From the IMG/VR virus record IMGVR_UViG_3300035208_007155, positions 1-64,000 of that record: DNA of 64,000 nucleotides. The stretch is one strand, 5' to 3'. The position numbers were made by a program, and so were the translations under genes. Below are positions 1 to 64,000 of this stretch, piece by piece. How positions within the stretch are numbered: the first letter of the stretch is position 1; each line of letters begins with the position of its first letter. The notes beneath the pieces are model-generated. The model did no database searches and had not been told where the DNA came from. It was given only the letters and a program-made list of their open reading frames with translations. The DNA comes from a virus. Its lineage: Duplodnaviria > Caudoviricetes.

Positions 1-1
1 T

Positions 2-153
2 TCTGGCATTAGTGGGTACTCGGGTTACTCAGGCTCAGGCATTAGTGGATACTCTGGATCGGGCATCAGTGGCTACAGTGGTTATTCAGGGAAAAGTGGA
101 TACTCTGGAATTAGTGGATACTCTGGAATTAGTGGATACTCTGGAACTAGTGG
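2..153 (+). repeat. SGY/SGI/SGK coding repeat block 1
   Basis: Degenerate 9-bp periodic repeat giving Gly at about every third residue. Confidence 0.85.
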
Positions 154-3100
154 AACTCCTGATGGTTTTTATTATCGTTGGAATGGCACTATAATTGATG
201 ACCCTGCCCAAGGTGAAATTTCTGCAAATAGCAGTAATTTAGACGGTTCCACTGACACACTTTACATGTGTAATACGGATGAATATGGAGGGGTTTTTGA
301 CCTAACCTTAGCAAGTTCACCAGGAGATTTAATATGTATCAGAGATTTGCAAACCAAATATTCATATTTTATAGCAACAATAAATTCATTTGAAGAATAC
401 TCAGCAGGCATAACTGCATTTTATGTAACTCCAACTTTATATTTTGGCACATTTACCAGTAGTGATTATTTGCAAATTGTGTTTCAAAAGAGAGGCGTTA
501 GCGGATACTCAGGCGTTAGCGGATACTCAGGCAGAAGCGGATATTCTGGATATTCTGGATACTCAGGGAAAAGCGGATACTCAGGCATTAGTGGTTACTC
601 AGGCTCAGGCATCAGTGGTTACAGTGGTTACTCAGGCAAGAGTGGATATTCAGGTTACTCTGGCTCAGGCGTCAGTGGTTACAGTGGCTACTCTGGCTCT
701 GGTGTCAGTGGTTACAGTGGCTACTCTGGCATCAGCGGATATTCAGGATCAGGTGTCAGTGGGTACAGTGGTTACTCAGGATATTCTGTAGATTCATTAC
801 ATTGGTCAGGATATACCATTTATACTGGCGAGGGGAACATAGGTGTAAAAAACACAGATGTTGTCAGAGCAGGATCATTATACAATGCTGAGGCGGGAAC
901 GAGTAATTGGAGTCTTCCTACCAGCGTAACTAGAGATGGTTTAAATGTGGGGCATACATGGAGGGTTAGACAAGCTGGAACTTTACTAGGCATAAAATTA
1001 TATGTAGACAGCATTACAGACATTACAAGCTTCCAAGCAACAGTATGGAGAAAAGATGGAACAACTTATGACCAAATAGGAGTAAGTGACAACTTTATTG
1101 GAAGTATAGTAGCTAATTCAATTAATGATATAACATTTGTCACACCAATACCAAACGTAGAAGAAGGAGATTATGTAGGATGGAGAGTCACAAATGCAGG
1201 AGGCACGTCGTGCTCTATGTTTTATGCCAAATCCGGCTATTCCAATGTGATAAGTTATTATATCAATGGAGTTGCATCTTTTGCAAATGTTGACATAGAA
1301 GGAACTTGGTCACAATTAAGTGGTGGCTATGCTGTTCCTATAGAATATTATATGTCTGCACCGTATTTTGTTGGAATAGGCGATTCCATAATGTCGGGAG
1401 CCCCAGATCATGGTTCTTATGTTCAAACCAGTTCTACTACAAACAATCCGCCCGCTTCTATTCAATGGCAAATAGGACGAAGGCTGGGATGGAACTACCA
1501 AAATGCCGGTGTCGGCTCGGCATACACATCAGGCATTCTTAGTAATTTCACGCCCTATGTTGTGAATTTGCACCCACGAATTGCCGTCATTGAAGGTGGT
1601 GTAAATGACATAGCTACAGGTGTTCTTCCTGCTACAACATTGGCTAATTGGGAAGATATTTTAGACTTATGTTCAGCCAACAATATTCATCCTGTTGTAA
1701 TATTGATTATGCCTTGGTCGAATGGCACAAACACACAAATGCAGACCAGGGATTCTATAAACAGTAGTCTCAGGACACTTGCAGAAGGATACAATGCAAC
1801 AATAGTAGATACTGGCCCTTATGTCGGTGTATTTAGGGTTGGTGGTGATGCTGACAATTTATGGGACATAAGAGACGAATACGATTCTGACGGCGTGCAT
1901 TTTACTGCTGCTGGCAAACGAAGAATTGCCGAAGCTGTCATGGATGCATTGCAAGGAGTAAGAGCTTTTGGAAGTGTTGTTTCTGGCTCTTTAGATTGCG
2001 GAGGAGATATTAGAATAGATGGAAATTCTATACATCAAATCGAAGCAGGAAGAATAAGTGTTGTAGAATCTGCTGGAAATGACTTTTATATCAAAGCAGG
2101 TGGAGCTTCGCTTTTAGGCACAAACAGAAATGGTGGCAATCTCTATATTTGCTCTGGAACATCTACTGGCACTGGTTCTGCAAATGTGTATATTCAAGCA
2201 ACGACCGCAGGTAGTTCTGGTTCTGTGGATAATTATGCTGGCACGGTTGCAACATTTAGTCTAAGTGGATTATTGCTGCCAAGTTTAACATCTGGTCGTA
2301 TTCCGCTTATCACAACAAGTGGGTTACTAACCGATAGTGCCTCATTAAATTATGTTACATCGGTCACTGGCGGATTGACGATGGGGGCAGGAATAGGTAA
2401 AACATTCTCAGATCATGGAGGCTATGTTAATGCACTCGACCTTCAAGGCGGAATTTGTATCACAAGAAACAATGACGCTCTTTTAACATATTTGTTTGCT
2501 TCTTTTGATACAACTGGAAACATAGTCGGCAATATTTCAACAGAGACAGCGGCAAATCTAAATTCATTAGTTTATAGAGTATTGACTAATAGCTCTACCC
2601 ATAGGTTTTATTCTAAAACGGCAGCAGGCGTTGAAAAATTATCTTACATAGCGGCTGAAGTAGCAGAGTTTTGTAAAATTCTAAAAGTATATGATTCTGG
2701 AACAAACAATTATATCCGATTATGCGACGATGGCACCAATGGTTATTTAGAGTGTTATACAGGTGCTGGTGCTGTTCATCCAATGATACAAAGTGGATCA
2801 ACAATCACTTGGAAAGTTAGTGCCTCTGGATCGTGGGAAAGCCAACTTGTATTAACAAATGGAGTGCTACAACCAGCAGCAAACAATGACCTTGATCTTG
2901 GTGATACAACACATGTTTATAAAAATGCCTATATTAACAACTATTATGCTGGCACAACCGCTGGCGTTGATATGGTGTCTGGAACTCCAAAAGCAGTTAC
3001 AGTCTCAAAAGGTATTATAACCGCAGCAACATCTGTTACGCCTGTTGGAGATGCTACTTATACAGTGGGCAAAGGAAGCACACAAGATGGAACAATTACC

Positions 3101-4015
3101 ACCTCAGGTGGAATTGTTACAGCCGTTCAAGAAGCATCAGGCTCTAGCGTCAGTGGTTATAGCGGATACTCAGGCATCAGTGGTTACAGTGGCTCTGGAA
3201 TTAGTGGATATTCTGGATACTCGGGGAAAAGCGGATACTCAGGTATCAGTGGTTATAGTGGAATTAGTGGATATTCTGGTTCTGGTGTCAGTGGTTATAG
3301 TGGATATTCTGGTTCTGGTGTCAGTGGTTATAGTGGATATTCTGGTTCTGGTGTCAGTGGTTATAGTGGCTCTGGAATTAGTGGATATTCTGGATACTCG
3401 GGGAAAAGCGGATACTCAGGCATTAGTGGTTATAGTGGAATTAGTGGATACTCGGGAATTAGTGGATACTCGGGAATTAGTGGGTACTCGGGGAAAAGCG
3501 GATACTCAGGCTCAGGTGTCAGTGGGTACAGTGGTTACTCGGGGAAAAGCGGGTATTCGGGAATAAGCGGATATTCAGGAGGATTGAACCTTACTGTTAA
3601 TATGTCGCTTGCCGACCGTACAGTAAGTGGTGTTCTCATTCGATTAGTGGCCAATGAAGATCAAAACTTCGGGGATGCTTGTTATATCAATCTTTCAGGT
3701 GAAGCTCAAATAGCAGATGCAAGTTTAATAGCTACCGCAAATGTTTTTGTTATGTTGGCAGATACGGACGTTTATGAAGGCGACACAGGTAATTATTTAT
3801 TGTGGGGAATTCTTCGTGATGATTCTTGGAATTGGACCGTTGGTGCCCCGACTGGTTTAATCTATCTATCACTAACAGGCACTACTGGCACGCCTACCAA
3901 TACTTTGACTCAAACAGCCCCATCTGGAACCAATGAAGTAATACAGGTTTTGGGAGTTGCTTTAACATCTCACATTATGTTGTTCAAAGAATTGACAACA
4001 GTAGAACACAATTAA
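2..4015 (+). CDS. Collagen-like (Ser-Gly-X) virion fibre protein with SGNH/GDSL esterase domain; 5'-truncated
   Basis: The frame of ORF 266..4015 is open back to nt 2 (SGISGYSGYSG...). Three SGY repeat blocks. SGNH motifs GDS, NAGVG, GGVND and DGVH. C-terminal domain resembles a cement/DUF2190-like trimer domain. Confidence 0.8.
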   Translation, partial: SGISGYSGYSGSGISGYSGSGISGYSGYSGKSGYSGISGYSGISGYSGTSGTPDGFYYRWNGTIIDDPAQGEISANSSNLDGSTDTLYMCNTDEYGGVFDLTLASSPGDLICIRDLQTKYSYFIATINSFEEYSAGITAFYVTPTLYFGTFTSSDYLQIVFQKRGVSGYSGVSGYSGRSGYSGYSGYSGKSGYSGISGYSGSGISGYSGYSGKSGYSGYSGSGVSGYSGYSGSGVSGYSGYSGISGYSGSGVSGYSGYSGYSVDSLHWSGYTIYTGEGNIGVKNTDVVRAGSLYNAEAGTSNWSLPTSVTRDGLNVGHTWRVRQAGTLLGIKLYVDSITDITSFQATVWRKDGTTYDQIGVSDNFIGSIVANSINDITFVTPIPNVEEGDYVGWRVTNAGGTSCSMFYAKSGYSNVISYYINGVASFANVDIEGTWSQLSGGYAVPIEYYMSAPYFVGIGDSIMSGAPDHGSYVQTSSTTNNPPASIQWQIGRRLGWNYQNAGVGSAYTSGILSNFTPYVVNLHPRIAVIEGGVNDIATGVLPATTLANWEDILDLCSANNIHPVVILIMPWSNGTNTQMQTRDSINSSLRTLAEGYNATIVDTGPYVGVFRVGGDADNLWDIRDEYDSDGVHFTAAGKRRIAEAVMDALQGVRAFGSVVSGSLDCGGDIRIDGNSIHQIEAGRISVVESAGNDFYIKAGGASLLGTNRNGGNLYICSGTSTGTGSANVYIQATTAGSSGSVDNYAGTVATFSLSGLLLPSLTSGRIPLITTSGLLTDSASLNYVTSVTGGLTMGAGIGKTFSDHGGYVNALDLQGGICITRNNDALLTYLFASFDTTGNIVGNISTETAANLNSLVYRVLTNSSTHRFYSKTAAGVEKLSYIAAEVAEFCKILKVYDSGTNNYIRLCDDGTNGYLECYTGAGAVHPMIQSGSTITWKVSASGSWESQLVLTNGVLQPAANNDLDLGDTTHVYKNAYINNYYAGTTAGVDMVSGTPKAVTVSKGIITAATSVTPVGDATYTVGKGSTQDGTITTSGGIVTAVQEASGSSVSGYSGYSGISGYSGSGISGYSGYSGKSGYSGISGYSGISGYSGSGVSGYSGYSGSGVSGYSGYSGSGVSGYSGSGISGYSGYSGKSGYSGISGYSGISGYSGISGYSGISGYSGKSGYSGSGVSGYSGYSGKSGYSGISGYSGGLNLTVNMSLADRTVSGVLIRLVANEDQNFGDACYINLSGEAQIADASLIATANVFVMLADTDVYEGDTGNYLLWGILRDDSWNWTVGAPTGLIYLSLTGTTGTPTNTLTQTAPSGTNEVIQVLGVALTSHIMLFKELTTVEHN
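493..787 (+). repeat. SGY coding repeat block 2
   Basis: GVSGYSGVSGYSGRSGY... in the translation. Confidence 0.85.
3139..3580 (+). repeat. SGY coding repeat block 3
   Basis: About 145 aa of SGY/SGI/SGK triplets. Confidence 0.85.
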
Positions 4016-4017
4016 AG

Positions 4018-4665
4018 TTACACGTATGGGACACGTTGCACTTTTGATATGTGTTGAATTCCCGTTAAATCACCATCTACTCTGTTCACCCTCAATATAA
4101 TTGGCGTAGTTTGTCTATTGACTTTAATATGAGCAGTAGTGGAATCGTACCAACTGGAACTGGAACTGGAACTGGAACTGGAACTGGAACTGGAACTGGA
4201 ACTGGATGCTTTTGATAACGATGATAACGATGATAACGATGACGATGATTTTGATGACGACGAAGAATACGATACCTTTGATGGTAACGATGATAACGAT
4301 GACGATGATGACGTTGACGATGTTTTTGATGACGACGATGATGATGATTTTGATGACGACGATGATGGAAGGCCGCTACTGCCCGAAGAGGGCTTAAAGA
4401 AGCCAGCAGTGTAGATAAGAGGCATCGATTTAAGCCAGAGACGATACCGATATTCATCCAAAACGCTGCCAGAGTTAGTTGTTGGTGCGTTTTGCAGCCA
4501 AAGGCTAAGTAAGTTTGAAGAGCTTGAAGACGAGCTTGAAGAACTTAAAGACGAAGAGCTTGAAGAGCCTGAAGACGAAGAGCTTGAAGACAAATAGCTT
4601 AAAGACAAATAGCTTAAAGACGAAGAGCTTGAAGACGAAGATGAGCTAAGAAATACATTTGCCAT
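4018..4665 (-). CDS. Poly-serine low-complexity protein (putative virion protein)
   Basis: Roughly half Ser in long tracts, with unique spacer and C-terminal segments. CTATATAA motif just upstream of the ATG. Fills the gap between flanking genes. Confidence 0.65.
   Translation of the reverse strand: MANVFLSSSSSSSSSSLSYLSLSYLSSSSSSSGSSSSSSLSSSSSSSSSSNLLSLWLQNAPTTNSGSVLDEYRYRLWLKSMPLIYTAGFFKPSSGSSGLPSSSSSKSSSSSSSKTSSTSSSSSLSSLPSKVSYSSSSSKSSSSLSSLSSLSKASSSSSSSSSSSSSSSSSSWYDSTTAHIKVNRQTTPIILRVNRVDGDLTGIQHISKVQRVPYV
4152..4206. repeat. (AACTGG)9 perfect hexamer repeat
   Basis: Directly visible; encodes Ser-Ser on the minus strand. Confidence 0.9.
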
Positions 4666-4668
4666 ACT

Positions 4669-4676
4669 TTATATAG
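4669..4676 (-). promoter_or_regulatory. Putative late promoter CTATATAA
   Basis: Recurrent motif, 3 nt upstream of the ATG at 4665. Confidence 0.55.
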
Positions 4677-4681
4677 TCAGC

Positions 4682-5146
4682 CTACTCACAACATATGGCA
4701 GCTAATGCTAATGCTATATTCTCTGGTGATACAAAGGATTCTTCTGTGAATTCAACTGATTCCCAAATACCAAACTGATCTGTCCTGAGGTATTTTCGAT
4801 CTTTTAGCAAATTAATGTTTTGAGGATATCCATAAATGAGAGGATCAGATTGCCCAAAAACAACAACCCCTCTTTTGCCAAGATATGTGGCATAGTGTTG
4901 AATAAAATTGTCTATAGATATAAAACCGTCACACTCCAGAATAACTTTAGCCAATTCCTTAAATGACAGATTAGTTTTTACTTCTTTGGTTGGCAAAATT
5001 TCGTTTTCATCAGTTCTGACCTGGACGGTTTCTATGTTTTTAAGATGCAACAATTCTATTAATTTTTTGGAATAAGGATAGTTTTTGGGATTTATTCCTT
5101 CCTTATCTCTTAGTTTCCGACTGGCGAGCGATAATAAAATTTTCAT
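4682..5146 (-). CDS. Glycosyltransferase family 9-like C-terminal half
   Basis: KNYPY...LSFKELAKVILECDGFISIDNFIQHYA...GVVVFGQSDP. Start placed at the ATGA overlap with the upstream stop. Confidence 0.75.
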   Translation of the reverse strand: MKILLSLASRKLRDKEGINPKNYPYSKKLIELLHLKNIETVQVRTDENEILPTKEVKTNLSFKELAKVILECDGFISIDNFIQHYATYLGKRGVVVFGQSDPLIYGYPQNINLLKDRKYLRTDQFGIWESVEFTEESFVSPENIALALAAICCE

Positions 5147-7893
5147 CGATATAACTCCAAAAAAGCCCCAGATAAATGACTTTTCCACCCCACATCTATG
5201 CAGAATTTGTATATATTAAAATCATCATAATTCAATCCTTTTCTTTTACACATTTCTTTTCCATCGGCAATACTTATAAGTTGCAGACCCTCATCAGCAA
5301 AAAGCTCGGGGAAAACTACTGACAAAACTAATTCCTTATCTGCAAATCTCTTTTTTATTTGTGGCAAAACAGACTTAAACATCACATGGTCTCCCATGCC
5401 ATTGTCCAATATAATCAGTTTTGTTTCTTTGGGTTTTAAATCCCATTCTTTAAGTTTCTTTTGAAATACTTGTTCGTCATGATCCCAATATTCTGGATGG
5501 GGCTGATGAGTTCTTATGCCGCCATCTGATTGTCTAACGTGCCATGTTAGTGCCTTGGGATTAATGATGATTTTCCAACCATTGCGATACATTTGATATG
5601 TAAACATTGTTTCTTCACGATGCCCAGCAGGTGATAAATCCATACAATAACCATGTGTGGCTGCTTCTTTTTTAAACAGGAATGTGCTATAAAGATGCTG
5701 GGCTTCTGTAGGATTGACGGATTCGTGAAGGAACCATTGTGTGTTCACTTCTAGATTTTCTATCGTGGGCTTTAATCCAGGTGGTAATTTTTGTATTCTG
5801 TTTGGGTCGATTACCAAACCACCAACAGCACCTACTTTTGGACCATCACATGCTAACAAATTTTCTAAAACAGTTGGCGTAGCAAATGTATCATCATCCA
5901 GTCGCCAAATCCATTTAGTTTTTGCTATTTCTATCGCTTTTTGGTGATTGGCCACTTGTCCTTTTCTTTGCCCAAAAACAACCTCCCATTTAATGTTATA
6001 AAAATCCAGCATCCTAAATAAGCCATTATACAAATCATTTGGCCTTAGATCGATGTGCTCGCCATCCATAAACAAAATAAATTTCTCAGGTTTAACAGTT
6101 TGTTGAATAACTGAGAAAATAGTGCTTGGCAAAGTAGTGAAATAACGATCTCTGCTGCTAACATGAGCGGTTACTGATGCTTGTCGTGGTTCTTGATTCA
6201 TTCTTGGTTTTTCTGTTCGTGTAAATTTTATAATCTTAGTGTCTGCCGGATTACTTGGAACAAAAGTGCTGCCCCCATTTTGGTCACAATACCATACTCC
6301 ATAGGCTATTCCTGGCGGGATTGGCTCCTTCTCTCTCTCTTCTGATGTGAACCCCGCATTTTTTACAAAATCTTCAAACATATCGTAATTAAAATCTTTA
6401 TTCGAATGCATTCCATTATGAATTTCTGAATAAATGTATTTAAATTTTCTCAAATTCCTCTCAGTGCAATTAAGTATTATGTCGTATTCCGATCCTTCAC
6501 AATCCATTTTAAGTACCAAGTCTTCTTCCTCAGATAAATTTAAATCATTTAATAAATTATCAAAAGAAATACAATTAACTATATCTCCTACTCCTACCTC
6601 ATGCGTCTGGCATAGGACATCTTCCATTACTGCATGAGCTTGTTTTAATCCTGGCCTTGATACTGCCAAATTGATCGGAATAATTTTATTCGGAAATGTT
6701 GTGATGTTTTTTAACAATGTTTGATAAGTTTTTTTGTTTGGCTCAATACAATAACATTTTTTTGCTCCATTGAGCACACTAAAAACAGAAAACAATCCTT
6801 TGTTTGCACCAATGTCAATTACGATTTTATTGCTTATTTCCTCTTGCAAAGCTCCATAAATATTTAAGTTGAATATTTCATTAAAAACAAAACTATCTTG
6901 TTGTTGAAGACTTTCTAATAATTCTGTTTTTGCTTTATAAGCTTCTATTTTCAAGTTTTCAAATTTTATATTTGTAAAACCCATAGTGTTGAGAGTGTTT
7001 TGTAGGGTTTCTGTGCCCGACTCAACTGTAATTTTGCCGCCTGGAACAAGCACTCGATACCATTCTTTTACAATACTTGTGCAATCTTCTAGCACAACTT
7101 CAGTTGTGATTTCTTCGACCTTATTATCATCAATGGGAATTTTATCATCAACACACATTAAATCTGAATCACCTATGTTGAAAAACCCTGGAATTTTCTG
7201 TTTGCCTTGATTTAATTTAATGTGTTTGTGATATCTGTTCATCAAAACAAATCGATTGGTGGATAAATTTTGCCCCTCATAAGTTCCTTCTCCCTTGTGA
7301 AAAATTGGAAAATCCCCAATCATACAATTGCCCACAACAGGACCAGTTTCTACACCAATTTGTTTAAGTAAATACCCACTATCTTGTAACCTGATGCAAA
7401 AATCTGTATCCTCACCAAAACCAGGGTTAAAAATCTCGTCCAATATCCCAATTTCAGTAAATAGATTTTTTTTAATCATTACACAAAAGAATATAATGAA
7501 ATCTCTGTCCGCATAAGGACAATAATTTAAAAAAGGTCCGGTTGCCCCCATTTTGTCGTTTGTCAAAAACGGTTCTTTTAAACGTCTGATCCACTCATCT
7601 TTAGAGCTTTCTAGTAATATGGTATCATTATTTAACAAAATAACATATTCGCCCACAGAAGCTTTGATGCCAACATTGGTGGATTTTGTATACCCAAATG
7701 GCTCATCAATCCATATAAGATTAAAATGATCTCCCAAACTCTGCACATATTCTTTGGTGTCATCCGTGCAACCATTCGCAACTACAATCACCTCCTTGTC
7801 AGATAAATCCGTGTATTTTATAATGCTGTCTAAACAAGGCTTTAGAAGATCAGAACAGTGATTATAAGTAGGGATTACTATAGAGATTTCCAT
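5143..7893 (-). CDS. Multidomain glycan enzyme: GT2 + SAM methyltransferase fragment + FkbM methyltransferase + GT2 + GT9 N-terminal half
   Basis: ISIVIPTYN...LLNND...GEDTD; EWYRVLVPGG; IDIGANKG...KMDCEGSEY; WRLDDD; LDNGMGDHVM. Confidence 0.85.
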   Translation of the reverse strand: MEISIVIPTYNHCSDLLKPCLDSIIKYTDLSDKEVIVVANGCTDDTKEYVQSLGDHFNLIWIDEPFGYTKSTNVGIKASVGEYVILLNNDTILLESSKDEWIRRLKEPFLTNDKMGATGPFLNYCPYADRDFIIFFCVMIKKNLFTEIGILDEIFNPGFGEDTDFCIRLQDSGYLLKQIGVETGPVVGNCMIGDFPIFHKGEGTYEGQNLSTNRFVLMNRYHKHIKLNQGKQKIPGFFNIGDSDLMCVDDKIPIDDNKVEEITTEVVLEDCTSIVKEWYRVLVPGGKITVESGTETLQNTLNTMGFTNIKFENLKIEAYKAKTELLESLQQQDSFVFNEIFNLNIYGALQEEISNKIVIDIGANKGLFSVFSVLNGAKKCYCIEPNKKTYQTLLKNITTFPNKIIPINLAVSRPGLKQAHAVMEDVLCQTHEVGVGDIVNCISFDNLLNDLNLSEEEDLVLKMDCEGSEYDIILNCTERNLRKFKYIYSEIHNGMHSNKDFNYDMFEDFVKNAGFTSEEREKEPIPPGIAYGVWYCDQNGGSTFVPSNPADTKIIKFTRTEKPRMNQEPRQASVTAHVSSRDRYFTTLPSTIFSVIQQTVKPEKFILFMDGEHIDLRPNDLYNGLFRMLDFYNIKWEVVFGQRKGQVANHQKAIEIAKTKWIWRLDDDTFATPTVLENLLACDGPKVGAVGGLVIDPNRIQKLPPGLKPTIENLEVNTQWFLHESVNPTEAQHLYSTFLFKKEAATHGYCMDLSPAGHREETMFTYQMYRNGWKIIINPKALTWHVRQSDGGIRTHQPHPEYWDHDEQVFQKKLKEWDLKPKETKLIILDNGMGDHVMFKSVLPQIKKRFADKELVLSVVFPELFADEGLQLISIADGKEMCKRKGLNYDDFNIYKFCIDVGWKSHLSGAFLELYR

Positions 7894-7906
7894 AAACTAT
7901 CAGAGT

Positions 7907-8170
7907 TTATGGTCGTTGGTTTCTCAATTCCCCATCCATATTTTCGCCTATAGTATTGGCTGCCCTATCTAACATTTCAGATGCCATCAATATTTGATTT
8001 CTATAATCCTTCCACTTACTATTGGGAATATGAATAAAATTACTGCGTATGTGCCGAGCTAATGTACGAATTTGTACCTCTGCTCCAGAAATTGTGTGAG
8101 GATCAAGCGGGGGTCCATCAATTGATTGTTGGTATGTTACCTGCTCATTCCACTCTTTGAAAGTTTTCAT
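7907..8170 (-). CDS. Small protein with capsid-targeting-like N-terminus (MKTFKEWNE)
   Basis: Start moved to the ATG at 8170, which removes the overlap with the divergent gene. ATATATAG motif upstream. Confidence 0.6.
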   Translation of the reverse strand: MKTFKEWNEQVTYQQSIDGPPLDPHTISGAEVQIRTLARHIRSNFIHIPNSKWKDYRNQILMASEMLDRAANTIGENMDGELRNQRP

Positions 8171-8210
8171 AATTACACCCTTATATTCTATATATTCAGG
8201 GGTAAATAAA

Positions 8211-8549
8211 ATGAAAAAACTTATACCAATTCTGATGGTTATTTTGATGTTTTCTGCTTGCAATCCAATACAAAAAAAAGTTACCTGTAGTGAGTGTAAA
8301 GGAAAGGGAGAAGTAACCTATAACGCCACAGAACGAATGGCAATAGCCAAGTGTCAATTATATTTTGCCGCCCATGAACGTGAATGCGACAAATGCAAAA
8401 AACACTTGAAAGACGAATCATCACCAATATGCAGAAAAGCAACAAGGAAGATCGAATCTATTATGGAAGATGCCAAAAAACAACCACCACAAATTATTAC
8501 CGAACAATGTCCCATTTGTGGCGGTAGTGGCAAACTCATTGAGGAATAA
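8211..8549 (+). CDS. Putative lipoprotein with split DnaJ-type zinc finger
   Basis: Lipobox MKKLIPILMVILMFSA-C; CSECKGKG and CPICGGSG. Confidence 0.65.
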   Translation: MKKLIPILMVILMFSACNPIQKKVTCSECKGKGEVTYNATERMAIAKCQLYFAAHERECDKCKKHLKDESSPICRKATRKIESIMEDAKKQPPQIITEQCPICGGSGKLIEE

Positions 8550-8586
8550 AAAAAGCCCTGCTGATTTTACTCAACAGGGCTTTTCT
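8550..8586. terminator. Bidirectional intrinsic terminator
   Basis: AAAAGCCCTG...CAGGGCTTTT between convergent genes. Confidence 0.75.
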
Positions 8587-8606
8587 TTCTATGACACTTT
8601 TGGAGA

Positions 8607-9893
8607 TTAATTAAAGGTCATATAAAAAACCGCTTGTGCATCATCTGGTGTGCCTCTATTTGAACCTCTTCCCTCGGGCAATTTGAAAAATCCTTTATCA
8701 CCATAACTATCCCCCCACGAATTGCGAAGGATTAGATACCATTTTCCATCTTTTTGCTCAAGTCCCACGGCAGTAACGGCATGAGACCACCAATTGTACG
8801 TGACTGCCACTGACGAACCCAAAAGAACACAAGTGGCTGTTTCATCAAAAATATTACCAGACTCACCCAGGTCTACAGATTTGGCCAAAATCTTATGCTT
8901 GGAATAATCAGCAACACACTCTGGCTTCTTAGCATAACTGGATTTAATAGCAATATTGGGCCATAAATCTGCTCGTACTGCCCCCGTTTTTTCCATAAAA
9001 GCAACGGCATCTCCTGGCCAACCACCTTGATTACGATAGCCAGTAATAGGGCCACCCACACTTGCTGCACTAAGAATGTATGGCGATTGTCCTTGTATAT
9101 ATTTTACATTTCCACCAGCACATACAGCAGAATTGGCCCAACAGTAATTTGTTCCGTCTTGATCGTGACCTTCTACCTTTCCATAAATTAAAGGCATAAC
9201 TCCTGCGTTAGCTTTTTTCAACGCCTCTAATCGAGCAGGCCATTCCGATCTGGGAATTACCCTCACACCAACCGCAGCTAATGTAGTGGTTCCAGGTGCT
9301 TTGCCTAAAGGATATTTCTTTAGGTCTCTAGGCATACATGACAAAAATCTTTTCTCTCCTCCAAATTCAGCAACCTTATCAGGAGGATTAAATTTTGCCC
9401 ATTCCTCATCTGTAAAAACAGGTGGATTGGGCTCTTTGGCTGATGATACCGCTGGCATTGGCAGCTTAGCAAAATCAGACACAGTTTTTAATAGTGCGGT
9501 GAAATCCGCTGGCAATGGAACTACTAATTTCTTCTTGCCATTTGTTGCTACAACCGTGATGCCCTTAGCATCAGCAGGCACCATAGCTACCATTGTTTTC
9601 CATCTGTCAGGCAGGCTTTCAGCCCCCACTGACTTCGCAATAAGGCGATATGCGGGCAAGCCGTCTTCCGCCTTCTCACAGGAAGCATCCATCCAATCCC
9701 TAACTGTGCGGCTTGTCAATATTGCCACTTGGTCAGGGGTTAGGTCACGAACCACTTCTGGCGATGAGCCTGTGATTACAACATTCAACTTATTAACAGT
9801 TGGTTCCGGTGGTCCTGGTGGTGTCGGCTTAGGGCAACCCGCCAAGAGTAGCGATGCCAACAACAAACCAATTCCTAAGAATCTCAATTTCAT
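8607..9893 (-). CDS. Lipoprotein with papain-like (C1) cysteine peptidase domain
   Basis: LLAG-C lipobox and Pro-rich linker; catalytic motifs QDGTNYCW, SHAV and RNSWG. Confidence 0.85.
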   Translation of the reverse strand: MKLRFLGIGLLLASLLLAGCPKPTPPGPPEPTVNKLNVVITGSSPEVVRDLTPDQVAILTSRTVRDWMDASCEKAEDGLPAYRLIAKSVGAESLPDRWKTMVAMVPADAKGITVVATNGKKKLVVPLPADFTALLKTVSDFAKLPMPAVSSAKEPNPPVFTDEEWAKFNPPDKVAEFGGEKRFLSCMPRDLKKYPLGKAPGTTTLAAVGVRVIPRSEWPARLEALKKANAGVMPLIYGKVEGHDQDGTNYCWANSAVCAGGNVKYIQGQSPYILSAASVGGPITGYRNQGGWPGDAVAFMEKTGAVRADLWPNIAIKSSYAKKPECVADYSKHKILAKSVDLGESGNIFDETATCVLLGSSVAVTYNWWSHAVTAVGLEQKDGKWYLILRNSWGDSYGDKGFFKLPEGRGSNRGTPDDAQAVFYMTFN

Positions 9894-9920
9894 AAAAAGT
9901 CTCCTTTTTTTACCATCTAT

Positions 9921-9949
9921 ATTATAGCTTGTTGAAAAATTATTTCAAC
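9921..9949 (-). promoter_or_regulatory. Sigma70-like promoter TTGAAA-N16-TATAAT overlapped by palindrome GTTGAAA-N5-TTTCAAC
   Basis: Directly visible upstream of the AGGAG RBS of the peptidase gene. Confidence 0.6.
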
Positions 9950-9975
9950 CTATATTTTATTTTATAAATATACAC

Positions 9976-10010
9976 AAAAAAAAGCCCCACCGATCTCTCG
10001 GCAGGGCTTC
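9976..10010 (-). terminator. Intrinsic terminator
   Basis: Imperfect GC-rich hairpin (AAGCCC...GGGCTT) followed by a U tract on the minus strand. Confidence 0.6.
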
Positions 10011-10023
10011 GCCTCTCTGTTTT

Positions 10024-10644
10024 TTATTTCTTTCCGAGTTGCACACGCAATTTGGGCTCAGTTCCAGCCGCAACCATGTCTCGTAGCTTCAAAGCACTAC
10101 GTTGGAACAATTGATCCGCTTCATTGTCAGACAGCTTGTAGACCATTGTATAAATGGATTGCTCCGTACCAGTGATCTCTTTGGGGTCCACTTGCGTGAA
10201 ACCAACACGAATAAGCTGCTGGATATGCATTGAAATGCCACCCCAGAATATGCCTGCATCCGAACGACCGTCTCGATGCAGAGGGGCTCCACCCTGGCAT
10301 GGATTTTCGGGCACCCAAACATTGGGACGCATTCCCAAAGGAAGCACCGGACATACCCTGTCACCAACTACCATCGATGTTCTCGGTTGATAGCCAGCAA
10401 TGATTTCTTCCAAACAGGTAACACTAGCGTCCACAAAACGCTCGCCTGTCTCTTCGTTCCAAACCATGAACGGATTACAGCCAGCCTTGACCTTCAAACG
10501 CTGAGCCACCAAAGAATCTACCTCTGTTGGGTCAAACGCCGCAATCAGTTCCTTGTTGGTCATCTGAAGCACTTGAGCCTCAGGAGTAATGACCATTACC
10601 GGCTGCACTTCATTAGCCAGCCTTTTCTCTTCACTTTGACTCAT
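10024..10644 (-). CDS. Hypothetical protein (more GC-rich than its flanks)
   Basis: Long ORF with its own promoter and terminator; start placed at MSQSEE, downstream of the promoter. Confidence 0.7.
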   Translation of the reverse strand: MSQSEEKRLANEVQPVMVITPEAQVLQMTNKELIAAFDPTEVDSLVAQRLKVKAGCNPFMVWNEETGERFVDASVTCLEEIIAGYQPRTSMVVGDRVCPVLPLGMRPNVWVPENPCQGGAPLHRDGRSDAGIFWGGISMHIQQLIRVGFTQVDPKEITGTEQSIYTMVYKLSDNEADQLFQRSALKLRDMVAAGTEPKLRVQLGKK

Positions 10645-10684
10645 ATACAACCCTTTCCAAAAAAAGTGTTTAAGCTCACCATTC

Positions 10685-10712
10685 ATTATACTTCAGAAAC
10701 GGCTGATGTAAA
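10685..10712 (-). promoter_or_regulatory. Sigma70-like promoter TTTACA-N16-TATAAT
   Basis: Near-consensus hexamers. Confidence 0.6.
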
Positions 10713-10722
10713 CACGAATTTT

Positions 10723-10908
10723 TTATCGCCATACTGGTTCATCACAACTAAAACTATCAGGATCGTCAGGATTCACTTCGTGCGGCTCCCCATCATAACA
10801 ATAACCACAATGTCCCTGGCATTTCGGGCATATATTGGTCCAACCTATGTTGCTCTCGTAAAGTGGAACTTGACCCGAGCCACCACAATAATCACATGTG
10901 TATTTCAT
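10723..10908 (-). CDS. Small DnaJ-like zinc-finger protein
   Basis: CDYCGGSG...CPKCQG; GGAG RBS. Confidence 0.6.
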   Translation of the reverse strand: MKYTCDYCGGSGQVPLYESNIGWTNICPKCQGHCGYCYDGEPHEVNPDDPDSFSCDEPVWR

Positions 10909-10921
10909 TTTAAATCTCCGT

Positions 10922-10953
10922 AAAAAGACAGCACCCAAATAAATTGGGTGCTG
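10922..10953 (-). terminator. Intrinsic terminator or attenuator hairpin
   Basis: Perfect 10-bp stem CAGCACCCAA/TTGGGTGCTG followed by TCTTTTT on the minus strand. Confidence 0.7.
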
Positions 10954-11048
10954 CTGCGTTGAGGATTGAAATGTTTGGCCAGTGTTATAAAGCCACTACT
11001 GGTTTGGCTGCTCATACGGCCTAAAGCCGTTCCCAGAGCGGGGATTAT

Positions 11049-11420
11049 TCAATAAAAACGAATTTTTAACTTAACCTCAATACTACTGTCTGGCTCACAA
11101 CAAAACGGATTGGGAAATGCTTCCGCCCACAACACATTCTCAGAAAAATCAGTAACAAAATATCCATAAACTTTACGTTTGCCTGGGTATAGTCGCTTTG
11201 GCACATATGTCGCACCACTGGCTTCTATTGTCCAATTTGCAATACATAATTCAACCGGAGCATAGTCTTTACCCTTGGGCTCATGCAAATCCTCAATCCT
11301 AGTATGCTCTGATGGACGGTGTTCATTGGTAAATATATGCAATTTTCTCGCCAAATTGCATGTTTGCATAAGAAGATTCAGTTTTAAATTATTCGTTACT
11401 TCTATCATAATTGTGTCCAA
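11049..11420 (-). CDS. Hypothetical protein
   Basis: ORF overlapping the end of the upstream gene. Confidence 0.55.
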   Translation of the reverse strand: MDTIMIEVTNNLKLNLLMQTCNLARKLHIFTNEHRPSEHTRIEDLHEPKGKDYAPVELCIANWTIEASGATYVPKRLYPGKRKVYGYFVTDFSENVLWAEAFPNPFCCEPDSSIEVKLKIRFY

Positions 11421-11821
11421 TAATATGGTAGCTTCCCATTAACAAGAATGGCTGGTTTTTCTTTCCACCCAAATCTCCCATACCATTCAAAATCTTTAAA
11501 CAATAAAGCCGATCTATGACTCGAATGTAATCTAACATCCCCAAACCAAAAAGGCAACTCTATTTTGCTTCTTAAATATTTTTTGTAAAACTCTATCCAA
11601 TGAGGGTAATAACGTCCCCGACTAGCTAATTCTTCCAATCCATACAAACAATATTGAGCTAATGCTGGCTCGTAACCACTCCACATCTTGCTTGCAGGAT
11701 GATTGGGCCAACCACCAGTTATCAGAGTTTTTGCCTCACGATAAACCTGATTGCCTAGCCGAGAAGGATCAAGACAACATACCGATTGCTCTAAGTCAGG
11801 ATATGGAAGAAACACTTGCAT
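11405..11821 (-). CDS. Pyrimidine dimer DNA glycosylase-like protein (DenV/MSMEG_6728 type)
   Basis: MQVFLPYPD...LD..RLGNQ..EA...GWPNHPA.KMW...LP.WFGD..LH.SHRS.LL.KD. Confidence 0.8.
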   Translation of the reverse strand: MQVFLPYPDLEQSVCCLDPSRLGNQVYREAKTLITGGWPNHPASKMWSGYEPALAQYCLYGLEELASRGRYYPHWIEFYKKYLRSKIELPFWFGDVRLHSSHRSALLFKDFEWYGRFGWKEKPAILVNGKLPYYWTQL

Positions 11822-11893
11822 TGCATCAATATAATAGAAATGCTGAAATAATGCAACTAGGAAGAAATAGAATGACTATCGAATCAAGATTTA

Positions 11894-12274
11894 TTACACA
11901 GGAGATTCAGCTTCCATACCAAACCCTTTTTTAACAATCATCCAATACACCTCACCAACATCCACGGTAGAAAGGTGGATTATACTCCCACCGTTGTTGC
12001 CATCTGAATAAAAGCCACCAATGGACATCTCAGGCTGAGATGTCCCAAGAGGCATTGCAAAAGCAGCATAGTTCTCTTCAGGCAAGGCTAATTGATAGGG
12101 AGTTCTGATAAAATATTCGCCTTGCTCAGTAGGAACTATTGAGGCAACGCCGCAAGCTACAATATTTGGGCCTTGTAATGGAACAAAGTTATTCCTTAAG
12201 TTGCCCGGACCTTTGCCACCACCATGTCTATCAACAGAACCATCACCTTTGCCTGTAACGCTACTTGCCCCCAT
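11894..12274 (-). CDS. Hypothetical protein, probably late/virion
   Basis: MGASSVTGKG start after a GGAG RBS; CTATATAC upstream. Confidence 0.6.
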   Translation of the reverse strand: MGASSVTGKGDGSVDRHGGGKGPGNLRNNFVPLQGPNIVACGVASIVPTEQGEYFIRTPYQLALPEENYAAFAMPLGTSQPEMSIGGFYSDGNNGGSIIHLSTVDVGEVYWMIVKKGFGMEAESPV

Positions 12275-12365
12275 CCTATCTCCTTTTAGCATAGATTCTA
12301 AAAGTATATAGCGTTAGTAGGTATAATTATTCATCTCGCAAGATGTATAGGACTTGATATAATTT

Positions 12366-12623
12366 TCAGTTGTTCACTTGTCGATTTTTTCTCTGCATAT
12401 ATCTTTTTAATGTTTTTATTTTGACAAGCAAAACATCTTCTTCAGAAATGCCTCTAAAACCAAAGCTGCCATCCTCATAATATAATTCAAAATATGAACC
12501 AAGCGGAAAATCCTTGAAAAATTCACCACCATAAAACCATTCTCGCCTGTTATGAAGACAACTCCATGCTACTATTGGCTTGCAACCATCACATATTTCT
12601 ATAAATTTATATGCACCTATCAT
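12366..12623 (-). CDS. Hypothetical protein
   Basis: ORF in the minus-strand gene run. Confidence 0.5.
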   Translation of the reverse strand: MIGAYKFIEICDGCKPIVAWSCLHNRREWFYGGEFFKDFPLGSYFELYYEDGSFGFRGISEEDVLLVKIKTLKRYMQRKNRQVNN

Positions 12624-12652
12624 AATTTTTGTTCTCTAGGCTCAACGAAGGG

Positions 12653-13510
12653 TCATCCTTCCCAAAAATCCCGCCACTCACGTAATGCTACTGCCGACAC
12701 AGATTCTATAATTTTGCTGCGATCACATGCATATAATCCAGCACATGAAAAACAACCAACTTCCATTAAACGATATTGCCCTGATTTTGTCAAACATACA
12801 TCCACTACAAATACAGATTCAGGATTGTATTTAGATGCTATTAAATTGGCAAAATCAACCGCCTCTTGAGGATAAGTTGCATCTACATCAAAACGCTCAT
12901 TCTCCCGGTATTGACTCCCCGCTACCACCACACCATCCACAACAACAAACCTCCACTCAAATTGTATGTTGCGAGGCTCTGAAACCACCACTAATTCAAA
13001 TGGCTCAATCTGATTAAATCCAAAATATTCTACATCCTTCTCATAGCTTTCTTTGTAAACAGCCTTGCCAGTAAAAATTTTATCGCCACGATTCGGTCGC
13101 ATAAAGATCGTTCGATCACAACCTACATGTTCATATAAAAACTCTTTTTGACGCAAAAGCTCCGCATAAGGCAGCATTATGTAATTCTCTTGCAATAAAT
13201 ATTTGCCTAATGCCGCATAGTACGACGTACAATCATATTTTGGCACATCGTAATACACCCCAGGAACCCAATTCGCCTGCTTGCGAATGCTTTTTCCTAA
13301 TCCTAAAGAACCATAGAAAAGCACAGGAGTATTTTCTGGAAACAAATGAAGAAACTCCGTTTTCTCACACGGAATTTGCTTGATGATCTTATGCGGAAAA
13401 CCTTGTGCTTTCACGGCATCAATAAATGGTTGCACATCTTCTGGAAATGCATCGTCTTCAATCAAATAGTGCAGAGTGCTCTCTTCTGCAAATAGGGTCT
13501 TTTTATTCAT
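12653..13510 (-). CDS. ATP-grasp domain protein (R2K/DUF4343 type)
   Basis: FYGS; IFMRP..GDKIFTG; EWRFVVVDG.VV.GSQY; VFVVDV; LMEVGCFSCAGLY. Confidence 0.85.
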   Translation of the reverse strand: MNKKTLFAEESTLHYLIEDDAFPEDVQPFIDAVKAQGFPHKIIKQIPCEKTEFLHLFPENTPVLFYGSLGLGKSIRKQANWVPGVYYDVPKYDCTSYYAALGKYLLQENYIMLPYAELLRQKEFLYEHVGCDRTIFMRPNRGDKIFTGKAVYKESYEKDVEYFGFNQIEPFELVVVSEPRNIQFEWRFVVVDGVVVAGSQYRENERFDVDATYPQEAVDFANLIASKYNPESVFVVDVCLTKSGQYRLMEVGCFSCAGLYACDRSKIIESVSAVALREWRDFWEG

Positions 13511-13786
13511 TTAAAACGCCTCTTGAAACCAATCTTTTTCATAATCCATAACAAAATCACAATCTTCGTAAAATGCCACCATTCCACATTCTGCCCCACA
13601 ATCAGGACAATAGCCACCATAACTAGCACCCCTGTAATAATCCCAATATCCCAAATTACGACGCTTTGCCTCCGATTCACTAATATAAGTGCCATCGTGT
13701 AATCGGCAACGTCGATCAAAATTCACACACTCTTTAACCTCTTGTTCGTTAGGACAATAATAATTATACATTCTTGTGTTCCTCAT
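13511..13786 (-). CDS. Cys-rich zinc-ribbon protein ending DWFQEAF
   Basis: CPDCG motif; its stop codon abuts the ATP-grasp ATG. Confidence 0.65.
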   Translation of the reverse strand: MRNTRMYNYYCPNEQEVKECVNFDRRCRLHDGTYISESEAKRRNLGYWDYYRGASYGGYCPDCGAECGMVAFYEDCDFVMDYEKDWFQEAF

Positions 13787-14216
13787 TCATGTCAAAAAAT
13801 TCAATATGAATCCCATCATCAGACCGATTCACCTTCGGAACAATATTCAACTTTGAAAAAAATTTATTAAATTCATCTTCAATGCGATAGGCTTCGTCGG
13901 CTGGCAACCGCTCTGGTAATTTCATTTTAATCGATAAATTAGGTCTGCCTAGTCGCCATGTGCAACAATTACAAAATGCAACCTGAGGTGTATTGTGTTC
14001 AATTAAAGCAAATGCAGCTTTGGCATCAGCTTCACTGATTTCGTCAGATTCCTTAATGTTTTGGACAACACATCCCCAAACATGGCTTTCATTGCGAGGA
14101 TCACATACTTTGTATTCATCCTCTCCATCATATTGATTAATGCCTATCACCTTGAGCCTAAGACCATTATCCCAACGATAATATTTTCCAATGTTTTCAG
14201 GGTTAGCTTTATCCAT
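13764..14216 (-). CDS. Hypothetical protein
   Basis: TAATG-coupled ORF with GAGG RBS. Confidence 0.65.
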   Translation of the reverse strand: MDKANPENIGKYYRWDNGLRLKVIGINQYDGEDEYKVCDPRNESHVWGCVVQNIKESDEISEADAKAAFALIEHNTPQVAFCNCCTWRLGRPNLSIKMKLPERLPADEAYRIEDEFNKFFSKLNIVPKVNRSDDGIHIEFFDMNEEHKNV

Positions 14217-14536
14217 TAAAATGCCTCTTCAAACCAATCAATTTTTGGCTCTATCTCTTTGTCGTCTTTTTCTACATCTTTTGCTTCTTCAAGTGGTATG
14301 TATGGAGCATATACATATCCACAATCCATCAATGTGCGATGTAAATCATTTCCATCAATACATTGCCCCGTGGTTTCGTTTTTAATTCTCAAACTCAAGC
14401 CCAAATCATTAGGATAACTATCTAATACCTTTATCAAATGACATTGCAGTGCATTATACGCTTGCCTATAGACAGAATGAATGCCCGGTAATGAATACCA
14501 AACTCCCTTGTGATTTAAAACTTGTACTATAAACAT
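14216..14536 (-). CDS. Hypothetical protein ending DWFEEAF
   Basis: ORF in the operon. Confidence 0.65.
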   Translation of the reverse strand: MFIVQVLNHKGVWYSLPGIHSVYRQAYNALQCHLIKVLDSYPNDLGLSLRIKNETTGQCIDGNDLHRTLMDCGYVYAPYIPLEEAKDVEKDDKEIEPKIDWFEEAF

Positions 14537-14934
14537 TTTCTATTTACTTTCCCATATTTCTCTCTTATTCGATCTGGTACGGGATAACCCATTTCAATAT
14601 AGTGTCGCCAATGAGCATCTACCGCTCGTCCCACCATCTCCCAAAATTCTTTCTGATGATTTTTGTCGCAATCCTCACAAATATCAAAATTAAAATTTGG
14701 ATAACTTATGTCTATGTTCCATAACGGCTCACCTTTCTTGCCACATAAATCACATACACCAAGAGGCTTCCACCGTTCTTCCAACTTCTTTTTCAAGTCT
14801 GGCAAATCATTTGACAAAGGTATTTCTCCTCCTTGAATAAAACCCTCTTCTGGCTCGCTACGAAATATAAAACGGTAAAGACGAGGATGGTCAAGTAAAA
14901 GTAACTTAAAAAAATCAGTCCATTTTGGAGCCAT
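14527..14934 (-). CDS. Hypothetical zinc-binding protein
   Basis: CDLC...CEDC; TGATG coupling. Confidence 0.6.
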   Translation of the reverse strand: MAPKWTDFFKLLLLDHPRLYRFIFRSEPEEGFIQGGEIPLSNDLPDLKKKLEERWKPLGVCDLCGKKGEPLWNIDISYPNFNFDICEDCDKNHQKEFWEMVGRAVDAHWRHYIEMGYPVPDRIREKYGKVNRKCL

Positions 14935-15143
14935 CAAAAAGCCTCATTAAACCAGTCGGCGTCCGAGCCCATCGGGCAGAAATAAGACTCTGGGCCACTA
15001 CAAGCCAATCCGCAGTCTAATTCAGCATAATAGTGATACCCATGCTCCGTAGCATAAACCTTGATGATTGTCGCTTGCTCGCCCCACGCCGTCTCCATAA
15101 CCCTGTCGCCGGGCATAAATTTCTGTGGCTCTAAATCGATCAT
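14934..15143 (-). CDS. Small beta-barrel-like protein ending DWFNEAF
   Basis: KFMPGDRV...ATIIKV pattern (KOW/SH3-like). Confidence 0.6.
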   Translation of the reverse strand: MIDLEPQKFMPGDRVMETAWGEQATIIKVYATEHGYHYYAELDCGLACSGPESYFCPMGSDADWFNEAF

Positions 15144-15153
15144 ATTCTAACAT

Positions 15154-15696
15154 TTACTCCAGATATTCATTTTCTTTATGTGAATTTCTTTTAATTTCTA
15201 ATATAGTTTCGGCAACTATCTGTTCATAAAGTTCAAGAAAATTAGTTTTTAAACAACCCTGGGGAACAAAATATGCTGGCTCCCTATCCCCATATGCTTT
15301 CAAATATCTTTTGTTTTTTGCATGCTTGCCATCTATGTAACCAATAATTTGGTATAACGGAGGACAACCAAGCACCAATACGAATGTGTCCCCGTTCCTA
15401 TCATCTTCCCTGACAAGTAAATCATAATAATCTTTACCTCTTGTTCTAACCTGAATTTTGCCAACGTCCCCGCCACTCTTAAATGTATTCACACTGCCAG
15501 AATAATATAAATTTAGAGCTTTGGCAAATGCTACCTCCCCCTTCGCACCGTCTATATTGTGTTGTAAAGACTCTGCTTCATCGCATTTAAGCCCATGACT
15601 ATTCTTTTTCCCTTGTAGCTTGGCTTGATTATATCGGCTTGTGCCGACGAAAACACCTATTTCTTCTTCGTAGCTTTCTAGTCTGACTTCTATCAT
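15154..15696 (-). CDS. Hypothetical phage protein, possible PD-(D/E)XK-like nuclease fold
   Basis: GAKGEVAFAK...GDVGKIQVRT. Confidence 0.55.
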   Translation of the reverse strand: MIEVRLESYEEEIGVFVGTSRYNQAKLQGKKNSHGLKCDEAESLQHNIDGAKGEVAFAKALNLYYSGSVNTFKSGGDVGKIQVRTRGKDYYDLLVREDDRNGDTFVLVLGCPPLYQIIGYIDGKHAKNKRYLKAYGDREPAYFVPQGCLKTNFLELYEQIVAETILEIKRNSHKENEYLE

Positions 15697-15866
15697 ATTT
15701 CTCCTCTCTCTATCTCTTCTATTTCGTCTATCTCCATTTCACCTATCCAGCCAAAACCAGCAACAAGCCAGTCGCTACCGCCTACACCCAAATCAGGACG
15801 GTACTCGCCTACTCGCCATTGGCCATTGATCTTTATGCGGTAAAATCCAGGGGAACGAGTATTCAT
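15693..15866 (-). CDS. Small hypothetical protein (57 aa; not in the ORF track)
   Basis: MNTRSPGFYRIKINGQW...EIEEIERGEI*; ATGA overlaps at both ends. Confidence 0.6.
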   Translation of the reverse strand: MNTRSPGFYRIKINGQWRVGEYRPDLGVGGSDWLVAGFGWIGEMEIDEIEEIERGEI

Positions 15867-16525
15867 AATAATTGAAGCCTATTTAAAGCTTGTTCAATTT
15901 CGTTGCAAAAATCAATGGCTGGAATGGGTGTGTCATACACTTCTGATTTATATCCACCTATTTGTTTACATTTACACATCGTTTCCTGAATTATTTTTTG
16001 TTCTGCACCATATTTACAAATCCAGCTTTTTAATACTTTGATGTTTGGAGCCAGCGTGCAGTGTTCTTTTAATCTTAGTTCTGGCGTTCTACTTGTCCAC
16101 CCAATTTTCACCCTGCGGTCGCTTAAATCAGGCACAGTTAATGCAATATAAAAATAGCCATAACCCTTGGGAGGCGAAACAGTACCAGTAAAAATTTGAT
16201 ATGCCTCTTGATACATTATTTCTCCACACCGCATCATGTCGATTAAATGTGGTTGATTATTTTGCATATTAATAGCGTTTTGTATCGTATCGGCATTTAT
16301 TTTCACAGCCAATCCGGCAATTTCGCTTGCTTTGCCTTTCCTTTTCCCACGCACACCAGAATACATTCGTATTTTAGCTTCTACTTGCAACTTAGGAAGC
16401 ATATCCAATGCCAATAAAATACGCTTTGTTTTTTCTATTTGCTTTAGTTTTGTTATTTTACCCATGATTGTATTTTTCATTTGCCGATTTACATCGACAT
16501 TTCTTGCATCTTGTAGCATACCCAT
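15863..16525 (-). CDS. GIY-YIG / T5orf172-like nuclease domain protein
   Basis: GYFYIA...VKIGWT..PELRL...AEQKI; start position uncertain. Confidence 0.7.
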   Translation of the reverse strand: MGMLQDARNVDVNRQMKNTIMGKITKLKQIEKTKRILLALDMLPKLQVEAKIRMYSGVRGKRKGKASEIAGLAVKINADTIQNAINMQNNQPHLIDMMRCGEIMYQEAYQIFTGTVSPPKGYGYFYIALTVPDLSDRRVKIGWTSRTPELRLKEHCTLAPNIKVLKSWICKYGAEQKIIQETMCKCKQIGGYKSEVYDTPIPAIDFCNEIEQALNRLQLL

Positions 16526-17972
16526 CTGACTTTAATTTGTCAATTCCAAATTCCTCAAATAACTTTACTTCTCGGCATTGATTACATTGTTTTTTACCCT
16601 CGACAGCGTATGGATTTACTTTCTTTTTCTTGGGCTTGCTGCCAGCGATGTGGCCACCTTCCTTTTCACAGATATAGCGACCATTGCGAGCTATGTTCTT
16701 ATCATAAGTTAGGCGAAGGGCGGTGTGGGTGATCTGGCAATAGGGACAGAAAACATCGATGGTGTCAGCAATTATGTTTTTGTGATAATGTTTTTTTGAT
16801 TTTTTATTATTTAACTCTTTGTGATTTATACAAATGCCCAATGACTGTCTGAGTTTTTCCACAAATAATTCAATATGTTTTGGATTATACACTGCCCCGA
16901 AAAGATCAACTTCGCACCAAACATCAAATAACACACCGGATTTTTCAGCAATGATCTGTGCGGCTTTGTGCTTGGCTACAATCACTTCATCATCAAGCCA
17001 CGCCGCTGGTTTGACTTCTATCCACTTAATACTGTCGTCTATATATTGGATTTCCAAATCTACTAAATAATTTGCTTCAAAATTCTTTACGGGATTATAA
17101 TAAGATATTTTTATTTTTTCTTTGTAATAAGTTTTTACATTTAAATCTTCGTCCAATTTAAGAAATGCCTTCTTTTCATAAGAGGAGCTAAAAAATATCT
17201 TTCCTGCCTTCGGAGATTCGTGCCACCCACGAACATGGTGTGTTTTTGGATTAAATCCCTGTTTGTAGAGTCTAATGGTTGCCTCGGAAAGCTTGCGTCG
17301 ATGTTCTGGAGAAAAACCACCAGTTTCAGCAAGCATTTTTTTGCGACCATCAGATATGTTCTGGCAATGCTCTTCTGTAAATGTTTTGCCACAATGCGAT
17401 TGAGACATCTGTTGTTTTGTTTCTTCGCTGTGGTGTTTCCCAAGCATTCCAGTTGTACATTGATTTTCTAACAAATTGCGTGTTGCCCGTGCAATTCCTT
17501 CAGGATTATTTTTCATATATTGACTTAGTTTTTCTTTGAATTCATCACTTCTTTTTATGCCCTTAAGAGCAAATTTTATTTTTTCTTTTTGTTCTTCTGT
17601 TATTATTTTTCCCCTCTGAGCACAACTTTTACACATTTGAATATACGGCTCTATCATTTCGCCATAATAGCAACTCTTTTTCATCAATCGTCCATTATCG
17701 CCAACATGCTCTACACAAGGGCAATACACCATTATTTCTTCGTTGGTTTGTCGGTTTTCTCCAATCCTATTCATTGGGTTATTGTAGACCATATCACAGG
17801 CCCTACAAACAAACTCTCTTCCACCATGTTTTAGTATATTTTTCCTGGCTGGGCCTTTGCTTATTGGCTTGCCTGCTTTTATATGATTTGGGCAATCACA
17901 AAGATCATCAACATTGATGGAGTCTACGTCTCTTAGGTTTTTGTACAACTCTTTAAACTGTTCTATATTCAT
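16458..17972 (-). CDS. Free-standing homing endonuclease (NUMOD3 repeats, TnsA-like PD-(D/E)XK domain, zinc fingers)
   Basis: GKHHSEETKQQMS repeats; SSYEKKAF..LD; YLVDLEI...WIEVKP; CxxC motifs. Confidence 0.75.
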   Translation of the reverse strand: MNIEQFKELYKNLRDVDSINVDDLCDCPNHIKAGKPISKGPARKNILKHGGREFVCRACDMVYNNPMNRIGENRQTNEEIMVYCPCVEHVGDNGRLMKKSCYYGEMIEPYIQMCKSCAQRGKIITEEQKEKIKFALKGIKRSDEFKEKLSQYMKNNPEGIARATRNLLENQCTTGMLGKHHSEETKQQMSQSHCGKTFTEEHCQNISDGRKKMLAETGGFSPEHRRKLSEATIRLYKQGFNPKTHHVRGWHESPKAGKIFFSSSYEKKAFLKLDEDLNVKTYYKEKIKISYYNPVKNFEANYLVDLEIQYIDDSIKWIEVKPAAWLDDEVIVAKHKAAQIIAEKSGVLFDVWCEVDLFGAVYNPKHIELFVEKLRQSLGICINHKELNNKKSKKHYHKNIIADTIDVFCPYCQITHTALRLTYDKNIARNGRYICEKEGGHIAGSKPKKKKVNPYAVEGKKQCNQCREVKLFEEFGIDKLKSDGYATRCKKCRCKSANEKYNHG

Positions 17973-18090
17973 AATATGCTCCTTTAATTCTTATTGTATC
18001 ATATTACTTATATAGTGTCAAGCCTAAAATTTTGCACTTTTTTTGATGTTTTTTTTGCGAATTCATTAAAAATGGTTTATGTACAAAAAG

Positions 18091-18116
18091 AAAGACCCGC
18101 ATTTCTGCGGGTCTTT
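18091..18116 (-). terminator. Terminator after the major capsid gene
   Basis: AAAGACCCGCA-TTTC-TGCGGGTCTTT stem-loop. Confidence 0.8.
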
Positions 18117-18142
18117 GCTATACTAATACTTGCGTATAATTT

Positions 18143-19606
18143 TTAGATCACGAAATTCGCAATGCTCATGCGGGCATAGAATTTAGCCCCTTCCCTTAGC
18201 AATTTTTTTCCGTACCTTGTTAAAATTCCCTTACGTGGGCAGAAGCTCTCTGGATCGAGAACAACTGGGGTCTGAGTAAGAGGAACGTATGGGCAGTAGA
18301 AGTAACCGCTGTCCATGTACGAGTCACCCTTGTAACCCATCAACATTTGGTTGGTTGGGAACAACGGGTCTTTGTAAATTCTCCAACGAGCATTTACTGT
18401 ACCGACATATTGAATGCCGAGAGACGAAGTAAATGTTTCGCTAGGAGCGGGAGCGAAGCCTGCGGTAGCGGTTTCGAAGATGGAGGCGACTTCTGGGGAA
18501 GTCACGATCCAGTTGCAACCACCACGCAATGTCTTCCTGTGGACGACGTTGCTTACTTCAACGACTTTAACATAGAGGGCTTCATACTTCTCTTTGATGG
18601 TATCACCAAGAGCAGTGGCGAAGTCCCAGCTTGTCACTGTACCAGCGTTGGTACGCAAGTCGTTCAAGATTTCACGGTCGATTTCCAGGTTGATTTCCTG
18701 GGCAAGAACGGCGGTCAACTCAGCCTCGGCGTCGAGGTTGTGCTGGCTGCGGAGGTCTTGCTGAGCTTCGTAGCTCCAAACGGCTTTCAACTTACGGGTC
18801 TTAGCGGCAATTTCTTCCGACTCGATGACCAAGTTGATTTCAGGCAAGTCCTGGTTGCATTCCATGTTGTACTCATAGTTGAGCACCATATGGCAAGCAC
18901 CAGTAAAGTTGGTCCAATTAATGACAACTTCACCTGTGGTCACATTGAGTGTACCAGCTTGGAGAGCGGCTGTATTAACGGTGTAACCAGTTGCATTGGG
19001 GATCAACACAGCGGTAAGACCAGTGCTACCAGCGGTTGAAGTCAATGTATAAACAGCGACTGCACCGGCGTACAAAACGCCTGTTAAAGTTCCGCCCAAA
19101 ACGGGTGTATGCTCCAACGGGGTGAAAGTAGCTGTGAAGGCAGCGGCACCAGCAGCGGTGCTAACAGTGCTGCTAACTTCACCTTCAACAAACTGGCTGC
19201 TGTAATAGGTGTAGAGGTTAGCATCACCAGAGGCCAACTGTTGCAACGAATTTACGTCGTCACCTGGGAAGCCTGCGTTATTATCCGCACCACGAACAGC
19301 ACCCTTGTTGGAGCTATAACGGAAGCGGAGGTAATATACGAGTCCGGTTGGGCCAAGGAGGGGTTGTACTGAGACAATCTTATTGGCGATCAACTGGGGA
19401 TAAATACGTCGGACCAAGGGAATACTAATTCTCTTGAATTGTGCAACGTCTGAGGTGTCGGTGGACACTTCATTGATGAGTCTTTGGTTTTCGAGCAGAA
19501 CGGCGGTGCAGGATCGAACATACGGGTCGGCAATCCCTTCCATCATTCCAAGCTCGGACCAAAGGCTTTCTAACTGAGCAGCTTCGTTCAAAAATCTATC
19601 GTTCAT
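18143..19606 (-). CDS. Major capsid protein (T4 gp23-like)
   Basis: AVLLENQ; LVRRIYPQLIA; SVQPL.GPTGL; AKTRKLKA; EINLEIDRE; YCPYVPL; GILTRYG. Confidence 0.97.
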   Translation of the reverse strand: MNDRFLNEAAQLESLWSELGMMEGIADPYVRSCTAVLLENQRLINEVSTDTSDVAQFKRISIPLVRRIYPQLIANKIVSVQPLLGPTGLVYYLRFRYSSNKGAVRGADNNAGFPGDDVNSLQQLASGDANLYTYYSSQFVEGEVSSTVSTAAGAAAFTATFTPLEHTPVLGGTLTGVLYAGAVAVYTLTSTAGSTGLTAVLIPNATGYTVNTAALQAGTLNVTTGEVVINWTNFTGACHMVLNYEYNMECNQDLPEINLVIESEEIAAKTRKLKAVWSYEAQQDLRSQHNLDAEAELTAVLAQEINLEIDREILNDLRTNAGTVTSWDFATALGDTIKEKYEALYVKVVEVSNVVHRKTLRGGCNWIVTSPEVASIFETATAGFAPAPSETFTSSLGIQYVGTVNARWRIYKDPLFPTNQMLMGYKGDSYMDSGYFYCPYVPLTQTPVVLDPESFCPRKGILTRYGKKLLREGAKFYARMSIANFVI

Positions 19607-19619
19607 TGTTTTTTAACCT

Positions 19620-20543
19620 TTATTTTTTGCTTGATTGTAAACCAGCGAGGACTCTCATTTGACGGAGATCATCACCAGTAATGGCTTCTGATAATACTGA
19701 AGCCGGTTTGTCACCTGGAGGAACTTCTTCGTTATGTTCCGCAATAACTTTTGTTTCCTTGGTAACTTTGTCGCCTCTCCCCGTTACATTCTTAGCCGTT
19801 TCCACTCTTGCATTTCTTTCTTCGGTAACTAATTTACCACTAGTTTTTGCAACGCTCTCATTGAGGGACCGAACGCTCTCATTGAGGTGCTTATTCTCTG
19901 TGGACAATCTCATATTACGAGCCTCAAGAATACGCTGTTTGCTACGCATATCTTCCAGTGTCTTGAGAACTTCCTCAAGTTTGCTGCTGGTAGCCAGTGT
20001 ATAATCTTCTTGGCTGATGTAATCAGAAAGGATACTTACAACCTTATCCATTGCAACTTTATGTTCAGCAACGGTCGGGTCATTGAGCATTTCACGTCGG
20101 GCTTGCTCGTAAATTTCCTTACCCTTGACGGACAAGAACTCATCGATTTTGTCAATCATATATTCACGCATTTCGTTGAGTTTCTTATCATATTCTTCAT
20201 AGATTTCGACTTCCAATTTTTCATTCTTGGAGCGTTCTGCCAGGAGCATTTGATAAGCTTCTTCATAACCTTCATCCATAGCTTGTTCAAATTCTGCCTG
20301 TTGTGTTTCCAATCTGCCTCGGAGGTCTTGGATAATGGTATAAGCTTCTGAATAGCCAGTCTCGGCAGTTGTTTCAGCCGCCTTAAGTTGATTGGCCAAA
20401 TCAGCATATGCTTCTTCCAAGTTCTTGTTATACTCTGCATCCAATTCCTTTTTGGATTCTTCGAGCATAGCTTCGACGGCTGGTACAAGTTTACTCGCCT
20501 GATCTTCAGGCAATAATTTAGTAAGTGCTTCTAAGACTTTCAT
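19620..20543 (-). CDS. Prohead core/scaffold protein (gp22-like)
   Basis: Acidic coiled coil between the protease and MCP genes; C-terminal MRVLAGL. Confidence 0.75.
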   Translation of the reverse strand: MKVLEALTKLLPEDQASKLVPAVEAMLEESKKELDAEYNKNLEEAYADLANQLKAAETTAETGYSEAYTIIQDLRGRLETQQAEFEQAMDEGYEEAYQMLLAERSKNEKLEVEIYEEYDKKLNEMREYMIDKIDEFLSVKGKEIYEQARREMLNDPTVAEHKVAMDKVVSILSDYISQEDYTLATSSKLEEVLKTLEDMRSKQRILEARNMRLSTENKHLNESVRSLNESVAKTSGKLVTEERNARVETAKNVTGRGDKVTKETKVIAEHNEEVPPGDKPASVLSEAITGDDLRQMRVLAGLQSSKK

Positions 20544-21256
20544 GAGCTTAACCTCGCTTTATATTGGTCTGTTGTTTCTTTAATTATTCCGCTTAGGCAA
20601 GCAAGAATAAGATCATCACTTATCCTATGTATGCCGCAAGCTTCATTTTTTGGTGGATTATCATAACTTTGCACGAACAAAGTCGATTCTTCCTTACCAA
20701 CTACCTTCTCTTGGAATGCCGCTGTGGTGCTTGGATCAGCTACTGCATCAAAAGTGATTAAACGATAACTTTCACCAATCACAAGAATTCCGTTTTCATT
20801 TACTTTTCCGTTTCCTACGCCACGACTGCTAATTCCGATTCGTACACCGCAATTGATGAGTGATTTAAGCAATTTGCCCATTGGGGTATCAAGGATAACT
20901 CCCTCACCCATCAAAGTATTTCCTTCCCACCAAAGTTTCTTGACCATATGTGAACAATTTGAGAAGTGAATAATTGAATCAGTGGGATGGTCACATTCTC
21001 CGATGAGTCCACCCACATCAATTACTTCACTCAAACGTTGCACATTTGCCTCTAAAACTTGGCGTGGGTACATTCGTTTATTTTTATTGACAGCTTCGGC
21101 TTCCTGAAATTTACCTCTGAATTTCACGAGTTTTATTCCGCCATATTCGGTGGACTCATGTAAATCCATTTCGTTGAGAATGCCATAACCACCGTCACAT
21201 ATTAGGACGTTGTTATAGCTACTCCCAGGAATGCCATGCTCTAATAGTAAATTCAT
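20540..21256 (-). CDS. Prohead protease (T4 gp21-like)
   Basis: NKNKRMYP; GECDHP; DTPMG; IGISSRGVG; DAVADPS. Confidence 0.95.
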   Translation of the reverse strand: MNLLLEHGIPGSSYNNVLICDGGYGILNEMDLHESTEYGGIKLVKFRGKFQEAEAVNKNKRMYPRQVLEANVQRLSEVIDVGGLIGECDHPTDSIIHFSNCSHMVKKLWWEGNTLMGEGVILDTPMGKLLKSLINCGVRIGISSRGVGNGKVNENGILVIGESYRLITFDAVADPSTTAAFQEKVVGKEESTLFVQSYDNPPKNEACGIHRISDDLILACLSGIIKETTDQYKARLSS

Positions 21257-21264
21257 TGAGCCTC

Positions 21265-22983
21265 CTATTTATCTACAACTAAATCTTCTTCCTTACCACC
21301 ATTCATCTTATATGAGTCGGGCGTTTCAGCCTTCGGCACATATGGATTCTGGAGGGCAGGCCAAGTATCCGACGAGGACCATTGGCTGGTAGCATCAGAG
21401 GCTTTATCTACGCCTTTTTCAGTTCCGGTATAATCACCGAACGGCTTGGGAATATATGGGTTTTTCAATTCAGGATAAGTTTCCCCATTGCCCCAATTCG
21501 ACCAACTTCGGTTTCTCATTTCATCGGCCAAACCGCCACGATAGCTCTTGCCATCGCTTACGGGAGCGGAATCGCCCCAATCACCGGAGAAGTCAGAAGC
21601 GGGTGTGTAGCCCTGTTTGGCTTTTTGGGCCATTGCAGGATGATCGCCCACAACTGTTTGATGTGGTTTGTTAGAAACGGACCACGGACCACCAGCCAAA
21701 TTGGTTTCAATTAGGTGCATTAGCCACTCAACGGCTTCTTCGACAACTTGAACACTAGGTTCAACTTCTCGTTGAAGAACAGAGGCTAATTCATTAAGAT
21801 GTCCAGCAGTTGTGACTTTGACCAAATTCTCATTGGATGCTTCATAGATTTTGCGAAGTGTTTCATAAAGATCGGCATAAACAGCCAATTCTCTCTGAAC
21901 ATTCTCATCTACTGTTGGGAAGAATTTGCTGACAATCTCTTGGAAAGCCAAGTATTGATCGCATTCTTCGCACATTTTGGTTCCAGCCAATTTAACAATT
22001 TTTTCAACTCTATCGGTATAAACTTCCTGAGCAGTACGAAGAATACCTTCTGCCATGAAGTCACATACTTGATCGTCATAATTTGTAGCGTGAACAGTTT
22101 CCAAAGCTACTTTAATCTGCTGAGCCAACTCGGTTTGAGTAAGATAAAGCACATTAGGCCAATTGCTTACGACGTTTTCCAAAGCTTCTTCTAATGCAGT
22201 TGCGTCAGAAAGAGCATTTTGGCGTCGAAGATCATTGACTGCTTTGCAGAATTGGGCGTCTTCGGAAAGTCCCTTGGCTGCCCAACGCTTGGTTTGGCAG
22301 TCAGTATCCAACATATGATCCCACTGAAGTTGCAGCAATTTCTTCTGATTTGCAGATTCAGTCGTAGGAACTCGAAGGGCAACTACATTGCCATTTTCGT
22401 CGTGCTTGACTTGGGTATCACCAAGAACAGGACCATTTTTCTTGAATTCGACATAATCAATAGCATTTTTGCAAAGGACCGACCATTCCTTGACCGCACC
22501 CTTGCTTTGCTGAATTGCAAATTCAAGCATTTCATTTCGGCTATTTGTTTCTACGAATTTCTTGTTCTTTTTTGCTTTTTTGCAGCAACCTTCTCGGAAA
22601 ATACGCTTTGTAGCTGGCAAATTCAGATAGTCGGCAAATAGACTGTCGGCTTTTCCTTTTTGCTCTTCATCTAAAAGAGAGTCCAAAACAGTTCCTAGAA
22701 TTTCTTTGGACTTGACTTTTTCGCTTTCCTCATCGATTACCAATTGCTCAACGTTCTCGAATGAAACGGCTTCATTTTTGATGGTGTAATTCGCATGAAT
22801 AAATGTGCCATCGGATGTTTCATAAAGAACATTTTCTGGTCCGTAACAATGAAGGGCTATATTTCCTACCCCTAATGTTTCGGCCAAAATGGGTTGTGCT
22901 CCCTTAAGCTCGGCTTCTGCCGTTGATAACGAATCTTTTTGAATCCTTTCAAAAACATCAAAGTTAATGAGCTTTCGTTTCAT
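21265..22983 (-). CDS. Head-operon protein of unknown function (probable core/internal protein)
   Basis: First gene of the protease-scaffold-MCP operon; late motif upstream. Confidence 0.7.
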   Translation of the reverse strand: MKRKLINFDVFERIQKDSLSTAEAELKGAQPILAETLGVGNIALHCYGPENVLYETSDGTFIHANYTIKNEAVSFENVEQLVIDEESEKVKSKEILGTVLDSLLDEEQKGKADSLFADYLNLPATKRIFREGCCKKAKKNKKFVETNSRNEMLEFAIQQSKGAVKEWSVLCKNAIDYVEFKKNGPVLGDTQVKHDENGNVVALRVPTTESANQKKLLQLQWDHMLDTDCQTKRWAAKGLSEDAQFCKAVNDLRRQNALSDATALEEALENVVSNWPNVLYLTQTELAQQIKVALETVHATNYDDQVCDFMAEGILRTAQEVYTDRVEKIVKLAGTKMCEECDQYLAFQEIVSKFFPTVDENVQRELAVYADLYETLRKIYEASNENLVKVTTAGHLNELASVLQREVEPSVQVVEEAVEWLMHLIETNLAGGPWSVSNKPHQTVVGDHPAMAQKAKQGYTPASDFSGDWGDSAPVSDGKSYRGGLADEMRNRSWSNWGNGETYPELKNPYIPKPFGDYTGTEKGVDKASDATSQWSSSDTWPALQNPYVPKAETPDSYKMNGGKEEDLVVDK

Positions 22984-23040
22984 AATGTTTTAACTCCTAA
23001 TGTGATTATTTGATTTGGGCAACTTGGCCATAATACGCAA

Positions 23041-23093
23041 GTATATATGCGGCATGGCTTGATTGTTAAAAACTTTTTCTTAAGTCTATATAC
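23041..23093. promoter_or_regulatory. Divergent late promoter motifs (CATATATAC on minus, CTATATAC on plus)
   Basis: Lie between the head operon and the gene at 23128. Confidence 0.55.
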
Positions 23094-23127
23094 CTTATCA
23101 TAGTTATGCAGGAGCAAGCAAAAAAGC

Positions 23128-23430
23128 ATGAAGAGTTTCAAAAAATACATAAATTTGCGAGAAGGGCTTGCCGACGAGGTAGGAGACCCAGCCGATGCAC
23201 AGAATGTACAAGAGTTATTTAAGACTGTTTGGAACCGTTATCGAGATTCTTTAATGGACTTTTTAAAGGGCTTAGCCGAAGAAAACGACGATGATGACTT
23301 AAAGGCTTTAGTCAATCGACTAGGCGGCGGCGGCAAGGATTTGCCAACCATTTCTAAAGCAGAAGATGACATGCGTCCAGAAGTAGTGCCACCCACTAGT
23401 GATAGAGGTTCTGGCGAAAGCGATAATTAA
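23128..23430 (+). CDS. Acidic protein with capsid-targeting-like N-terminus (MKSFKKYINLRE)
   Basis: AGGAG RBS; N-terminal motif. Confidence 0.7.
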   Translation: MKSFKKYINLREGLADEVGDPADAQNVQELFKTVWNRYRDSLMDFLKGLAEENDDDDLKALVNRLGGGGKDLPTISKAEDDMRPEVVPPTSDRGSGESDN

Positions 23431-23496
23431 CCGAATTATTTTAGCCAAAAATTATTTTGTACACTTCATAAGGATAAATAGTCCTAGAGGTGTTAC

Positions 23497-24573
23497 ATGG
23501 AAAAGAAAAGCCTAAAAAAAAGAATTCTGTTTGTCTGCAAAAAGCATCATTTGTATGGTCACCACCATCATCATGAAAATAAATGTAGTGGATTATTTAA
23601 CTCAGCATCATTTGTTGCTAGTTATTTAAGATCACAAGGACATGATGCAAAAGTAATCAATGCTATTGACGGCAATAACGTTGATCGCATTGTGACTGAA
23701 TTTAATCCACACTTTGTGATTATTGAAGCGTTGTGGATAACTCCTGAAAAAATGCGGGAATTACTCGATATTCCAAGACATAAAAATCGTCTCTGGATCA
23801 TAAGAATACACAGCAAGCTGACATTTCTAGCTTCTGAAGGAATGGCATTTGAATGGTTTGCTGGTTATCGTGAGCTAATGAAAGCACACAAAAATCTATA
23901 TGTTGCACCCAACACATCAGAATTAACTGAAGACTTGGAAAATATTTTTAAACTAAGATCAATTTTCTTGCCGAATGTTTACACCAATGAATCTATGAAT
24001 TTGCTTGAACATGAGCAACACAATGACAATCCACATTTGCACAAACAAGTAATCAATATAGGTTGTTTTGGTGCAATTCGTCCAATGAAAAACATTCTTA
24101 CCCAAGCCATAGCAGCCGTAGAATTTGCCAAAAATGCCAATCTAGAAGTTCATTTTCACATCAATGCTGGCAGGGTGGAGCAGAATGGAGAAAGTGTTCT
24201 TAAAAATCTACGAGCCTTTTTTAACGGTTTACAGCATCATGTTTTGGTGGAGCATCCGTGGTTAGAGTATGAAGAATTTATTCAATTAGTCAAAACTATG
24301 GATATTGGAATGCAAGTATCTTTGTGCGAGACATTCAACATTGTAAGTGCTGATTTTGTTTCTAATAAAATTCCTTTAGTAGGCTCTAAAGAAATTAGTT
24401 GGCTGCCCGCAATGTTCTGTGCAGATGACACATCTACGAAAGATATTGCCGATCATTTAGAATATGCATGGACACAACCGGGCTACATGTTGAGACATTT
24501 GTCCAAAAGAGCTTTGCATGCATACAATACTGATTCCGAAGATAAATGGAATCAAGTGCTTAAAATGTGGTAA
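23497..24573 (+). CDS. Glycosyltransferase, GT-B fold (GT4-like)
   Basis: FGAIRPMKN; ETFNIVSAD; IPLVGS. Confidence 0.75.
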   Translation: MEKKSLKKRILFVCKKHHLYGHHHHHENKCSGLFNSASFVASYLRSQGHDAKVINAIDGNNVDRIVTEFNPHFVIIEALWITPEKMRELLDIPRHKNRLWIIRIHSKLTFLASEGMAFEWFAGYRELMKAHKNLYVAPNTSELTEDLENIFKLRSIFLPNVYTNESMNLLEHEQHNDNPHLHKQVINIGCFGAIRPMKNILTQAIAAVEFAKNANLEVHFHINAGRVEQNGESVLKNLRAFFNGLQHHVLVEHPWLEYEEFIQLVKTMDIGMQVSLCETFNIVSADFVSNKIPLVGSKEISWLPAMFCADDTSTKDIADHLEYAWTQPGYMLRHLSKRALHAYNTDSEDKWNQVLKMW

Positions 24574-24792
24574 TTATAACCTAGTCATACAACCATCAAA
24601 GTTCTCTAATTCTTTGAACCTATCAATATCGTCAACAATAACAAGTTCTGGGGTTGATTTACTCCAAACTGTTATGCCTAATTTTGGCTTTTCTTCCGAA
24701 CAATTTACACATGTTTTTGTGTGCAATAATTCCATTCTTTCTAATGGAATTATTGCACCACATTTAATACACTTACTCTTCACTATAATCAC
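24574..24792 (-). CDS. DksA/TraR-type C4 zinc-finger protein
   Basis: CIKCGAIIPLERMELL...CVNC. Confidence 0.75.
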   Translation of the reverse strand: MIIVKSKCIKCGAIIPLERMELLHTKTCVNCSEEKPKLGITVWSKSTPELVIVDDIDRFKELENFDGCMTRL

Positions 24793-27283
24793 GTTCTTCA
24801 GTGTCTTGTTCTAAGTCGTAATTTTGAATTTCAAGATCATATTTCTTGATTTCCTCAGGCGTAACTTCAGCGAGAGCCATTCCGCCATTGCCAGATGGTT
24901 TCGGATTATTTTGTACGGGGGCTCCTGCGGCTCCTTCTTCTGGCGGCGGCGGTGCTCCACCAGGGGGTTGAGTAAGATCGGGACTTGGGCCACCTGCTTC
25001 TGTGCCCATTTGTTGTTCATCATTACTTGGCAATCCCACGCCGAGAAGCTGCGGATTTTGTGCAAGAACCTGGAGTTTGAAGTCTTCCAATTTCTGAATT
25101 TTCAAACGAGCCTGCATTCCTGCCGCTTCTTCTTCGGTATATTTAAGAATTCCTGTAAGAATATCGAAGTCAGCCATAATCATCGATCCCTTGAGATTAC
25201 TAGCCCAACCAATACGATTGTTCATCAACTCTTGTTTGCTAAGTTCTCTATACTCCGAAGGCGGTGTCCAAATGACTTGCAAATCCTCAAAGTCTTCTTT
25301 GGGAACTCCACGCAGTTTAAGGTGTGTTGTTATAATTTGTACAACAGCTTTAGAAAAATGAGCCTGTAATCTCTCGATAGTGCGTGCAAAACGCACATTT
25401 TGGGAAGAAAGGCTAGTCTTTGTGGCATTAGCATCTTCGGTGGAAAAGTAATTCAACGGGAACTTTAAAGCTGTAAACAATTTGTTGCGGAAATATAATG
25501 CATCATCAATTTCGCCAAGGTTTTGAGCACCCTGTAAAGTGTCAATACGAGTGTTGGTAGCATTTGGACGAATAGGCAACCAGTAATCCTCATCAATGGC
25601 TGGTGGATGCCAACGTTCTTCAACACTAGAAGCACCAGGACCGCCACCTCGGGATGGGGCTACTTTCTTTTTGCGGAACTGATCCTTGATGCGTTCCATA
25701 AAAGCTTCGGCCCTTGCGGGTGACAAAGTGCCCACGTCGATATAAAACACACGTCTTTCAGGGGCTCTTGATAATCGATAAACTACCATAGAGTCTTCCA
25801 TGAGTCGTAATTGATGTGCAGGCCCTCTGGCTGCTTCGATCAATGAAACACCATAGGGATAAAAAGTACGACGATCATCGCCAATTTTTGTATGCACTAT
25901 TTGATCGGCAGTAAACCTTACTGCTGTTGCTTGCATTAAATCTGCTTCAGTTGCTTGCGTTACAGGCACTCTAGTAAGGCTTTGATAATCTGGGCCTTCA
26001 TTAGATTGTTGAAACTCAACCAATTTACCCTTGGTAGTTTCTATGCGATACATGCTATCTGGCGGCAATGGCAAAAGTGCCACAACACCTTTTTTGGGGT
26101 TTTCTGCATCGATAACAACTTCAAAGAAGTGATCGCCTTGAATACATGTATTTTTTACATAGTTCCAACCAACTGATGGATCATCGAAATTTAGCATTTC
26201 AGGGTGAAAACACAGAAATTCTGCTTCTTCTTTGGCGAATTCATTAGCACAACGGATTTCAAAGATATGTCCATTTTCACCACGTTGGCAATTGTGATAA
26301 ACAATAGATTCGCCGCAAAAGTTCTTGTGTTTTTCTACCGATAGATCATAAACATCTATTTCTTTCCATTCTTCAACACCAATGACTCTTCTGCAATTTT
26401 CTTTCTTGCCCAATTGTCTAAGTTCTTTAAGACTAAATCCTTCTTTTTTCAAAATGCTGCGAAGGGTGTCTCGGTCATGGTGGGTAACTTTAGCCGTTTC
26501 CTCAATTGTGGCTCCCGCACACAACATACGCACAATATCTGTTGCTGGAGTTTTTAGAGATTTGCCAGTACGCCATTCGTCAACGAATTGTCTTTCTGTT
26601 TTCCAGCCATCAACCAAAGAAAATATGCGTGGGTGTTGATTGGTTTTTAATTTGTCATTAAAATAAAGATTTGGTTGCTCTCTGTAAAAGGGCATCAATT
26701 CGTCTCCGAATTGAAGTAGCCCTGTCATTGTCCAATCTCCGTTATGCAATAAAACTCGATGTTCAGGCGTGGCAATAAAATTGGTGCCATCATCTAATTT
26801 GATGCGAATAGTACGTGCAGTTTTAACTTTTCTAGCATCATAAGCCCAGCCGATAGTATAGTCTTTTTTGTCTCCATCCCAACAATAAACAAGGAATCTT
26901 TCACCTGACTTATTTTCAGCAAGCCATTTAATGGTTTGTGGTCCAAAAAATACTGTATTCACAATCATATGGCCCGCCAAACAAGTTTCATCGGCGTAGG
27001 TGTCCATGACTGCTTCTATTTCAGATACTGAACGAAGTCGTTCATATTCCTTGTAACGAGAAATACGATTTGTTACACTGGACAAATCCACAAAATCGTT
27101 AGTGTCTCTGAGTTTTATTAAACCTCTGCCGCCGCCCCAAAAACTACCATCTTGTCGAATGTCGGGGATAGCATCAGGTTGCGTGACACCCGCACCCGAG
27201 ATGTCCTTCTTGGCTCGTGTTTCGATAGGATCATCTCGAAATGCATAATTCCAAATCTTAAATAAGTCTGACCATTTTGGCAT
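24773..27283 (-). CDS. Portal protein (T4 gp20-like) containing an intein
   Basis: QLRLMEDSMVVYRLSRAPERRVFYIDVG; EDYWLP; NLGEIDD; RFARTIERLQ. Confidence 0.95.
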   Translation of the reverse strand: MPKWSDLFKIWNYAFRDDPIETRAKKDISGAGVTQPDAIPDIRQDGSFWGGGRGLIKLRDTNDFVDLSSVTNRISRYKEYERLRSVSEIEAVMDTYADETCLAGHMIVNTVFFGPQTIKWLAENKSGERFLVYCWDGDKKDYTIGWAYDARKVKTARTIRIKLDDGTNFIATPEHRVLLHNGDWTMTGLLQFGDELMPFYREQPNLYFNDKLKTNQHPRIFSLVDGWKTERQFVDEWRTGKSLKTPATDIVRMLCAGATIEETAKVTHHDRDTLRSILKKEGFSLKELRQLGKKENCRRVIGVEEWKEIDVYDLSVEKHKNFCGESIVYHNCQRGENGHIFEIRCANEFAKEEAEFLCFHPEMLNFDDPSVGWNYVKNTCIQGDHFFEVVIDAENPKKGVVALLPLPPDSMYRIETTKGKLVEFQQSNEGPDYQSLTRVPVTQATEADLMQATAVRFTADQIVHTKIGDDRRTFYPYGVSLIEAARGPAHQLRLMEDSMVVYRLSRAPERRVFYIDVGTLSPARAEAFMERIKDQFRKKKVAPSRGGGPGASSVEERWHPPAIDEDYWLPIRPNATNTRIDTLQGAQNLGEIDDALYFRNKLFTALKFPLNYFSTEDANATKTSLSSQNVRFARTIERLQAHFSKAVVQIITTHLKLRGVPKEDFEDLQVIWTPPSEYRELSKQELMNNRIGWASNLKGSMIMADFDILTGILKYTEEEAAGMQARLKIQKLEDFKLQVLAQNPQLLGVGLPSNDEQQMGTEAGGPSPDLTQPPGGAPPPPEEGAAGAPVQNNPKPSGNGGMALAEVTPEEIKKYDLEIQNYDLEQDTEERDYSEE
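26291..26983 (-). mobile_element. Intein (231 aa) in the portal gene
   Basis: ADET|CLAG...ATPEHRV...VYDLSVEKHKNF...VYHN|C. Confidence 0.9.
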
Positions 27284-27343
27284 AAGTTTACTTTTTCAGC
27301 CTATAATTTGTTACTATGATATATAAGAGTTTAAATTACGAAA

Positions 27344-27931
27344 ATGAAAAGAGTTTTATTTCTAGCAAGTCACCCAGGAGCCAATGCGGAACAATTAGCC
27401 GCATTGTTGGAGCATAATCAGTGCATACAATTTTATCATACTAACTCCACCTATAAACACCCCTCAGATATAGCTGCTCTCCAGTTGTCGCCACACAAAA
27501 ACACCACAACTGCCGCCATATATGCCGCCCTGTTACTGGATAACAACAATCTGTCAGGTAGAAGTTTGTATAAATTTTGTCATTTTGTTTATTTTATTTG
27601 TGGTCCAAAATTTGCCATTACAGAACTAGTAAAAACTCAAACCATGAAAAACGCTGTTGATCTATATGTTTTAAGAATACGCAGGTTATATGAAATGGCA
27701 GTACAATCCCCAGAAGCTGTATTTTTAACATGGGATAACATCCAAGGGGAAAAAGGATTGAATTTGATAGAAAATCATTTCCATCTAAAAACCCCACTAC
27801 AATATAATCCCGATGGTTTTACAGAACCAAAGGATTGTGTTTTATCAAGCTATTTGCAAGAAGCCGAAGAAGCCTATGAAGGGATAATTTACCGAATGAG
27901 ACAGCTAAAACACATTAGTCAATGTCAGTGA
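27344..27931 (+). CDS. Sulfotransferase-like P-loop protein
   Basis: N-terminus LFLASHPGANAEQLAALL..N resembles a PAPS-binding loop; divergent. Confidence 0.45.
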   Translation: MKRVLFLASHPGANAEQLAALLEHNQCIQFYHTNSTYKHPSDIAALQLSPHKNTTTAAIYAALLLDNNNLSGRSLYKFCHFVYFICGPKFAITELVKTQTMKNAVDLYVLRIRRLYEMAVQSPEAVFLTWDNIQGEKGLNLIENHFHLKTPLQYNPDGFTEPKDCVLSSYLQEAEEAYEGIIYRMRQLKHISQCQ

Positions 27932-28250
27932 TTAATGTAGGGGTTTGTTTCTCAGCCTTCTTCTTCATGTTGTCAATCTTTTTCTGTTCTTCAGAAATCA
28001 TGCTGTCTATACCATCAAGCACAGCTTTGGCGTTATCGGGTGTGATAAAGAAGCTGTTCATTTTTGCCCTATAATCTTCTTCTATTGTTATCCTAGATTT
28101 TTCTCTTTTGTGTCTCTTGTCTTCGACTTGTTCTATTTCGTTTAATGTGCGTTTTAAATGATATCGAGCATTTTGTAATGCAAAATCATTTGGCAACTCT
28201 TTAAGTGCCCTTTCCAACAAAGCCTTTGATTCATCTGTATTATTTTTCAT
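27915..28250 (-). CDS. Hypothetical coiled-coil protein
   Basis: ORF in the operon. Confidence 0.65.
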   Translation of the reverse strand: MKNNTDESKALLERALKELPNDFALQNARYHLKRTLNEIEQVEDKRHKREKSRITIEEDYRAKMNSFFITPDNAKAVLDGIDSMISEEQKKIDNMKKKAEKQTPTLITDID

Positions 28251-28419
28251 CTGGAATTACCTCAAACAGATCGTCGGGAGCAATATCAACTATTGTGTTG
28301 TGATTGTATCTCTCAGATAATGGAATATCTCCCAAGCTTCTTACACTAATTATCTTGACAATTCCATATTTCTCATTTAGCGTTTCTTGCAATGCTGTTT
28401 CAAAACTCCATGTTTCCAT
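28240..28419 (-). CDS. Small hypothetical protein (59 aa; not in the ORF track)
   Basis: METWSFETALQE...IPDEK*; fills the gap between neighbours. Confidence 0.55.
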   Translation of the reverse strand: METWSFETALQETLNEKYGIVKIISVRSLGDIPLSERYNHNTIVDIAPDDLFEVIPDEK

Positions 28420-28427
28420 TTTTGTTC

Positions 28428-28961
28428 CTATAATTTTATCTTTACTTTTGTGTCATCTTTTGAACTAAATATTATTTCTTTAGCTGCAATTATTTCTCCA
28501 GAAAATTCATTAATTCCAATATATTTTTTCCCTTGTCCTTTTTTAACATATGCCAATGTGACATGGGGACAATACGTTGGAAATGAAGATGTGTGTTTTA
28601 ATTGTTTTAACTTTTTGTTTAACTGATGCAATGATTGCCCTTGCACCTCAATTTTTACCACATCATATTTTGCATCATGTTCAAATATGGATATTTTACC
28701 AAGTGTAAATTTTATAGCATTTCCTTTTACTATTTCTTTGACTTCTTCTGACTTAGAGGTGTGTAATCCATATAAAATAGTCACATGTATCTCATTTTCT
28801 CTGCCAAAATGACTGCCCTCTTTGTATAATTCCTTTTCTGGAATATGTTTTTTACCCCAAGCAATTATCTTTTTTGCCAAGTGTTGGGGAATATCAACTT
28901 GCACGGAAGAATAATCATAACTTGTTCCGTGTTTTTCTAAATATTGTTGCCAAGTTAACAT
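28428..28961 (-). CDS. 2H phosphoesterase (T4 gp57B/Acb1-like)
   Basis: Two HxT motifs: IHVTILYG and PHVTLAY. Confidence 0.85.
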   Translation of the reverse strand: MLTWQQYLEKHGTSYDYSSVQVDIPQHLAKKIIAWGKKHIPEKELYKEGSHFGRENEIHVTILYGLHTSKSEEVKEIVKGNAIKFTLGKISIFEHDAKYDVVKIEVQGQSLHQLNKKLKQLKHTSSFPTYCPHVTLAYVKKGQGKKYIGINEFSGEIIAAKEIIFSSKDDTKVKIKL

Positions 28962-29048
28962 AATGTTTTTTCTTTAAAATATAGCATCCCTTTTTTGCTC
29001 TTATCTGCCAACCAAATTACTAAAATATTTTTATGAATTTCCACAAAA

Positions 29049-30962
29049 CTACCACCCGAAAGACTTCAGGAGGTCGTCGTGACGCCTCCTCCAGACAACT
29101 GCTTCGCTTTCTTCATCCTCTTTGTCTGTGCCGAAGAAATTAAAAAATGAATCCCGTTCCTCTTCATCTTCTAATAGCATTTCATTCTCAATGCCACGCA
29201 ACATCTCTTGTTTAATTTGTTCGTAAATATCTGATTTAAATATTTGAGTAGTTTCTTCTGGAATTTGTACACCCACAGGCATATCATGTAACATTTTATC
29301 TCTGATACACAAAGCAATGGAAAGAGCCATAATGGAATCGTCATGTTTTCCTTTTAATGCTTCGGCTCGTTTGGCTCTAGGGTTAAATATAAATGTTTTT
29401 AATTCTTCTACCAAACGACAACTATTAATGGCCAACGTTCCATTTAATAATTTGTTTTGTACAGCTTCTAAGAAAACAGTTCTATTATTTGGTCCCATTT
29501 TTACACCTGGGCGTGGGTCTTTCCCTTTGCCATCGAAATACAAGTTGTCATATCCCAATCCCAAGTGCAAAGCATTAGCAACAGCACATCCTACGCCATT
29601 TGATTCAACAACAATTAATGCATGGTTATACATAATGCCTATTCTCTCTAGAACCATTGAAAAAGAATTTGGAGTAATAATATTACTATAAAATTCTGCC
29701 ACTTGTTCTAATGTTTTCATGTCAATTACATGAAAACAACTACTATCGCCATTTTCTTTTACACCCTCGGCACAGTCAACACCTATAATATAATCATGGG
29801 CCTCATGGGGCTCCTCCCACACCCATAATGCACCTCGTTCCCATCCATAGTTTTTTTCACCACGATTAGCCCACTGTTCCATTAAAATTCTTTTAGGAAT
29901 TCTTTCACGGGTCTCTTCAATCAAGTCACTAATAATGTGAGGCGGAATAAATGTATCACCTGATCCCAAAAAGCTACGCAACACTTCTTGTTGCCAAGCT
30001 TTATCGCCCAAGTTGGTTTTAGTTTCAGCAATCCAATCAGGGCGGCAATAGTCAGGATGCTGCCAGTAATCTAAATCAATAACATGGAAGTGGTTTCTTC
30101 CCGCTTCCGCAGAGTGATATGTTTCTTCGTACCAATTGCCCAAGCCATTGACGGTGGAAATCACATAGCAAGAACCACCCGTAGCAATTGTGGGATACAT
30201 GGCTTTCCAGTGAGTTTCCATATCAGGAATAAATGCACCTTCATCAATGATAAGAATTGTGATAGATTTACCACGAGCAGCGTCTGGCGTGTAAAATCTC
30301 ATAGCACTACCAGTTTCTCCAAATATTTTTTCATGCTTACTTTCGCCATCCATCTTGGGCTTGAGCCAAGAGGGGAGATATTCCAAGGCTCTTTTGCTTA
30401 CTTCGCCAGCAGCAATAGCTTCACGGTCAGTTTTTGACAAAACCATAATTTGTTGGTCAGTTCTAAACATACAACGCCACAAAGCCCACAAAACGGCAAT
30501 AGTTGTCAAGCCTCCCTGTCGGAACTTGCTAATAATACAAAATCGATTATTTTCATATTCCTCAATAACTTTTCTTTGATACTTGTAAAGAATACAGGGA
30601 ATTAAACCATCAATAGGATGGAATATTTTCACGTATTTGTGGCAAAAATATGGAAAACTATTAACACATTTGATAAATTCTTTCATTTGCCGATCTGGAC
30701 TGAAGGTTTCCGGGTCTTCGGCATAAGAATCAATACCAATGTCTAATTCTAATTTGTCAAATGTATAGAATTGGGAGTATACATCATTCCATTCCTTGGC
30801 TTGCACAATTTCCGATACTTTTTGGAATTTATTGTAAAAACCAGGATCGCTGGGGGAACCGATAAACTTTAAATCGGGAATTTTAACTTTACTTCTGATA
30901 AATCTGATCTCATCAGAAATATCATTTCGTTCGTTGTCCATAATGGCGGGATCATTATCCAT
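29049..30962 (-). CDS. Terminase large subunit (T4 gp17-like)
   Basis: YKYQ; KFRQGGLTT; IIDEGAFI; STVNG; GVDCAEG; VESNGVG; HDDSIMA. Confidence 0.95.
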   Translation of the reverse strand: MDNDPAIMDNERNDISDEIRFIRSKVKIPDLKFIGSPSDPGFYNKFQKVSEIVQAKEWNDVYSQFYTFDKLELDIGIDSYAEDPETFSPDRQMKEFIKCVNSFPYFCHKYVKIFHPIDGLIPCILYKYQRKVIEEYENNRFCIISKFRQGGLTTIAVLWALWRCMFRTDQQIMVLSKTDREAIAAGEVSKRALEYLPSWLKPKMDGESKHEKIFGETGSAMRFYTPDAARGKSITILIIDEGAFIPDMETHWKAMYPTIATGGSCYVISTVNGLGNWYEETYHSAEAGRNHFHVIDLDYWQHPDYCRPDWIAETKTNLGDKAWQQEVLRSFLGSGDTFIPPHIISDLIEETRERIPKRILMEQWANRGEKNYGWERGALWVWEEPHEAHDYIIGVDCAEGVKENGDSSCFHVIDMKTLEQVAEFYSNIITPNSFSMVLERIGIMYNHALIVVESNGVGCAVANALHLGLGYDNLYFDGKGKDPRPGVKMGPNNRTVFLEAVQNKLLNGTLAINSCRLVEELKTFIFNPRAKRAEALKGKHDDSIMALSIALCIRDKMLHDMPVGVQIPEETTQIFKSDIYEQIKQEMLRGIENEMLLEDEEERDSFFNFFGTDKEDEESEAVVWRRRHDDLLKSFGW

Positions 30963-31020
30963 AATTTACTAACCTTTCAAAATATCTATGCATAAAGTTA
31001 ATAAATTTAGAAAAATGACG

Positions 31021-31048
31021 TTGACAATTAAAAAATAAAAACTATAAT
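31021..31048 (+). promoter_or_regulatory. Consensus sigma70 early promoter TTGACA-N16-TATAAT
   Basis: Perfect hexamers, followed by an AAGGAG RBS. Confidence 0.85.
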
Positions 31049-31081
31049 TGTGTTAGGCAAGTACGAAAAAAGGAGAAAGAA

Positions 31082-31396
31082 ATGAAAGAATATCGTATTG
31101 TTAGAGCGTTACCCGTGGCTCGCTTTTACTACACTGGCAGCCATTCTCATCCTGTACGGCGAACTGTATTAGTGATTGAGAACCACAAAACCTATTTTAC
31201 AGGTCATGAAATGCGTGAGGGTTCTGTTGTCAGAACTAAGATTTCTCAGGCCCCCATCAAGAGCTATTCTAAGAGTAAAATAGCCAAGATTGGTCAATGT
31301 GGTCTTCGTTTGCGAAAAAGAATTCCACAAAATATGCATACCCACAGCACCTATGAACGACGCAAATTGATAGATTTGGTCACCCGTGGGGTGTAA
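31082..31396 (+). CDS. Basic hypothetical early protein
   Basis: Strong promoter and RBS. Confidence 0.75.
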   Translation: MKEYRIVRALPVARFYYTGSHSHPVRRTVLVIENHKTYFTGHEMREGSVVRTKISQAPIKSYSKSKIAKIGQCGLRLRKRIPQNMHTHSTYERRKLIDLVTRGV

Positions 31397-31398
31397 GT

Positions 31399-31896
31399 AT
31401 GCCAAAATATTGGGACGATGAAGACGGTTGGCATGACCGTCTTCATCGTCAGTCAGAAACTGAATTAAAAGAGAAGACAATGAATGCTAATGATTTAAAT
31501 TTAATGGCTTTTTTGCTCAACAAACTCAACATGACCTATGCTGAAGCTAAAAAAGAATTTTTAAATCAAGCTGAAGTCAAACCAGTTTGTAGGAATATAG
31601 AAATTTCCCAGGAATTGGTTGAAGTCATGACAGAACCAATGGCTCAGTTATATCGAGTTATTCCCATTAACTATGAGAATGAAACTAATACATTGACTGT
31701 TGCTGCTGCCATTATCAGCAAGTCAATTGAAGAAGAGTTGCAAACTTTTTTGGGATGCAATATTAAAACAGAAATCTATACAGAAGAAGAAATAAACAAG
31801 GCTTTGAATCACTACTACAATTTGAGTGGCTGCTGTGATTGTGATTGCTGCTGTGAGCCCTTCGAATTTCCAGATTGCATGGGCAGGGAATTATAG
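31399..31896 (+). CDS. Stand-alone GspE/PilB N-terminal (T2SSE_N/MshEN-like) domain protein
   Basis: MAQLYRVIPI...TLTVA...ELQTFLG..I......EEINKALNHYY; Cys-rich tail; no ATPase domain. Confidence 0.7.
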   Translation: MPKYWDDEDGWHDRLHRQSETELKEKTMNANDLNLMAFLLNKLNMTYAEAKKEFLNQAEVKPVCRNIEISQELVEVMTEPMAQLYRVIPINYENETNTLTVAAAIISKSIEEELQTFLGCNIKTEIYTEEEINKALNHYYNLSGCCDCDCCCEPFEFPDCMGREL

Positions 31897-31955
31897 ATGC
31901 AAAATATTGATCCTGACATCTAAATACCTATAATTGAAACAAACAGGAAGCAAAA

Positions 31956-33074
31956 ATGTCATATTATCAAAACGTTTTTCCACAAGAATTTATAGGTAAC
32001 TGGGTCTTAGGCGATAGGCAAGCCAGTTTATCTTTTAGATGCCCAGCCAATACAGGTCGGGGCGATGAAGTTGTTCAGAGTTATGGCAATCCGACACTTA
32101 CAGCCGGTGATCCAACATTCAATCTTTCAGCCAATGATCCTGAAAGCAATGCCACCACCAGTCTGAGAATTTGGTACGCCAGAGATTTTGCCACGGGATT
32201 TAAGGGATGGACACAACTAGCAGTTGTTATCGCTGGCCCTGGTGCCACTGTTCCCACAACCGCTGCAACAACCACGCCAACACAAATAGTAGCCAATTTA
32301 AATGCTGATACGACTTTTGCCACTATGTTTGTTGCAAGTGTTGGAAATAATGGCAAAAGTATAGTCATTCGACAAGCCATTCCAATAACTCAGTTGAAGT
32401 TCTATATTGACAATAGAGCAGCAGAAACCATTTTGTTGTTCAATGCTCGGGCCGGGGTAGCAGAACTTCCCTGCTATTTTGATAGGCACACAATTCGACA
32501 AAGATTTGCTTATATTGATGGCATGAATCATTTGATTGATCTTTCTCACGATATTACTAATGTCAGTGTGGCCAATCCTGGTGTAATAACATCTTTGGCT
32601 CATGGCTTGGCAAATACTGATCTAATTACCATTGACAATTCCAATTCAACTGGATCACTCGATACAGCCAGTGTTGCAGTGGCAAATGTTACTGCTGACA
32701 CTTTCACCACAGGTGTTAATGTCACTGTATTGGGTAATTATGGCGTGTGGGCAAGATTAGTAGATTTTAATGTTATTACTAACGCAACCGATAAAAATGG
32801 CAATACCTTAGGATATAGTTTAGCTACAACCAAGAGAGATTACCAACTTCTTGCTGGACGTTCTGGAATATTTAATTTCCAAAAAATTACAGTGGATGCA
32901 ATTGGAACTGGTAGAATTACTAAAATTATTGAATACCCTGCGGGGGCGGTAGCTGGCAACATGGGAAGACTGATCGAATATAAATATACGGATGCTAAAA
33001 CAAATCCCGATATAATCACCGAAGAGCCTTATGTTTTGACAAACGCTGATTTGGTAACACCACCAGTCGTCTAA
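31956..33074 (+). CDS. Putative virion structural protein
   Basis: Thr/Ala/Asn-rich beta composition; ITNVSVANPGVIT..AHGL module; CTAAATAC upstream. Confidence 0.65.
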   Translation: MSYYQNVFPQEFIGNWVLGDRQASLSFRCPANTGRGDEVVQSYGNPTLTAGDPTFNLSANDPESNATTSLRIWYARDFATGFKGWTQLAVVIAGPGATVPTTAATTTPTQIVANLNADTTFATMFVASVGNNGKSIVIRQAIPITQLKFYIDNRAAETILLFNARAGVAELPCYFDRHTIRQRFAYIDGMNHLIDLSHDITNVSVANPGVITSLAHGLANTDLITIDNSNSTGSLDTASVAVANVTADTFTTGVNVTVLGNYGVWARLVDFNVITNATDKNGNTLGYSLATTKRDYQLLAGRSGIFNFQKITVDAIGTGRITKIIEYPAGAVAGNMGRLIEYKYTDAKTNPDIITEEPYVLTNADLVTPPVV

Positions 33075-33844
33075 GAGCCCATGTCTCTGAATAATATGTG
33101 ATGTATGCCTTGCATTTTGTATAGTGCATTTGGCTCTTCATTTGTGCGATAATGTTTATCAGTAGAAATATTCATTTCTATTAAAGATGGTTTTATAGGT
33201 ATTATAATTGGGCTTGAGCTTGAGCTTGAGCTTCCAGCGGCACCACCACTTGAGCTTGAGTTTGAACTGGAGCTTTTGCTTGAGCTTGAACTAGAGCTTT
33301 TGCTTGAACTCTTTGAACTGGAGCTTGAGCCTGCTTCAATCACAATGAGTGGTGTGCTTGGATAACCGCCTAGTATATCAAAACTATTATTGGTAATTTT
33401 AAAGGCGTATGTACCAATACTTGTAAACTTTAAAGACCACACCCACTCTGCGTACATATTCAAAGTCATATTTACCTGAGTAGCAACACTGTCCATATCA
33501 TTTTGCGTTCCAAATCCAGCATAAGTACCCTCTGGTGACAATAAAGAGTTGCCTGTTCCTGTACTATCTGTGATATAGTCTGAACGCCAAACAACTACTG
33601 GTGTTGCTACTCCAATAGCATAATAATTTGGGCTGTCGATGGGTTTGGAATAATATAAACTTGGGGTAAGAAGAGAGCTTCCTCCACCTGTTGCAGTTGC
33701 CAGCTTGATTCTAATTCTGTAATTAGTATTTGTAACACCAGCAGCTTGAGTGTTTTCGTCCGCAAGTGGATTCTCACCAACGCCTAATGCGTGGTCATCC
33801 AAGTACCAACGATAACCAGTTTGTGTATATTTTAATCCTGCCAT
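33071..33844 (-). CDS. Ser-linker virion protein, paralog A
   Basis: Tandem paralog of 33857..34618. Confidence 0.75.
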   Translation of the reverse strand: MAGLKYTQTGYRWYLDDHALGVGENPLADENTQAAGVTNTNYRIRIKLATATGGGSSLLTPSLYYSKPIDSPNYYAIGVATPVVVWRSDYITDSTGTGNSLLSPEGTYAGFGTQNDMDSVATQVNMTLNMYAEWVWSLKFTSIGTYAFKITNNSFDILGGYPSTPLIVIEAGSSSSSKSSSKSSSSSSSKSSSSNSSSSGGAAGSSSSSSSPIIIPIKPSLIEMNISTDKHYRTNEEPNALYKMQGIHHILFRDMGS

Positions 33845-34600
33845 TGTTTTCCTGCTTTAAGAGCCCATGTCTCTGAATAATATGTGATGTATGCCTTGCA
33901 TTTTGTATAATGCATTTGGTTCTTCATTTGTGCGGTAATACTTCTCAGTAGAAATATTCATTTCTATTAAAGATGGTTTTATAAGTGATGTAGCCGATGA
34001 GCCTGATGATCTTGATGAGGATGAGCTTGAGCTTGATGAGCCTGCGGGAACATTGCCACTACTTGAACTTGAACTTGAACTTGAACTTGAACTTGAAGGG
34101 GAAAGCTCAATCATAATGCGTGGAATTTGCGGATAGCCTCCTGCTATATCACTTCCAGCATTTGTTATTTTAAAGGCATATAAGCCAATGTTTGTAAATT
34201 TTAAACACCATTCCCACTCCGTGTATTGACCATTACTCAGCGTCACCGTAGGAGCAACATTGTCTATATCATTTTGTGTTCCTTGTTGAATATAACTAAG
34301 TCCACCTGATGATAATAAAGAGCCACCCACTCCAGTACCATCAGTAATATAACTTGAAGGAGAAACAACTACTGGTGTTGCTACTCCAATAGCATAATAA
34401 TTTGGGCTGTCGATGGGTTTGGAATAATATAAACTTGGGGTAAGAAGAGAGCTTCCTCCACCTGTTGCAGTTGCCAGCTTGATTCTAATTCTGTAATTAG
34501 TATTTGTAACACCAGCAGCTTGAGTGTTTTCGTCCGCAAGTGGATTCTCACCAACGCCTAATGCGTGGTCATCCAAGTACCAACGATAACCAGTTTGTGT
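33589..34600. repeat. 238-bp exact direct repeat (33589-33826 and 34363-34600)
   Basis: Base-by-base comparison; the 3' ends of the two genes are also nearly identical. Confidence 0.85.
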
Positions 34601-34618
34601 GTATACTATTCCCGCCAT
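33857..34618 (-). CDS. Ser-linker virion protein, paralog B
   Basis: Tandem paralog of 33071..33844. Confidence 0.75.
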   Translation of the reverse strand: MAGIVYTQTGYRWYLDDHALGVGENPLADENTQAAGVTNTNYRIRIKLATATGGGSSLLTPSLYYSKPIDSPNYYAIGVATPVVVSPSSYITDGTGVGGSLLSSGGLSYIQQGTQNDIDNVAPTVTLSNGQYTEWEWCLKFTNIGLYAFKITNAGSDIAGGYPQIPRIMIELSPSSSSSSSSSSSSSGNVPAGSSSSSSSSSRSSGSSATSLIKPSLIEMNISTEKYYRTNEEPNALYKMQGIHHILFRDMGS

Positions 34619-34633
34619 TATTTTTATCCCTCA

Positions 34634-34643
34634 ACTATATAGT
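34634..34643. promoter_or_regulatory. Palindromic late promoter motif ACTATATAGT between divergent genes
   Basis: Directly visible. Confidence 0.6.
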
Positions 34644-34648
34644 GATAT

Positions 34649-34813
34649 ATGACTAAAGAAGAAATCAAAGAAATTGTTTCTGAGACCATTGAGCAACTTC
34701 ATTCAAGATCGATGTTGACAAGCTATGGCATAAAAACAAATAAGTGGAACATTGTGGGAATTGTAATTATTGTAATTCAAGTAATTGCAATTAGTTATTT
34801 TATGTTCTTTTAA
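34649..34813 (+). CDS. Small membrane protein (54 aa; not in the ORF track)
   Basis: MTKEEIKEIV...WNIVGIVIIVIQVIAISYFMFF*. Confidence 0.6.
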   Translation: MTKEEIKEIVSETIEQLHSRSMLTSYGIKTNKWNIVGIVIIVIQVIAISYFMFF

Positions 34814-35391
34814 GCTCCCCACAAGCGTTTCATTTTTTCAACCCAAGCCAATTTGCTTCTTTTTTTGGTTTCAATCAACTTGCGGTTGTGTTCATTTTGA
34901 CGTTCTTTGAATAATTTACGGCCTTGCAAATATAATTTTTCTATCATTTGCTGCCATTCATCAACGGGAACATAAGACTTTAAATCCCCTCCCAATTCTC
35001 TATACACTATTGTTCCTTTGTATAAAACTTTGATTTCGGATTCGTCATCTTTAAACCAAATTTCGAGAGGAAATCCTCTGCTCAAACCATCGAAATGCCA
35101 CCCTTCATTATTTGTGCCAAACATGGAAATGTTTTCTGGAACATTCCATTCCGCCCCATCGGGCAATCCTCGTTCTTCTGTATCGGCTGTTGGCAAATTA
35201 TCGTCTTCTAAATTCATATAATCATCTAAAAGTGTTTCTGTGTAGAATTTACCTCCCCCAGTAGTATGTCTTACTAGAGGTTCGCCCATTGTTTTGAGGA
35301 TAACGCCAAACTTGCCTTTTAAGCCCATGTAATCTTTGCGTTTGGCTTCTAAAATTCGCAAATCCCGAATCTTTTGTTCGTGTTCGTTCAA
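34810..35391 (-). CDS. Hypothetical protein
   Basis: TTG start with GAGG RBS. Confidence 0.7.
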   Translation of the reverse strand: MNEHEQKIRDLRILEAKRKDYMGLKGKFGVILKTMGEPLVRHTTGGGKFYTETLLDDYMNLEDDNLPTADTEERGLPDGAEWNVPENISMFGTNNEGWHFDGLSRGFPLEIWFKDDESEIKVLYKGTIVYRELGGDLKSYVPVDEWQQMIEKLYLQGRKLFKERQNEHNRKLIETKKRSKLAWVEKMKRLWGA

Positions 35392-35393
35392 TT

Positions 35394-35915
35394 TTAAACC
35401 TCAATATTTTTCAATTCGCCATTAAGATATTTGATTGCATTAATCAAAGTATCAACATTGTCTTGAGCATGGCCGAGCATCACATTACAATGATGACATA
35501 TCACTCCTCTTACATTACCAGTTGTGTGATCGTGGTCTATAACTCTTTTGCACTTTTTTCCATCTATTCGCTTTTTAGAAGTTGCACCTTGTATAAACTC
35601 TCTTTCACAAATTGGGCAATTAGTCAAAGAATAAACACATTCAATTTGATCTGCATTTAATTTATAGCGAAGACCAGTTAGTATTTTTTTATACTCCTCG
35701 GTGTTATATTTTTGATATTTATCTGGATTAGATTGTCGTCTTTTGCGTTGTTTTTCGGCAAGTTCTTTCTTATGTGCGTCTTTCCACTCTTTTTGTTTGC
35801 CATACACTTCTTCTTTATGCAACGATCTATATTTAGCACCATATGCTTTTGATTCTTCTTTATGCGATGCTCTATATTTAGCATTGTATAATTTTCTTTT
35901 TTCTTTGTCGGTCAT
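35394..35915 (-). CDS. Endonuclease VII-type HNH nuclease
   Basis: CPIC...IDHDH.TG.VRGVIC..CN..LG. Confidence 0.9.
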   Translation of the reverse strand: MTDKEKRKLYNAKYRASHKEESKAYGAKYRSLHKEEVYGKQKEWKDAHKKELAEKQRKRRQSNPDKYQKYNTEEYKKILTGLRYKLNADQIECVYSLTNCPICEREFIQGATSKKRIDGKKCKRVIDHDHTTGNVRGVICHHCNVMLGHAQDNVDTLINAIKYLNGELKNIEV

Positions 35916-35916
35916 A

Positions 35917-36192
35917 TTACCACTCCTCCATGCATATTTTTCTCATTAGCTCATCATTTGGAAGGCTGTTCCAGCCATCTTCGGTTGCAGGCAGAAGATT
36001 GATTTCTAGTTTTTGGCCTTCTGTTACCTTGCTCTTAATTACAACTTTTCCGAATTTGGAATATTCTACAACCGATTTTCTTACTACATCTGATACGGTG
36101 ATTTTTTTTCCGCACAGCATTGAAATTATTTGCGACAATTTTTCTAAATGCTCCAGCAGGGATTCTTCCATCAATACATTGACTTGTTTCAT
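35917..36192 (-). CDS. Ribbon-helix-helix DNA-binding protein
   Basis: MKQVNVLMEESLLEHLE...TVSDVVRK. Confidence 0.55.
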   Translation of the reverse strand: MKQVNVLMEESLLEHLEKLSQIISMLCGKKITVSDVVRKSVVEYSKFGKVVIKSKVTEGQKLEINLLPATEDGWNSLPNDELMRKICMEEW

Positions 36193-36285
36193 GCTTACTC
36201 CTTCTATATTTCTATATCTCTATATTATATATGCACCAAGATTTAATTTTAATATGAATACATAAATAAAAAAGGAGACCTCTAT

Positions 36286-37698
36286 ATGTGGCAATGGTTA
36301 ATAAAAATATGGCAAAAAATACAAGATTTATTTGTGGTTGTACCGAAGCAACAAGTTATGCCAACACAAATAACTTTTCAAGCAAATGATCCAACAACAC
36401 CGGATTTAAGATTTGTGGTTCCTTGTCCTTCCGATCCATTACCATTGCAGATTACTGTGGTTGGTTTAAATTCCCCAGCGGAATGGGGGACGGCAGAAGG
36501 AGACGCCGCCACAGTATTTGTTACGCTCGCAACATTATTGGAATACTTAAAAAAGATGTTTAGTAAACCAACACACTGGGCAGCCGCTCCTATACTTCAG
36601 GTTGTGCCAAGAGCGGGCAAACAATTAAATGCTTACTATGATCGCCAATCCCTGAGATATTTTTTTGACCAAGATCGTCATGGGAAAATGATCTATTTGT
36701 GCGAGTCTAGTGAAGTAGTTGCCCACGAATGCGGACATGCTATTTTAGATGCCCTTCGACCAGATTTTTGGAGCACAGCTTCCTTGGAAACATTTGCTTT
36801 TCATGAAGCATTTGCGGACATCACAGCAATGGTTGCCACGATGCAGTGGGACCAAGTATTGAACAAGGCAATTAAAGACACAAATGGCAATTTGCATCAA
36901 TCTAATGTTGTTTCTATGATTGGCGAAGATGTGGGACTTATATTAGGAATGCAACAGGGCTTAAGAAATGCATTCAATACTTTTTGCTACACTCCACCAG
37001 AAAACTTGCCAGAGAGTGCCCCAGACAATCAATTATCTGGAGAATGTCATAACTTTGGCAGAGTGTTTTTAGGAGCATGGTATGAATTAATGGTCAATAT
37101 TTATGATTATCACAAAACCGTAGGCATGGATGCAAAAACAGCACTCACACAAGCTAGAGATGTGGCATATTTATTGCTTTTAAATGCCGTTGTTCAAACC
37201 CCTAATACACCAAGATTACACGAAGCCATAGCGAAAATAATGGTTTCTTTGGCATCTAAAGATTACCAAGAAATTGTTAGAAAGACTTTTGCTAAAAGAG
37301 GCTTGCTTGGAGAACATAGTTTATTTGCAATGTCGGGTGTTACATGGGATCAATTTGCGGACAAAGATAAAGCTCGTATCATAGAGGGCAATACCAAATT
37401 TGCAGTTGTGTCCCCCGAGAAAAAAACCATGCATCTTGCCCATCACGTTTCTAATGAACGCCTGTCTGCACTAGCAATAGGTGGCTATAATTTAGGCAAT
37501 GTAAAAGTAGAATTTGCTGCGGATAAATTCTATGAATTCGATGAGGGCGGCAAATTAATTAGCATGTTTGCTCCCGAACAAGAAGAATTAGTTCAAATTA
37601 CACAAAAAGCCGTAACATCTATCACCAGTATTGGTCCTCATGAAGACACAATGTGGAAAGTAGAAAACGGAAATTTAGTAAGAACATATTACGAATAG
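36286..37698 (+). CDS. Zinc metalloprotease (M4/M36-like)
   Basis: NAYYD; VAHECGHAILD; HEAFAD; ECH. Confidence 0.85.
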   Translation: MWQWLIKIWQKIQDLFVVVPKQQVMPTQITFQANDPTTPDLRFVVPCPSDPLPLQITVVGLNSPAEWGTAEGDAATVFVTLATLLEYLKKMFSKPTHWAAAPILQVVPRAGKQLNAYYDRQSLRYFFDQDRHGKMIYLCESSEVVAHECGHAILDALRPDFWSTASLETFAFHEAFADITAMVATMQWDQVLNKAIKDTNGNLHQSNVVSMIGEDVGLILGMQQGLRNAFNTFCYTPPENLPESAPDNQLSGECHNFGRVFLGAWYELMVNIYDYHKTVGMDAKTALTQARDVAYLLLLNAVVQTPNTPRLHEAIAKIMVSLASKDYQEIVRKTFAKRGLLGEHSLFAMSGVTWDQFADKDKARIIEGNTKFAVVSPEKKTMHLAHHVSNERLSALAIGGYNLGNVKVEFAADKFYEFDEGGKLISMFAPEQEELVQITQKAVTSITSIGPHEDTMWKVENGNLVRTYYE

Positions 37699-37700
37699 AC

Positions 37701-37729
37701 TTGCAATAAATTAAATAATTTATTAGAAT
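37701..37729 (+). promoter_or_regulatory. Sigma70-like promoter TTGCAA-N17-TAGAAT
   Basis: Near consensus, with an AGGAG RBS downstream. Confidence 0.7.
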
Positions 37730-37761
37730 ACAATATAGCACCGTACCAATAGGAGCACAAT

Positions 37762-37905
37762 ATGGATTATTGGTTTGAAGAACGAGAAGAACCTTATTGT
37801 TTTATTAAACCTTCTCAGTTGGCTAATTGGCGTTGGGAAGAAGTAGAATGTGATGAAGAAGAGGATGAATTAGACGAAGATTTCATCAATTGGTTTGAAG
37901 ATTAG
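37762..37905 (+). CDS. Very acidic 47-aa early protein (not in the ORF track)
   Basis: MDYWFEEREEPYCFIKPSQLANWRWEEVECDEEEDELDEDFINWFED*; has its own promoter and RBS. Confidence 0.7.
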   Translation: MDYWFEEREEPYCFIKPSQLANWRWEEVECDEEEDELDEDFINWFED

Positions 37906-38087
37906 TTTTTCTTCATCTTTTTTAGTCTTCTTTTTAATTTTGACCAGCCTGTGGGTGGGTCTTCACCATTATTGTATTGAGGTAGGGCACCAGGGCCTGC
38001 CACCATAGGGTTTTCTTTAGGGGGTGTTAAGCCGCCACCAACACCTCCTGTTTGCCCTACTTCCGCTAACCACGTTTTGAATCGCAT
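37902..38087 (-). CDS. Small protein with capsid-targeting-like N-terminus (MRFKTWLAE)
   Basis: N-terminal motif, Gly/Pro-rich body, basic tail. Confidence 0.7.
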   Translation of the reverse strand: MRFKTWLAEVGQTGGVGGGLTPPKENPMVAGPGALPQYNNGEDPPTGWSKLKRRLKKMKKN

Positions 38088-38090
38088 AAC

Positions 38091-38098
38091 CTATATAG
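38091..38098. promoter_or_regulatory. Palindromic CTATATAG bidirectional late promoter candidate
   Basis: Centre of a 15-bp gap between divergent ATGs. Confidence 0.65.
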
Positions 38099-38102
38099 TA
38101 TT

Positions 38103-38615
38103 ATGAAACACATCATTGAAATATTAGAAATTAAGCATTTGTCCAAAAACGGCACAGTGCTATGGGAAGCATATAATTTGCCAAATACATTACACATTAG
38201 TGGAGAACAGTTTATTTTGTTGGCCACATTTGTAGGAGGCATAACTAACACCTACATCCCAGCATCTTATTATTTTGGGCTGGACAATAGAACATCTTTA
38301 GATACTGCTGATACTCTATTGACAGCAGCAGCTACAGAACCTGCAACATATGGTTATAACAGAGCGGTAGTGGGCTCTAGTGGTCAGTTTATCGTATCTG
38401 TTGCTATGACTGGACATAATATAGCAACCAGCCCCATTGTAACATTTTCTGCTATAGGTGGGCCTTGGGGTCCGGTTAAAAATATGTTTTTATCCACCAC
38501 AGCTAATAACACCGGATATTTAATTGCTTCCGTACCCTTGTTATCCAGCATAACATTGAATGCTGGGGAACAAGTGAGTGCAAGAATTGGATTGGGATTA
38601 AAAGACTGTCCCTAA
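38103..38615 (+). CDS. Putative tail/baseplate structural protein
   Basis: TEP...GYNR.....WGPV..MFL...G.LIA pattern. Confidence 0.6.
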   Translation: MKHIIEILEIKHLSKNGTVLWEAYNLPNTLHISGEQFILLATFVGGITNTYIPASYYFGLDNRTSLDTADTLLTAAATEPATYGYNRAVVGSSGQFIVSVAMTGHNIATSPIVTFSAIGGPWGPVKNMFLSTTANNTGYLIASVPLLSSITLNAGEQVSARIGLGLKDCP

Positions 38616-39088
38616 ACTAAAGACTTTTGCAGCAATTCTATTGGTTTTATTTCCACAAAATGTAATACACTGATTTTTTTCACTTCGGTTTGATGAGAAA
38701 ATGACAGATAACCATCAGCCCCGCCATCAATTAAATCCAATAATTGATTTGGATTAGGTCGAGTGTTCTTTTCATACCATTTTGCTTTGGCATCTTCATC
38801 CATTGATCGCCACACATCATTAGGCATCAATTCTTTCCAATATTGATTACTTGTCGGTGGAATAGTAATAACGTGACCAGTTGGGGCTGGTTCTATTTTT
38901 TTTGGTTTACCATTATTGCGTAGAAGATATTTACAAAAGATTTCTTCTGCATCGTGTGGCAAACGTCCTTTTTTTACCCACACAGGGATACTCACACCAA
39001 CAACGGTGATAGAATTGCCATTATACAGTGCATATCGTTCCTCTCGGGTGAGAAAAACATTATGTGATATGGTTAGAATTATCGCCAT
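38612..39088 (-). CDS. Hypothetical protein
   Basis: Coupled to the nuclease gene; start placed at MAIIL. Confidence 0.6.
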   Translation of the reverse strand: MAIILTISHNVFLTREERYALYNGNSITVVGVSIPVWVKKGRLPHDAEEIFCKYLLRNNGKPKKIEPAPTGHVITIPPTSNQYWKELMPNDVWRSMDEDAKAKWYEKNTRPNPNQLLDLIDGGADGYLSFSHQTEVKKISVLHFVEIKPIELLQKSLV

Positions 39089-39864
39089 TGTTTTCCATTC
39101 GCATAGAAAGGACACATATTTTTCCAATCACAACGTCGGCAATGTTCCCCGACTTTGCCTCGGGCTTCATCGGGGGGCATTGCCTCTATTTGTTGATGAG
39201 TCTTCAACAAATGCTGTTCCACGTCCAGCAGCGACTGTTGGCCAAATCTGGCTCCTATGAGATCACCTCCCTCAAGATAATAAAGGGCTGCTTGGATATT
39301 CTCAGCGGGAACATTAAACTTCTTTTGTACAACTCTTGCATAACAACGCAACTGAATATCTTTTGTTATTGTCTGTGGAGTTTTTCTCCACATGCCTTTT
39401 TTGGTGGTTTTATAGTCAACAATCCAAAACTTATTGTCTTTTTCAATTAATCTGTCAATTACTCCCGTGATTAGCTTGTTATTGGGAGGATCAAGGTCAT
39501 AAGTAAACGCAAATTCCGTTTCCCCTGTAGTGCCCAGAATTTTAGTTATTTTTTCAATAGACCGCAAATGCCCAGGCATACGATCCTTATATTCTGGTGG
39601 AATTGGTGGACAATAAGATTTCTTACCAAATCTTTCTTCAATAGGAGTCTGTCCAGATAATATTTCCTTTGTTACTTCATTTAATGGTGTTTCGCCCTTG
39701 CGTTGCACATATATTTCTGCAATACGGTGAACTACCTTTCCGTACACAAAGTAAAAAGGTTCTGACACAGGAGAAGGTAGTTTTAGGTGATAACGACACT
39801 TATAAGAAAAAGGACATTGGTGGAAACAATCCGATCTACTGACGCTAATATGTTCTATATTCAT
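39079..39864 (-). CDS. PD-(D/E)XK RecB/Cas4-like exonuclease with Fe-S cysteines
   Basis: QCP; G.VVH; GVIDRL; IVDYKT; QLRCY; CRRCDWKNMCP. Confidence 0.9.
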   Translation of the reverse strand: MNIEHISVSRSDCFHQCPFSYKCRYHLKLPSPVSEPFYFVYGKVVHRIAEIYVQRKGETPLNEVTKEILSGQTPIEERFGKKSYCPPIPPEYKDRMPGHLRSIEKITKILGTTGETEFAFTYDLDPPNNKLITGVIDRLIEKDNKFWIVDYKTTKKGMWRKTPQTITKDIQLRCYARVVQKKFNVPAENIQAALYYLEGGDLIGARFGQQSLLDVEQHLLKTHQQIEAMPPDEARGKVGEHCRRCDWKNMCPFYANGKQWR

Positions 39865-40052
39865 TTAATTTCCTTTATAACAAATTTGTTTATTGATTTC
39901 AAGTAATTTTCAATATCTTTTAAATAATATCTTCTGTGCCCGCCCATAGTTTTCATGCTCATTAGTTTGCCAGAAAGCTCCCAATTACGAAGTGTATTGG
40001 TGGATACTCCAAGCATATCAGCCGCTTCTTTGGGAGAAATAAATTCACTCAT
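39861..40052 (-). CDS. MerR/excisionase-type HTH protein
   Basis: SPKEAADMLGVSTNTLRNWE..GKL....T.GGHRRY. Confidence 0.85.
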   Translation of the reverse strand: MSEFISPKEAADMLGVSTNTLRNWELSGKLMSMKTMGGHRRYYLKDIENYLKSINKFVIKEIK

Positions 40053-40099
40053 ATCTTAAATTTCCTCAAAAATTGAAATTTCCAATACTATATAATAGT

Positions 40100-40909
40100 A
40101 TGAGAAAATTAAATTACGAATATGTTAAAAAATATTTTGAAGAACAAGGATGCGTATTATTAGAACAAGAATATTTCGAAGCCCATGCCCACATGCAATA
40201 TATTTGCAGTTGTGGTTGCCAATCATCTATAACATGGGCAAACTTCAACAGCGGCTACAGATGTAAATCATGCGGTCATAAAAGATCAGCAGAGAAATAT
40301 CGTCTCTCTCAAGAATATATTTTGCAATATTTTAAAGATCGTGGATGTGTATTACTAGAAGAATATATTGACGCAAACAAACCAATGCAATATATTTGCA
40401 GTTGTGGGAATAAGGACAAAATACGATTTTCTAAATTTAAACAAGGACAAAGATGCCGAACATGTAAATATGAAAAAATCAGAGAGAAAATGAAGCAACG
40501 CAAGGGTACTTCAAATCCAAGGTGGAATCCAAACCGTGAATATGTACAATTGAATAAATTAATGCACATAAAATTCAGAAGTATGGTAGCAAATATATTG
40601 GACGCTACCGACAAGAGAAAGAATTGCAAAAGTGCGGAATTGTTGGGTTATACTAGACTGGAATTACAGGAACACCTGATGCGACACCCTAATTGGGATA
40701 ATATTAGGCATCATAAGTGGTCAATAGATCACATTTTCCCAATCAAGGCATTTTTAGAACACGGAATAACTGATCTAAAAATAATTAATTGTCTCGAAAA
40801 TCTGCGACCTATGTTGTGCAAGGAAAACATATCTAAATCTTCTAAGTATAACAAGGAAGATTTTCGATTTTGGCTAGCCACAAAGGGAATTGAAAATGCG
40901 GTCTACTAA
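40100..40909 (+). CDS. HNH homing endonuclease with repeated zinc-ribbon modules
   Basis: YICSCG...RC..C repeated twice; IDHIFP; NLRPM...EN..K. Confidence 0.8.
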   Translation: MRKLNYEYVKKYFEEQGCVLLEQEYFEAHAHMQYICSCGCQSSITWANFNSGYRCKSCGHKRSAEKYRLSQEYILQYFKDRGCVLLEEYIDANKPMQYICSCGNKDKIRFSKFKQGQRCRTCKYEKIREKMKQRKGTSNPRWNPNREYVQLNKLMHIKFRSMVANILDATDKRKNCKSAELLGYTRLELQEHLMRHPNWDNIRHHKWSIDHIFPIKAFLEHGITDLKIINCLENLRPMLCKENISKSSKYNKEDFRFWLATKGIENAVY

Positions 40910-41966
40910 TCAACACTATATAACAAAATCATATTTAAACAACTTTTGCCATCCTTCAATTGGGCAACATGCCCTCTATCCTTATCGTAAGAACGGCGGG
41001 GCATGTAAACCAAGAGGAACAAAACAGCTAGGAAGTGCTATTGATTTTTATGTCCAACGGATTAATGGTGAGTTAAATAATCAGTTAGATGAAATGAGAG
41101 AGATAAGTGAACGTCTTTTGTTTTGCAAGGATAAAAGTCATCCAAGTCCACTAACCAAGTGTGTGAAAGATACTGAGAAATCTTTTGTTCCTGACGATGA
41201 AGCGAAAGAGCATTTTGCTGGTGCTGCTGCCTTTTTGCACTGCGGATCACCAGTTCAAGTTCATAATTCGGCAATGACTGGGCTATGGGCGATGCAAGTA
41301 GAGATATTTAACAGAATAAACGCACCAGAAACGTTGGAATTTTATAAAGAGCGGTTTGGAGATGCGGCGGAAGCACAGAGAGACAAAGACCGTAAAGAAT
41401 TGTTGGCAGGGGAACTTGTTATTGATGTTGGCAACGAAAATCACAAACAACTTGGTTTTGAATCATTCCAATACCAAGAATTATGGATGGATTTTATGTG
41501 TGCTATGAGTTTGACTATTATGCACAGCCATCATTTTTTTATTACAAGCGACAATCCAGTTATTTTGTTTTCTCGATCAAAAAAAGGAATTGATAATGTG
41601 GGACTAAAAATGAGAGATGCCGAGATTTGGTTCCCAATTTCTTGGAACAAAGGGCTGCTCTGGAGGTGGGGCAAACATCCAACGCACCATCAGACAGGAT
41701 ATTCTGAAAATTGCGTCCTTAACCGAAGGGAAATTGATGGATGTTATAAATTTGTTTATTCGCCTTTGCAGTCGGATTGGTTGGAAAAAACTTCTCACCA
41801 GACCAATTTTAATCCTTTGATTGGATATTATGGATGTTTAAATAATTTCTTTTCTCATGCAAAGCCGTGTTATGACGCTCAAACTGGTGAGTTATTAGAT
41901 GGAGAAATAATAGAGGTATTCGCAGCGTTAAAGCACGCTAATAAACCAGATATTTTGGGCATTTAA
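40890..41966 (+). CDS. DUF4238-like protein
   Basis: QHYI.KSYL.NF; DFY; FITSDNPV; FPIS. Confidence 0.75.
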   Translation: MKMRSTNQHYITKSYLNNFCHPSIGQHALYPYRKNGGACKPRGTKQLGSAIDFYVQRINGELNNQLDEMREISERLLFCKDKSHPSPLTKCVKDTEKSFVPDDEAKEHFAGAAAFLHCGSPVQVHNSAMTGLWAMQVEIFNRINAPETLEFYKERFGDAAEAQRDKDRKELLAGELVIDVGNENHKQLGFESFQYQELWMDFMCAMSLTIMHSHHFFITSDNPVILFSRSKKGIDNVGLKMRDAEIWFPISWNKGLLWRWGKHPTHHQTGYSENCVLNRREIDGCYKFVYSPLQSDWLEKTSHQTNFNPLIGYYGCLNNFFSHAKPCYDAQTGELLDGEIIEVFAALKHANKPDILGI

Positions 41967-41992
41967 TTTTTTGTGAATACAATATATAATTT

Positions 41993-42451
41993 ATGCAATT
42001 TAAGGAATGGCTAGCTCGAAAAACTTATTATCATGGTAGTTTTGACAAACTGCCAAATGGCACTATTTTAAGGCCCAACCCCAATTACGTTCAGCACTGG
42101 GGCAAAAATTCATTTTATCAAATTTTAGAAAAACACCGCCCACCCAATATGATTTCTCACAAAAACGCTGTGTTTATGTGCGACAATTCAGATGATGTAG
42201 GGTTGGCAGGCGGTGCAGAACGTTTTATTTATGCTGTTCAGCCCCTTGGACCTGTTCAAAAACATGATCTCAATTGGTCGAGCGAAATCAGCATGCTAAC
42301 AGATATGTTGGCAAATGGAGAAGAAACTGATAAGGATTCTTTAAAAAGAGCAGCCGCCCATTATTGGCGTGGTGATCCACACCCCAACGAATCCGTCTGG
42401 GAATATCTCACAACCTACGCTGTTATTGTTGATTTAGTTGAAGAAGAATGA
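41993..42451 (+). CDS. ADP-ribosyltransferase-fold protein (Arr-like) with capsid-targeting-like N-terminus
   Basis: MQFKEWL; YYHGS....G.IL.P; AVFM; IYAVQPLG; WEYL. Confidence 0.6.
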   Translation: MQFKEWLARKTYYHGSFDKLPNGTILRPNPNYVQHWGKNSFYQILEKHRPPNMISHKNAVFMCDNSDDVGLAGGAERFIYAVQPLGPVQKHDLNWSSEISMLTDMLANGEETDKDSLKRAAAHYWRGDPHPNESVWEYLTTYAVIVDLVEEE

Positions 42452-42457
42452 TATAAT

Positions 42458-43492
42458 GTGCGTATGAAAATCTCTGCCGATAAGTTTATTGATTGGGCCG
42501 AAAGTCGCTTTGATTCTGTGCTGGTGCATGGAAATGAAGTCAAGTTAAATTCTATTTTCACGGATGACACCCACCACAAGCTTTGGTGCAACACCAACGG
42601 TGGCAAAAAAGGGCAACCGCCCTGCTTCCAATGCTGGAAAACCGGCAACAAAGGGTCGTTAATAAGTCTGGTTTGCTTAGTGGACAATTGTGACTATGAA
42701 ACTGCTCTTGAAGCTCTGGGTGGCGAAAACATTGTTCTTCTCAACCTTGAGAGAAAACTAAAAGAATTTTTTGATAATAAAAACAAAAAACCGGAGGAAG
42801 AACAAGAGGAAGAAGTTTCCAACACTCTGGCTCTGCCGCCTTTCAGTAGTTTAATTACAGAATTGCCGGTTTACAACTTCCATCGAGTACAAGCAGAGGT
42901 TTATTTGTTTGATCGTAGATTGCCAATAGAAGGATTATATGTGACCACAGGGGGTGGGCAATACAGGCAACGTGTGGTAATTCCTTATTATGACCGCAAT
43001 GGCATTTTAATTTATTTCAACGCACGATACATTGGTAAATTACCAAACGTCAACAAATATTTAGGACCAGACAAAAAAACAGGAGTCGGAAAAGAAGATG
43101 TAATTTACATGCCTAAATGGCCTTCATTTGGTTCTAAGGTTTATTTAACCGAAGGGGAGTTTGACGCACTCTCTATTTGGCAGAGTGGCAAGGGAGAATT
43201 ATATGCTGGGGCTTTTGGTGGCAAAAATCTTTCCGAGAAACAGGTAGAAATGATACGTCATTATTTGCCTGTTTTATGCCTAGATACAGACAAGGCTGGC
43301 AAAAGTGGTTTAACCAAAATGGCAATGATTTTACGATCCAAGGGGTTGACACCCACATTTGTTCGACCGCCAGCAATCTATAAAGACTGGAACGCTATGT
43401 TGCAAAAAATAGGATCAGAGGCTTTGGTGTTTTACATTCGATCAAAAGAAAAGCCTTTAGATGATGCCGCTTTGATGCGATTATTGGCCTAA
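42458..43492 (+). CDS. DNA primase (zinc-binding domain plus TOPRIM)
   Basis: FQCWK; RVVIPYY; FNAR; KYL; TEGEFDA; LDTDKAG; KDWN. Confidence 0.9.
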   Translation: MRMKISADKFIDWAESRFDSVLVHGNEVKLNSIFTDDTHHKLWCNTNGGKKGQPPCFQCWKTGNKGSLISLVCLVDNCDYETALEALGGENIVLLNLERKLKEFFDNKNKKPEEEQEEEVSNTLALPPFSSLITELPVYNFHRVQAEVYLFDRRLPIEGLYVTTGGGQYRQRVVIPYYDRNGILIYFNARYIGKLPNVNKYLGPDKKTGVGKEDVIYMPKWPSFGSKVYLTEGEFDALSIWQSGKGELYAGAFGGKNLSEKQVEMIRHYLPVLCLDTDKAGKSGLTKMAMILRSKGLTPTFVRPPAIYKDWNAMLQKIGSEALVFYIRSKEKPLDDAALMRLLA

Positions 43493-43800
43493 CGCAAAGA
43501 CATAGAAAATGCCGATTGGCCATTTTTTTGACCAAGGAACGTTGGTATTCTGGTGCTACGTTCTTCTCGCTCAAGTTTGTGAATTGCTGCCCAGAGAACA
43601 TCTTTAAATTCTGGGGTAGCTCGCTCAAGTGCTTCGTCTACACTTTTCCACGCACTGTCTGTTTTTGCATTTGCTGCAACGGCATACTCCAATTTTCCTT
43701 TTGAATCTCTTCGTATTATATAAAATGTTTTTCCGCTTAAAAAAGAGGTTTCCGTCTGTTCGTTTATTAGTTTTTCTAAAAACTCAAAGAATGTAAGCAT
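43489..43800 (-). CDS. Small protein with capsid-targeting-like N-terminus (MLTFFEFLEKLINE)
   Basis: N-terminal motif; CATATATAAA upstream. Confidence 0.65.
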   Translation of the reverse strand: MLTFFEFLEKLINEQTETSFLSGKTFYIIRRDSKGKLEYAVAANAKTDSAWKSVDEALERATPEFKDVLWAAIHKLEREERSTRIPTFLGQKNGQSAFSMSLR

Positions 43801-43836
43801 TATGATTTTATATATGAATACAACTCTAATAATTGC

Positions 43837-44268
43837 ATGAAAAACATAGAGTATTTTGTGGGTAAAATCTGTTCTGTTTTTACAACACCCCTCAACAGAG
43901 ATTTCAAATTAGAAGGACCAAACAGCCTTGAGCAATTATTGCACTATTTTTTAGGAACAATCGATTCAGTAGACGATCAGGGAATATTATTGTCACAACG
44001 CAATGGACGCAAAGCATATGTGTTCAAAAGCCACTTGGTTGCCATTGCTGAAGAAGAGGTGCTTGATCCTGACAATCCAGAAGACGCAAAAATTATCAGA
44101 GAAATGAAGCCCTTGTCAGGCAAAAAATTGCCGCAGTCTTTGGTGCCAACGGAAATACCCGTGCCCAAAAAAGAAATCACGGAGATAAAAGTGCCCAGTT
44201 TGTTGAATATTGATTCGATGGCTGCTATTGCCGATAACCTTAAAAAGAACTTTGGTCAAAATGTTTGA
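43837..44268 (+). CDS. Hypothetical protein, possible Sm/LSm-like fold
   Basis: FVGK.C.V...GTIDSVDDQGILL....KAYVFKSHLVAI. Confidence 0.55.
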   Translation: MKNIEYFVGKICSVFTTPLNRDFKLEGPNSLEQLLHYFLGTIDSVDDQGILLSQRNGRKAYVFKSHLVAIAEEEVLDPDNPEDAKIIREMKPLSGKKLPQSLVPTEIPVPKKEITEIKVPSLLNIDSMAAIADNLKKNFGQNV

Positions 44269-45106
44269 GCTTGAAAAACAAAAAATATATTTGCAGGATT
44301 GCCGCAACTTATCCGATCTAGTGCCCAAATCAATAGATTTCATCTTTACAAGTCCACCTTATTGGAATTTAAAAAAGTATGGTGGTCCCAATTCTATTGG
44401 TGAGTCAGAATATGAGCAGTATCTTGATGATATGAATGTGGTGTGGAATGAGTGTTATCGTGTATCCAAGCCCACGGCAGTATTAGTAATCAATGCAAAC
44501 ATTCGTCGTCATGAACGTAAATTATATCCTATTCCATTTGACATAGTTGCAAGAATGAAAGGGTGGACATTATGGGATGTGAATATATGGTTCGTTCCAA
44601 ATGCTCGCACACAATGCAAGACTTATATGGAAAGGCTACTAGACAATAAGTTTGAACACATTCTTGTTTTCACCAAAGATAATAATCAAGATTATCATTT
44701 TTCCAAACCAAGAATTGCACAAAAGGAATATCGCATTCGCAAACGATTTGGAAAAGAATACATAGAATATGATCGTAGGGAAAACAAAAAAAACAAGAAT
44801 GGGAGATGTGTTGGAAATGTTATCCGCATACCTGCTTATCGTCCACCTCCCATCAAGCAAATGAATTATCATGTCGCTGCTTTCCCAGAAGACTTAGCTG
44901 CTTTCTACATACAGCTTTATACAAAGGAAAACGATGTGGTTTTGGACCCATTTGTGGGCTCAGGTACGGTATTAAAGGTGTGTAGGACAATGAATCGCAA
45001 TGGTGTTGGGTATGAAATCAACACCAATTACGAAGATTTGATAAGAAATAGGATTATGGAAAAATTTACTGTTCCTAATTGGGAGGAATTGAATATTTTA
45101 ACATAA
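44261..45106 (+). CDS. DNA amino-methyltransferase (N4-C/N6-A, beta class)
   Basis: FTSPPY precedes HVAAFP and VLDPFVGSGT. Confidence 0.9.
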   Translation: MFELEKQKIYLQDCRNLSDLVPKSIDFIFTSPPYWNLKKYGGPNSIGESEYEQYLDDMNVVWNECYRVSKPTAVLVINANIRRHERKLYPIPFDIVARMKGWTLWDVNIWFVPNARTQCKTYMERLLDNKFEHILVFTKDNNQDYHFSKPRIAQKEYRIRKRFGKEYIEYDRRENKKNKNGRCVGNVIRIPAYRPPPIKQMNYHVAAFPEDLAAFYIQLYTKENDVVLDPFVGSGTVLKVCRTMNRNGVGYEINTNYEDLIRNRIMEKFTVPNWEELNILT

Positions 45107-45114
45107 ATAGACAT

Positions 45115-48100
45115 ATGGACAATAAAATGAAATTTTCACAATGGGCGAACCTTTCTCCCCACAAAAACCTGAAATTCCACAAATTCTGTCAATTTAAGGA
45201 ATTAGACGAAGACACTTTAACAGAGATGGCACGCCTCAGGATTACCCAGGGGATAGAACGCCCAGAATTTAGGAAAGTTCCATATCTTCTTGATGGATTT
45301 GTGATTTTCTGTTTATCACAACTACCGCAGTCGCTATGGTCTGAGGCGTTGACTTATTTACATGATTGGGGAATATACAAGGTTCAGCAAGAAATGAAAA
45401 ATGCTGGTATTCAGCCTCTTATGCGTGGAGAAACGTCCTATCTTGGTATCACAGGTGGAACACCAGAAGAAAAAGCAAAATATGATGAAGTACGCACTTA
45501 TTTGCTGAGGAAAAAACCATATGATTTCATTACATTATCAGGACACACATTTCTTGTTGTTAGTCCAAATAATTATCATCCTATTGCCTATATGTATATG
45601 AAAATAGACAATAGTGCCAACGATGAGGTGTTACAACACCAAGAAAGTCTCAGCAAAACAGACAGAATGGAATATGAGAAGGCAGGACATGGGCTGCATA
45701 GTGGGTTTTTAAATTCCTTCGATCCCCCCGAAAATAAAGATGGCACATACATACACCACGTATGGACAGGTTATAGAGGTTTAAATCAAGGGTCGGCTTC
45801 CAAGTGGTTGTCTCGATATTATGATAATTTGCATTGGTATCATATGGCATCTAATCAAGATATAGACGATCCAAACAAAGTACAAAAGAGAAGAGATCAA
45901 TACGAAGCCATCAAAAAAGACCCGTTATTACTTCATCCGAGAATAAAACAATCGGGGGCCACGCCCAGAAGAGAATCAGCATTGCCCATTCTTTCTGGAG
46001 GTATGTTGCAAAAAGATGTGGGAAAACTGAATGCTTATAGGAATGCCGTTGTCAATAATTCGATGAGTCAAAAGATGCGTGAAAAATGGCAAATAGTAAC
46101 CTCCCCAGAGGGACGTACCAACATAGAAATAGGTATAGCTGCGGGCCATAATCATGTGTTTAACACCTTTGAAATTCCGTTGCAAAAAGCCGCTCAAATT
46201 AAACAACTTTTGCAAAACCCAGAACTTACAACGCTTGCTACGAACGCAGGTAGTTATTCAACTTCAGAATATATTGCAGAAAAAGTTGGAATCGAAGGAA
46301 AGAAAGTTGGCAATTTCACCTATACTCCAAAACAAATTATTGATGCGATTGCAGCCGATACCAAAAAGTTCGATGCTTGCGTATATCCATATTGGGATTC
46401 AGCAGGCAAATTACACAGCAATTCCACAGAAGGGCAGCATCCATATGTTCAAACCAAAATTAAGGTGGCTCCCGAAAAGTTTATTCCAAAAGAATCCTAC
46501 ATGCAGCAGCACACACACCAATTGTTAGCTACAGTAGCAGAAGAGATGATAGATTCTTATAAAAAAGCTATAGACGGCAATGAAAATGAAGCTTCGGAAA
46601 CAAGAGTTAACCGACAGAAGTTTTTAATGCTTTTCAGAAACGCAGATATTAAGCCAGAAGCATCAGAAAACGGAGAGTACAGTCAAGATTTTCCAGCAGC
46701 CATCAGAAACTATGCCCAACAACTAAGAAATGCTGAGCCTAGAATTATGTGGCCAAAAGAATATGTCACACAAGAGCTTACAAATGCTGGCTACAATTTG
46801 TATGCATATAAAGCTAAAAATAAGGAACTTAAAACAGAAGCACAAGAAGAACCACAAGAACAAGAACCACAAGATATACAACAACCTAAACGAATTCAAA
46901 ACAAGTTAAAGAAAGACCCATCAGAAAAGAGAAAAAATAAAGATTGGACTCCGCTTATTGATGGTATGGAAACAGCTTTGTTGGCCAAATCATTTAAGTA
47001 TTGGTTGCAGTATTTAAGGGGACGAAAACAAGGAGAGTTTAACATGTCCGTACCTGCCCCAATGGCAGAACTCCCAAATAGCTTAAGTCAAGTTACTGAA
47101 TTATTACAAGAGTTTATTGATTTTAACAACAAAAAATCAAATCATATTATACAGAACACTAAAACCGCCAATGAATTTGATTATTCTTTAAACTTTATAC
47201 ATGACAAAGGAGAGGAGTATGTGTCCTCTGGATGGGATACGCAACGTGGCGATCCTCTCACTATTTATGGTGATGATGAGGACTATGCCGATCTTCTCAA
47301 AGTTTGCGATGAAACTTGGGTTATTCTCAAAGCTATGGCAGCCGTTAAAGGCTTTTTAATAGGAAGTTTACGAGACCAAAAGCTACAAGAGGAAGGACAA
47401 AATTCACAAAGCAAACTAACATCTATGCTACATCCTGACAACAGAAACATTCTTATAGCATTAGATGATGAGGTGGCAAGCGAAGCATTGTCTGAATTCA
47501 AACATACAAAAATAGGAATAAAGCCAGTGTTTAATTACCTGAGACTGAGAAGGAAGCTCATAAAAGAGGGAGGAAAAATCGATCAAGCAACCGGCGATTT
47601 AGAGAATGTTAGAAGAAAAAATCCGCTTGTTCAACATTTTGAAAAAGCCCAAACAGAATTTTTAACAGTATTACACGATAATGTTCAAAATTATGTAAAA
47701 CGATTGTGGCAATTGGATTTAGGATACGGCTCCAGAAGAACAGTGGGAAGAGGCCCAAAAACACAGCAAGGTGGCGAAATGTTTGATATAGGTGGGGGCA
47801 AAAAAGTAAGTGGCAAATCTAGTGAGCAAGAACAATTGGAATCTAGATATGGGGCGGCAGTAGCGTTTTTAATGGAGCCGAAAAAAGACCGATCTTTGCC
47901 GGAAAGAGGGAAAGAAATCGAAGGTCAAATATTTAGTACAAGTCTGCGACGACAAAAGGCAGAATCTGATGAACATATTAGAAAAGTACAAAATGGATTG
48001 TTGCAAATAGAAAAAGCAACAGGGGTGAGAGTTGATCGCAAAACGCCTGGATTTATAGATGAGGTTATGAGACTTGTTCAAGCTATGCATACTTCAAGGC

Positions 48101-48876
48101 AAAAATCACTCAGCTACGTTGTTGAGGTTGCCGAACGTGAAAAATATCATGCGTTACAAAACTCGCCAAAATTCAAAAGTATGTCCCCCGATCAGGTTGA
48201 GGAGGAAGTTAAGGCATATGGACGACTCAAAGCCAAAATGTTTATGGATCAATTAGATCAAATACATACTCTTTGCCCAACTATCGATATAGTAGCACAA
48301 AAAATGGGAGATAGATGGAGGGTATTAAACAGAGCCTCAAGACAAATTTTGGCAAATATGCAATATACAATTGAGAAAAATTTCTTTGATGGACAAGGAA
48401 ATCTCAAACCAATGGCAGAAAAGGGTTTTAAAGCATATTTGAAAACCTTATCTGAAGTTTCAAATTATGCACTAACAGGTAATACTCCATCCTATAATCC
48501 AAAGTATACCGAAATAACTGATGCCATCGATGAAATCACAGAAGAAATTGAAAAAGCTCAAAAGGCAAAGAATGTCTCAGAAGATCAAAAAGTGCCATTT
48601 AGATTGGGCTTGCGTAGATTTACTGCCCTTTTCTATAGTGTTCTTAGACAACATACCACGACTATTGCCGATTCCAGAAAAGACACCATAGAAACAGATT
48701 TAAAATCTCTTGCTGATGATAGGGTTTTATCTGTGGATAAAGGCTGGTTAGGCACTGCCGAAAAGGTATTGGAAACTAAAAATCATTATGACCAGCCTAT
48801 TCCTGCTGATTTATTTGCAAAATACGCAGCAAACATACAGAGGGCTGTAAGTATTGCTAAACAACGAGTTGCTTAG
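45115..48876 (+). CDS. Large (about 1250 aa) hypothetical protein, candidate internal head protein
   Basis: CATAAATAG just upstream; MKFSQW / KFHKFCQF...LTE N-terminus. Confidence 0.75.
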   Translation: MDNKMKFSQWANLSPHKNLKFHKFCQFKELDEDTLTEMARLRITQGIERPEFRKVPYLLDGFVIFCLSQLPQSLWSEALTYLHDWGIYKVQQEMKNAGIQPLMRGETSYLGITGGTPEEKAKYDEVRTYLLRKKPYDFITLSGHTFLVVSPNNYHPIAYMYMKIDNSANDEVLQHQESLSKTDRMEYEKAGHGLHSGFLNSFDPPENKDGTYIHHVWTGYRGLNQGSASKWLSRYYDNLHWYHMASNQDIDDPNKVQKRRDQYEAIKKDPLLLHPRIKQSGATPRRESALPILSGGMLQKDVGKLNAYRNAVVNNSMSQKMREKWQIVTSPEGRTNIEIGIAAGHNHVFNTFEIPLQKAAQIKQLLQNPELTTLATNAGSYSTSEYIAEKVGIEGKKVGNFTYTPKQIIDAIAADTKKFDACVYPYWDSAGKLHSNSTEGQHPYVQTKIKVAPEKFIPKESYMQQHTHQLLATVAEEMIDSYKKAIDGNENEASETRVNRQKFLMLFRNADIKPEASENGEYSQDFPAAIRNYAQQLRNAEPRIMWPKEYVTQELTNAGYNLYAYKAKNKELKTEAQEEPQEQEPQDIQQPKRIQNKLKKDPSEKRKNKDWTPLIDGMETALLAKSFKYWLQYLRGRKQGEFNMSVPAPMAELPNSLSQVTELLQEFIDFNNKKSNHIIQNTKTANEFDYSLNFIHDKGEEYVSSGWDTQRGDPLTIYGDDEDYADLLKVCDETWVILKAMAAVKGFLIGSLRDQKLQEEGQNSQSKLTSMLHPDNRNILIALDDEVASEALSEFKHTKIGIKPVFNYLRLRRKLIKEGGKIDQATGDLENVRRKNPLVQHFEKAQTEFLTVLHDNVQNYVKRLWQLDLGYGSRRTVGRGPKTQQGGEMFDIGGGKKVSGKSSEQEQLESRYGAAVAFLMEPKKDRSLPERGKEIEGQIFSTSLRRQKAESDEHIRKVQNGLLQIEKATGVRVDRKTPGFIDEVMRLVQAMHTSRQKSLSYVVEVAEREKYHALQNSPKFKSMSPDQVEEEVKAYGRLKAKMFMDQLDQIHTLCPTIDIVAQKMGDRWRVLNRASRQILANMQYTIEKNFFDGQGNLKPMAEKGFKAYLKTLSEVSNYALTGNTPSYNPKYTEITDAIDEITEEIEKAQKAKNVSEDQKVPFRLGLRRFTALFYSVLRQHTTTIADSRKDTIETDLKSLADDRVLSVDKGWLGTAEKVLETKNHYDQPIPADLFAKYAANIQRAVSIAKQRVA

Positions 48877-50252
48877 TCGGAATAACTGCCATCGTCGTCT
48901 TCATATGAAAGAGAGGAAGTTGCCGCCTCTGGCTCCCACAGATCAGCATCCTCTGGCTTTGGTGGCGAAAAGCCCCTGGATGGTTTGTTGTTACCCTGCT
49001 CGCTCAGATATAGTGCAGCAGCATTTTCATTATCAAAATGTCTAACAAAATCAGTCCAGGGTCGGCCTTTGACTTCTTTACCAATTAAATTGCTAATTTT
49101 GGTAACAACTTCTTTGTTGTTAGTGTAATCTGTGTGTCCAAACCACCCTTTGTTAAAGGTTAAAAACAAATTGGTAAGACCTTCTACTTCATCTGTGAAT
49201 TTATTTCCAGCTTGGTCTTGCCACTGCTTTAATAAAGCTTCCTGAGCATTTGGAAACTTCTTATAAATACCAGATGGCTTTTTAGCCCATGAAAACCATG
49301 TCCAAGGATCAAATGGTTGCAGGTCTTCCCACCGCAGGTGATCCATCATATCTTCTAAAATATCCTTATGTTTTTCAGTGGGGTTTTCAATAATGGGCAA
49401 TACTGCTTTTTTCTTTTTTGTAACTTCGGGCTTATTTTTTACTGAAGGCCAATCCTCAGGCGGAATTACTGGTTCGTCTTTATCTGTAGGTGCGACTTCT
49501 TTATCTGTAGGTGCGACTTCTTTATCTGTAGGTGCGACTTCCCTATCTGTAGGTGCGACTTCTTTATGCTTGTCTGTTGGCATTAAATCACTACCAAAAC
49601 GATTGAACAGAGGCACTTGTTTGTGAGTTGCCCATTTTGTGGAAGCTTCTAAATCACCTGCTGTAAAGCCTAAATCATGGGCTTGTTTCAAGAAGCTTAA
49701 AACTAATTTAGCCACTTCTTCTTTAGCCTTAGTAAATGCACTAACCACTTCTTGGGTGGCCTCTTCTATTACAAAATAATAATCAGCAAGATTGTTTGCT
49801 GATTCTTTCAAATCAAGATATTCTTTTAGTGTCAAACGAGGTAGTGGCCCCTCATTTGCATATTTCCAAGCCGGGTCTTCAGGATTGGTTCCCCTCCACA
49901 CTCTAGAAGCCAGTCCTTTTAACCCCTGATATGTCCACGTATCACGCCAACGTGGCACCTTCCTGCCCATAGCGGCTGTAGCGGCTGTGGGAGACTCTGT
50001 GGGAGATTCTGTAGAAGGAGTTGTTGTATGAGGCTCTGGTGTTGCCGAAGCAGCAGGCGGCGTTGTAGACACTGGTGCAGCAGTAGGTGTTGAAGCAGCA
50101 GGAATTGGAGCAGCAGATACTGGTGGTGTCTCTGGCTCCAATTCCCCTAAGCGTTTATACAACCTGTCAAAAATATCATCTAATTTTGTTTTATAGTCTT
50201 GTTGCAGGGTGTCAAAACTCTTCTGCAACTCGGCTTTTGTAGGCTGTGGCAT
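48873..50252 (-). CDS. Hypothetical protein with Pro/Ala/Thr linker and EVAPTDK repeats
   Basis: Long ORF; late motif upstream. Confidence 0.75.
   Translation of the reverse strand: MPQPTKAELQKSFDTLQQDYKTKLDDIFDRLYKRLGELEPETPPVSAAPIPAASTPTAAPVSTTPPAASATPEPHTTTPSTESPTESPTAATAAMGRKVPRWRDTWTYQGLKGLASRVWRGTNPEDPAWKYANEGPLPRLTLKEYLDLKESANNLADYYFVIEEATQEVVSAFTKAKEEVAKLVLSFLKQAHDLGFTAGDLEASTKWATHKQVPLFNRFGSDLMPTDKHKEVAPTDREVAPTDKEVAPTDKEVAPTDKDEPVIPPEDWPSVKNKPEVTKKKKAVLPIIENPTEKHKDILEDMMDHLRWEDLQPFDPWTWFSWAKKPSGIYKKFPNAQEALLKQWQDQAGNKFTDEVEGLTNLFLTFNKGWFGHTDYTNNKEVVTKISNLIGKEVKGRPWTDFVRHFDNENAAALYLSEQGNNKPSRGFSPPKPEDADLWEPEAATSSLSYEDDDGSYSD
49478..49566. repeat. 21-bp tandem repeat, 4 copies
   Basis: Unit CTTTATCTGTAGGTGCGACTT. 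Confidence 0.9.
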
Positions 50253-50287
50253 AATATCTCCGTTTTATTTTATATATGTTGGAGATT

Positions 50288-50548
50288 CTACTCTTCTCTC
50301 GGCAAAAAATTGTGTATTTTCTTCAAAGACATCAAACAGGCATCAAAACGATGAAAATCACTGTTTAAATACGCCATTTGATCGTCTTCAAAGTTTCTCT
50401 CATCCTCAAGAGGCACCTGAAACACAAATGTAGATTTATCCCTTTTGCCGATTACTTTGTAACCAAGCATCAAAAGATAGGCCCCTGCTCCCAGGTCTTC
50501 GATTTCTTTTCGTACAGTTTCTTCAATCGATACTTCTTTTCGTTCCAT
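50288..50548 (-). CDS. Small hypothetical protein (DUF5659-like)
   Basis: DLGAGAYLLMLGY......FVF. Confidence 0.6.
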   Translation of the reverse strand: MERKEVSIEETVRKEIEDLGAGAYLLMLGYKVIGKRDKSTFVFQVPLEDERNFEDDQMAYLNSDFHRFDACLMSLKKIHNFLPREE

Positions 50549-51183
50549 TATTCTTCCTTTTTATTAAGTGTTTCATCTACTAATTTTTGATGTTGTTCCA
50601 AATATTCTTTTATTGGGCTTTGGTGTCTGTCTGCCCATCCGAATATCTCATTAATTAGTTTTGTGTGCTGAGCCAAATAATATGTTATTGGCTCTTTCGC
50701 TTTCGATTCTTCCTGCTTCTCTTTTTCATAAAGATCAGCATGTGCATATAGTTTGAAATATGCAGAGCTTTTCAACACCATTTCATCATGATCGTTTTTA
50801 ACAAGATACAGTATCGTATGATTAGCAACGAATGTTGGCATTACTATACGATCATTATCTTCTGTTTCTTTTATGGCGACACTTCTGCCGCTCGCAAGAG
50901 TAGCATATTCGACCTCAACCTTCGGCTCAGTAACAGTGGTTTCACTCATGACTTCACTATAAACTGGATATTCCTTACCAACTGTAAATCCTTCCGTTTG
51001 TTTATCAGTTGTCATGAATGGGGGATCAAAAGTTTCATATTTAATAGGTTTTTGTTCTGTTGCCATAAGCACTGGGACGAAGACTCGTGTTGTTTGCTTA
51101 AGCCATTCATCAAAGCACTCTCGTCGTTCTAGGGTTTTATCCCACGCAAAAATGGGATTTTGTTCTTGTCTTGGATTATCCAT
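50548..51183 (-). CDS. Hypothetical protein, paralog of the upstream gene
   Basis: Shares MD.PRQ, FDPPF and FTVGKEYP.Y.E with 51176..51727. Confidence 0.7.
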   Translation of the reverse strand: MDNPRQEQNPIFAWDKTLERRECFDEWLKQTTRVFVPVLMATEQKPIKYETFDPPFMTTDKQTEGFTVGKEYPVYSEVMSETTVTEPKVEVEYATLASGRSVAIKETEDNDRIVMPTFVANHTILYLVKNDHDEMVLKSSAYFKLYAHADLYEKEKQEESKAKEPITYYLAQHTKLINEIFGWADRHQSPIKEYLEQHQKLVDETLNKKEE

Positions 51184-51727
51184 TTGTGTGATCCCTTCTT
51201 AGTAATTCTCGTACTCGGCGTTGCAATATGGACGAAAGTCCTTTTAGCTCACCTAATTCTTTATCTAGTTCCTTTAATTGCTTGGTTAAATTTAGCGTTT
51301 CAGGTAAACCAGACAAAACTCTCCAAACTGGCAACATTGCCATATACTCTTCAAATGGCATATGATTTGTGAGTTTTTTGTATTCTTCACGCAAATTAAA
51401 TGTCGCAACTGGCAAATCTTTTTCCATCATGTGTTCGTATCGATTCCATATATTTCCTTTTAAATAGAAATATATTGAGTCAATGCAAACCATCTCGCCA
51501 TCATCATTAATGGTGCGGTATTGAATACCTTTAAAAGCACGATTTTTTGTTGTGCCCATGTAATATAAACTAGAAATAAGTTTTTCTTCATAAATGGGAT
51601 ATTCTTTACCAACCGTGAACATTGCTGTTTCTAACGCTTCTTGTTCCGTGATTGCAAAAGGCGGATCAAAAACCTCATGTTTCAGGGGTTTTTCTGATTC
51701 TGTCTTATCTTGTCTCGGATCATCCAT
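51176..51727 (-). CDS. Hypothetical protein, paralog of the downstream gene
   Basis: Start placed at MDDPRQ after an AAAGG RBS. Confidence 0.7.
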   Translation of the reverse strand: MDDPRQDKTESEKPLKHEVFDPPFAITEQEALETAMFTVGKEYPIYEEKLISSLYYMGTTKNRAFKGIQYRTINDDGEMVCIDSIYFYLKGNIWNRYEHMMEKDLPVATFNLREEYKKLTNHMPFEEYMAMLPVWRVLSGLPETLNLTKQLKELDKELGELKGLSSILQRRVRELLRRDHTNG

Positions 51728-51740
51728 TGTATACCTTTCA

Positions 51741-52760
51741 TTAAGATTTATCTGCCGCTTCGGCTGCCAGCAAGCATCCTCTGGCCACACTGTACAACGG
51801 GTCTTTTGGCTTAATGACGTTTCCAACATCCATTGGTAAATGAGATTTTTCTAAGATTTCTTTAAACAAATTCTCAAAACCTGTGGGCATTGCAGTTCCG
51901 CCAGAAATCACTATGTCTATAGGAGTATCACTTCTGGCTTTGTTGCCAACATCTTCTAAACCTTTTTTGATGCCATTAATTGTTTTTTGTACCATAATCT
52001 CATACTGGGACTTGATAGCCCGTTGTACCAGAGAATCCGAAGGTTGGCTTAAATCCAACTTCAACTTCTCCTTATTAATATACGTAGGAGATTCGCCTGT
52101 AGCCTTAGCTGCTTGTTTATCAATCCAATCACCGGCATTAACAACGCTAAAAGAAAAAATTGGATTCCCAAACATAGCATAGCAAATATTACACATTCCT
52201 GCACCGAATGAAATTCCCATGCCAGTCCACTGCTTTTGTGCTAATTCAGCATAAATTAGTGCCAAGCCTTCATTTATTGGGAATGATTTCACTTTGTAAC
52301 CAGATTCATCTTGGAACGCTTTAAAAATGGCTTCAACAACTTTGGAGTGATAATCAGCATCTGTGTCTTCATTTAAAGCATTTGCCGGAACAGAATAATA
52401 TAAAGTTTCATTTTGTCGAGATACATTACCCAGCAAACTATGCACCATAATATTCATAATTTGTTGAGCATGTTTTTCTTTGGGATTTAGACAACCATCT
52501 TTCATTGGTCGTTTAAGCTCAATCTGATTCATTGTATAAGCCATTTGAATTGCAGATTCACCTAAAGCATAAGCAATGCCAGCATCTTTTCTTTCGACAA
52601 GAGGCACGCCCGCATCCTTCATCATATTAAACACAAATCGATTTTCATTTACGGGCATTTCTAAGAAAGCATTGACTTCTTTCTTGTAAACAAAATTGCC
52701 TTCTTTATCTCTTTGGCAAATAACCAAGTTATATGTGCCGATATCTGCTCCAATTGCCAT
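51741..52760 (-). CDS. Actin-like ATPase (MamK/MreB/ParM superfamily)
   Basis: GADIGT; RPMKDG; INEGLA; ISFGAG; AGDWID; ISGGT; DPLYSVARG. Confidence 0.85.
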   Translation of the reverse strand: MAIGADIGTYNLVICQRDKEGNFVYKKEVNAFLEMPVNENRFVFNMMKDAGVPLVERKDAGIAYALGESAIQMAYTMNQIELKRPMKDGCLNPKEKHAQQIMNIMVHSLLGNVSRQNETLYYSVPANALNEDTDADYHSKVVEAIFKAFQDESGYKVKSFPINEGLALIYAELAQKQWTGMGISFGAGMCNICYAMFGNPIFSFSVVNAGDWIDKQAAKATGESPTYINKEKLKLDLSQPSDSLVQRAIKSQYEIMVQKTINGIKKGLEDVGNKARSDTPIDIVISGGTAMPTGFENLFKEILEKSHLPMDVGNVIKPKDPLYSVARGCLLAAEAADKS

Positions 52761-52970
52761 TTATTTCTCTTCCTTTCCAAATTTAAGTTTTTGCCCTGTT
52801 GTGAAATCAGGAATAGCCCAATCTATAGATTCATCAATCTTGTCATCAGAGGCTTTGACAGTAACACCATGTTCATTCACATTAATGTCCAATTGGATAT
52901 TAATTTGAATTTTGCATTCTCCATCCTTGGTTATGACTTTAGCCTCTTGTTTTACAAGTTTCTGTACCAT
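52761..52970 (-). CDS. Small hypothetical protein coupled to the actin-like gene
   Basis: Its stop codon abuts the ATG of the actin-like gene. Confidence 0.65.
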   Translation of the reverse strand: MVQKLVKQEAKVITKDGECKIQINIQLDINVNEHGVTVKASDDKIDESIDWAIPDFTTGQKLKFGKEEK

Positions 52971-53000
52971 TGGACCTCTTTGTAATATAGTGTGTTATTG

Positions 53001-53990
53001 CTAAAAAATGACATGATTAGGCGGCCATCTTTTAAACATACGATCTATACCATCTACAATCATATTGACTGTAATTTCCGTTAAACAGGGCTTAAACATA
53101 ATGTTTGATTTGGGGCAAATAGGATAATTATAACATGGCCCACAATCCCAATTGCCGTTATCTCTGTGTTTTTGAACTAATTCATGTTTGTAATATTTGC
53201 CATACACCTTACCATCAGCAAAGGTGAATATTCCAAGCATTGGTTTTTGCAAGCCTCCCGACAAATGAAAGTGACTTGTATCTACCGAAATGACGTAATC
53301 CACAGCATTGACCAGCCCAAATAATTTATGGACATTGCCATTGGTTTCAGTAATGGTGGGAACATCCATTTTTTGAAGCTGAGGAATGGTAGTTATGTGG
53401 CTTGCTATAACACAACAATTTCTAGACCTTAGGGCGGTAACCACCCCTTCCATTTGTTGATCTGTTAAATTTTTCATTTGCATGGCAGAAACAGGACACA
53501 ATAAAACAACAGGTCCGGTTTTTCTAAAATCTCGAACTAAATCCTGTCCATATTTCAAGCCTACTGGATCAATATTGATATGCATGTTATGTTCTGTGAG
53601 TTCTACACCGCAGTGATTAGCCCAAATATCACTCCTGTGCAGCCCCGATAGGGGGGCCATGCTCATTTCATAACGAACACAAGCAGAAGTTGTATTGTAT
53701 GAAACATTAAACTGAGATATATCTACCTTATTATTATCAACTAATTCATCAATATATGGATGATCTTTCAATGCATCAAAATAACGAGGCGGCACGGCAA
53801 GTGTAATTTTTATGTTTGGGTCTATTTTTTTGAAGTCTTCAAACATCATCCGATGCATAAGAATGTCCCCTAATCCCCCCGCTGCTCGCAAAATTAGTAT
53901 TTTGTCTTTGCGGTCATAGAAATCCCGCAAAGAAAGGGAGGCATTGGAGACAAATTTCTTGTTGCTTTTAAATAATACTTTTTTTACCAT
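53001..53990 (-). CDS. Glycosyltransferase family 9 (heptosyltransferase-like)
   Basis: RAAGGLGDILM; HPYID; ISVDTSHFHLSG. Confidence 0.85.
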   Translation of the reverse strand: MVKKVLFKSNKKFVSNASLSLRDFYDRKDKILILRAAGGLGDILMHRMMFEDFKKIDPNIKITLAVPPRYFDALKDHPYIDELVDNNKVDISQFNVSYNTTSACVRYEMSMAPLSGLHRSDIWANHCGVELTEHNMHINIDPVGLKYGQDLVRDFRKTGPVVLLCPVSAMQMKNLTDQQMEGVVTALRSRNCCVIASHITTIPQLQKMDVPTITETNGNVHKLFGLVNAVDYVISVDTSHFHLSGGLQKPMLGIFTFADGKVYGKYYKHELVQKHRDNGNWDCGPCYNYPICPKSNIMFKPCLTEITVNMIVDGIDRMFKRWPPNHVIF

Positions 53991-54000
53991 AACTTAATAG

Positions 54001-54035
54001 AAAAAGGTCGTTTGATTTCTCAAACGACCTTTTTT
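54001..54035 (-). terminator. Intrinsic terminator
   Basis: AAAAAGGTCGTTTGA-TTTC-TCAAACGACCTTTTT. Confidence 0.85.
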
Positions 54036-54056
54036 ATTTATTTATAGAACAACTAA

Positions 54057-54650
54057 TTAGCTGTTGCAAGGCGATTGAATTGAGCACAAAACCTCAACCG
54101 TAATCGATGCAGCACCCGATGCAGTGTTGTCACACTCAACTTTCCAAACTTTCAAATCACCAGCATTGAAAATTTGGCTTGTGGCTGGCTCCAATGTGAA
54201 GATTGCAGTGGCTACGCCATTGAGCTTCACACTAACAGCGGTGGCACCTGGATTGCTAATTTGCACAAAGGTGGCATATCCACCAGCCCCGGTTGCTGTT
54301 AGAAGGTTTAATGAGTTAGCGGCATATGTAGAACCACCAGCACATACAATCGATCCAACATATGGGAATGTGTTTTCATCAGCAACGTCAGAAAATACGC
54401 TACCATCGTCAGTTGTGCATGTTAAAATAGCGTCTTCAAGGGATACTTGAGGATAGCAAAATCTCTTGTAGTAGTTGCAATCTTGGAATGTGTCACCATC
54501 CTTCAATTTGCGATTAATTTTGCCCGGACCCATAATATACACAGTACGCTGCTTGCTGGTAGCGACTTGTGTTCCAGCATGGGTAGCATCAAATTGCTTG
54601 TCCAAAAGACCTTGTGCTGAATTGTTCAAATTTACTGTAAAAAGACTCAT
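54057..54650 (-). CDS. Putative virion (decoration-like) protein
   Basis: Monocistronic, with late motif CATATATAA, AGGAG RBS and a strong terminator; beta-rich. Confidence 0.65.
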   Translation of the reverse strand: MSLFTVNLNNSAQGLLDKQFDATHAGTQVATSKQRTVYIMGPGKINRKLKDGDTFQDCNYYKRFCYPQVSLEDAILTCTTDDGSVFSDVADENTFPYVGSIVCAGGSTYAANSLNLLTATGAGGYATFVQISNPGATAVSVKLNGVATAIFTLEPATSQIFNAGDLKVWKVECDNTASGAASITVEVLCSIQSPCNS

Positions 54651-54712
54651 GAGAATTATCTCCTAAAAAAAATATTGTAATGCAGTTTCAAAGTTATATA
54701 TGCTTGACATCA

Positions 54713-55312
54713 TTAAAATATTTCACCACTTGGAAATAACCTCTTGTAGAGTTCCGTCCCCAACCCAGTTGGCACAAGGGTGGTTTTGACGCCTTGTATA
54801 GCTGCCACAAACAATTGTTCATTTTCCGTTCCTACAACCCAATCCGCTTCAGATACATTCTCGGACACAGAGAATCCTTTGCTGATTACCCATTTTATTA
54901 ATTTGTCTACATCAGGCATGGATTTTGTGGGCAAATTGGCTTTAGTGCAGATTGCACATATTTTTTTTGTAATGTTTTTTGTTTGTGGTGGCTCCAAAAA
55001 CTTTAGCGTTAGTTTTGATTCTTGTATCCATTGCCATACTGGATGTGTTTCCAAATCACATCGCAGTTCCCTTAAATAAGCCACTTCTTTTTTTCTGTCC
55101 CCTATTTCCGATGCAAAAATTATCTTGGTATTATCAGGAATAAAACATCGGCAATCATCACTGCAAGAAATATAAAGTTCTAAGCCGGGCAATTCCTTTT
55201 CGATTGCTGAGCGTAAATATAAGAGTTGCAAAACATATTCCCTACAGGGTCCATAATATGCTACACAATACCTGTTTTTGATTTTGCTATAAGAAGGAAA
55301 TGCAAGTGCCAT
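54713..55312 (-). CDS. Hypothetical protein, possibly a degenerate GT-B fold
   Basis: ADWVVGTEN..LFVAA..GVKT resembles the GT9 C-terminal motif. Confidence 0.5.
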   Translation of the reverse strand: MALAFPSYSKIKNRYCVAYYGPCREYVLQLLYLRSAIEKELPGLELYISCSDDCRCFIPDNTKIIFASEIGDRKKEVAYLRELRCDLETHPVWQWIQESKLTLKFLEPPQTKNITKKICAICTKANLPTKSMPDVDKLIKWVISKGFSVSENVSEADWVVGTENEQLFVAAIQGVKTTLVPTGLGTELYKRLFPSGEIF

Positions 55313-55499
55313 GACAAATAATGATTGTTTAGAAATTAAAGATACTATAAACGCTTTTACAGCACAATTTGGCAAACTAGATACTCATACAATGCTGGCA
55401 TTGGAAGTATTGTTTAATTTAATCTATTTGAGTAATAAGAAAGAAAATAATGGGAAAAATATACCTTTATCTGGGCAAGCGAGACAAAAAAGGAATTAA
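55311..55499 (+). CDS. Small hypothetical protein
   Basis: Fills the gap; overlaps the next gene by 50 bp. Confidence 0.35.
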   Translation: MTNNDCLEIKDTINAFTAQFGKLDTHTMLALEVLFNLIYLSNKKENNGKNIPLSGQARQKRN

Positions 55500-55893
55500 A
55501 GTATTGACAGTTTTTCCTGGCAAAGAATTAAGCCGAGCAAAAGTTGATAATATTAAATCCTTACATCTACCACCAGACATAGAGCTTGCATTGCAAAAAA
55601 CCATTCAAGAACATCGATTTTTATGGGAAATATGGATTGAAGAAGCTGCTGATTTTAATGATTTGAAAACCAAGTTAGAAAAAAGAGGATACAGAAATAT
55701 ACCCATTCATGCAGAGCAATTAAATCCATTGAAGCAATTCTATAACACTACAAAAACAGCCCCTCAGCCTGATATTTCTGCACTTAGAAGTAAAAGCAGA
55801 ACAATGCTCGAAAGAAATAGTAAAAAGAATTTAACGTCTTCGAATGCAAACTTTGGGAATAGAAAAAGAACCACTGGTGGTTTCAATCACTAA
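55450..55893 (+). CDS. Hypothetical protein
   Basis: ORF. Confidence 0.65.
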   Translation: MGKIYLYLGKRDKKGIKVLTVFPGKELSRAKVDNIKSLHLPPDIELALQKTIQEHRFLWEIWIEEAADFNDLKTKLEKRGYRNIPIHAEQLNPLKQFYNTTKTAPQPDISALRSKSRTMLERNSKKNLTSSNANFGNRKRTTGGFNH

Positions 55894-56118
55894 GTGTTTG
55901 CCATCAATATCAATAATTTTGCCACCTGTCTTGACAAAATCTTTTACCAATTCTTCTAAATTGCCTTCTCGGACACACATCTTGGGGGCTAATTTACTTT
56001 TTGGAATACCTGAATCAACAGTTGCCCCAATGACATATGATGAGGGAAGATTAGTAGCAAATCCTGTTTGTTGTTTCATCCAGCGTTTAAAATCATCAAG
56101 AGAAAATATGTTATCCAT
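55831..56118 (-). CDS. Hypothetical protein (N-terminus FSLDDFKRWM)
   Basis: Coupled to the upstream gene; CATATATAAA upstream. Confidence 0.65.
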   Translation of the reverse strand: MDNIFSLDDFKRWMKQQTGFATNLPSSYVIGATVDSGIPKSKLAPKMCVREGNLEELVKDFVKTGGKIIDIDGKHLVIETTSGSFSIPKVCIRRR

Positions 56119-56974
56119 CCTTAAAAAACTCCACTAATTGTTCTGGTTTTATATATGTGGAATGGTTCAAATTTTTTCCACTAGAACAATTTACCACTTC
56201 AATGCCTGCTTTTTGCAACCAAAACAAGTTTCCATCTATAACGTTTTGAGAGACAATTTGCTGCGGATAAGTCCATAGTCCGTTTTCCAATTGTTGGCTT
56301 GCAGGTCTGGGTTTTTCAAATGAGTCATCACAACAAAACAGGGCCAGTTTACGCACGCCCATGCGATACGCCAATCCAATAGCCGCACAGATAGGATTGC
56401 GATAATCATCTATTGAGAAATCAGCCGTATTAGATATTCCTGAATATCGCACATCGTTGACTGGATAATATAAAGTTGTGCTACCTTTATATTTTTCTAT
56501 AAATTCTGTATTAGTTCTGCTGGAGGCAATACACAATGGATAGTAGGCATGTTTTGATGGCAAAAATCTTCCGCACTCAGGATATGGGTTATTGACAACA
56601 TACCAAGTAATTGCTCTTTGTAATTCAATGGGACAACTTTTGCCCACAAGTTGCCAATTTGCTAATGCTCCATTAGTGGCAAAAATAGCCACGTCCTTAA
56701 AAGGTAGCTGAGCTAAAACCTTTTGCTTTTCGGCAAAGTCATACCCATCAGATATTATCACTGCTTTGGTAACTGTAGATGTGATCTCTATGGGCTGTAA
56801 TTTCTTTTTTAGATTCTTAAATTCATTATTTAAGAATGTGTTATAAGAGGATGTAGACAAACCATAATTTAAGTCCAAAGGATTAGATTCTATAGCAAAA
56901 TTACGCACCCAAATATTATCTTCTGTAAGATAGTATTCATTTGTGTGGGTCTTCTTAATTCTTCGTGGAGGCAT
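56111..56974 (-). CDS. Maf/MptE-like Rossmann protein (possible glycan-related transferase)
   Basis: AVIISDG; IFATNGAL; AAIGLAYRMGVRKLALFCCD; VVNCS. Confidence 0.55.
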   Translation of the reverse strand: MPPRRIKKTHTNEYYLTEDNIWVRNFAIESNPLDLNYGLSTSSYNTFLNNEFKNLKKKLQPIEITSTVTKAVIISDGYDFAEKQKVLAQLPFKDVAIFATNGALANWQLVGKSCPIELQRAITWYVVNNPYPECGRFLPSKHAYYPLCIASSRTNTEFIEKYKGSTTLYYPVNDVRYSGISNTADFSIDDYRNPICAAIGLAYRMGVRKLALFCCDDSFEKPRPASQQLENGLWTYPQQIVSQNVIDGNLFWLQKAGIEVVNCSSGKNLNHSTYIKPEQLVEFFKDG

Positions 56975-56993
56975 GTAATAGATTAGTAAAAAA

Positions 56994-58940
56994 CTATCTC
57001 TTTGGACAGGGAATTATCGCAAAGCAAGGCGGATCATCAGCATCAGAGTCAGCTAATTTCCCAAGATCAAAATGCACTGGAATAGGTCCACCCCTGTATA
57101 CAAGTGGTACTTCGAGATTTTCTGGAATCTTTAAATAAATTTCACTGGGCAATTGTCCCTTTAATTCAATTGCAGAAGGGATGCCAGTTACTTGAATAGT
57201 GTCAGGAATATCTGATGCGTCTATCATAATAATTGATGGCAAATTCATTGGTTGTAAAGCAATAGTCGTAGGCAAGGCTGAGCTATCAATTTTAATTACT
57301 TGTGGCAACTCTTTTGCGTCCAATCTAATAGAATCTGGTATATTCCCAATAATCTTGATTTCTGTGGGTAGCGGTATTTCTGGTCCTTGTATATTGATAG
57401 TTCTGGGAAGATTTGGAGAAACCACTTCAATTACTTGGGGCAAATCATGTTGAAGCGTTATTTGTTTAAATTCCGGCACCATTATTTTAATTTCCGTGGG
57501 TATGCCCAGGGCTTGAGGTGTTGGTATTGTAATAACTGGATTGTCTTCAAATGTGTCTAAATTAGCAGCAAATGGTACTGCTACCTTTGTGGGAGCAAAG
57601 GCAGCAGGAGCAACACAAGACACCTTGATCGTACAATCACACGCTCCCCAATTTACATTAATAGTCGGTGTAGTGCCCCAATCAACGCTTATGGGGTTAA
57701 TTGGGGGAACAATCAGCGAGATATTTGAGATTGGTGGAATAATCAGCGAGGGATTTATTATGCTGATTGTGGGAACACTAATGGAAATCGTGGGGAAGCT
57801 AATGGAAGCAAACGAAATCGTAGGGAAGCTAATGGAAGCAAACGAAATCGTGGGGAAGCTAATGGAAGCAAACGAAATCGTGGGGAAGCTAATGGAAGCA
57901 AACGAAATCGTGGGGAAGCTAATGGAAGCAAACGAAATCGTGGGGAAGCTAATGGAAGCAAACGACACTGTTGGAAATTCAACCGAAGCAAATGAAATAA
58001 CAGATGGAATAAAACATGATATAATTGAAATAGGACAAATCTCTACACTTATGCTCACGTTGATTGGGGGCATAGAAAAAGAAAAAGCAGGAATAGAAAT
58101 AGCAGGCATAGAAATGCAAATACTTGGCAAAATAATTTGCGGGAACGTAAGTGTGAGACTTGGTAATTCAAATGAGGGAATGTTGATAGGTGGCAATTCA
58201 GGAATTACACACAAAGGAATGCTAAAAGGTGTTGTTGGAGGAATGTCCAAATAACCACCTGTGGTTCGATCTGCGGGTGTTTGAATTGTTAGGCAAGAAT
58301 CACTTTCTATTGCTACAATTGGATCAATGTTAGCATTGGGCGGATAAGTATGCGTTCCTGTTAGGCTTGTTGATGTACTGCCATCACCAAAGTTTATTGT
58401 AACTGTGGTGTAATTTCCAGCAACATCTACTGTATAAGTTGCTTGTGTTTCGCCACACACCACGGCAGGTGCTATATCGAACATTAAAGTAACGTTTGCA
58501 CAGTTGAAGTCATCAACACAAACGGCCTCATTTTCCAACAACTCCAGATCAGCATTGAGGTCTAGTAGGAAGCTCTCAAGACTCATTATGGCATCTACTA
58601 GTTGATTATGATGCTCGGCTATTACATAGCTTCTCACCCATGTGCCAGCAGCATTGAATCTGGTTTGGTTTCCTCCGATATTCCGAGCACAACCTTTTAA
58701 TTTTATTACTTTGCCATCAATATCTTTGCCTACTGAATCATAATAAAAAAGCTCCCCAGAAATGTTGCCATATCCATTATCGGCCCATATTTCATTTGAT
58801 GTTATTGCATCTATTTCTATTTCCTCGGCCCAGGGTTGATTATCAACAGACAGCTTTGTTTCTGTGGTGTTGTACACCAAGAACAAGGTTCTGTCGGAAT
58901 CTAATTTGATCGGATATACAGGAACAGGAGGAAATGCCAT
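56994..58940 (-). CDS. PKD-domain virion protein with Ile/Pro/Ser repeats
   Basis: INFGDG...HTY; (ISFASISFPT)n; N-terminal domain shared with neighbours. Confidence 0.75.
   Translation of the reverse strand: MAFPPVPVYPIKLDSDRTLFLVYNTTETKLSVDNQPWAEEIEIDAITSNEIWADNGYGNISGELFYYDSVGKDIDGKVIKLKGCARNIGGNQTRFNAAGTWVRSYVIAEHHNQLVDAIMSLESFLLDLNADLELLENEAVCVDDFNCANVTLMFDIAPAVVCGETQATYTVDVAGNYTTVTINFGDGSTSTSLTGTHTYPPNANIDPIVAIESDSCLTIQTPADRTTGGYLDIPPTTPFSIPLCVIPELPPINIPSFELPSLTLTFPQIILPSICISMPAISIPAFSFSMPPINVSISVEICPISIISCFIPSVISFASVEFPTVSFASISFPTISFASISFPTISFASISFPTISFASISFPTISFASISFPTISFASISFPTISISVPTISIINPSLIIPPISNISLIVPPINPISVDWGTTPTINVNWGACDCTIKVSCVAPAAFAPTKVAVPFAANLDTFEDNPVITIPTPQALGIPTEIKIMVPEFKQITLQHDLPQVIEVVSPNLPRTINIQGPEIPLPTEIKIIGNIPDSIRLDAKELPQVIKIDSSALPTTIALQPMNLPSIIMIDASDIPDTIQVTGIPSAIELKGQLPSEIYLKIPENLEVPLVYRGGPIPVHFDLGKLADSDADDPPCFAIIPCPKR
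57784..57965. repeat. 30-bp tandem repeat, 6 copies
   Basis: Unit GAAATCGTGGGGAAGCTAATGGAAGCAAAC, with one variant base in the array. Confidence 0.9.
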
Positions 58941-58944
58941 ATTA

Positions 58945-61245
58945 TTAGTACATACCCATTAAAAATTGAGTTTTTGCTACATCCCATCCAGGTCTTGGCC
59001 CAATATTATAAAAAGCCAAGTCTAGACTGCTGAATTTTGTAAAAGCATAAGGGCTATAATCATAACTTAAATAGGCTTGACGATCTCCGTCTGTCGTAGC
59101 CAAAAGTGTGTTTGTAAAATTTCCAAATTCAGTAACAGAAGTATCTTGTAGGGATCGGAAGGTAGCTGATGTGGCACTCGCACCTCCTGTTTCCCATGTA
59201 TTAGAACTTGTGTTATATGCTGAAATATTTCCGCTATTATTAAAGAAAAACAAGCCATCAGATAATGCCACCAATTGTCCTTCTGTTTTAACAGGACCAG
59301 TCATATCAGTAAGTTTGGTGATTGTTTGAAATTCATTGCCAAGGGTGCCTTCTGTTTTGTAGAAACTATTTAACCTAAAATAAGCACCCACACTTCCATT
59401 TCTGATAAAGTAGCCAGCACTATCCTTCCAAGCGGATCGATAAACAGCAAAATAGCCATTATCGGGAACACCCATTGCAGTATAATGAGACGCATATTCT
59501 ATTAAATCCTGGGCACCATTTGTATAATTGGATAGCGTCAAAGCATTTTGTGCATAAGTACGAGTAAGAAGGTCATAATCGGTTTTTGTTTGACCAGAGT
59601 AATTGTGAAAAGGCACAGTTCCTTGATTATAATCTGCCCCAAATACAAAATAGCTTTTCGTAGGAGAGTTTAAATTAACCCAATTCCAAGATTGACAAAT
59701 AGGAAGTTGAGCAGCGTAGGTGTCAGCAAATCCATTAAATTCAATTATTTTGATTTCATGATCTGTTGCGAAAGTACCAGGAGGTGGTGTGGCACATCCT
59801 TGGCTTGCCCAATAAATATTAGCCGATCCAGCAGACCCTGAAGGAGTGGTATTCGTTGGATTGAATCCAATATTTCGCCTGAATTCCGTTTTGGCTTGCC
59901 ATTCATTGTTGCTGCCGTCCAAAAAGGTTTCGCTTCTTATAACGTCGAAAGTATTTGTGCCAGTTTTGAATGTTTCGCTAAGTAACCCAAATTCATTGGC
60001 TGTGGCATTTCCGCTCTTGGTCAAATAATTTAATGGAGCATAACTAGAATAAGTTATATGATCTGAATCCATTGTCCATAACCAAATATTTTGGCTTTCT
60101 ACCATGTCAATACAATTGTTGTATTTGGTAATTCTATAAGCTCCGCAAGTAGTATCTGTTCTTAAAATTAAATCATAAATACCACCTATGCTGTAGAGAG
60201 CTTGAGCACCACTTTGGCTGGAGTGCGTTAAATCATCTCCTAAAGACCATGTATATTCTTCAATTGGGTCTATGGGTGTAGTACCAATAACTTCTTCTCC
60301 CGCATATGTTTTGCCAGTAGCTGGATTAACACCAGTAGGAATCGCCATTGTCACTAAAGTATCTGTTGCTGATCTAATTGTTGGCGATGTTGTATAGGGA
60401 CCGCCTGTTGGCACACCCGCTGTTACTATCTGCCCCGCAGCAGCCACAAAATCAATAATTGCCTCATCAGGAGCAGCTATACGGGCATTAATAAAGTTTG
60501 GCAATATTACTGTATTTGAACCATAGGCATTACTGACAGTAAGAGTGACATCAAAGTGCGATGGTGTTAAATAGGTGTGTGAAATATACTTATCGGTAGT
60601 TACAGATATATCAGATATATTAGAAATTCCCGACACATGGGAAATTCCACCATCACCAAAATCCCAAGTATATACAACAGCACCATCTCCTAAACGAAAA
60701 CTTTCGTCATGAAACACAACGGTAAAAGGCGTCAATCCTATTGTCCGATTAGCAGAAAACCAAGCTTTTGGCGTGAAAACTAGTTTCAGCAAAAAATTTA
60801 ATCTACCCACAATAGTTTCGCCAAAAGGAGTAGCATCTGTAGTGCCTTTTACACCCACAAAAGTTTCTACTGCAATAATGGCATTTTTTATAACATTGTG
60901 GTGCCGATCCATTACATTCATCGTAATGTTGGTGAAATTCTTTGGTTTTAAGACATTGGTAAATTCTGGCAATATTTCCAAATCATTAAAAGTAGTGTCT
61001 GTTCTTGATCCATAATAAAAAGAAATAGCTCGTTCATCAATATCGCTGCACTGCTCAGTAAGGGTAATCACACCAGTTGGTGGGAAAAAAACTATTACAC
61101 CACTATTGTCATATATTGAAATACTGGTATCCCCTGGTTTGTAGTCCTCTGCTAATGTTACTCGCAAAGAGTCATGAACCAAATATAAATTGGTGTCATT
61201 ATCTAGAGATGTGGGAAAACTACTTGTTACACTTGGTATAGACAT
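58945..61245 (-). CDS. PKD-domain virion (tail) protein
   Basis: WDFGDG; VTLTVSN; WSLGD. Confidence 0.8.
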   Translation of the reverse strand: MSIPSVTSSFPTSLDNDTNLYLVHDSLRVTLAEDYKPGDTSISIYDNSGVIVFFPPTGVITLTEQCSDIDERAISFYYGSRTDTTFNDLEILPEFTNVLKPKNFTNITMNVMDRHHNVIKNAIIAVETFVGVKGTTDATPFGETIVGRLNFLLKLVFTPKAWFSANRTIGLTPFTVVFHDESFRLGDGAVVYTWDFGDGGISHVSGISNISDISVTTDKYISHTYLTPSHFDVTLTVSNAYGSNTVILPNFINARIAAPDEAIIDFVAAAGQIVTAGVPTGGPYTTSPTIRSATDTLVTMAIPTGVNPATGKTYAGEEVIGTTPIDPIEEYTWSLGDDLTHSSQSGAQALYSIGGIYDLILRTDTTCGAYRITKYNNCIDMVESQNIWLWTMDSDHITYSSYAPLNYLTKSGNATANEFGLLSETFKTGTNTFDVIRSETFLDGSNNEWQAKTEFRRNIGFNPTNTTPSGSAGSANIYWASQGCATPPPGTFATDHEIKIIEFNGFADTYAAQLPICQSWNWVNLNSPTKSYFVFGADYNQGTVPFHNYSGQTKTDYDLLTRTYAQNALTLSNYTNGAQDLIEYASHYTAMGVPDNGYFAVYRSAWKDSAGYFIRNGSVGAYFRLNSFYKTEGTLGNEFQTITKLTDMTGPVKTEGQLVALSDGLFFFNNSGNISAYNTSSNTWETGGASATSATFRSLQDTSVTEFGNFTNTLLATTDGDRQAYLSYDYSPYAFTKFSSLDLAFYNIGPRPGWDVAKTQFLMGMY

Positions 61246-62334
61246 TTATAGTACCATCAATTGATCTGTTAAAAATACTCTTTTATACGATTGGTCTGCA
61301 AATACACAAATTAGTGTGGGAATATAATTCCCTGGCAAGGCATATATGTGTTCCGCCACATGTACGTTAGGATCATCAATTGTTGTGCTATTTCCATCGC
61401 CAAAATCCCAAAATCTCTGCGAAATAGTTCCAGTTGTTTGATCTATAAAAACAAAAGTGGCGGGCACACCCCCGTGTGCAATAGCTGTTTTTTGGGAATA
61501 AGCAGGCAAAGAAGGGTTTTTTTGTTGTGTGTAAAAAAAAGACTCAATATATTGGTCATCCACCGTTATGTAGTTATTTTTCGTTACAATACCCTGCCCT
61601 CCACTTGATGTAATGATATTTAAAGTTATTGTGTAAGTTCCCTCGGCATTGTAGACATGTGTTATATTTTCCTCTACAGAAGTAGTTCCATCTCCAAAAT
61701 CCCATAAATAACGAAGAACATTACTGTTAGAAAGATTTTGAAACCTTACTGTCAATGGAGACTTGCCCTGTCTTGGATAAGCTCTAAATAATGGACTGGG
61801 AGCTAAGAACTTAGATTCCATTGCTTCCAGTCTGCCATTCAAAGAAGTCTCAGATGGATTTTCTTTGGTGCCTACAAAAGTTTCTATATTAATCATTGCA
61901 TCTTTTATGGCATTGTGTTGCTCTGCAAAAACAGCACAACTAACAGCCGTGTCCTTTGACCACTGACTTTGGCGAGTGCCACAAAATCCTCTTTGTAAAG
62001 ATTTAAACACATTTGCTGTGCGTTCTCCATAGTAAACCATTTCGGCAACACCGGGGACTCCAGGCACACCAGAGGTATTTAGCAAATCAGGAGTTTCCTC
62101 AAAAGCTGGCACCTTTGCATTGGCTGGACCTATTCTTAATAACCCCTTGGCCGGAAAAGATGTGGCATCTTCCACCACAATATAAGTGCTATTTAATGGA
62201 AGCGTTAGTTTTAAAGTGGTTGCTGCGTTATTTTTAACCTCATAAAGCGTATCTTTAGTATCAACTGTTTCTGGAAAAACAGACAAATCCCCCGCTTGAT
62301 AAGAATCGTCTAATGATGATATTCTGCTACTCAC
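61246..62334 (-). CDS. Two-PKD-domain virion protein
   Basis: Two WDFGDG motifs; PLTVRF; GTYTITL. Confidence 0.8.
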   Translation of the reverse strand: MSSRISSLDDSYQAGDLSVFPETVDTKDTLYEVKNNAATTLKLTLPLNSTYIVVEDATSFPAKGLLRIGPANAKVPAFEETPDLLNTSGVPGVPGVAEMVYYGERTANVFKSLQRGFCGTRQSQWSKDTAVSCAVFAEQHNAIKDAMINIETFVGTKENPSETSLNGRLEAMESKFLAPSPLFRAYPRQGKSPLTVRFQNLSNSNVLRYLWDFGDGTTSVEENITHVYNAEGTYTITLNIITSSGGQGIVTKNNYITVDDQYIESFFYTQQKNPSLPAYSQKTAIAHGGVPATFVFIDQTTGTISQRFWDFGDGNSTTIDDPNVHVAEHIYALPGNYIPTLICVFADQSYKRVFLTDQLMVL

Positions 62335-62974
62335 TTTTAATTTCCATTTGTTTCTTTTTTGTATTTAGTGCCTGTAAAAATTGTTGCTTTACGGGCATGT
62401 CATCCATTAAACTCATGGTTGTACGAGCCAAATCTACGTCGGCTGGTTGTCCTGTTAAAGCCCTCATTTGAAACTCTTGAGTAATCTTTTCGTTCCAAAA
62501 TTCCTTTTGCGAAGCTAAATCATCATATGGTTTCAATTTTCCGTTTTTCTCCAAAGAAACAAATGCCTCGTAAAAGAATGCCGCCTCCTCTTGGGTTTCC
62601 ATTAATTTTTTTTCTAAAGTTGCAATCTGGGCATGACCGGCTTTGCGTGTTCGCTCTAATTTGCGAAGCCTAATTTCTTTCTCCCTCTTATTTAGTTCTT
62701 CCATCCCATTTTCTTGTGGAAAGTCGGGTATTTGCAATCTCTCCATCTCAATATCTAATAACTCTAAATTGTCTTTGCACTCCTCTATTTCCATCAACAT
62801 TGCATCTACTGCATCTCGTCGCACATATAATTCCCGCATACATCGCCATAATTTCGATTGATGCGTGGGTTCTTTATTAATAATGAAATACTTCATTTGA
62901 AAGAAACTGTGTCGATTTACCACGTCTCTCGTATCTAAAAGTTCGCATATTTCTTTATAAACATCTCTTGACAT
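62327..62974 (-). CDS. Hypothetical coiled-coil protein
   Basis: ORF heading the PKD operon. Confidence 0.7.
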   Translation of the reverse strand: MSRDVYKEICELLDTRDVVNRHSFFQMKYFIINKEPTHQSKLWRCMRELYVRRDAVDAMLMEIEECKDNLELLDIEMERLQIPDFPQENGMEELNKREKEIRLRKLERTRKAGHAQIATLEKKLMETQEEAAFFYEAFVSLEKNGKLKPYDDLASQKEFWNEKITQEFQMRALTGQPADVDLARTTMSLMDDMPVKQQFLQALNTKKKQMEIKSE

Positions 62975-63032
62975 TGATCTATCCTTTTGTTAAATTTAAT
63001 AGAGTAATGGGGTGAAATATAGAGGAATTAAA

Positions 63033-63545
63033 ATGGGATATCTTGCTGGTAAAAAACTTTATCTTAGTGGGGCTATCGAGCATGCTGATCCTAAGGATAA
63101 TTGGCGAATAGAGCCAATGCATGTGTTTAAAGAATGGTTCAACATTGATGTGTTTGATCCATACTCCGATCCAAAACAACAGTGGTTCTTACCCCTTGTT
63201 GAAGCTAAAAAACAGCGTGATTTCGACAAAATGGCAGACATAGCCAAACGTTTCGTCCGAAAAGACCTGCAACAGGTTCAAAAATCCAATATTGTCGTCG
63301 CCTATCTTCCCAAGGATGTTCGCACCACAGGCACACATCACGAAATCATAGAAGCCAATGACTTAAAAATACCAACCTTGTTGGTGTCTGAACGCAAGGA
63401 AGAGGTTCCATTGTGGTATTATGGATTCATTGACCACAAATACATGTTTGATGGCTGGGTCAGTTTATATGATTATCTGAGGGAAGTCGATGCAGGAGAC
63501 CACAAGGATGATTTTCTTTGGGCTTTTGTTTATGGACTAATTTAA
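63033..63545 (+). CDS. Nucleoside 2-deoxyribosyltransferase-like protein
   Basis: YLSGAI; WR; FDP; KDL..V..S.IVVA; GT.HEI. Confidence 0.8.
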   Translation: MGYLAGKKLYLSGAIEHADPKDNWRIEPMHVFKEWFNIDVFDPYSDPKQQWFLPLVEAKKQRDFDKMADIAKRFVRKDLQQVQKSNIVVAYLPKDVRTTGTHHEIIEANDLKIPTLLVSERKEEVPLWYYGFIDHKYMFDGWVSLYDYLREVDAGDHKDDFLWAFVYGLI

Positions 63546-63838
63546 TGAGAAACATATATTTAATATTTCCGAAAGACAGGGTTGGCGACGAACCAGCTAT
63601 GGCTGGTGTTGTGGTGGCTGATTACGATAAAGCCATACAAGAGGAAGGTCCAGATTTTTTGGACGAACCCTTGATTTTTACTGACTTCCTATCAGTAATA
63701 CTAACGCTTCAAGAAGCTGAAATTGTTCAAGTATATGTTACTTGTCCTCGTTTCCAGCCAGAGGATGGCGTAAAAGAGAAGGCAGAAGCTGTTTTGCGAA
63801 AACTTGGATTTGATGTTTTAGAGCATTTGAGTCCCTAA
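63545..63838 (+). CDS. Hypothetical protein
   Basis: TAATG coupling to the upstream gene. Confidence 0.55.
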   Translation: MRNIYLIFPKDRVGDEPAMAGVVVADYDKAIQEEGPDFLDEPLIFTDFLSVILTLQEAEIVQVYVTCPRFQPEDGVKEKAEAVLRKLGFDVLEHLSP

Positions 63839-64000
63839 AATTGCTTTAAATCTTGTTCCTTGTTCTATCGCATGAGCCGCCCACCAAAGTTTCGACTCAA
63901 CCAAAGACTCACCATCAGAAAAATCTCCAACTGCCTTAAATGTTTTTTGGTGAATAAAAGTCCCATTCAGACTGGCATCTGGAAACTTGTTTTTAATGTT
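63818..64000 (-). CDS. 3' end of a hypothetical protein (truncated by the window edge)
   Basis: Open frame NIKNKF...TFKAVGDF...ILGTQML*, reminiscent of a GT-A C-terminus. Confidence 0.5.
   Translation of the reverse strand, partial: NIKNKFPDASLNGTFIHQKTFKAVGDFSDGESLVESKLWWAAHAIEQGTRFKAILGTQML

Follow-up and report, generated by a model that had tools for sequence, protein, structure and literature searches.

What keeps one heptapeptide at the ends of three small phage genes that otherwise look unrelated? The genes lie in a stretch of 64,000 nucleotides (the window; positions 1 to 64,000 of IMG/VR record IMGVR_UViG_3300035208_007155, Caudoviricetes). As recorded with correct coordinates in the initial annotation, DWFNEAF*, DWFEEAF*, and DWFQEAF* terminate the minus-strand open reading frames 14934-15143, 14216-14536, and 13511-13786, and the order of the ORF coordinates confirms that the tagged genes are interleaved with untagged ones. 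The relevant features, read along the minus strand, are:

14934..15143, minus strand: 69-aa acidic orphan protein ending in DWFNEAF*; tail codons 14937-14957, TGA overlapping the next ATG by one base
14527..14934, minus strand: untagged 135/136-aa protein whose start, (M)APKWTDFFKL, appears to copy the conserved portal N-terminus
14216..14536, minus strand: 106-aa acidic orphan protein ending in DWFEEAF*; tail codons 14219-14239
about 14285-14335, minus strand: apparent copy of the capsid signature in the 106-aa protein (residues 68-84), followed by an acidic linker and then the tail
13764..14216, minus strand: untagged 150-aa protein; its LPADEAYRIE resembles the conserved portal segment LPPDSMYRIE
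13511..13786, minus strand: Cys-rich acidic orphan protein of 91 aa (86 aa from the second ATG) ending in DWFQEAF*; tail codons 13514-13534, stop abutting the ATG of the ATP-grasp gene
12653..13510, minus strand: R2K-clade ATP-grasp ligase, apparently intact (Pfam and PHROG matches)

The tail is not expected by chance. By composition, a given C-terminus reads DWFxEAF with a probability of 7.5e-9. A pattern search of the window with GAYTGGTTYNNNGARGCNTTY returns three matches against 0.21 expected, and no shuffled sequence reaches three. Neither all six frames of the 6.25-Mb mixed assembly nor about 1 Mb of low-GC phage-like contigs contain DWFxEAF C-termini beyond these three. The sole further DWFxEAF in the assembly, on contig C68, is coincidental, lying within the core motif of an ATP-grasp enzyme (Ddl-like) from the high-GC organism. 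Among 71 DWFxEAF-type matches in IMG/VR, a stop codon follows directly in one, which lacks an ORF behind it; an internal DWF[VIT]EAFGDGG family found there belongs to polyvalent proteins with a zincin-like domain and is likewise coincidental. On these searches, DWFxEAF is not a general phage C-terminal tag. Sequencing runs yield no natural variants of the window, and no RNA run with a match is listed. Two DNA runs, a landfill metagenome and a groundwater metagenome, are identical to it and may have been where it came from, and the remaining matches are pieces of about 23-40 nt with 80-90% identity, in numbers as by chance.

The carriers themselves offer few clues. Homolog searches with the three tagged proteins return self matches only, and neither tblastn of the 91-aa protein against phage records nor blastn of the region gives a match; the tail statistics thus concern three copies in one phage, all on orphan proteins. 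The three carriers have a net charge of −6 to −9, with −4 to −6 in the last 20 residues. The x residue is polar in every tail (Asn, Glu, or Gln), and a Lys or Ser lies 1-3 residues upstream of each, along with Asp/Glu. The annotation described the proteins as having no other similarity, which holds for BLASTP, where the tail alone is seen, but overlooks a DCG tripeptide common to all three, 20-29 residues ahead of the tail (54 of 20,000 shuffles, P 0.003). Its description of the 91-aa protein as a CxxC zinc ribbon is borne out only insofar as the protein is Cys-rich; the zf-tcix match is sub-threshold (E 0.036).

The DCG tripeptide raises the prospect that the tails are a remnant of paralogy. 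The carriers would be diverged copies of one ancestor, with DCG...DWFxEAF as the core of a small C-terminal fold, and the last helix would pack on its own body and not be an exposed tag. The similar position of DCG in all three proteins fits this idea, as do the Cys-rich segments ahead of the tail in two of them, and the near-equal spacing of the copies (718 and 705 bp) could reflect a two-gene unit duplicated in tandem. What separates DCG from the tail nevertheless varies in both length (17-26 aa) and character; the 106-aa protein has a low-complexity acidic linker there, unlikely to form a compact fold, and contains one Cys, whereas the other two carriers have three or four. Furthermore, comparison of the untagged 136-aa and 150-aa proteins reveals no similarity, so duplication of a two-gene unit is not demonstrable. 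The single-sequence AlphaFold model of the 106-aa protein (pLDDT 45.6) is too poor to place the tail as free or packed, and its ESM Atlas look-alikes all score below 0.9. We regard a packed remnant of this kind as improbable. The carriers are probably very diverged relatives or sharers of a module, DCG-(17-26 aa)-DWFxEAF.

The DNA reveals how narrowly conservation is confined. The 21-nt core is 81-90% identical among the three copies, whereas the flanks show 31-43% identity, i.e. the random level, and identity falls to background right past the last codon. These sharp edges imply a core that was kept as its flanks drifted to background. Beyond the x codon, the differences are synonymous only (GAC/GAT, GCT/GCA/GCG, and TGA/TAA), as the annotation stated. 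All five variable bases occupy positions that leave D-W-F-x-E-A-F-stop unchanged (P 0.006, or 0.026 without the x codon), a modest statistic resting on five sites. The Ala wobble base is different in each copy, and both neighboring bases are invariant. Should all three gene ends have a common ancestor, their reading frame would simply be inherited and would not count as independent evidence. The annotation took the pattern as selection on the peptide; the variable bases do respect the codons, but a second constraint, at the DNA level, was left unweighed.

This second constraint is a ribosome-binding site. The Glu codon is GAG in all three copies, though this is the minority codon at 26% (P 0.018), and the choice puts GAGG 7-8 nt ahead of the next ATG (spacers of 7, 7, and 8 nt). 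Each tagged gene's stop codon shares one base with the downstream start (TGATG, TAATG) or directly adjoins it (TAA ATG). Such spacing and stop/start overlap indicate that the element would serve as ribosome-binding site and translational coupler for the downstream gene; a Shine-Dalgarno site at 5-9 nt and an upstream stop overlapping or abutting the downstream start, the marks of translational coupling, are present at each junction. From sequence, this role is largely established for the 136-aa, 150-aa, and ATP-grasp genes. The junctions resemble other coupled junctions in the GAGG 7-8 nt ahead of ATG, in the TGATG/TAATG arrangement, and in a codon choice bent toward the Shine-Dalgarno sequence. 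They differ in that ordinary coupling needs neither 21 conserved nucleotides nor the same heptapeptide three times.

Could the nucleic acid account for everything? The 21-24 nt might be purely an RNA or DNA element, such as a ribosome-binding site, coupler, local operator, or cassette junction, with the peptide incidental. The spacing of GAGG, the overlapping stops and starts, and the fixed minority codon all agree with this explanation. The regular distances between copies resemble unit boundaries, and the surrounding island is a variable, lineage-specific insertion adjoining homing-endonuclease-like genes. Although the GAGGC part of the conservation is explicable by a ribosome-binding site alone, the Shine-Dalgarno site accounts for just 4-5 of the 16 invariant bases of the core and not for GAYTGGTTT or TTT. 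The peptide-neutral placement of every variable base and the drop to background directly after the last codon also speak against an incidental peptide. RNA structure analysis detects neither a conserved nor a competing structure, leaving a structured RNA operator unsupported. Finally, across about 1 Mb of phage-like contigs, no other gene is preceded by either half of the element, implying that it is not a general leader. We consider an explanation by RNA or DNA alone unlikely, if the most serious of the rivals.

The reading that we favor, with somewhat less than even confidence, is a gene end in dual use, at once a docking tail for one partner and a translational coupler. At the RNA level, GAGG in the 21-nt end would drive translation initiation of the next gene. 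At the protein level, D-W-F-x-E-A-F-COOH would be a conserved acidic-aromatic C-terminal heptapeptide hanging off acidic, poorly conserved sequence. In helical form it would make two turns, placing W, F, A, and F on one side, opposite D, x, and E. This common handle may bring three different small acidic proteins to one partner, which would present a hydrophobic groove, probably rimmed with basic residues that accept the acidic side chains and the free carboxylate. The annotation had offered a shared docking address as one of its two suggestions. It remains the best fit for the peptide, given the codons, the sharp edges, the acidic carriers, and the amphipathic face.

Several known C-termini illustrate how such a tail could work. 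T7 gp2.5 and gp4, bacterial SSB (…DDDIPF), and the clamp-binding C-termini of T4 are acidic tails ending in an aromatic residue, and the terminal Phe side chain and free carboxylate dock on the partner. The phage tails share with them an acidic stretch ending in Phe that is common to several unrelated proteins. They differ in sequence (DWFxEAF), and their carriers are orphans with no DNA-replication signature; no link to a clamp, SSB, or polymerase was found. A search of the assembly for the gp45 clamp family gives no matches, though the control genomes are equally silent.

Outside the phage, long ORFs ending in the heptapeptide encode FtsA, in at least three unrelated lineages (Thermodesulfobacteriota, a Proteobacteria MAG, and Rokuibacteriota) with no known link to the phage. 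There the heptapeptide forms the tip of the C-terminal amphipathic helix, suggesting that this sequence can work as an amphipathic terminal helix. FtsA has a hydrophilic linker ahead of the terminal helix (PMC4252000), and a linker likewise precedes the identical heptapeptide end in the 106-aa protein. Unlike the FtsA helix, which comprises about 15 residues with basic lipid-binding residues, the phage tails are seven residues long and follow acidic ones. FtsA-type membrane targeting relies on about 10-15 residues with basic flanks; here seven are conserved, and the last 20 residues have a net charge of −4 to −6. The assembly, with its co-binned organism, contains no further protein ending in DWFxEAF, and mimicry of that organism's FtsA is therefore rejected.

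Any candidate partner has to be weighed against the setting of the genes, for which the following features matter:

24773..27283, minus strand: portal protein with the N-terminus MPKWSDLFK (phrog_213, 6e-77)
18143..19606, minus strand: gp23-type major capsid protein (phrog_138, 1e-82; alignment to T4-type structures)
18091..18116, minus strand: terminator-like hairpin after the major capsid gene, parting the head operon from the island
17993..18021, minus strand: sigma-70-type promoter-like site, TTGACA-17-TACAAT with TG, at the head of the accessory operon (consensus match only)
10928..10954, minus strand: terminator-like hairpin that probably closes the accessory operon

By these annotations, the setting in this giant T4-related phage is a lineage-specific island that closely follows the head genes and has a host-type promoter (a consensus match). 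The whole island, including the ATP-grasp gene, is absent from 80 related phages compared at loci within 9 kb of the capsid gene; those loci contain no such ORFs and neither a DWFxEAF tail nor an equivalent shared tail.

Parts of the island appear to imitate the adjacent head genes. The 106-aa protein copies the capsid signature MDxGYxYxPYxPL: BLASTP against the phage's own capsid protein gives E 3e-5, no Smith-Waterman score from 300 shuffles reaches the observed one, the HMM score is 10.4 bits, the profile scan gives z 5.9, and Pfam Gp23 matches at E 0.0016. The start of the 136-aa protein aligns with the portal N-terminus (Smith-Waterman 62 against 38.2 ± 5.2 for shuffles, 0 of 300; profile scan z 4.3, 1 of 200). 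The likeness of LPADEAYRIE in the 150-aa protein to the portal is suggestive only (z 2.6, 4 of 200). Both the portal N-terminus and the LPPDSMYRIE segment are conserved in relatives. The profile scan finds no significant capsid or portal segment in the 69-aa and 91-aa proteins; the resemblance of LDCG..GPESYFCPMG in the former to capsid MDSG..DPESFCPRKG is not significant, nor is the capsid similarity of the latter. At least two island proteins thus seem to carry copies of conserved capsid or portal segments. We note that a significant head-protein fragment is present on one of the three tagged proteins and that the clearest portal copy is on an untagged one. For the docking tail, we give the machinery of head assembly, or a host factor recognizing head proteins, a minor but appreciable chance of being the partner.

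A stronger version of the connection to the head is that the tail is itself a head-assembly motif. W-F-x-E|A-F would imitate a site of the T4-type prohead protease or a capsid-targeting peptide, and the carriers would be recruited to, or compete at, the prohead core or protease. The internal proteins of T4 (IPI, IPII, and IPIII) are otherwise unrelated and share just a short targeting peptide (PMC3012670, PMC9026906), and gp21-type proteases cut after Glu in L/I-X-E, often ahead of Ala, with C-terminal propeptides also in existence (PMC9026906). The phage encodes a Peptidase_S77 protease (20540-21256), the island adjoins the head genes and holds the two segment copies, and the start of the capsid protein, ...FLNEA..., is nearly unchanged in at least 74 of 78 relatives. 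The match to FLNEA, however, amounts to N-E-A plus two conservative positions and is not significant.

The analogy with T4 holds in outline: in both cases unrelated small phage proteins have one short terminal peptide in common, and, like the internal-protein genes, the tagged genes are variable accessory genes of a T4-type phage. The details diverge. The T4 signal is an N-terminal peptide of about 10 residues on basic, packaged proteins and is removed at its L/I-X-E end. The tail described here is C-terminal, sits on acidic carriers, and has Phe, not Leu or Ile, at P3, and cleavage would take off two residues only. Moreover, the scaffold and protease proteins are without the tail, and the operon, with its host-type promoter-like site, is set apart from the late head genes by a terminator-like hairpin. 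We judge a head-assembly motif of this type very unlikely.

The remaining candidate is the gene next to the last tagged ORF, which the annotation correctly assigned to the R2K ATP-grasp enzymes. It matches Pfam R2K_3 (5e-18; 66.3 bits, cut-off 26.3) and R2K_2 (1.5e-16; 61 bits, cut-off 26.2) as well as phrog_7313 (8e-50), and it keeps the family-invariant residues P139, K144, E185, D237, E250, and Y260. The model is confident (pLDDT 95.4), and the nearest solved folds identified by Foldseek are Ddl, LysX/ArgX, PsnB, and RimK, with E values of about 1e-11 for Ddl, LysX, and RimK and TM scores of 0.54-0.63 for LysX/ArgX and RimK.

These features make it conceivable that the R2K ligase recognizes DWFxEAF-COOH and modifies its three bearers covalently; for example, it might extend the terminal carboxylate with amino acids or cross-link Lys/Ser and Asp/Glu side chains close by. 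An enzyme that is apparently active by sequence is coupled to the last tagged gene, its model looks like LysX/ArgX, RimK, and PsnB, a graspetide ligase, and the Lys or Ser next to each tail could take part. The targets of R2K enzymes, predicted protein or peptide ligases, "remain elusive" (PMC4431377). With 3,438 related clusters, though, the family is large, whereas a single phage has the tail; moreover, the genes coupled to two of the three tagged ones are unrelated to the ligase gene. A profile scan of IMG/VR for ATP-grasp loci gives two loci and no further ones. The tagging or ligation system suggested in the annotation finds no support in nine distinct neighborhoods of ATP-grasp relatives (38-55% identity), which have no DWFxEAF-like tail, no other tail common to the neighbors, and no conserved neighbor at all; the island is also missing from the 80 related phages. 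The score of 0.00 for the predicted complex of the ATP-grasp enzyme with the 91-aa protein speaks neither for nor against the idea, the fold of the latter being uncertain.

Known ATP-grasp systems provide partial parallels. As with LysW and LysX (ArgX) or S6 and RimK, a small acidic Cys-containing protein is encoded beside an ATP-grasp ligase of similar fold. LysW and S6 end in Glu, the residue that is modified. All three phage proteins end in Phe, unlike these known substrates; the ligase is of the R2K clade, outside the LysX/RimK family, biosynthetic partner genes are lacking, and the nine neighborhoods hold nothing carrier-like. Graspetide (microviridin/plesiocin) loci also place several small genes with one short motif beside an ATP-grasp gene; PsnB is among the nearest folds, and the phage motif is acidic-aromatic with Lys or Ser close by. 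Graspetide precursors have a common leader and repeated core motifs and co-occur with the ligase across genomes. The carriers, in contrast, are 69-106 aa long with apparently their own domains and share DCG and the tail only, and relatives of the ligase have no such neighbors. A covalent tag for this ligase therefore seems a poor prospect, and the neighboring ATP-grasp enzyme is an equally doubtful partner for the docking tail. Protease or degradation machinery is about as doubtful; the larger share of our expectation falls on something else.

[quoted passage not shown] The present example is small yet unusually clean, with three orphans that have diverged to background except for a 7-residue end. 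The same end also appears to carry the ribosome-binding site of the next gene, and would thus show a coding sequence held by two constraints at once. If the ATP-grasp enzyme did modify the tails, they would be the first phage R2K substrates, for a family whose targets have been called elusive since 2015 (PMC4431377), and at least one of the modified proteins would display a capsid signature. The reader of the tail, if found, and especially if it is the R2K ligase, could help to reveal what a large uncharacterized enzyme family does.

Three minus-strand genes of the window end in the heptapeptide DWFxEAF, immediately followed by a stop codon, and are interleaved with two untagged genes as follows.

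14934-15143, minus strand: tagged 69-aa protein, ending DWFNEAF
14527-14934, minus strand: untagged 136-aa protein
14216-14536, minus strand: tagged 106-aa protein, ending DWFEEAF
13764-14216, minus strand: untagged 150-aa protein
13511-13786, minus strand: tagged 91-aa protein (86 aa from the second ATG), ending DWFQEAF
12653-13510: ATP-grasp gene, directly after the last tagged gene

An independent gene call on the same DNA in another assembly reproduces the gene order and the one-base overlaps and abutment. The tail is genuine and unique, with sharp boundaries. The window contains exactly three matches to a degenerate DNA pattern encoding the heptapeptide (0.21 expected), and no other DWFxEAF C-terminus occurs in any of the six frames of the 6.25-Mb assembly containing the window, nor in a separate search of its ~1 Mb of low-GC contigs. 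These searches confirm, with a small correction, the three-ORF shared tail described in the initial annotation. From amino-acid composition, the chance of DWFxEAF at a given C-terminus is 7.5e-9.

The assembly is a mixed bin of ~5.3 Mb at ~70% GC and ~1 Mb in 15 contigs at 37-45% GC (~39%), C200, C137, C226, C242 and C44 among them; the window makes up the first 64 kb of a low-GC contig 97 kb in length. Encoded there is a T4-type head module of large terminase, portal, Peptidase_S77 prohead protease and gp23-type major capsid protein. For the capsid protein, IMG/VR contains 333 relatives at 75-85% identity, the contigs carrying them reaching 340 kb; in GenBank the nearest record is an uncultured phage of 595 kb (72% identity). 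Judged by these features, the source is an uncultured giant T4-related phage. Several of the low-GC contigs may belong to one such phage, since the 132-aa protein of the island described below is matched by two paralogs on contig C200 (340 kb; 320548-321343).

By consensus matches only, the capsid gene is followed by a terminator-like hairpin, a near-consensus sigma-70-type promoter and a co-directional gene run extending to the next strong hairpin (10928-10954). The run comprises a NUMOD3/TnsA-like gene, a T5orf172-like gene, 57-aa and 180-aa ORFs, the five small genes, the ATP-grasp gene and further small genes. These consensus matches place the cluster in a putative separate accessory operon with a host-type promoter. 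The first gene, homing-endonuclease-like and encoding 504 aa (16458-17972, minus strand), lies directly after the capsid gene, and in 34 of 80 related phages a homolog at 39-60% identity is found at that site. All 80 loci have the protease and scaffold genes. Every gene from the T5orf172-like ORF through an 85-aa ORF is absent from all 80, indicating that the cluster is a lineage-specific island.

The tagged proteins had been described as unrelated. This holds in that BLASTP between them detects the tail alone, and all three are orphans, with no homologs in a 5.8-billion-protein collection. It is qualified by a DCG tripeptide that all three share 20-29 residues upstream of the tail, a pattern that only 54 of 20,000 composition-preserving shuffles match. 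In the 106-aa protein, DCG begins a 15-17-residue copy of the gp23-type capsid signature (MDCGYVYAPYIPL, compared with MDSGYFYCPYVPL in the phage's own capsid protein and MDAGIYYAPYVAL in T4-type structures). The copy is supported by BLASTP (E 3e-5), Smith-Waterman alignment (0/300 shuffles), a family HMM (10.4 bits vs at most 0.5 bits for shuffles), a profile scan (z 5.9) and alignment to solved structures. The untagged 136-aa protein opens with (M)APKWTDFFKL...YRFIFRSEPEE, the conserved N-terminus of the portal protein (24773-27283, minus strand; own sequence MPKWSDLFKIWNYAFRDDPIE, relatives' consensus MPxWSDFFKLFxY..DPL), and the first 27 nt are identical to the portal gene at 21 positions. 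A resemblance between LPADEAYRIE of the 150-aa protein and the portal's highly conserved LPPDSMYRIE is suggestive only (z 2.6, 4/200). The profile scan reveals no significant head-protein similarity in the 69-aa and 91-aa proteins. On these alignments, the island does contain copies of head-protein segments, and these do not track the tail. The T5orf172-like 220-aa protein (15863-16525, minus strand) scores higher than expected against a scaffold-family profile near residue 111 (z 4.7, 0/200), which may reflect coiled-coil composition rather than a copied segment.

The three copies of the 21-nt core are 81-90% identical in DNA, and identity is 31-38% over the 39 nt upstream and 33-43% over the 30 nt downstream. 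Within the 24-nt gene end, five positions vary: the Asp wobble base, bases 1 and 3 of the x codon, the Ala wobble base (three different bases across the copies) and the middle base of the stop codon. The peptide is unchanged at all five (placement P 0.006, or 0.026 without the x codon), and these statistics are modest but real evidence of a constraint that follows codons. The main rival explanation is an element acting solely as RNA. In its favor, all three copies use GAG for Glu, a codon that accounts for only 26% of Glu codons on the contig (P 0.018), and the last G of this codon completes a GAGG located 7, 7 and 8 nt upstream of the next gene's ATG. The tail thus overlaps a well-placed Shine-Dalgarno site with stop/start coupling, and Glu codon choice is bent towards that site. 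Such variation as remains respects the peptide. Taken together, codon-position placement and GAG fixation make constraint visible at both the peptide and the RNA level. The junction RNAs have no common or unusually stable structure, and neither half of the element lies upstream of any other gene in ~1 Mb of phage-like contigs, which speaks against the element being a structured operator or a leader of general use.

A second alternative, raised in the initial annotation, is a peptide-tagging or ligation system served by the ATP-grasp enzyme. The enzyme is a clear R2K-clade member from a large family (3,438 clusters at E 1e-3 or better) and retains the family-invariant residues. Its model has a confident, classical three-domain ligase fold, with Ddl, LysX/ArgX, PsnB and RimK as the nearest solved structures. 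Published predictions for such enzymes are that they attach peptides to proteins in conflicts between phage and host; their targets are not known (PMC4431377, PMC7824862). Nine distinct neighborhoods of relatives with 38-55% identity (L005, L077, L078, L130, L131, L132, L213, L215 and L216) were compared; none contains a DWFxEAF-like ending, a tail shared between neighbors or a conserved neighbor. The adjacency of tail and enzyme is therefore without comparative support, and tagging by the enzyme is possible but unsupported.

Some of these loci have features of their own. On a metagenomic phage contig (L213:4560-4967, plus strand; also L214), a 135-aa protein directly upstream of an R2K relative (42% identity) matches positions 50-171 of the 198-position profile of Peptidase_S77, the T4 gp21 prohead-protease family; it is a shortened head-protein homolog adjoining the same enzyme family. 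An uncultured 462-kb phage (LR756500.1; L005:2912-3764, plus strand) encodes three tandem 93-95-aa proteins ending KSKDFL, EGKDFI and EAKDFLS. These are true paralogs, not unrelated proteins, and lie ~2.2 kb upstream of its R2K ATP-grasp gene, with a PARP-like gene between. The only other DWFxEAF in the assembly, DWFVEAFVDGREF, falls in the conserved core of a Ddl-like ATP-grasp of the high-GC organism (contig C68, 925-1971, minus strand) and was dismissed as coincidence.

The peptide's matches in IMG/VR are nearly all internal: a stop codon follows only 1 of 71, and no ORF leads up to that stop. Across JGI metagenomes and a set with one genome for each prokaryotic species, the long ORFs ending in DWFxEAF are FtsA or carry its conserved C-terminal sequence, five being confirmed by Pfam in at least three unrelated lineages. 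Set apart from these are a fragment of a transposase and three frames 43-61 codons long. FtsA proteins (L081, L084, L095, L101, L103, L105, L111, L120, L230, L232 and L241) end exactly in DWF(S/K/D)EAF in at least three lineages: a Thermodesulfobacteriota MAG, a low-GC 'Proteobacteria' MAG and Rokuibacteriota (68% GC). There the heptapeptide forms the extreme end of the amphipathic C-terminal helix that targets FtsA to the membrane; a hydrophilic linker precedes this helix, which has a further role in regulating self-interaction (PMC4252000). These endings show that DWFxEAF is able to serve as a terminal amphipathic helix. In the phage, however, the tails are short and lie in acidic surroundings, no host link is known, and a six-frame search of the whole assembly finds no protein of the co-binned organism with this ending; we therefore treat FtsA as an analogy. 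Two ORFs outside the cluster loosely resemble the tail: a very acidic 47-aa ORF ending DEDFINWFED (37762-37905, plus strand) and an 82-aa ORF ending KKEIDWFKMQLAKGRN (contig C242, 95700-95948, plus strand).

The other proposal of the initial annotation, a docking address for one partner, gains from codon variation that respects the peptide, and docking itself is plausible but unproven. The heptapeptide would form an exposed amphipathic, acidic-aromatic handle by which three different small acidic proteins could dock on one partner. The setting points to head assembly, or to a host factor recognizing head proteins, as that partner: the island adjoins the head genes, it holds copies of capsid and portal segments, and the tail has a Phi-x-E-A pattern like that of gp21-type cleavage sites (PMC9026906) and of the near-invariant FLNEA of the capsid protein. 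None of the three is significant on its own. At least 74 of 78 relatives keep the N-terminal FLNEA (residues 5-10) of the capsid protein (18146-19606, minus strand) unchanged. Both this motif and a second site, L-L-E-G (residues 21-24), fit the T4 gp21 L/I-X-E cleavage pattern; FLNEA also bears a loose likeness to WFNEAF of the tail. A short address peptide shared by phage accessory proteins would be of a known kind, here doubling as a translational coupler.
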